Shown here piece by piece: positions 1-33,734 of a DNA stretch of 33,734 bases; the stretch's first letter is position 1, and every line of letters starts with the position of its first letter. A program made the position numbers and the translations under genes. Under the pieces are notes generated by a model. The model saw only the letters and a list, made by a program, of their open reading frames with translations. It was not told where the DNA came from and did not search any database. Source of the DNA: Eremomyces bilateralis CBS 781.70 (taxonomy: Eukaryota); assembly GCA_010015585.1 (NCBI GenBank), contig ML975195.1; one strand, written 5' to 3'.

Positions 1-352
1 ATCACGTGTGCTTATCACGTGCCTTAAATTTGAAAATAAAAGAGGTATAGCGGCACCGCTTAATCAGCGGATTACAGCTGTCGAGCCTGATTTTCAGGTG
101 TTCCACATATTCCTGGCAGAAACCCTCCAATATGTGTGCAGTGTCTAGCTTGCTCTGAAGTCGAAGTACCTATCGTTTTGCTCTGCACGCAGGGGTGCCC
201 GGCACACAGGGAGGGAGGTTACTTGATAGGTAGAACGGCGCTAAACCGGAAGGGGAAGTGCGGCAGCACCCGTTATTCTGTTGTAGAAACACCTGTTGAC
301 ATCCATGGGTATAATTCTGCTTGTAATACAATGTATTCCCAACAACGTGACG

Positions 353-1450
353 ATGAGCATTCGAAAATTTTCATCGTTAAGGATCCTTCGCCATGAAAAT
401 CCATTGGTGAGAGTTCCGCATCTGTCGTCCTGATCGCCATATTGACCGTGTAAAGGGGCTTCCAAGCTCGCGCGCTCCGCCTCAGATCCCCCGAATGCAG
501 CGAGGACTGCCGCAAAAACGACGAATTCCAGACGTAAAGAAAGTCATTGTGGTCTCGTCAGCCAAAGGCGGCGTTGGGAAATCTACCATAGCCGGTGAAT
601 GCGACCGATAAAAAATTAAGCATCACGATGCTGACTTAGCCGTTAGCAAACCTTGCTCTGGCATTTGCTCGAAGAGGTTTACGGACGGGGATTCTAGACA
701 CCGATATATTTGGTCCCTCGATCCCTACGCTCTTCAACATCTCAGGAGAGCCACGGCTGTCCACCAGTACGGCAACCCTTCCACAGTGTACCCTACGAAT
801 GCTCATCTCCTGCAGACAACCAACTAATTCCCCTTTCGAATTATGGAGTAAAATCCATGTCGATGGGCTACCTCGTTGGAGAAGATGCACCAGTCGTCTG
901 GCGTGGGCTCATGGTCATGAAAGCATTGCAGCAACTGCTCCATGAAGTCGAGTGGGGCGGACTAGACCTGCTCGTCCTTGACCTTCCGCCAGGGACAGGA
1001 GATGTCCAATTGACAATTTCACAGCAAGTGGAAGTGGATGGTAAGCGCATTCAACTTGAATCTGGCATCTGTGCGCTAACAGATGATTCCCCTCCAGGAG
1101 CTGTCATCGTCTCAACACCTCAGACATTGTCCGCTCTCGACGCCATCAAAGGCGTCAACATGTTCGGCAAGGTCAACGTCCCCATCCTTGGTCTCATCCA
1201 GAACATGTCCGTCTTCATCTGCCCCCACTGCTCCGAGAGCACCCATATATTTGGGTCGGGGCCGCTTGAGAAGAAATGTCGAGAGCTCAACCTTCCCCTG
1301 CTCGGTGATATCCCTCTCGACGGCAGGATTTGTGAGGATGCGGATCGTGGGATGCCGACTGTGGTGGCGGATCCTAAAGGTGTCAGAGCCCAGGCTTTTG
1401 GGCAGATTGCACAAAATATTGGGGAATTAATAGGACTGGATGTGAAATAA
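353..1450 (+). CDS. IND1: Mrp/Nbp35-family mitochondrial Fe-S P-loop NTPase (Ind1/NUBPL-like), 5 exons: 353-406, 456-594, 647-766, 816-1040, 1098-1450; 296 aa
   Basis: Manual splicing gives [21 protein letters not shown]... (mitochondrial-type presequence), deviant Walker [31 protein letters not shown] and C-terminal CPHC. All introns are GT..AG and the exon total (891 nt) is divisible by 3. Confidence 0.92.
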
Positions 1451-1704
1451 TTAAAAGAGGTGGAATACCTTGTAATATAGGTGTCATTTTTTTGGTGTTG
1501 TAATTACTAACCAGTACCATGGGGAATGAAATGTGTGGATTTTACCTATCAAGACATCCGACATCGATTTCTCCTTCTTCTCTCCTTCTTGTTAATTGCT
1601 GTTCCAGGATCCGCTGTTAACTATGAGTTCCACGCACATGTCGAAACTTTGAAAACGCGAGCAGAGGCCGATAGGCCGAACGCCGAGACGTGAAATGGGG
1701 ACCG

Positions 1705-2310
1705 TTAGGTCAAAGTTTGGTGTATGGAGTCTACCGGTAGCTTCCTAGGTGCTCTGCTAGTATTGCTGCGCCCCGGTCCATATCGGCAGCAATGCAACTC
1801 TCGCCAGCAGCGTAGGAGGTGTTCGACGAGCTCCCTCTGAACTTGGTCCCTAGATGGGCTACCATCCCACGGGAGAAGTGCGCGAATCGAGAGAGTATAT
1901 CTGTGCTCAGATGGCGGCCTGGCTCCAAGAAGAAGCTCCGCAGACACACAAGGTCCCTAAGCCTTCAAGCGTAAGGCACAGGGTTCGAAAGGGGGGGTTC
2001 GAAAGGGGGGGTTCGAAAAGGGGGGTTCGAAAAGGGGGGTTCGAAAAGGGGGGTTCGAAAAGGGGGGTTCGAAAAGGCGGAAGGGGTTGGGTCTCGTCGC
2101 GCCGCGGGAAGTGGTGGAAAAACCTCTTGCCACGAATGCTAGTTCACTAACCATGACATTCTAGTCTAGGCGGGCGAGATTCGAGAGGATGGCAGCGATG
2201 GCGCGAGGAAGGGTGGATGCCGACGAAAGGGCCGTGGACAAAGCGTCGTCTCGGGCAAGGGCATCGGAAATTGAGGAGCGGAATTCTCTCCTTGGCTAAC
2301 GATAAAGCAT
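1705..2310 (-). pseudogene. Possible decayed ORF (~200 codons) broken by three in-frame TAG codons and containing a minisatellite
   Basis: One frame runs from ATG 2310 to TAA 1705 with only TAG interruptions (2296-98, 2161-63, 1957-59). The translation looks protein-like but no family is recognised. Confidence 0.3.
1981..2075. repeat. 14-bp-period minisatellite, G6-7 TTCGAAA(A), 7 copies (first copy has only 3 G)
   Basis: TTCGAA cores begin at 1984, 1998, 2012, 2026, 2040, 2054 and 2068. Confidence 0.97.
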
Positions 2311-2554
2311 GATTTTCTAAAGCTGGCCGGACCGTGTTCAGATGATGATGGAGCTATGGTACCGGAACCCTATCCGAGAACCTCTCCTACCTGGGCAATC
2401 AGTCGAAACAGTGGAGTTCAGTCTCCTGGTAGCTTCAAGTCATCGCAATGTATTCTCCGGGCGAGATGAATGGCCCTGAAAGGAACCCCAGGCTTTGAAT
2501 ACTCGAAACTGCACCATATGATAGAGCCAACCTTAACTAGGGCTGAAGAACTCA

Positions 2555-4897
2555 TCAAGTGTACCCTTTCTTCATCAGCCTCTCAGCCGCTCTTTCAGCA
2601 ATTCCCTCATATTCCAGCATCTCTCCCAGCCGCCTGAGTTCTCCTTTCACGACCCGATACACCTCTCCCTTCTTCGCCTCCTCCTCCTCATCCTCACTAC
2701 TCTCGCTCTCCTCCTCATCTCCCACCCCAGCAACGTTTCTCGAGAAAGAAGAAATCGACTCCCCCTCCACTAAGGTCCGAATGAAGAACCGGTCATGGCT
2801 GACCACCACCAACGCCCCTTCATATGCCCTCAAAGCCTGCACCAGCGCCACGATCGTGTCGGAGTCCAAATGCGTCGTCACCTCATCTAGAACTAGTAGA
2901 TGCGGCGGATCGAACAACAACAGCGCGATCGCGACGCGCACCTTTTGCCCCCCGGAGAGCGCGAAGATCGGCACCTCCGCCGCGGACTTCCCCGACAGTC
3001 CCAAACTTCCCAGGATCTTCCGTCCTTTGACTTCGTCCACCACCCCGTCCGATACCTGGATGAGGTGGGCGAGCGCGGTGAGCTCGCGGTTCTGCTCGCC
3101 GAGGGCGGTGAGTTCCTCCGTCACGCGCTGCGAGTAGCGGCCGAACTTCGCGCGTGGGTGCCGGGTGATGGTCCCCTTGGTGGGTTTGACGTCCGTTTTC
3201 GTTTCCTCATTTTTCTCCATGATGAGGTTGACTAGGGTGGTCTTCCCGCTGCCGTTCAGTCCGACGATCCCCACACGCTCGCCGAGTCGCACTGTCAGGT
3301 TGACACCTTTTAGGACCTCTTTTCTCGGCTGCTTCCGGCCTTTCGACGGGTAGCTGAACTGCACCCCCTCAACCGCAACCAAAGCGCCCGGAAACCTCAA
3401 ATCGGGCACTTCGGTCTTGATGACGATCCGTGGCAAAAGATCGAACTTGGGTACTTCGATGCCGGCGCGATTCGACAGGTGGTATCCGGCGAGGTCTCGA
3501 TTTAGCTTGAAGCGGGTTCCTTTGGCACTGACCTCCAGTCCTGTCCGCTCTTCCATCTTCTTTTTCCGGCTGGCAGCCTGCCGTGCTTTCTTGTCATCGC
3601 CTTGTCTTCTTGCCGCTTTCATGCTGGACTCGATCGTGTCTTTCATGTGAGCCACTTGCTTTTCCTGGGCACCTTTCATTCGCGTCATCCATTTGGCGTA
3701 CTTGTGCCGTTGCATCTCGTACCCCGAAAGTGTCCCGCGGAACCGTTCCAGAGAGTTCTCCCGCATCATGAGCAGCTCTTCCGCAATGGCATCGGCAAAG
3801 GCGCGATCATGGGTTACCGCCAGGATGGTCGTTCCCTTGTCCTCGGAAACCGAGATCAAGTACTGTTGCAGCCAAATGATAGAAGGGAGGTCGAGGAAGT
3901 TAGTCGGTTCGTCGAGCAAGAGTACATCGGCCGGTTGAATGAGCGAGCAAGCAATCGAGGCTCTCGTCCGCCAGCCCCCTGAAAGATGGCCTAGAGGGGC
4001 ATCGATAACATCTTCCTTGAAACCAAGTCCAATCAAGATCTTGCGAGCCTGACCTGGAAGACTGGACGCATCCATGCTTTCCAGCTCCATCCGTACGCTC
4101 TCCAGCATTCCAAACGCATTGTCATGCGCGGAACCCATGTCTTCTTCGTTCGACGCTGGGTCATCCGTGGCGGCCTTTTCTGCCTCAGAAACCTCATTCT
4201 CTACTTGGATCAACTCCTTCCTGGCCTTTGCGCCTCGAGCACCGCTCCGCTTCTCTGCAACTCGCTTTGCTTCTTCAAGTTTTCGCTTCAATCTGTCGAG
4301 GTTGATTCGGCGGATGGCTTGTACCGCAGCAACCGGGTCCGCCGTTTCTTTTAGTGACGATGACAGAATAGCCTCTTCGTGAAGAAGGCGCTCTCGCCTA
4401 GCATCGCTGCGAACGACGTGGTCAAGGAGCGTCTCGGTGTCTTGTTTCACTCGGGATGGTGACAAGGCATCTGATGCAGACAAAGACAACTGAGCAGTAG
4501 CATCCTCCAATGGAGCCTCTTGTGGCGAAGCATCGCTTTGAGTTTGGCCTAGAAGTAGAATGCGAATGCTAGGGGGAATTCCTGGGATCAGACTGTCCGC
4601 CATGGCCCGTAAAAGCGCTGAAACAGTTCAGTCGCGCCCATATACCGCTGTCACGGCACATCGATGGAGATACACACTGCTTTTCCCAACTCCATTCCGC
4701 CCAGCCAGTACATATCGCCGGCCTTCCTTGAGAGAAAGTTCCGCATTCGTCAAGATCTCCTTCTGCCCGATGGAGATAGAGAGGGATTTGACTACCACAT
4801 CTTTCGAGGTCGGGTCGGATACTGCTTCGGTGTGAAACCGAGATTGCTGGGCAGTAACTTGAATCTGCTGTGGCTTTTGGTGCTCCTTTGTCCGCAT
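2555..4897 (-). CDS. ABC-F family (GCN20/ARB1-like) soluble tandem ATPase, 2 exons: 4897-4678, 4617-2555; 760 aa
   Basis: Two ABC cassettes: GRNGVGKS|T (across intron 4618-4677), LSGGW, LLLDEPTN, VTHDR; then GLNGSGKTT, LSGGQ, LVLDEVTTH, VSHDR. No transmembrane segments. Confidence 0.92.
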
Positions 4898-5403
4898 TGT
4901 GCTGTTTGAACTGTCTTCGGTCTGTTTTCAGTGGTGTTGAGAGGTGACGTGACGTGGAATGAGTAGGGTATGAAACCGATTAAAAGACTGTTAGGTTAAC
5001 TATAGTTAGGTATGTACTATCTAGGCGGTAAATGAACGTTTATGGGGACTTTAATGGCTTTAAAATCGTCGGATCACTGCTCTCTGCTGATCTCAAAGAG
5101 GTGTTTGGATTGGGTCACCGCAATAGCTGTATTGCCGGTTTCATTGGAACGTTATTGTTTAGGTTGGAGGGTTGTAGACATCAGGCATGTAATCGATACT
5201 CCCCTCACTTCAAGGCAACATCGACGATGACGGCATACCTTACGATATTATACCATACTAATGAAACCGATTGGCGAGACTGAATATTGAAGATGCGAGG
5301 GGCATTTACAGTATTCTCTCCCCATATCTATAGACCCTAAGAGTTTAGACCCAAGTTAACTGTCTCGAGTCCATATTACTTCCGGATAGTCGTCAGGGTC
5401 AAT

Positions 5404-5413
5404 ATTGGCCAAT
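5404..5413. promoter_or_regulatory. Palindromic back-to-back CCAAT boxes (ATTGGCCAAT) in a divergent intergenic region
   Basis: Exact 10-bp palindrome between the ABC-F start (4897) and the start at 5652. Confidence 0.35.
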
Positions 5414-5651
5414 CAAATCGTGGCATTTGGTGATGTCGCGCATTCGAGGAGCTTCGACTTCCATTCCACACTTCATTCGCATTTCAATTGCCAAAGCAGA
5501 ACCACAGCACCATAGATTGGTTGCATACTTGAGGAAGCAGACCGAAAGGATCAACTAAACTCCCAGCGTACCGTCCAAGTCGCGATCCCTAGGCGCATAC
5601 CACACCATGCGGAGGCACTCACTACGCGTGTAGTTGACACTCACCACAACT

Positions 5652-7537
5652 ATGTCCGACGTCGAATCCCCTGGATCTGCGCAGCCCTCCTCGACAGGTC
5701 CAAAGTACCCGGCGCCAAAAGACAAGCAATGTCCCTATTGCTACCAACTCTTCACCTCCTCCTCCCTCGGCCGCCACCTCGACCTGTACATCAAGCCGAA
5801 GAACGCCAAACCGCCGGACGGGAAGCACGATGTCGAGGAGATCAAACGGATACGGGGGCACATTACGCGTCGACAGCCGAAGTCCGGGCCGAAGAGAGCG
5901 CCTGGCTCGTCTCGTTATAATGACGTCTCGGCCGACATGTCCACCCCAGCCTTGCGCGTACCGGCGATGAATAGCATCGTATCCCAGACACAGGAGAATG
6001 GCACGTTGGAATTTCCCCGTGCCAGAGCTGTCCCGATGGCACCGCACACATACATACCCGCCGATACGACTGCGCACATGCAACAAGGCGAGACGCCCCA
6101 CGAGTCGACGAGCCCAACGCGGCCGGCCATGGGACAGAAGCTCCCTGAAATCTTTCGGCCAACGTGGTTGACGACAGGGGTGATTTCCGGACTGCCGCCG
6201 CGGCCGGTGAGCGCGTTTGAACATTCCTTGGCGCGTGGCCACGGGTCCGCGGGCGGGACAACGCTGCCGGCTGGGATGGAGAGGGATGTGAAGGAGCGAT
6301 TGAACGAGCATTTGGAGACGGGGGCGGCGGCGCAGAGGGCATTGAAGGAGATGTGGAATGTTTTGGAAGGATTGAAGTGCGTTTAGCTTATATTCCCGAT
6401 GCTACCAGGAACGGATCAGAAGGATGGACTAACAACATTCCCAGCCAACCGAAGCCTCCCGCGCATCCATTTCCCTTCGACCCCGTCTCCCACAACTTTC
6501 CCGGCCTGTGCCTCCGAATCCTGGAACCTCCACCGACGCTCTTCTCCGCGACGCCCTTTGCGATGTCGTCATCTTGCTCCATTAGTCCGCCCGGCCCGAA
6601 TCAATATGATGCGCTGGTTCGCACCGTCCGGGAACGCCTTGCGAACCATAGCGCATGGATGGAGAAATGGTGCATGCAAAAGTCAAGCGATTTGCCGAAT
6701 GCGAGGAACACGGCGACCGAATCGATGACACCGCAGGACAACCATCAAGGTCCTCATGTGACAGGTCCAGAGGCGGCCATAATCCTCGAGCATGTCGATG
6801 TCTCGTATGCACACTTCAGTTCGTTGTCATCGTACGACAAGTCGCAAGCGTGGCAAATCGAGCTGCTGCGCGCGTACTTCCAAACCTCATCCGAGCTCCA
6901 GACGACCCGGAAGGAATTAGATACCGCACGCGCTGAAATCGACGCTCTCCGAGATGGTTGGCTAGGTTTTGAACGCGAAGACAAGGACGGCGGCGGCGCG
7001 ATCCAACGGAGCGAGAGCAGCAAACAATGGAACCAAACCCGCCTCGAACGCGTCATGAAAAACGTCTCCGGCGCCGGCGGACTCTCGCCGCATGCCGCCG
7101 CATTCGCAACCCCCCAAAAGGCCAGCATGCGCAGCATTTCAGATGAAGTACATACGCGGCTCGGGATCAACCTGGGGCCGGGCGACAACCATGTGTCCGC
7201 GTTTGAGAAGCTGCTGCAGCGGTTTCGGGATATCATCCGCCAGGAAGAGCAGAGTAAACCGCGGGAACCGGAGCGGCGGGTGCTGGCGCCGACGCCACCG
7301 GTCGCTGCGCACCGAGTGGCTCCTGGGTACGGAGAGCCAGGGATATCTCCGCCGAAGCGGCAATCTGCGTGGATGAACTCGGATACGAATGGAACGCACT
7401 ATGATCCTATTGAGCGGGAGTTTCGGGCTCATCGGTTTAAGCGGACGCGGACTGGAGCGGACGGACAGGGGGGAGCACAAGACTCTGAGGATGAGGAAGA
7501 CTCTGAGGTCGAAGAACCGGAAGAGGAAGAGCATTAA
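5652..7537 (+). CDS. Fungal hypothetical protein with N-terminal C2H2-like finger and a coiled coil; 2 exons: 5652-6376, 6445-7537; 605 aa
   Basis: CPYCYQLFTSSSLGRHLDLYI..KH motif. Intron GTGCGT...ACTAAC...CAG (6377-6444) joins the two long ORFs in frame. Basic HRFKRTR followed by an acidic tail. Confidence 0.82.
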
Positions 7538-7642
7538 GAACACAGGATACTTACAAAAAGAATGCAAACTTCATTGAGACGATCAGACATAGGAGAGACG
7601 CCATGAAAGCAAAGACACGTCTATGCAACCACAGAAGTGCAG

Positions 7643-9070
7643 CTAGAGGAATAGACCGACGAAAGAGCAAACTCCGAGCAAGCTCCATTGCCACCAACCC
7701 AACACATTCAAGTTCCACCCGCTATTCACCACGGCAATCAGCTCCGTAGCATTCGCCGGCTCCGCCCTATTTCTATACTCGTCATAGATGGCCCTAACCC
7801 CAACCTCCTCCACCGTGGGCAGCCACCGAATGATCCCATTGAGCACGCTGTTCCCCTGCATCAGCTGGCGCCGATTGTACTGCTTCCCGGTGGTGGAGAG
7901 ATGGACGAGGCCGGCAGTGATAGGGGGACGTCCTTGCGACTCGGTGGATGGGAGGTCTTGAACGAATCCCGCCACTTTCGCATCGTCGGTGCCGTGCTTC
8001 AGCGGATCGTTGTGGACGGTGCCGGTGTTTGAGGTGGATGGATGAACCGCCAACATGTGTTCCCGGCCGATGGTCCCGGTTGAGCCAGCGTCGTGGGAGC
8101 CATGCTTCCGTGGATCGTCGTGAGAGCCGTGCTTTCGTGAATCATCGTGGATGATGCCACTCGCACTATTCGCGGACAATGGATGAACCGCCAGCACATT
8201 TTCCTGGAGAACCTTATTGATTGAACTATCGTCGTGAGAGCCGTGCTTTCGTGAATCATCGTGGACGATGCCACTCGCACTATTCGCGGACAATGGATGA
8301 ACCGCCAGCACATTTTCCTGGAGAACCTTATTGATTGAACTATCGTCGTGAGAGCCGTGCTTCCGTGGATCATCATGGACGATACCACTCGCACTATGCG
8401 AGAATGGATGAACGGCCAGCACGTTTTCGTGGCCGACAGTTTCGGTGGAGCAAATGTCATGGGAGCAGTGGTTTTGTGGATCATCGTGGACGATCCTACT
8501 CGCGCTGTTCGAGGAAAATGGATGAACGGCTAATACGTTTTCGTTGGCCGTGGTTGCAGCCGAGTCTGCGTCACCGTGGGTGGTCAAGGTCGAGTCATCG
8601 GCCAATGTGGCAACGAGTTGTCGGCGGTCTCCTGGTTCGTTCCGCCGGAAGATGGACCTGATGAAATCGTAGTTGAGCGGATCGGGAATCGCAGATGAGG
8701 ATTCACGTTTCGCCGGCGCTGGGTCATCTCGAGCCGTCAAGATAATCTGATGTCCCTTCTGCCACTTTCTAGCGATGCCTTTACGTGGGAACTTCAAGAA
8801 CATGGGCTGCTGGGCAACGTGTCGCTTGGTTTCGACGGTGATGATCCCGGACTCCCGATCCAGCGTCGCTCGTTCGTCCCCGTACGCGGCCTTCTGCGCG
8901 TTCAGGTAATTGACGTTCAGTACATTGCTCGCGCCTTGCCCGAGGCGTCCGAAGAAGTTTTTGACGATATCCACGGCGGGCCGGGGCGGGGGGTCGGAGT
9001 CATACTCAACGGGCGTGGCTTGAATTGTAGGGGATAACAGGAGGAGCGGAACTAGGAGTTCTTTATACAT
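7643..9070 (-). CDS. Secreted, probably GPI- or membrane-anchored protein with five His/Asp-rich ~38-aa tandem repeats; possible in-frame 66-nt intron at 8719-8784
   Basis: Signal peptide MYKELLVPLLLLSPTIQA; repeats ENVLAVHPxSxNSASGIVHDDxRKHGSHDD; KR/RR sites; C-terminal NSG followed by a hydrophobic tail. Confidence 0.85.
   Translation of the reverse strand: MYKELLVPLLLLSPTIQATPVEYDSDPPPRPAVDIVKNFFGRLGQGASNVLNVNYLNAQKAAYGDERATLDRESGIITVETKRHVAQQPMFLKFPRKGIARKWQKGHQIILTARDDPAPAKRESSSAIPDPLNYDFIRSIFRRNEPGDRRQLVATLADDSTLTTHGDADSAATTANENVLAVHPFSSNSASRIVHDDPQNHCSHDICSTETVGHENVLAVHPFSHSASGIVHDDPRKHGSHDDSSINKVLQENVLAVHPLSANSASGIVHDDSRKHGSHDDSSINKVLQENVLAVHPLSANSASGIIHDDSRKHGSHDDPRKHGSHDAGSTGTIGREHMLAVHPSTSNTGTVHNDPLKHGTDDAKVAGFVQDLPSTESQGRPPITAGLVHLSTTGKQYNRRQLMQGNSVLNGIIRWLPTVEEVGVRAIYDEYRNRAEPANATELIAVVNSGWNLNVLGWWQWSLLGVCSFVGLFL
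7980..8542 (-). repeat. Coding tandem repeat, 5 units, period 111-141 bp (canonical 114 bp)
   Basis: Unit starts (Glu codon) at 8542, 8428, 8317, 8203 and 8062. Units 3 and 4 are nearly identical over most of their length; unit 4 has an internal 27-bp duplication. Confidence 0.95.
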
Positions 9071-9970
9071 GTTGGAATTGGACTGTATGACTCGGATAGA
9101 GTATGGATATGGAAATACCGATTACGGCAGTGCTGGAAAGGTTAAGATACGGGGGACTCAGGCGTCGCCCAAAATGCAACCGGACCGAAGACTGCGACGG
9201 AACTGGGGAGGAATGAAGATAGGACAGAGCAAAAGATAGAGACATGGTTACGGTATGTGATGATTACCGGTATGGCAGAAAGAACCATGAGCCGAATGGA
9301 TGGATGCTCTTGCTCTTATCCAGCTGGCAGCAGTGTGATAAACCAGTGTGAAGTATGATTCTAGGAAGGTTCGAGGAACCTGCCATGGTGATATTTCTGG
9401 TTCATTACTTGAAGCGCTGAGCAAGTCTTGGAGCTTGCGCTGTCAGATCTGATGTTAATAGCGATACGTGGTTATTTCTATCTAATGTAGTTGTTGAGAA
9501 AATTGTGTGCCATGCTTGAGGTTGAATTGGATCATGACGATGCAACAGTTCTCGGCCTGCTAGAAGTTCGAATGGACAGGGGCTCTGCCTGCCGAGTTCC
9601 GGGCAAGCCTTATGCCCTTGTTGCCTTATCGGGACCCCCCGCCACGATCTGCGCTTACATTGGCTGGCAACGTGAGGACAAGGTTCCTTACTTTGATCGC
9701 ACCACCACTTCACCACCATCCTCACACCACCGATCCTCCTCCTCCCACCAGACCTATCATCACTCATCAAGAGATGCCAATTAACAATCCATGTCGGTTC
9801 CTGCTGCCGGCCATGGAGCCGAAATGTTGCACCTGGCACCACCATCACCTGAGTTGTGTCCTACTGTAGTCTGGGGGAGTGTAAGTCTTTTCGATGCCCG
9901 TCCACCTGATCGCCGCATCCGGAGCCGCGAAAAGGCTACGGAATGGGTCGATGGACGTTTCTACGTATGG

Positions 9971-9978
9971 TATATAAA
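9971..9978 (+). promoter_or_regulatory. TATA box (TATATAAA) upstream of the 75-aa ORF
   Basis: Canonical TATA followed by a CT/CA-rich leader and a strong start context CACAATGGC at 10144. Confidence 0.6.
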
Positions 9979-10143
9979 CCTCTCTCTACATGTCCGTGTA
10001 TTCAGCCTCTCCATCTCCACTCCAGTGTACAAACAAGCAACGTGACCATTCACCAAACAACGTCTCCTCTCAACTGTCACAACATATAATCAACCTCTCT
10101 CCTCACCCAAACCACCAACACACCCCCCTCCCCCCTACACACA

Positions 10144-10371
10144 ATGGCCTCAAGAACTCCCATCATGCGCCTCGTCGCTTCCGCCCGCTCCTACCTCACC
10201 GAAGCCCATCCCATGGCTCGCATGCCCGTCACCACCCGCGCCCACGCCCTCAACACCTCCAAATATTTCCGCCGCGCCGGCCGCACCACCGCCGCATTAC
10301 TCATCGCCATGCCCGTCCTCCTCGGCTGGCCGATCGCCGCCGCCTCCATGCTCAAACGAACCGGGATCTGA
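10144..10371 (+). CDS. 75-aa single-TM mitochondrial-type micropeptide (LGWP motif, possibly Cox26-like)
   Basis: Arg/Ser/Ala-rich N-terminus with almost no acidic residues, one C-terminal hydrophobic helix, C-ending codon bias, TATA box and good ATG context. Confidence 0.75.
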   Translation: MASRTPIMRLVASARSYLTEAHPMARMPVTTRAHALNTSKYFRRAGRTTAALLIAMPVLLGWPIAAASMLKRTGI

Positions 10372-11120
10372 CTCCATGGCCCGGCGTGGGGCTTGTCGAA
10401 GGCGCTGCTGGTTATGGTGGAGGGGTTGGGGGTATCGGGGGAGGACGCCGATGTCGTAAGACGGGGGAGGCCGTGGGAGATTACCGGAATGTCGGATTGG
10501 GATTTGAGGAGGGCGATAGAGCAGGCGGAGGATGCGAGGGTGGTGGTCGAGATGATGGGGAGGGATTTTGGGGAATGATATATGGGTTTGGGAAAGCATG
10601 CATGGCAATCGGAGTTTATGGTGACGGAAAGGCATGTCTGTCGGCAGGAACTGGACTTCTTCTCGGTTCTCATCGAATTTAGAACCATTGGGAAATTCCT
10701 GGTATGACGCTTGTCGTTGGAGGTTGGGATCTACTGTATATAGGTATCCCGTTTCAATCCTTCGAATAATGAAGAATATTGATGAATCTTGGATCCATTT
10801 CCCGTCGTGATTCTTTTTGACCTAGCAAAGTAGACTCCTTAAAGCTGGAGGCGGTCGTCGATCACCAGCACGCCTCCGTCGTTGCGTATCTTGAATGCCG
10901 TACTAAGCCTCGTCATTACATTCGCTTGTTTCATCGGAGCTTGAGTGTGTTGGTGAACAGGCGATGCGCATCTCTCAATGGCTTTGCGGTCGAGTGTCTT
11001 GGAAGCCCTTTATCCTCTTGTATAGTTGATATTGACCGTCGCATCGAGTCGTGCCTGGCTCATCTATACCGTAGGCGAAGCTCCATCGATCACATTTTCG
11101 TCCCGGTCGCAATCGATCGC

Positions 11121-13142
11121 TCAGCTTAACATCTTGCTTCCCTCCTCCTGCCTCAACCGAGCTCTTCCACCTTCCACCTCACGATCTTCCTTCATAACGC
11201 CCATCATCTCCTCCAAATCCCCCGCCGTCGCCTCCCATTTCTTTTGATGAATCTTCCCCGTCCCATACTCCTTCGTCTTCCCATACGCCCCCCCTTCCTT
11301 CCGTCGGTGCTCGATCGCTTTGAGATACGGCGCCGCGGTCGGCGGCTGGACGGGATCCAAGTGGAGGTAATCGGCCGGGATTTGATATGTTGTGTCGGAG
11401 TCGAAGGAGCTCAAGTCGCCGCACGCAAGGAATTGGGTCACTTGCGCGTTTCGACGGGCGCGGAACTCTTCGTCGGTCAGCTCCTCGTCGGGAGATGGGT
11501 CTTCCATGGGGAATTCAAGGACGTGGGCGCCATCCTCGCGCACGGTGCGACTCGCTGGGGGTTGCACGGATAAATCGTTCTCATGACGGGTTTCCTTGCT
11601 TTCGCTCGGGACTTTATTGGTTCCTTCCATATCACCGAGCCATGCCATGCCCAATCCGTTTCTTTTAGCCTGTGCAGTTTCGCCCGCGACGTTTTCCTTA
11701 AGTCGCTTCATGGCCGGATCCCACAGCCCGTAAAATCGGAGCGACTCTTCCGAAGCCAGTTCTCCTTCCTTCGGTCTCGGTGGCACAATGTTTCCATAGC
11801 CGAGTTTCATATCCAGGCTGGGTTTGAACCCGTCCGGCAGGTTGAGCCCTTCACAGACCACGAATGCCTCTAAACTGCTCGACCGGCTCGCCTTGGGCTT
11901 GGCGATGGTGACGCGCTCAAAGACCAGGCTCATCTGCGACCAGATGAACTGCGCGTTCGTGGTCGAGCGGAAGATTTTTGCCACGAACTTGCCCCCGGGT
12001 TTGAGGATGCACATCGCCAGGGTCAACGCGGAGTAGAGCAGCTGCGATTGCACGTAGATGTCCATGTCGTGGAGGCCGGTGACATCGGGGGCTCCGTCGC
12101 ATAGGACGAGGTCGACGGGATTGGTCGGGGTGTCGGGGTTGCTCGTGTCACGGCCGGGGTCTAAAGCGTCAAGAAGGCGGGGGATGGTGCTAGGATGGGT
12201 GATATCGGCGCGGATCGTGGTGATGCCCTCGAGCGGCGACATCGGCTGCAGATCGACTGATACGATCTTGACATTTTTCGCGGTCTGGGATTGCTCATCG
12301 CGACTTGAGACACCGGCATCGTGCTCTTCTTGCATCTGTCGCTGGAGTTCGCAGCCGAGACAAGGATTCTTGCCATGAGTGGTGACCGGCTCGCGCGGTA
12401 CGCTCATCATGTGTGGAGGGCCCTCCGGTGGACAGGGCATCTGGAAGTCCTCGTCATCCTCGGCGATATTCCATAGCTCCATCAGGCTCATGTTTGCCTT
12501 TTGTTCTTCCGTGAATGAATCTGAATATTTGGGAGGCAGGTCCCACATATAGTCAGGAATATCTTCCATGTTTTCCCGGAGCCAGTCGTGCCACGAACGT
12601 TTTCGTCTTTCGTCCGGGCTGAGCCGTTTCCATGTGTCCCATGTGTCCAATGTTGTATCTGTAGGTGTCGTTGGCTCCATCCCCGATGGACCCTGCCTTT
12701 CAACGACTTTCTTTCCTTCTTCTACTGAAAGCGTCTCCTGAGCTGGTTCTGGATCCCGCTCTTCGAGGGGTAACCCCTGCTCTTCTAGTATCCGGTTACG
12801 GCATCGTCTACAGGAGCCAGGTAAACGAGGATTCTTAGGCCTAGGAACCCCAAGATCCCAATCCTTATGGTCCTCCAGGATGTCCCTCATGACCAACAGC
12901 TCCTTCAGGGCGCGGTCGACATATGCCGCCCGGCCAAATCGCTCCCCTTTGATCAAGACCCGAGAGAGCACCTGGCTCCAGCTCCCGGGGGCAGCACATA
13001 AGTCCACGACACGTGTCACACCTTCGAAGAGATTGAATTCTTCGTCCAGTTGTAATAGCTTGAAGGCACTGCGTGCCCGCCATCCTTGCTCTTTCGCGAG
13101 ACGATAATAGATATCTCGCTTGTCCTTGGAGGACTTTCCCAT
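11121..13142 (-). CDS. TRM7: tRNA (cytidine32/guanosine34-2'-O)-methyltransferase Trm7 (FtsJ family) with large insertions; 673 aa
   Basis: MGKSSKDKRDIYYRLAKEQGWRARSAFKL, DLCAAPGSWSQ, DLQPM, CDGAPDVTGLHD, FVAKIFR, KPKASRSSSLEAF, FLACGDL, PVQPPTAAPY. Confidence 0.96.
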   Translation of the reverse strand: MGKSSKDKRDIYYRLAKEQGWRARSAFKLLQLDEEFNLFEGVTRVVDLCAAPGSWSQVLSRVLIKGERFGRAAYVDRALKELLVMRDILEDHKDWDLGVPRPKNPRLPGSCRRCRNRILEEQGLPLEERDPEPAQETLSVEEGKKVVERQGPSGMEPTTPTDTTLDTWDTWKRLSPDERRKRSWHDWLRENMEDIPDYMWDLPPKYSDSFTEEQKANMSLMELWNIAEDDEDFQMPCPPEGPPHMMSVPREPVTTHGKNPCLGCELQRQMQEEHDAGVSSRDEQSQTAKNVKIVSVDLQPMSPLEGITTIRADITHPSTIPRLLDALDPGRDTSNPDTPTNPVDLVLCDGAPDVTGLHDMDIYVQSQLLYSALTLAMCILKPGGKFVAKIFRSTTNAQFIWSQMSLVFERVTIAKPKASRSSSLEAFVVCEGLNLPDGFKPSLDMKLGYGNIVPPRPKEGELASEESLRFYGLWDPAMKRLKENVAGETAQAKRNGLGMAWLGDMEGTNKVPSESKETRHENDLSVQPPASRTVREDGAHVLEFPMEDPSPDEELTDEEFRARRNAQVTQFLACGDLSSFDSDTTYQIPADYLHLDPVQPPTAAPYLKAIEHRRKEGGAYGKTKEYGTGKIHQKKWEATAGDLEEMMGVMKEDREVEGGRARLRQEEGSKMLS

Positions 13143-13479
13143 CGTGAATCTATAGAAGAGTTTTGTGAGATATGGGATAGACTATGGGTTATAGGGTGAT
13201 ATCATCGTCTATAAATTTTTATTCTAACCAGGGAGTAACAATGGATGTGAGAATGAGGAACTACTGAGCGTCGTCGAGTCTCTAGTAGAAATTCAAACTG
13301 GAAATTTTACGCGGAGCAGGGTCCGTGCGCCCGGCTAAACTTGAAAGAATGAAAGTTGAAGCAGAAGAGTTGAGGCACCCCAATGAAATTTATTTCTCGA
13401 CATATTTCCGTCATCTTGAACTTTGAAACAAGAACCCGAATTTCAAGAGCGCCCTGCGTTCGTCGACTCTCCAATAAAC
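13143..13479. promoter_or_regulatory. Compact bidirectional promoter of TRM7 and MAK5 with RRPE-like AAATTT tracts
   Basis: 337 bp between divergent ATGs; AAATTTTT at ~13213, GAAATTTT at 13301, TGAAATTT at 13384. Confidence 0.45.
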
Positions 13480-15823
13480 ATGACGACCTTAGAAGGCAAG
13501 AAGCGAAAGCTTCCGCCGAAGGTTGCAGCCATGCTCGCACGTAAACGCATGAAACTTCAACCCGGATCCTCCACTACGCCGAAAGTCACAGCGAACGAAC
13601 CGCGACCTTCGAGCGAGCTACGTGAGCGAGGCAAGACTGTGAGGCTGGATCAGCTGAAATGGAAGGAGGTAGAACTGCCCGATCGTTTGGACGACTATGA
13701 GGGTTTCTTCGGGTTAGAAGAAGTCGACGATGTGGAAATTGTTCGAGATGCTGCCGCCAGCACCTTGACTTATAAGACACATACCGAGAACATCCTTTCA
13801 GATAGGGAGCGACAAGAACTTCAGAAGCAGAAGCAGAAACCACCGCATGAAGATTATGAAGATAAGGATGTCAATGAGGAAAGTCCACCGCCTGATGCTG
13901 CCGGCGATGATGAAGAAGAAGAAGAAGAAAAAGCCGAAGTCGACAACGAAGAAGAGTGGGGTGGCTTCGACTCAGATTCTGCAGAGGACAATGACATGGA
14001 AGCGGACGAGAATACTGGTGACTTTGGGATAAACCCATTCCAGGGTTTAGTGGAAGAGTCTTTGGATGCTAGTAACGGCGTTGATGTCAGCGCATGGGCG
14101 CAGCTCCAGCTCTCCCAAGATTCGTTAGCTTCATTATCCCGATTGGGCTTTGCGAAGCCGACAGCAATTCAGGAATTATCCATCCCTGAGATAATGGCTG
14201 GCCGTGATGTCATTGGAAAAGCCTCCACAGGTTCTGGCAAGACGCTCGCATTTGGCATACCTATTTTCGAGCGAATCCTCGGCCAATCCACCGGCGACGA
14301 GCATCCCGAAACCGAAACTCCAAGCGAAGAACACACCCCTACTGCCTTGGTACTATCGCCTACGAGAGAACTCGCACACCAAATTACCAAACATCTTCAG
14401 CTATTGGCCTCGGGCGTCCCGAACCGCACCATACGTGTCGTGCCAGTAACGGGAGGCCTCTCGATCCAGAAGCAACGTCGCTTACTGTCAAACGCTGACA
14501 TAGTCGTCGGGACTCCCGGCAGAATGTGGGAAGTCATGGGTGATAGCAATGGTGTCATTGACCAGCTGAAACGCATTTCATTCCTGGTCGTGGACGAAGC
14601 GGACCGACTGCTCAGTGAAGGGCACTTCAAAGAAGTGGAAGATATCTTGGATTCGCTCGACAAGAGCACAGATGAAAATGAGACCGTCTCGCAAGAATCG
14701 ACCCGTCAGACCCTGGTCTTTTCCGCGACGTTCCACAAAGGACTGCAGCAGCGACTGAAAGGGAGCAAAAAGAGAGATACACGATTCCTAGACCCAAAGG
14801 AGTCGATGGAGTATCTAATCAAGAAACTCAGGTTTAAAGAAGAGCGGCCGAAATTTTTGGACGCGAATCCAGAGGAACAAATGGCGGAGAATCTGAAAGA
14901 GGGAGTGTTGGAATGCCCGGCGATGGAGAAGGTAGCTGCCACTGCTCTCACTCAAATTCAAATCTCTAACATCATCACAGGACCTATATCTATACGCTAC
15001 TCTGCTCTTGAATTCGTCCAAACGGACAATCGTCTTCTCGAATAGTATTCACGCTGTTCGCCGAGTGACAGCCTCCTTGCAAGCGCTGAATCAACCAGCT
15101 GTAGCTCTCCATTCCCACATGCCTCAAAAGGCGCGTTTGCGCTCCCTTGAACGATTCGCAGCAGCCGGCGCGAACTCAAAGTCCGCCGCTCGATCAATCC
15201 TAATCGCCACCGACGTGGCAGCACGCGGTCTCGATATCCCAGACACGGAAACCATCATTCACTACCATGTTCCTCAGACAGCCGACTTCTACGTTCATCG
15301 GTCCGGGCGGACGGCCCGTGCCGGTGCGAATGGGAAGTCAATCATGCTCTGCAGCCCTGAAGAAGTAGGCGGGGTACGCCGATTGATCCACAAGGTGCAT
15401 CCGAACAGCAAGTCCGCCATTCGCTCGCTCGGCATTGACCGACGACTGGTGGGGAAACTGAAGGGGCGATTGACGCTGGCGCAGAAGATCGCGAACGCGG
15501 AACTCAGCAACGCGAAGGAGAAGGTGAATGACTCGTGGGTCGATCAAGCGAAAGAAGACCTGGGGATTGACAGTGAAGAAGAGCGAGATTGGGCGGAGAA
15601 GGAGGGTAGAGGTCGTGGGTGGCAGAAGAGTGAGAAGTCGAAGGTCGGCTCGGCGGAGCTGAAAAGTTTCCGGAGGGAGCTTAAAGCTTTGCTTCAAACG
15701 AAGATCAATACGGGCTTTAGTGAACGGTATCCCACTACAGGGGATATGGATATTGAGGAGTTGAAGCGGGGGCTGCATGGTGACTTCATTGGAAAGGTTC
15801 CTAATCTGGAGTGGAATTCCTAG
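13480..15823 (+). CDS. MAK5: DEAD-box RNA helicase Mak5/DDX24 (60S biogenesis), 2 exons: 13480-14931, 14981-15823; 764 aa
   Basis: LKWKEVELPDRLDDYEGFFGLEEVDDV N-terminal signature, ASTGSGKT, PTRELA, DEAD, SAT, TDVAARGLD, HRSGRTARAG. Intron GTAGCT...CTAAC...CAG at 14932-14980. Confidence 0.95.
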
Positions 15824-16417
15824 AAGAGTTCCATAGCTTATCGAGATCTCCTCAGGCAATAGAATGATTGGCTTTGGAGTCGTGCATCGAAGAAAGGCGT
15901 TGTGTTCTGGTAATCGCAGCACCCAGATGAGTGTTCGGGATTTTAAACACCGGCATAATTGAGCACATTTAAGCCCTCAGCGTATATCATCTAAAAGATC
16001 TCATTGAGACTATATTTGCCATATTTCGATATTGGGTGAATAGAGGCATTGCTGTTCTTCCAAAGCCATCTCGGATATGTATTCTGTCCTGTGGCGGTGC
16101 GTATGTTGTTCTGGCAACGGAACGCGTTCAAAATCCATGTGGCGTCATCACATCAAATTGTCATATCAACTCTCAGCTGCTTGAATCATCCCCATGGACA
16201 CAAATCCGTGGTTCACTCTCCTCAGATATCACATCGGTCCCAACGCTCGACTGTCTCAGGATTTCAAATAGAAAACCCGCCCGCGTAAGGTTCGTTGCGA
16301 AACTAGCTTTGTCGTTTGATATGAAACTATACTGAGCTAATATGACGGATAGGCAAGCGCTTGAAAAGGAACTTGATCGTTTGACGCAAAAGTACCAAGC
16401 CAACAACGCGAACAAAG

Positions 16418-16556
16418 AATCCTCGTCCCCCAAACACGACTCCTACACCTAAACTTGACCGAAACCTCCTCGTCTGAATCCCGAGGCCAGAAAAACGAGA
16501 AATCCTCATCCCCAAAACACGACCTTCGCTGGCACCGAGCTCGACCGAGACGTCCT
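16418..16556. repeat. Imperfect local duplication (~83-bp offset) upstream of the SNF2 gene
   Basis: AATCCTCGTCCCCCAAACACGAC (16418-16440) versus AATCCTCATCCCCAAAACACGAC (16501-16523), 21/23 identical, with weaker similarity continuing downstream. Confidence 0.7.
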
Positions 16557-16819
16557 CGAATTCTGCTCTGCACTCAGTTAAACAGGGTCCGCAAGAAGGA
16601 ACTGAGGAAATATACAACACAGTCCAAGTCAGAAACGGGGAGACTATCGTTGAACACCACGATCGAAGTGTACCGCGCTCTTCTTCCACCAGCACACCGG
16701 ATTTCGATGCCAACAGCCCTTCTGGATTCCTAGCATCGATTGCGTCGTATCAGTCGTTATCCGACAGTCTACTCTTCGTGTCATCATCAAAGGATAGTGC
16801 TTCCAATACTTACGACGAA

Positions 16820-19800
16820 ATGGTGAACGACCGGGAGCCTCCGCAGGCATACTCTTCGGGGAAAGCGTCAGCAACAAATCCTGGACCAGAACAAGACCCC
16901 TCTGCACGGAACGGTTTGAATTCATCAGGCGCAATGGGCCAACCTAAACATGATAACACAAGCAAATCTATGCCCAAGTCGCCCAAAAGAGATCCCCTTC
17001 GAGAAACGGTCAATGTCCAGCCCGTGTTTGGTCAACCAACGCCGCCAAAGAATCGGTCAGGGGGAATGTCGCATCTTTTTAATGTGCCGAAGCCTGGCCA
17101 GCCTCGACCGGAACATCACCGACCTCAGCAGACACAAACTCTGAATGCCTCTGCCGGTGTTCAACCTGGAACGGCTGCCTACGGTGCCGCCATGAACTCA
17201 GCATTAAACCCTACAAATTCGCAGCGACCGGGTTCCAATGGACTCCAGCATGGCCACTCAGCCCCAGCATTCAGATACCCGCCCGGGTTTGCACCAGCTT
17301 ACACACCGGCTATGAGCCAGCAGCCCACCGCTCACCAGAGGCCAGTCGCGATTCAAAGGCCCTCAAATCCACCATACCCTTACCAACCAGCTACGAAGCC
17401 TGTATTCTCAGCCCACGCCCATGGCGGGTTCACTGCAGTCAATATCCCATCGAGAAATACCATTGATCTCACTGGTGATGGTGACGATGTTTACGGCGGC
17501 TTTGACCCTAACAAAGCTTTTGGTGATGACAAATTCGGCGCACCCGACCCATTCCAATATAGAGACCCCGATCAGGCCGACAAGGACCTGAAAGATCTTC
17601 TCTCCGGACATTTCGGCGATGATGAGGATGTGCCCAAGCTACGGCTGCGGAAGCGTAAAGTTGCGGCGGCCAAGAAAGAGGAAAAGAGGACAGGTGCTGA
17701 TGCACTTGCTGCCAAGCTGGGAGCCCTCGATGTTAAAGACAAAGAGGAAGAGAAGAAGGCGGAAGAGGATGAGGATGAGGACGAAGAGGACGGAACCGTG
17801 GATGGTTTGGCGGTAAAATTGCTTCCTCACCAGGTTGAGGGGGTGGCTTGGATGATCGACCGCGAGAACGGTAAACGCAAGAAAAATGGGGTGCTCCCAA
17901 GAGGTGGAATTCTTGCAGACGACATGGGAGTCGGCAAGACGATTCAAGCTATTGCACTGATTATGACCAACCCACGTCCTGTAGCGGAATTATCGGCAGC
18001 AACGAAGCCGACTACGAAGAAGGACAAGATGCCTTCCTCTATAAGCAAGTGCACACTGATAGTTGCGCCGGTTGCCGTTGTCTCGCAATGGCAGGAAGAG
18101 ATCAAGGATAAAGTTTCTCCCGGACATGCCCCTCGCGTATTGGTTCATCATGGGGCGAAACGGAGCAAGTCGGCTAAAGAGCTGGAGAAGCATGATATCG
18201 TCATTACAACCTTCGGGATCCTTCACACGGAGCACGCAGCGTCGTCTAATGAACCTGACGGGCCGAAAGCTCCGCTCTTCGGTGTTCGATGGTACCGTGT
18301 CATCTTGGACGAAGCACAGAATATCAAGAATAGGTCTGCGAAGTGCACTCAAGCGGCCTATGCTCTCGATAGCTGGTACCGCTGGTGCCTCACCGGAACT
18401 CCGATGCAAAACAACTTGGACGAGCTTCAAAGCCTAATCCGATTCCTGAGAATAAAGCCATACAGCGATTTTAAAATGTGGAAAGAGCAGATCTCCGGTC
18501 CTCTGAAGAATGGAAGAGGGAACCTTGCCATGAAGAGGCTTAATTACTTTTTGAAGGCGATCATGAAGCGGCGGCTGAAAACCATCCTCCAAGAGCCAGG
18601 GGCGTTAAGTTTTGGTAAGAAAGCCGAGGACGAGGAGCACAAGAAGAGCGCGTTCACAATTGTGGACAAGACCGTCGAGATTATCGAGGCGGAGTTCAAC
18701 GAACGAGAGCGTCGATTCTATGAACGCCTTGTGGACCGGGCACAAGCAAACTTAAACCAAATGATGGGTGCTGAGCGTAAAGATTACATCGGAGCGCTTG
18801 TCCTCCTATTAAGACTTCGACAAGCCTGCAATCATCCAGACCTAGTGGGAGAAGTTCTTGACTCTGAGCAAGATGCTCTGGACGAAGTGCAAACAGTTCC
18901 ACAAACTCCGAGGAAGACCACAGGCCAGAGCGAGGATATTGATGACCTCGCAAACATGCTGGGCGGACTGAGTGTTGTCAAAAAGAAGTGCGACGTTTGT
19001 CAGATCACAATAGCCCCCGAGGCAGTCCGACGAGGCGAGCTCCGATGCGAGGAGTGCGAGGATGACCTTGCAGATCAATCACCGCGAGAGGACTTCAAGA
19101 AGGGGAGCAGCAAACACGGTTCGAAGAAGTCGGATAGTCGCCGAAATCGCAGAGTGGTCTTGGATAGTGATGAGGAGGAGGAGGAAGAGGCTGACTGGGT
19201 CGTGCCCGAGTCGGAACGCCAGGTTGCAGACCTAGGGAAAGCTGGCGGGACAGATGATGAGGATGTCGAAGGCGGAGGTGAATCGATCAATTCGGAGGAC
19301 TCCGATACAGATGAAGAGTCTGAAGAACGAACTAAACCGTCAAGAACACGTCACCGGGGTCCCATTGAACTCTCCAGTGGCTCAGAGGGTGATTCGGATG
19401 AAGATGGGCTGGAGACAGTAAAGTGTCCCATGACGTCAACCAAGATTCGGTATTTGCTGGGCATCCTCGAGAAGGAAACTCCGGAACACAAGGTTATTGT
19501 GTTCTCTCAATTCACGAGCATGCTGAACTTGATCGAACCGTTCCTACACAGAAGCGGATATCGTTTCGTGCGATATGACGGGAGCATGCGGCCGGACGTT
19601 CGAGATTACAACATCAATCAGCTGCGTAACGACAAGAAGACGCGCATATTACTCTGCAGTCTCAAATGCGGCGGTGTTGGACTGAACCTTACAGCCGCTT
19701 CGCGAGTCGTCCTCGTGGAACCTTTTTGGAATCCGGTAAGTTGAAACTCCCTCATGTATCTCACTGTGTGATGGACTTTGTCTAACCTTGGGGGAACAGT

Positions 19801-20180
19801 TCGCCGAGTCTCAAGCCATTGATCGAGTCCATCGCATCAATCAAACCAAAGCAGTCCATGTGTACCGGTTAACCGTTGCCGACACTGTAGAGGCGAAGAT
19901 CCTTCGGCTACAAGAAGCAAAGCAGGCTCTTGCAAACGCAGCCATCGAAGGCGGCAGCCGCAAGGACGCGCAGAAATTGAGCTTCGAAGACATATTGAAG
20001 CTTTTCGGACGCGATGCGGAGACCAAGCATGACGAGGAGAATCGCAGGTACGGGCGAGTGGATGAGCGCTTGCATCAGGCGGGTTCCCAGGCGATTGATC
20101 TCGTGAGGCAGGTGGCCCGGACGGGTGGCTCTCAGGGGCGGGCCGAGAGGGTAGAGCATCCGGTATACGGCAGGAGATGA
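16820..20180 (+). CDS. SNF2-family helicase/ATPase, Rad5/Rad16/Uls1-like subgroup, 2 exons: 16820-19735, 19800-20180; start uncertain (16820 or 16934)
   Basis: GGILADDMGVGKT, ILDEAQ, CLTGTPMQN, LLRLRQACNHP, VIVFSQF, GLNLT, PFWNP|FAESQAIDRVHRI across intron 19736-19799. Confidence 0.92.
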
Positions 20181-20487
20181 GACGCGAGATCAAATGATCT
20201 AGCGTTTAATCCTTTGCTAGACCCTCTCCTGCTGCTGGCATCTTGATGGGGTTTCCGATTCGAGACTGTCTGGATATATGGTCAGGCGTTGGTTATGGAC
20301 CTGGAGCGACTGCGCACGGAAGACTTCCAAATGACTTTATGACATCATGTAGATTTCGGTTTTGCATATTCAAGTTTCTTTCCCTTTGGTACAAAGTCCA
20401 TTTAGAGCGCCCTTCTCGGCATCAATTTTCAGAAATACAGAAGCCCATTAGAGTCATAAATCCCTTCTCGCCAACCCCAGTCCGCGT

Positions 20488-21503
20488 TCATGAAAATTTT
20501 GTAATCGGCTGCTGCTCTCTCACACCGTTGATAAATATATCCACCTTCTCGTTGAAGAAGCAAATCATCCCCGCAATCGCAGTGCTCTCGAGGGTCGGAC
20601 GCTTATACGACCAAACGAAATCCTTTTTCTCCCATCCTCTTCTCCCGATTTCGAACTCCAGTTCTTCGCCAGGGGGTGCCGTAGCAACTACATGGTACCA
20701 GGAAGCCTCACCTTTATACGGGCACCCAGTCACGAGAGTGCTGGGTCTGAGGGTGGTGGTCGAGGTGAGGCTGTGAAGTGGGAGGTAGTAGCGGGTGGGA
20801 AGGGAGGTCTCTAATACATGGACGGAATAGTTGGTCGAGGCAAGGAGGGTGCCGTGGTATCGGACCTCGATTTTCCGTGTGGATGGGAGGAGATCCACAC
20901 GCTTGAAAGGGTCTTTGGGATGAATATAAATGGGGAGATCTTCTTCGTACCATTTCTCTGGATGGATTCAGTCAGTCATGGTCGATATGTCGTATATCGG
21001 ACGCCCAAGGCGACTGATGCTTGGTTAATGGGGAGCCATACCCATCTCGTTGAACGGCAACCGAACATAGTCCAGCTTCCCTCCTTCCAGCATATTCCTC
21101 ATAGTGAAGATGACAGCATGGTTCGTGACCTTCTTGACATCTCCTTCCGTCACCGACAAGGTCCCCCGAAACGCTCCTAAATCCCCCGAGGAATCCTTGA
21201 TCCCCTGGCTCTTTTCCAGGACCAGTTTCGTTGGTCTCTTGATGATGTCCTCCCGCGGGACATAGTAGTATGGATAGTTCTCATGCTCCCACACCTGCAG
21301 AGCACGAATGGTGTCGAATACTAATGTGTTGTTGTAATGCACTCGGATGCGCCGAGTGGACGGAATGACCTTGAGCGGTCCATCGTCCAGGAGTTTTCCC
21401 GCAAGGACCAGGATCCTGCAGCGATGTTAAAATCGCGCTCTATTAATGCATTTCGAACTTGGAAAACCTACTTATCCCAAGCTGGATCAGATGAGACGGC
21501 CAT
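20488..21503 (-). CDS. Tandem DUF427 (NTP_transf_9-like) domain protein, 3 exons: 21503-21472, 21415-21042, 20957-20488; 291 aa
   Basis: Spliced product contains VWEHENYPYYYVP, WYEEDLPIYIHPKDPFKRVD, ETSLPTRYYLP, CPYKGEASWY and VWSY. The exon total (876 nt) is in frame. Confidence 0.9.
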
Positions 21504-21890
21504 TTTGGAAAATTGTCAGGATTCTTTATCGAGAGTTCAAACATTCAGCGATAAAATTCCATCTTAAATCAATGACGGACAGAGCTGGCGTTGCTGACGA
21601 TGCGAAGCTCGTATGTCGGAATCCGTCCCCAAGAGTCCGATCCGTCCTTGAACGGACTAGGTTGGCATCATGATTGGTCTCGATTCCCTGAAATGATGAC
21701 GAATCTGCAGCTACGTCAACTCTGGAGATCGATTCTACACCAAAAACGATGCGTTCTCGGGTGGTGTCGTGGAGAAACGTCCAATTATAGTTGCAACTAC
21801 CGTAGTTATATTACCCACCGGGATTCAGTGGCCCAGCACAAGGAAACCAATATAGCCATATGTACAGCCCTGTAGAGGGGAACCACCATT

Positions 21891-23447
21891 TTAGTACTCC
21901 ATCGCCTCCTCGAACAATGCAGTTAATGTTTCCTTATCCTCTTCTTGCACCCCCGACAAACCCGGAGCCAACATCAAAACTCGTCGTTGAGGCAGTGTCC
22001 CTTCCACCAATACGTCAATGTCCGACCTCGTGTATCCCACCTGCTTCAGGCCACGTGGTTGATCCCCCAGCTTAACTAGGAACTCCTTCAGTGCCTCCGA
22101 GAGCACCTCGCCGGCATTCTCCTGTTTGACATTGCTTATATCAACTCCAAAGCACTCGGCTGCAGCAAGATGTCGGTCTGGATTGCTCGGACCTGTGAAA
22201 CGGAAGACTGCCGGGGCAGTCACTGCCACTGAAACACCATGCGGGATCAATGGTGTCGACACATCATACCCGTTGTGCATATAACTGCGATTCATGCCGC
22301 TGATGGGATAACTCATACCATGGCAGAGATGCACGCCCGCATTTCCGAACCCCACACCAGCTAATGTCGCAGCAAGAAGCATCTGCTCCTGTGCCTCATA
22401 GTCGTCCGGATCAGCCACAGCCCGCGGCAGGTACTTGATGACCGACTTCAGCGCTTGCAAGCTGAATATATCGCTGATCGGGTTGGCACCCTGGTACGCC
22501 GGTCGCTCAATTGGATTGGTGGGACGCGGCCTCCGTTGCTGATACGGAATTGCCGTCCAAGACTCTAGCGAGTGGCAGAGAACATCGAGTCCAGAGCTAC
22601 AGGCGACTGCAGATGGCATAGTACGCGTGTTCTCCGGATCGCAAATGCCCAATGTCGGCTTCATCGCCCGATGGGCGACTCCAGTTTTCGTCTGGTGAGA
22701 GGTGAGATCGAAGATCGCGGTACCGGTGGTTTCGGATCCTGTCCCTGCGGTGGTAGGGATCGCAATCAAAGGCCGCAATTTACCGCGGATCGGCAGCCCT
22801 TTGCCTACAGGAGCATTGACAAAGTCAAGGAGATCGGCATCTATGGATTGGCTCAGCATGGTGAAGGATAAAAGGCAATACTAGGGCCTCATACCTGGAT
22901 TACACGTGTACAAGTTCATCATCTTGGTTGTGTCCATGGCTGATCCTCCTCCCACCGCAATAAAGAGATCCGGGTTGTACGGCTTCGCGGCAGCAATGGC
23001 GTCCTTCACCGATGCCTCCTTCGGCTCCACTCGACACGTTGTGTACTCCTCCCACTTCACGCCCTGCTGTGCGAGGGCCTTCCTCACGTTCTCCATTACC
23101 GGTAACTTCGCGACTCCTGGGTCCGTCACAAGCATTACACGTTCAGCACCCATGTTCACAACGTCCATCCCTACCTCCGCCGTCGACCCCGGCCCGAAGC
23201 GGATCGACGACGCCGCGAGCTCGAAAGCATAGTCGGGGAGAGGCGAGGGCGTTGCAAGGCGGCGGAGACCTTGAGCAAGGCCATTGGATCGCGGTCGTGG
23301 TCGGTGCCGGTGGAAGTGAGGAGACGATTGAGTCTGGTGATAGGTGGGATTGGAATGGCAGGGACATGACGGTGGGTGATTCTGAACCGTCCGGAGAAGG
23401 TTGCGTGCCCGGACTGCCCGCGTGGGTGCGATTCGAACGGCAGGCAT
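21891..23447 (-). CDS. ADHFE1: Mitochondrial hydroxyacid-oxoacid transhydrogenase (Fe-ADH family), 2 exons: 23447-22895, 22840-21891; 500 aa
   Basis: Presequence with CPCH, YAFELAASSIRFG, AVGGGSAMD, PTTAGTGSETTG, DVLCHSLES, GVHLCHGMSYP, PHG. Intron at 22841-22894. Confidence 0.94.
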
Positions 23448-24094
23448 CTTACAAGAACATATGAGGCTTAAGCCACTCGAAGCAATCGACTTGGACGGCG
23501 AAACGATCGATGACACACGTATCACCAACTGTGTGGGGGATGAGTAGACGTCGGAGTATCAGGAAGGCTAAGGAAAATTGCCGTGCCGATTACAACATCA
23601 CGGCTTGTATTCCGACATCGCCGAATACGGATAGGTTCCTCTCGCCCAACTCCGAGGTGTAGAACGCGTAGTGGAGCCTTCAGCCATTAGCGTCACCAAA
23701 ATCACAATGGATGAATGGGTGGATGGATAATGGGCGATGGTAATTCATTGCGGGGAACCCAAGTTGGGGAGCGGAGAACCGGAGGGGAAGCTGGACACAT
23801 GCATGGATGGACGCGAGGCACTAAGGCAGATATCATTATCGACGTGAGCCGAATTGACCCCTGAGTTTGAACGACTTGGACATATGAATTCCTCGACAAT
23901 TATCAGTTTGAGTTGGTTCCTCCGCAATTTAACGGGTAACCCGGTTAACTTTAACATGCCGCCATTAGAAACAAAGAAACTGCACAGTCAAGTGCGTGAT
24001 CAGGACCCTCTACTCCACGCCAACTCCCAACCACCCTCGCCCCTCGTATTACACAGGACTCCTCCATCGCTCGTAGTGCAGTGATACCGTCCGC

Positions 24095-25522
24095 CTAATA
24101 CCACCGCTGAGCAAAGTGCATCCTAGCCCCACCGATGTCGAACACGCTAATCACATTCTTCATGAACGGTCCACCAAGAACATTAATACCCTGAGAAGCG
24201 TCCGCGAAGCCGGTGTAACAGAATGGCTGTCCTCCGGTGCCAGTCCCATTCCATTGGAAGATCATATCTTGTGGCGGGATCTGCAGCATCTGTCCGCCGA
24301 TCTGGAAAGCGAGATACGGTACCGTAGCATTGCACTGGACGTGATAGAGCCCGTCGAGCCAGTTGTATACCGCGGGCGGTTCATAGGCGGCGGCAATGGC
24401 CTCGGAATAATAGGCCGGCAGGTAATTGAGAGTGGTGCCCGAGTCGACGATGAACTGAATCGGGAACACGAGGTCGACTGGCGCCCCCTGGCGCGGCCGA
24501 AGAAAACGCTTCTCAATCTTGGGCTCTTGCGGCTTGGAGTGGGCATTGAGGAATTTGGCGCTTCGACGGAATTTGCGAGAGTCCGACAGCTTGCCCACAG
24601 CAATACCCTGGATACCGATGGCATAAAAGGTGAATTCTTGATTATCCGATGGCAGCAACTGGAACAGCTCGATCGGGGTTACCGCCCATGGGGAATGGTA
24701 TGCGACTCCTGGGGGAAGACCGCCAATAGCGATGACGCCGCCTTCCGAGATGGGTTGACTGGTGCGGTCGAGTGCAATTGAGAAGAGAGGGTCCGTTTTC
24801 CGAGTCCGGATGAGACTGAACATCAACGACTCATAGTTCTGCCCGTTGCCACGGCTCACATTGCCATTGGGGAACGAATTGGTTAGTTCAGGATATGCCA
24901 GTCCCATGAGTCCGCTGGATTTGTTGTCTCCGAACCAAAAGGCGCGGTCAATGATAGCAATCTGCTGTTTCTCCACCTCAAGGCCTCCAAGGGCCACGTT
25001 CTCGTGCACGAACTGCCCATCCAAGAATTCGCCGTCCGCATAAGATATATTGAACGTGAGTCCGGGAACCGACTGACTGGTTGGAGAGGGGGTGTAGGCG
25101 GGACCGAAAAGGCAGTCATCTTGACCGATGTCGTGACCAAATCCATCGTCACAGATGTAATGCTCCGAAGCAACCCAAGTGTCGCTGCTGCCTGTGTCCA
25201 TGATGAGGTCGAAGATTTGGCTTCCTATGGCCAGTTTACTGGAGTAGATGCGGCCCTGCCTGATGGCTATGACGGCTTCGGAGAACGGTGCTTGAGCAGC
25301 AGGGGCACGGTTGACGGCAAGCGCGGATTTCAGGAAATTGTGACTCTGAGAGCCGGTACTGTCAATGGCTTCGAAGCGTGCAACGTGGCTTGCTTCCTTC
25401 AGTTCTGAGGGACGCGAGAAAGCCGCAGGGCGAACCACATTGACCGGTCTGCCATTCATGTGAGTGAGCTGGGCTGCCGTGGCGAGCCCGCTTAGAGCGA
25501 GCAGGAGAGGAGGCAAACGCAT
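24095..25522 (-). CDS. Secreted pepsin-like (A1) aspartic protease, 475 aa
   Basis: Signal peptide, propeptide, DTGSSDTWV, flap ISYADG, GLMGL, DSGTT, C-terminal VFD. No GPI tail. Confidence 0.93.
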   Translation of the reverse strand: MRLPPLLLALSGLATAAQLTHMNGRPVNVVRPAAFSRPSELKEASHVARFEAIDSTGSQSHNFLKSALAVNRAPAAQAPFSEAVIAIRQGRIYSSKLAIGSQIFDLIMDTGSSDTWVASEHYICDDGFGHDIGQDDCLFGPAYTPSPTSQSVPGLTFNISYADGEFLDGQFVHENVALGGLEVEKQQIAIIDRAFWFGDNKSSGLMGLAYPELTNSFPNGNVSRGNGQNYESLMFSLIRTRKTDPLFSIALDRTSQPISEGGVIAIGGLPPGVAYHSPWAVTPIELFQLLPSDNQEFTFYAIGIQGIAVGKLSDSRKFRRSAKFLNAHSKPQEPKIEKRFLRPRQGAPVDLVFPIQFIVDSGTTLNYLPAYYSEAIAAAYEPPAVYNWLDGLYHVQCNATVPYLAFQIGGQMLQIPPQDMIFQWNGTGTGGQPFCYTGFADASQGINVLGGPFMKNVISVFDIGGARMHFAQRWY

Positions 25523-26752
25523 GATTGATGAAGCGAGTGTGGTTGAGGTGTAACTGATACAGGAGATGAAGCGAGAGGACTCTAGACAGATGTCTGATGC
25601 AAGAAAAAACGAATGGAAGGGTTGAGATTGAACGAATGGATTTTGGAGGTGAAGAGGGAGGTTGTGTGTGAGAGCGAGAGCGGGCGAAGTTAAAAGAAAG
25701 AGAAGGAGTGAAAGTGATGGAGGCGTAAGAGGGGGGTGAGGGTGGAATTTTCAGATCCGACGAACTTGTGCTGTGAACTCAGGGCGCAGCCTGCATCTTG
25801 CGAGTTTGAATATTAAATCGGCATGGTGACATCCGTTTGCACCATACCGGTAGCACCGAGATGCGGGAAATCGCAGAGCCGCTCGGATCGCTTCATGTGA
25901 TGTTCCTCTGGGGCACTCTGTACGTTCCCTTCTCTTAGCAGTGGATGACCGAACTTCATGAAACCTGCCTCCAGATCTCTCCACTCATACGAACGGCCTC
26001 TACCAAGCCAGAGCTCGTTTTGCTGCTGCGGTCACATCCCCAGATCGGACAAGCAGAATACTTTATGGCCCCATCGCTAATAGTCTTCCACGCTGGAATA
26101 CTCACGATAAATAATCAAAGGTGGCAGGCCAGGAGTAAGGGAAAAAAACTGTTCCACATGTACCTAAGTTAACTTCCAGATCCACATGCTATCCAGGTAC
26201 AGCCATGTTCAAACTCTCGTCGCACGACCGAAACCCTTCCCGAGCCGGCAGTAGTGTAATCAGCAAGGGGAGGGATAGACCCAGAATGGCAGCAGATCTG
26301 TCTCCCTAGCATCTCGGACCAAGATACGACCGGATGGGGAAGACATTGCATGAAGCAGAGTCGAACTAACCTTGAAACCCTATGTTCTTCAGTTCGAGAT
26401 CGAATCGGATCACAACAGAAAGGGGAAAAGCAGGCCACAGTAACTAGCGGCTGCTATGTTGTAACTTCTACCCCCTGTCCAACGTTCCTGTGAGGCGTGT
26501 TACCCGTGCTGTGCATCTTGCGTAACGAAACGTAGTCGTGGCGCCCCTGATCGTCAGCAAAGTCAAGTGTTTTAGTACGTCCAAGGAAAATAGCAAGCCG
26601 CATTGACATATCTCAGTACGAGGTATTGCCTAATCAGACGCCAGTTGGTTCCTCACGCACGTTGTGATGGAGCAAGGCCCCTGGGAAATAATAGTTGATA
26701 TATTTGTCAAACGCTTATAATACAGAGTAAATACACGTAACATGAAGCTGCG

Positions 26753-28716
26753 TTACTCCTGTTTGGTCCCCCCCTTCAACTGGGATACCAAGAATGCCAA
26801 CCGCCCTTTGATGCGCTGCTGTAACAGGGCCACGATCGCGGCTAATCCAGCTGGGGGTGCTTCATCTGCCCCAACGAACCTTCTCACCACGAGATTGAAG
26901 ATCCCTCCAAAACCCAATGCCATAACGGTACTCGTGAGGATGATCACATTATACGGCATGCTGAAATCCGGCGTTGGGAGCTGCAGAAGCAAGGAAGTCG
27001 TCCGCAGGTAAATACCTCGGGACTGTGCTTCGTCCGATGTAGATCGCCGTGGCGATTGCGGCAGAACTCGGATCACCGCAGGCGCAACGTCAAACCCACG
27101 ATTCGCATCGGGCGGGTACTCCGTGTACCGCAGAACAGCTTTTTCGAAGTCATACGAAATCGTTACAGTTGATGCAGGTGGAATGGTAAGAACCAGTTCT
27201 AAGTGCGTCCCACGTGCGCGATCGACGGCTGGTCGATAGTATGTACTTTCCAATGGATCGCTGTCGTGGCGAACGTCCTGCTGATCGTTTGACTCGGCGG
27301 TTACACGCAGGGTATGCAGATATGGACGCATGAACCACGGTAGGCTCTCCAAATAAACTATGGAAACCGATAAATTCGCAGACGGGTTCACGATTGTGGA
27401 CCACATGCCTCCACGTTCGGAGCCATAACCAGTGATGTGGCGGGAGGCGTGTAATTGAGGTGAAGGGAGGGGTACCTCAGTGACAAGATTCTCTGCTGGT
27501 AGAAGCAAGTCAAACTCTGCGGCTTCTAGTACGAGTTAGCATGTTACCTATATAGTTATATAGCACACGGACCTGGCATAGAGTAGCATCGAGTCAGCCC
27601 ATTATCCTCCTTGGACTCGTGGAATGGTTTTTCGGTCTGTACCATCACCGTTCGTTCAAGCGGTACAGTGAGGCAAACTGGGTAAATCGAACTCGAAGGG
27701 CCCGTCTCCAGGGGACATGAGCCGTTGATTGGCTTGCCAAAGATATCCTTAAGACTCCATGACGGCTCTGAGGAACTCTTGATTGGGAAACAGGAGTCCT
27801 CGCCGCTATATAACTTAGATGTGTCGCATTCGACCTCCTCAATGGGGACCGGCCTTGGAATCGGGTCACCTAGAAAGGTCAACATCTCTCCATTGACTGT
27901 GTGAAGGAGGCATACGTCTAGAACGCAATGACCGAGCAATGTCCAGGACCATATCAACGGTTTGCTCGACCTGCAACACACAATTCTTTCCACCTTCGTC
28001 ACAAATTGGCCTGACATCAATAGCCATGGTCTGCCAAGTCGCGTCAAACAGCTTGTGCCCATCAAAGAGACTCGATATGCCTGCCTTTCCCTTGCATGGA
28101 AGCAGCTTCAGAAATGGAGTTAAATTCTCCGTGCATACCACTTCGTGCGGCAGTGTGCCATGAAGGAGGTGGAGGTTAGAAAGTGAGGAATTAGGAAAGA
28201 TCCCCTCCGGTTCGAAGGTCATAATTGGTCGGATAGTTTTCGTGGAATCGATGAAATTTAAGGAAGCGCAAAATAGCCCCGACAGCGCATTTGTTAAACC
28301 AAGCCATCTAGTCTCAGCCCTAACTATTCATTAGTCTATACTCTAGGAAGAGAAGTGAACCACACATACTCATCAGCTGTATCTGCCTCAACCCAAGCCC
28401 ACAGTTCGACTCCTGTTCCCCCTTCTCTTGCGCCATCCCAAGGACGCGCTCCCCAGCTCTCCGAATCCCATCGTCCTAAACTGAATCGCAAATGAAGTTC
28501 CTTCGTGGAGGTGTGCTGCAAGATTTGCCCCAAGGACCGTGGAAAGTATCGGAAGTTCTGCTGGTCAAATGACAAGGCCGACGTATTGCTTCGGAAGTTG
28601 AAAGACGCAAGGAGCGCGGAATTAGGGAGTGGTCGAAGGTGGAGCCGTTCTTGATAATCGCTGGCCAAGCAGAGCGTTATGGCCAGTGGGAGCAGGAAAA
28701 CGAGTGCAATGAGCAT
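26753..28716 (-). CDS. GPI16: GPI transamidase subunit Gpi16/PIG-T, 4 exons: 28716-28370, 28319-27916, 27869-27573, 27525-26753; 606 aa
   Basis: FPRSLGQIL, GRWD, GVELWA, LSGLFCASLNF, EVVCTENLTPFLKLLPCKGKAG, EYPPDANRGF, LPTPDFSMPYNVI followed by a TM segment. Confidence 0.96.
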
Positions 28717-28849
28717 TGCGGCATTGGTGCCGTCTTCGGAGCTCAAGTCAGGTCATATCCGTATGAACTGGAGGTGCCAGATACATCGGTCTGGAGTATG
28801 AAGGTATGTGGACACTTCACCGTGAGGTTCAAGACCCTGACGACCTGAC

Positions 28850-28862
28850 TCTATCACGTGAC
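28850..28862. promoter_or_regulatory. bHLH E-box TCTATCACGTGAC in the GPI16/LUC7 divergent promoter
   Basis: Cbf1/CDEI-type RTCACGTG; an identical 13-mer occurs at 30296-30308. Confidence 0.6.
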
Positions 28863-29074
28863 CACGCGTCTCCAGGAACTGACTCATGTGCGCCTTGGTG
28901 CCTTAGTGCCTCATTCTCACATCTGCATCACATTGACATATCGCAATCCTTCCAATCTTCAGTCGCGAGCTCCTCCGAGAAGTGTCGTCAAAGGTTTAGG
29001 TCTAGGGGACATACCATACTAAGCATTTGCGACCGCACATTTAGGACAGTTCGGCGATCAGAAGTACCGCGAGG

Positions 29075-30054
29075 ATGGCGGCAGAACAACGAAAGCTGCT
29101 CGGTTCGTCGATTCTTTGCGATCTGGAAATTCATACCGCTGACAGCATGCAGAGCAGCTTATGGGAGAGCAGCTCATGAGCGGACCAGGGACGAGATCGA
29201 CTCAGTTGCCAATGACAGATCCTAAGGTGTGCCGCTCATACCTCGTCGGTACATGTCCTCATGACCTGTTTACCAATACCAAACAAGATTTCGGTCCATG
29301 CTCGAAAGTTCACAGCGAGCCCTTGAAGAACGAATACGAGGCTGCCGATGAAAACCAAAAGAAGAAGTGGGGATTCGAATATGACTATCTGCGAGATATG
29401 CAGAAGTACGTCGATGAGTGTAACAGGAGAATAGAGACGGCTCAGAGGAGGCTGGAGAAGACGCCGGATGAGATTCGTCAGACAAATACTTTGGTCAGTG
29501 ACTGTCACGTACCACCAAAGTTGGGCAAAAGCTAACTTCTACAGCTAAAACAAATATCCGACCTCACCCAAACGATCGATCTCGGGCTGGAGGAGATTAA
29601 GATCATGTGTGAAGAAGGACAGGTCAATCAAGCAGCACAGGAGTTCTTCAAGATCCGGCAGTCAAAGCATACCAAAGATGAGCGAGAGCGCGACTTAAAA
29701 GTTATATCCGACACGTCTGGGCCGTCCGGTCACCAAAAGCTCCAGGTGTGCGACGTCTGCGGCGCGTATCTGAGCCGTCTCGACAACGACCGACGTTTGG
29801 CCGACCATTTCTACGGAAAGATGCATCTGGGATATGCGCAGATGCGAAAAACATTTGACCAGTTGCAAAAGGACCTGAAGGGAAGGGCGCCACCCCAAAG
29901 ATCAGATCCAGCCGATGGCCCTCCTGGATCAAGGGGTGACTACGATGGCGGATTCGGTGATAGAGGGTATGGGCGAGGGGGGTTCCGCGGTGGCTATGGG
30001 CGCGGAGGAGGCTATAGAGGGAGAGGAGGCTATGGCGGAGGCGGAAGGTGGTGA
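29075..30054 (+). CDS. LUC7: U1 snRNP protein Luc7, 3 exons: 29075-29102, 29153-29493, 29545-30054; 292 aa
   Basis: MAAEQRKLLEQLMG, ZnF1 VCRSYLVGTCPHDLFTNTKQDFGPCSKVH, ZnF2 VCDVCGAYLSRLDNDRRLADHFYGKMH, RGG tail. Confidence 0.96.
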
Positions 30055-30295
30055 ATCAAGCATCTCGTCATTATGGAGTACGGTATGGGAGCACGACTAG
30101 GTCAGCTATCAACTGCATGGCGTCTCAGGTTTAATGGCGCATGCGGTTCAATTTCGCGCTGTGTAATGTACTGTACTACGAGCGTGTAATCTAGACCTTG
30201 AAGTCTAGGCGATTATCTCGTTCCTCGGATAAAAAATTCAGAAACGATGAATCATGAGCTGAGGGACTTAGTTATCATCAATTCCTGTCTAGCAA

Positions 30296-30308
30296 TCTAT
30301 CACGTGAC
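30296..30308. promoter_or_regulatory. bHLH E-box TCTATCACGTGAC upstream of the ArfGAP gene
   Basis: Identical to 28850-28862, ~165 bp upstream of the ATG at 30473. Confidence 0.6.
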
Positions 30309-30472
30309 ACGGCCATGTCATCAAATGTCAAACTAAACTGACGCCTTAGCACCACTTCATGAACGCTGCCAATATCTCCCAACGAACCAAATCGCAAACG
30401 CCCCATTTCCACCCACGATACCATCTTCTGTCCCGGTATCGCCTTCTGTACCTATAGGCGCATTCGATTGCC

Positions 30473-32110
30473 ATGTCACGTCGTCCCAATCCGGACCAGG
30501 ACCGCATCGAGCGGAACAGAGCCACGCTCAAAAGCCTGGTAAAGCTCGAGGCCAACAAAAGCTGCGCCGATTGCAAACGGAACAAGCATCCAAGATGGGC
30601 CAGCTGGAATCTCGGCATCTTCGTCTGTATCCGATGTTCCGGTATCCACCGCGGAATGGGAACACACATCAGTCGAGTCAAGTCGGTGGACCTCGACTCC
30701 TGGACGGACGAACAGCTACAGAACATGCTGCGGTGGGGGAACGGTCGAGCGAATAAATACTGGGAAGCAAAGTTGGCGCCGGGCCATGTTCCGTCGGAGT
30801 CGAAGATCGAAAACTTTATCCGCACAAAATACGAGTCCAAGAGATGGGCGATGGAGGGCGGCATGCCGGACCCCTCAACACTGTCCGATGCCACCGACGA
30901 CGATGTTCCGCTGAACGTAGTACAAGAAAAGGCGAAATTGGAACGATCAACTTCGCAACGAACCGCATCGAGCGCGATGCCGAAACCCAGGGCGGCCAAC
31001 ATCGACCTATTCGGCGACGATACACCCCAGCGACCATCGACAGTCGAGCCGCAAACCAATCGGCCCCCGCCACCAAAATCACAAGCCGCACCACCAAGAC
31101 AGACCAAGCAAGCCGATTCATTGCTTGGCCTAGACTTCTTCGGAACCAGCAACTCTGCGCCGATTTCAAACGCAACCTCTCCGCCGCCGGCAGGGGTTCC
31201 CTCACGGCCTGATCTCAAGCAGTCCATCCTGTCGTTGTACGCAGCAAAACCTGCGGCTCCTCCTCAACAGCATCAACGACAGCCTTCGCAAGGATCTTTT
31301 GGGACACTCACTTCGCCATCGTCACCTCCTGCTACACAATCAGGAGTAAGTGGGTTGGATGATGCATTTAGCGGTCTTAGCTTTAGCAACCAACCCAGTG
31401 CACCACCAGCACCGACGGCTTCGCCGTTTGATGCACTGTCATCATTAAGCCCTCGATCGTCAGTAGCAGCTCCTCAAACTACCAAGGCCTCTGCGTTTGG
31501 TACCGGGGGAGGCTTTTTCGATGCTCCCAAACCCGCACCGGCCACCACGCAGCCAGTGACCTCTATACCACAAGGCAACTTGGGCGGTTTCGGGGATATA
31601 TTCTCCTCGACCTCTCCTCCCCCGTCCCAGGCGCCGAAAGCGAGCCAAGCCGACCTTTTCGACATCGGTTTCGATAGCGCACCGGCCCCCCCTCCGAAGC
31701 AGACCACCGCTGCACCCAACATCTCTTCCGCGTTCAACCTTTCTAAACCCACGGCCGCCCCCGTGGCTCCGAAGCCGCAAACTGCTCCGTTGACGGATTT
31801 CTCTGGCTTCTCGGGCATGGATGCGTGGGGCTCGAACAACGCGTGGGCGACTGATCCAGCACCGGCGGCAAAGCCTGCTGCGGCTCCGGCGGCGGCTCCT
31901 GCGGCGTCCACGATAGCGAGTGACTTTGGCGGGTGGGGGATCACGAGCGAGGCGAAACCCACGCCGCAAGTGGCACAGGATGAGGATTTCGGGGGCTGGA
32001 ACAGTGCGGCGCCGGAGACACCTGGGGTTGGAAATTCGGGGGCAAAACAAAAGGCGTCGGCGGGAGGGTTTGGTGGGCAAGACGATTTGTTTGGGAATGT
32101 TTGGAAGTAA
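30473..32110 (+). CDS. ArfGAP of the SMAP/Age2 type, intronless, 545 aa
   Basis: CADC..PRWASWNLGIFVCIRCSGIHR..ISRVKSVDLDSW; low-complexity tail with DLF, DDAF, FGGW and DDLFGNVW adaptor-binding-type motifs. Confidence 0.94.
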   Translation: MSRRPNPDQDRIERNRATLKSLVKLEANKSCADCKRNKHPRWASWNLGIFVCIRCSGIHRGMGTHISRVKSVDLDSWTDEQLQNMLRWGNGRANKYWEAKLAPGHVPSESKIENFIRTKYESKRWAMEGGMPDPSTLSDATDDDVPLNVVQEKAKLERSTSQRTASSAMPKPRAANIDLFGDDTPQRPSTVEPQTNRPPPPKSQAAPPRQTKQADSLLGLDFFGTSNSAPISNATSPPPAGVPSRPDLKQSILSLYAAKPAAPPQQHQRQPSQGSFGTLTSPSSPPATQSGVSGLDDAFSGLSFSNQPSAPPAPTASPFDALSSLSPRSSVAAPQTTKASAFGTGGGFFDAPKPAPATTQPVTSIPQGNLGGFGDIFSSTSPPPSQAPKASQADLFDIGFDSAPAPPPKQTTAAPNISSAFNLSKPTAAPVAPKPQTAPLTDFSGFSGMDAWGSNNAWATDPAPAAKPAAAPAAAPAASTIASDFGGWGITSEAKPTPQVAQDEDFGGWNSAAPETPGVGNSGAKQKASAGGFGGQDDLFGNVWK

Positions 32111-32355
32111 GTCGAGCAGGGGAAATTACGTCGAACGGTCCTGTCGACGAGCATACATAGCGATAGATGATGATAGCGTTGTCCTTCCATCCCCGATTCG
32201 TGGGTTTACACATCGCCAGAATGAAGAATGCACAGAAGAATGGATATAGAAGTAATGCGTGCCCATATACACATGATGCATGTCCAGTCTCATACAATAC
32301 AGCCGTGGAGGCGTGGCAGTCGAAGAAAAGCGCCCAACGCCGTGGATATCCGCGA

Positions 32356-32811
32356 TCATGATTTCTTGCCCCCAAAGATGAAGCTAAAGATAAAGCCAAG
32401 TATCCAGTACAGTAGCACCACCGTTACCACGATTATGCCTGCCAGCTTGAGGATCGCTGTCTTGTTCCCCGCTTGAGCCGCCCGTCCCAATCTCGTGGCG
32501 CTGCCCTTGAGTGTCGTCGACATGTTCGAGAAAACTTCGCTCTGTAGGAAAACAGTCAGAATCCGCTCGATATGTCCGTCTAACCCCAGGACCAAAATCT
32601 GCCAGGACGGATGTAGACATACCGAGTTGTCAATTATATCCTGATTCCGAGCATTGTCATAGATATCAATAGTCACGCCCCGAAGAGCGGACACCTTGCC
32701 AGATAACTCATCCAGGCGAGAGTTATTCTGCCTATCCTACCGGTAAGCGCCATTCCCCGCAAAACAGATGCGCACATCCACCAACCTTTCCCGTTCATAT
32801 GATTCTGACAT
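32356..32811 (-). CDS. SFT1: Small Golgi Qc-SNARE (Sft1/Bet1-like), 3 exons: 32811-32786, 32731-32623, 32541-32356; 106 aa
   Basis: Spliced MSESYERERQNNSRLDELSGKVSALRGVTIDIYDNARNQDIIDNSSEVFSNM...; SNARE heptads plus a C-terminal TM segment. Confidence 0.85.
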
Positions 32812-33263
32812 GTCGAAGGCGATGGAGGCGCAGGATGGTCGCGGACGGCTGGTGGTAGGAAACGTTCGGTTCGTGATGGGGGACGGTTTGCGTCTTATAT
32901 GCGCTGGGGCACTTCGTTCATTCGGGTCGTCGAGCGTGATCGTCGAGAGATTCACGGCATTATTGTTGGAGGTCTGGACAATGAAACGAAGGCGATGTAG
33001 ATGGAGTTAAACAGACAATGACGATCGTTGGGTCCGGTGGACATTTTGGACCAGGAGCGCAAGAGCTCTGGCGGTTGCAAAATGTGAGAGAACGCTTGGC
33101 GTTTTTTTGAGTGTGTGTGTGTCCCGCCCGCAACTCCACCAGAAAACGCGATATCACCCATTTTATGACCAAAACGCGCTGAATTCGTGCCTGCAAGTTG
33201 TGAAATTAAAGGGAAATTATTAGATTGAGTTTTATATCAAGTTTTTTATTTTTTATTTAGGAA

Positions 33264-33734
33264 ATGGCACCCCAACTGCGTGGAATTGGTACGCGCAGTA
33301 CGCGAACGCGCGTCCGGTTTGAAGACGAGATTGAGCGCACTGCTCAACTTGCGAGAGAACAAACAGCTACGAAGAAAAAGAACACAAAGAAGGCGGCCCC
33401 AAAGACGGCGGGTAGAAAGAAGAAAGCCCAGGTAGCTCCAAAGAAGATATCGGCGAAGGCATCGTCGTCTAGCATACCCAAGACCGCTAGCAAGACAACA
33501 CCTCTGGAGCTAGATCCGCAAAGGGGCCTTGCAGACGATGAGGAAGAGCTAGGAGAGGAAGAGCAGGAAGAGGAAGAGTAGGAAGAGGAAGAGCAGAAAG
33601 AGGAAGAGCAGGAAGAGGAAGAGCAGGAAGAGGGTACGGTTACTCCGAAACCGAGCCGTAAACGGAGTCGATCTCAAACCGATCAGCTACCGATACGGAC
33701 ACCACCTACGATGACCGGTTCGAAGGCATATGAT
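33264..33734 (+). pseudogene. ORF with basic N-terminus and acidic repeat, interrupted by TAG at 33579-33581 and otherwise open to the window end; possible transposon relic
   Basis: The TAG lies where sister repeat units have CAG. The frame stays open for 51 more codons. An AT-rich leader precedes it at 33200-33263. Confidence 0.55.
33540..33632 (+). repeat. 15-bp tandem repeat GAGGAAGAGCAGGAA x6 (EEEQE)
   Basis: Units start at 33540, 33555, 33570, 33585, 33600 and 33615. Confidence 0.95.

Follow-up and report, generated by a model that had tools for sequence, protein, structure and literature searches.

Here we describe one gene on the minus strand of a 33,734-nucleotide stretch of DNA (the window) from contig ML975195.1, assembly GCA_010015585.1, of Eremomyces bilateralis CBS 781.70. 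The species is a dothideomycete of the order Eremomycetales, and its type strain is listed as coming from pack-rat dung (PMC4150071). An ORF scan gave one open frame of 475 codons from the ATG at 9070 to the stop at 7643, and in the repeat-block region each of the five alternative frames contains 2-14 stops. Residues 4-475 of the product (P0001) are identical (472/472) to residues 43-514 of an NCBI protein (P0002), which is named hypothetical protein P152DRAFT_259476, Eremomyces bilateralis CBS 781.70. The neighbours in the window are housekeeping genes (NUBPL, ABC ATPase, FtsJ methyltransferase, DEAD helicase, SNF2, Fe-ADH, aspartyl protease, Gpi16, LUC7 and ArfGAP), and three of the 13 window ORFs scanned had no family match. 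The features of the gene are listed in Table 1.

Table 1. Features of the His-repeat gene and its upstream region, in window coordinates; residue numbers follow the 475-aa product
Feature	Position	Strand	Basis
Preferred gene model, intronless ORF P0001, 475 aa	7643..9070	-	Frame, NCBI identity, coding score
NCBI extra exon (9245-9119) plus 58-nt intron (9118-9061), probably 5' untranslated	9061..9245	-	Exon score, intron signals
Signal-peptide-like start, residues 1-18	9017..9070	-	Hydropathy peak at residues 4-17; putative cleavage site
Basic pro-region, residues 19-150, pI 9.8; TKR83, LTAR114 (LxxR), AKR122, FRR143, DRR150	8621..9016	-	Best contexts R122 and R143; R150 has P3 Asp
Acidic His-rich block between both RR-QL sites, residues 151-401, 251 aa, 26 His, net -13; candidate mature or shed piece	7868..8620	-	No KR/RR inside
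Repeat unit 1 (177-214), two Cys where other units carry Gly/Ser	8429..8542	-	Unit alignment
Repeat unit 2 (215-251)	8318..8428	-	Unit alignment
Repeat unit 3 (252-289)	8204..8317	-	Unit alignment
Repeat unit 4 (290-336), 9-residue internal duplication; first 30 codons one base different from unit 3	8063..8203	-	Tandem Repeats Finder, unit alignment
Repeat unit 5 (337-373), most diverged; fourth His replaced by Asp	7952..8062	-	Unit alignment
C-terminal segment 402-448 after NRR401, sole N-glycosylation sequon N440	7727..7867	-	Helices predicted, low confidence
GPI-signal-like tail: omega candidate N449-S-G (or A446), spacer, hydrophobic end	7643..7726	-	PMC5555451 consensus; helix 452-474

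Coding potential was scored with a three-periodic Markov model trained on ten ORFs of conserved window genes. The ORF frame scored 0.11 bits per codon, inside the range of the left-out controls (-0.03 to 0.18), and the five alternative frames scored between -0.07 and -0.39. By segment, the score was 0.19 in the pro-region, 0.13-0.15 in the C-terminal part and lower (0.02) in the repeats, all segments being coding-like in this frame. The 475-codon frame is a real, constrained gene.

The NCBI model adds a 42-codon exon that begins at ATG 9245, one of four upstream ATGs (9405, 9386, 9288 and 9245). We prefer a start at ATG 9070 because the extra exon scores like intergenic DNA (-0.17, with 5/108 coding windows as low and 38/126 intergenic windows as high), codons 1-42 of the intronless frame are coding-like (0.13, with only 4/126 intergenic windows as high), and the annotated 58-nt intron, which ends in AAG, is without the CTRAY branch site present in the intron of a neighbouring gene. 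With ATG 9070 as the start, the hydrophobic stretch becomes N-terminal and could act as a signal peptide. On the 514-aa model, residues 39-51 would form an internal signal anchor and the product would be a membrane protein of uncertain topology, with dibasic sites that are possibly irrelevant. That model is the only form in NCBI and UniRef, its GT...AG intron is in frame and its ATG carries an A at -3, but the exon score and the branch site both argue against it and we regard it as highly unlikely. Contigs of a sequencing run (X1), which is RNA only by guess, occupy 29 of 30 bins of 5400-11200, including 8736-9044 and 9166-9412, and their depth cannot rank genes; they leave 9474-9667 uncovered. 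No joint is listed in this run at the annotated intron, which does not decide the gene model because the neighbour's canonical-looking intron (6377-6444) is also crossed unspliced, by contig 6057-6550. Four listed pieces from a second run (X2) show no differences from the window at low depth, and their source is not a diverged relative. Whatever the function of the protein, the annotated extra first exon is probably wrong and the public gene model probably hides a signal peptide.

The initial annotation had described a secreted polyprotein with a signal peptide, five His/Asp-rich repeats between two RR-QL sites, further dibasic sites and a C-terminal NSG with a hydrophobic tail, and these elements were all recovered. 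A hydropathy peak at residues 4-17 predicts the signal peptide. DRR/QLV lies at R150 and NRR/QLM at R401, with the repeat block between them free of internal KR or RR, and the further sites are TKR83, AKR122 and FRR143. NSG occupies residues 449-451 and is followed by the hydrophobic tail. Four internal RK dipeptides (236, 274, 312 and 321) and an LxxR motif at R114, absent from the earlier account, were also seen. The tail agrees with the fungal GPI consensus [NSGDAC]-[GASVIETKDLF]-[GASV]-X(4,19)-hydrophobic(10) (PMC5555451), with N449 or A446 as omega. The pattern is permissive: it also fits 14% of shuffled versions of the final 74 residues, and it fits none of 11 other C-termini in the window. 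The residues around omega are unusually hydrophobic, and the tail could alternatively be a plain tail anchor. The product is probably secreted and tail-anchored, as judged from these terminal signals. The cationic fragment 84-114 (net +7) was considered as an antimicrobial-type peptide, but its hydrophobic moment does not exceed that of shuffles (P = 0.31) and the reading was rejected; none of the six fragments tested in this way was significant.

The repeat units are anchored on VHP at residues 182, 220, 257, 295 and 342 (spacing 38, 37, 38 and 47). They are 37-47 residues long, together span 177-373, and carry 4, 6, 4, 6 and 4 His with 3-5 Asp each. Tandem Repeats Finder reported 3.7 copies of a 114-bp period (8114-8527) and a 27-bp duplication (8089-8149), and no degenerate sixth repeat was found with an HMM of the units. 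Of the 198 residues of the repeats 24 are His, compared with a maximum of nine per 198-residue stretch in ten other window ORFs, and their composition is 12% His, 13% Asp/Glu and 18% Ser+Thr.

The repeat core is under purifying selection. Over 26 ungapped core columns, dN/dS between units was 0.04-0.19 with Fisher P <= 0.02 in nine of ten pairs, the pairs being not independent and the columns having been picked after viewing the alignment; the tenth pair, units 3 and 4, differs by one base and is uninformative. Over all 34 ungapped columns 8/10 pairs were significant, fewer because the unit tails differ. Within the core, third codon positions vary in 18 columns and second positions in five. 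Synonymous divergence between units reaches 0.69 in the core, so the array is old, with one recent duplication. Ten columns are invariant (E1, L4, A5, V6, H7, P8, H19, D21, H25 and D29). The His columns are not significantly more conserved than the other core columns (3/4 versus 7/22 invariant, P = 0.14), and the fourth His, lost in unit 5, is replaced there by Asp, another possible ligand. Such conservation is more readily expected of a small folded module than of a loose run of His. AlphaFold, run without an alignment, gave no confident fold (mean pLDDT 35.8 for the whole protein and 39.2 for the repeat block) and was confident only in a C-terminal helix at 452-474. Strands appear in each unit at pLDDT < 50; they are a hint only, and any geometry of the module would be a guess.

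The protein appears as an orphan among the libraries searched. A search of 5.8 billion clustered proteins (8000 candidates scored) and one of 1.84 billion protein representatives, read without a word index, each returned the protein itself only, and its own cluster has one member. Residues 19-175 matched none of 40 candidates among shorter proteins; residues 364-475 matched none of 41 among longer proteins, which is weak evidence. None of 361 stretches of metagenome contigs matched, and prokaryote genomes gave 0/52 matches. In its own genome there is no paralogue of the whole protein, the N-part, the C-part or the repeat. Two candidates were rejected: an N-part match in the same genome (E = 0.14), which contains a stop, and one metagenome match among 105 to the repeat alignment, which covers 12 residues antisense to a long bacterial-type ORF and was taken as chance. 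Pfam gave only sub-threshold hits (MYRF_ICA, TMEM214 and DUF6006), and NCBIfam gave none; in the PDB the protein had one antibody match (E = 0.71) and the repeat profile had none. The best ESM Atlas score was 0.78, scores of 0.75-0.78 lying within the range of shuffled proteins, and residues 19-150 had no usable match. The family thus stays as unrecognised as the initial annotation had it: neither of the two very large protein libraries holds a relative, and the separate searches of repeat and flanks that it had proposed gave no homologue, for the flanks in protein libraries and the own genome, and for the repeat in the own genome, metagenome contigs and the PDB. A match to a known structural wall family, which it had raised as a counter-indication, was likewise absent, no adhesin or wall family being matched. 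The age of the repeats makes it probable that unsampled Eremomycetales carry relatives. In the open-access literature we found neither this protein nor such a layout described; by title, no open-access paper naming Eremomyces bilateralis concerns this gene, and by title or start of abstract none reports a His-rich GPI/Kex2 fungal surface protein of this kind.

A signal peptide, tandem repeats and a GPI tail make up the usual layout of a fungal wall protein. The repeats could therefore be a beta-rich O-glycosylated stalk or a self-assembling array of a structural or adhesion protein, with short hydrophobic strands such as NVLAVH and GIVH. In that case His would serve in pH-dependent assembly or in cross-linking, or would bridge metal incidentally, and Kex2 would only trim the pro-region. 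Hydrophobic residues as invariant as His and the low-confidence strands in each unit agree with such a role. The nearest ESM Atlas clusters with a family are also wall proteins, KRE1 with 46% of members (score 0.76) and FIT1_2 with 41% (0.75), at noise level. A Ser+Thr content of only 18% is low for a mucin-type stalk, however, His is far above its level in the other window proteins, and the lack of any adhesin or wall family match also counts against it. We consider a structural role possible but rather unlikely.

The Kex2 sites were judged by their context. Kex2 takes almost exclusively Arg at P1 and Lys or Arg, but also Thr, Pro, Glu or Ile, at P2; aliphatic residues are preferred at P4 and Asp is unfavourable at P3 (PMC8528282). 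Acidic or small residues are described at P1' and P2' (PMC2515848), and KR and RR are the standard sites (PMC10699272). Of the 27 arginines after residue 18, those in PAKR122/ES (P4 Pro, P1' Glu), IFRR143/NE (P4 Ile, P2' Glu) and LTAR114/DD (LxxR) have the best contexts; GDRR150/QL (P3 Asp), YNRR401/QL (non-preferred P4 Tyr, no acidic P1' or P2') and ETKR83 (P4 Glu) are weaker. The genome contains one Kex2-type P-domain gene with an 829-aa frame. Removal of the pro-region by Kex2 is the best-supported of the predicted steps; a pyroglutamate start at residue 151 and shedding at 401 may occur but have weaker support. When the non-repeat residues were shuffled 20,000 times, 0.6% of the shuffles had at least two [KR]R-Q sites, 1.0% had two sites sharing the next two residues, and 9.7% had at least five KR/RR sites (mean 2.6). 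The RR-QL pair is therefore modestly unusual, in a post hoc test; the count of dibasic sites is unremarkable.

Every arginine inside the repeats has a poor context. Asp occupies both P3 and P4 at each of the four internal x-R-K sites, and units 1 and 5 have no such Arg (QN and LK, respectively), despite conserved flanking residues. For these reasons the repeat block should stay whole: Kex2 is predicted to leave it intact and could excise it. The fragment that was first proposed to be shed from between the RR-QL sites thus stands in part, its block being predicted to stay intact and to be excisable, whereas the P3 Asp of R150 and the P4 Tyr of R401 weaken the two cuts that would release it.

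Kex2-processed repeat proteins (KEPs) were defined by Le Marquer (2019) as giving at least three similar fragments after cutting at KR/RR, or else at KK (PMC6339444). That definition also asks for a signal peptide by SignalP and for no membrane segment by TMHMM; in the hydropathy profile, the protein has one hydrophobic stretch at each terminus. Cut in silico at KR/RR, the protein yields six fragments of 65, 39, 21, 7, 251 and 74 aa with all repeats in one of them, and KK is absent. The "KEP system" suggested at first hence does not hold in the strict sense, as no three similar fragments lie between KR/RR sites. RK is also counted as a Kex2 site by Umemura (2020; PMC7329392) and Vogt (2022; PMC9769878), whose looser screens take at least three repeats of 8-100 aa between KR/KK/RK/RR or one fragment similar to two others. 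With RK allowed, the repeats fall on fragments of 87, 38, 38, 9 and 79 aa, of which the two 38-mers share 97% identity and agree with the 9-mer over six residues (by direct comparison), and the protein might be borderline under such definitions. The name Eremomyces does not occur in the supplements of PMC6339444 and PMC7329392 that were searched.

If RK were cut in units 2-4, the gene would encode a KEP-type precursor of 38-residue peptides with an N-terminal His (HGSH...) and of pro-region peptides, acting as signals or binding metal. Besides the two similar 38-mers and the related 9-mer, cleavage after a single Arg, observed in some KEPs (PMC9769878), would allow this. The near-exclusive Arg at P1 and the P3 Asp of all four RK sites (PMC8528282), the loss of the Arg from two units and the lack of similar fragments from KR/RR cutting alone speak against it. 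Matches to UstYa (DUF3328, PF11807), the criterion for dikaritin/ustiloxin-type RiPPs, number 11 in the genome, none of them on contig C47, which carries the gene, and no STE13 dipeptides follow the KR/RR sites in the sequence. We hold a KEP-type precursor to be very improbable. Where RK is accepted as a Kex2 site, a screen may class such proteins as KEPs even though the repeats are probably uncut.

Secreted proteins with a Kex2-processed pro-domain (K2PP) are recognised by a KR, RR or LxxR motif that lies beyond the signal peptide but still in the first half of the sequence (Outram 2021, PMC8528282). Predicted cleavage sites of this kind are present here at R83, R114, R122, R143 and R150.

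Zinc uptake was considered with reference to Pra1, which is recognised by its HRXXH+H core, by synteny with its ZIP receptor and, in the usual case, by a CHTHXXGXXHC tail (PMC12663325). P0001 contains neither HRXXH nor CHTHXXGXXHC, and the HRXXH deuterolysin-like domain PF13933 does not match it at E <= 10. PF13933 matches elsewhere in the genome, on contigs C39 and C18, each time beside a ZIP gene, and the PRA1 of C39 ends in the canonical CHTHXXGXXHC tail. The genome has 18 ZIP matches, 0/18 of them on contig C47. The ZafA consensus of Aspergillus, 15 bases with a CARGGT core (PMC6070888), was used to look for zinc-response sites. The 794-bp PRA1-ZIP intergenic region of C39 has three cores with 0, 1 and 2 mismatches, and the consensus is taken to carry over to Eremomyces bilateralis because this control region fits. 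A ZIP match on C1 has three cores (1, 3 and 3 mismatches) in the 1 kb upstream, and a third ZIP locus, on C38, has one core in 3.4 kb. In the 1073 bp upstream of the His-repeat gene there is one core, 609 bp from the ATG, with four mismatches; the background is 32 cores in the 33.7-kb window, and this upstream region is at that rate. No Mac1-type site (PMC7593903; yeast-type pattern from general knowledge) and no SreA-type site (pattern likewise from general knowledge) was found upstream of the gene.

These results bear on the "zincophore-like" label of the initial annotation, which in the Pra1 sense is not supported: PF13933, the CHTHXXGXXHC tail and a linked ZIP gene are all missing, and the only zinc-response site has four mismatches. 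A shed zincophore like Pra1/Aspf2 would be switched on by zinc starvation and set free by Kex2, and a ZIP transporter would take it back once it carried zinc. The His/Asp-rich, probably secreted product, the two RR-QL sites that bracket the block and the upstream core would suit such a protein, but the poor quality of that core beside those at C39 and the existence of a separate, canonical PRA1 next to a ZIP gene add to the points above, and we give a shed zincophore little chance.

The reading that we prefer, with a probability of roughly 40%, is a lineage-restricted GPI-type surface protein that would be matured by Kex2 and whose repeats would together act as a multivalent His/Asp array for buffering metal, which a cut at Arg401 may shed. 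Metal binding by the repeats is plausible on sequence grounds, which make them a candidate. We infer the following course of secretion, anchoring, Kex2 cleavage, folding, metal binding and physiological action. Translation would start at ATG 9070, with the signal peptide directing the protein to the ER, and the tail would be exchanged for a GPI anchor near N449. Kex2 in the Golgi would then cut off the basic pro-region, most likely at R122 and R143 and perhaps at R114 and R150, while the five repeats would resist Kex2 and remain joined. Each repeat would probably be a small folded module with a hydrophobic core (L-A-V-H-P and I-V-H), a variable Ser/Asn/Gly loop and a D-P/S-x-K-H-G turn, and could gather His7, His19, His25, His28 or Asp, and nearby Asp around a divalent ion (Zn, Cu or Ni). 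On the wall, or freed by a cut at R401 that would leave the segment 402-448 on the cell, the array would bind, buffer or detoxify metal outside the cell, and it would act outside the zinc-starvation uptake regulon. A more specific version seems unlikely: that Kex2 would free an intact, pyroglutamate-capped five-copy array from a GPI-anchored precursor, and that its units would be an undescribed His3-Asp metal-binding module making up a multivalent Cu/Zn sponge apart from Pra1-Zrt uptake, in a dung-inhabiting fungus.

If the repeats bind metal, they would be a new small His/Asp module and would offer a new fungal route to extracellular metal buffering, by whole-array Kex2 excision from a surface anchor. 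At present this is one orphan gene in one poorly sampled lineage; its repeat unit matches no family, while the pro-region, Kex2 sites, repeats and GPI tail are all known parts.

The product can be compared with four known systems. It resembles the Pra1/Aspf2 zincophores that work with Zrt1/ZrfC (PMC12663325, PMC6070888) in being His-rich and, as predicted, secreted and able to bind zinc, but differs in having no HRXXH domain, CHTHXXGXXHC tail, ZIP linkage or good ZafA site. With the KEPs it shares a signal peptide, tandem repeats, several KR/RR sites and Gln after two of them, pyroglutamate being common among KEP peptides (PMC9769878). Unlike in KEPs, the KR/RR sites here lie on either side of the repeat block and not between its units, the internal RK has a poor context and is missing in two of five units, a GPI-like tail is present and there is no UstYa neighbour. 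The GPI-anchored Ser/Thr repeat wall proteins familiar as Fit1-, Kre1- and Flo/Als-type also have a signal peptide, tandem repeats and a GPI consensus; no family match links this protein to them, its repeats are His/Asp-rich with 18% Ser+Thr, and its Atlas scores of 0.75-0.78 are at the level of shuffled proteins. Candida Pga17 is a GPI wall protein. It is listed as Kex2-cleaved (PMC2515848), and like it and the K2PP proteins the product has an N-terminal pro-region with KR, RR and LxxR before the mature part, and a probable surface anchor. There is no sequence relationship to either, and the arrangement differs here in a second possible cut near the anchor and in a mature part that is a His/Asp repeat array.

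The product of the His-repeat gene, a probably intronless ORF of 475 codons on the minus strand, carries in repeat unit 1 (8429-8542) two closely spaced Cys residues (H-C-S-H-D-I-C), which are the only Cys of the ectodomain and possibly form a small disulfide loop or serve as additional metal ligands. Both are encoded by TGC, and the counterpart codons in unit 4 are GGC. The fragment of the basic pro-region lying between two Kex2-type sites has a net charge of +7 and contains no acidic residues; its amphipathicity was not higher than that of shuffled sequences.

In the probable leader, the frames opened by the upstream ATGs at 9405, 9386, 9288 and 9245 comprise 14, 40, 48 and 60 codons, respectively, the last of which runs out of frame over the main ATG. 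Where these ATGs are part of the transcript, this overlap could hold back translation of the His-repeat gene.

Features located in the window and elsewhere in the genome
Feature	Location	Strand	Remark
14-bp tandem repeat	1981-2077		6.9 copies, near-perfect; intergenic
Two-exon neighbour gene	5652-7537	+	convergent with His-repeat gene
Fragment, residues 84-114	8729-8821	-	between TKR83 and LTAR114
Four upstream ATGs (9405, 9386, 9288, 9245)	9070-9405	-	probable leader of His-repeat gene
75-aa ORF	10144-10371	+	divergent from His-repeat gene, 1.07 kb between
FtsJ/Trm7-type methyltransferase frame	11121-13142	-	673 aa
15-bp repeat	33540-33633		6.3 copies; encodes Glu-rich tract
Region 5' of ZIP gene (L029)	C1:1707550-1707800
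Second PRA1-ZIP pair (L009, L028)	C18:531200-533100

The 75-aa ORF reads as coding (0.25 bits per codon under a three-periodic Markov model trained on 10 ORFs of conserved window genes). Its N-terminus is rich in Arg and its C-terminal part contains a hydrophobic stretch, and we infer a resemblance to small mitochondrial membrane proteins. It forms a one-member cluster in the public collection, and Pfam and NCBIfam searches returned no match. In the methyltransferase frame, the FtsJ domain is divided by a long insert of roughly 230 residues, because Pfam FtsJ positions 44-180 align to residues 289-432.

The two-exon gene, which had no match in a Pfam search, ends about 105 bp, stop to stop, from the His-repeat gene. 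A contig of X1, a sequencing run taken as RNA only by guess, spans its canonical-looking intron (6377-6444) unspliced, and could represent DNA, pre-mRNA or antisense read-through. The same run showed A>C differences at 6041 and 10285 and one joint of low depth with non-canonical ends (10647-10682).

Close to the 14-bp repeat lie TGTGCTCA at 1902 and CARGGT cores, the core of ZafA-type zinc-response sites, at 1949 and 1979. Upstream of the ZIP transporter gene on contig C1, CCATCAAGGTA-type zinc-response cores stand beside two Mac1-type TTTGCTC sites. The second pair of PRA1 and ZIP genes, on contig C18, looks like a truncated duplicate: the PF13933 (Pra1 domain) match covers only profile positions 132-245, and the PRA1 remnant, which adjoins an assembly gap, is separated from the ZIP gene by a few hundred bases.
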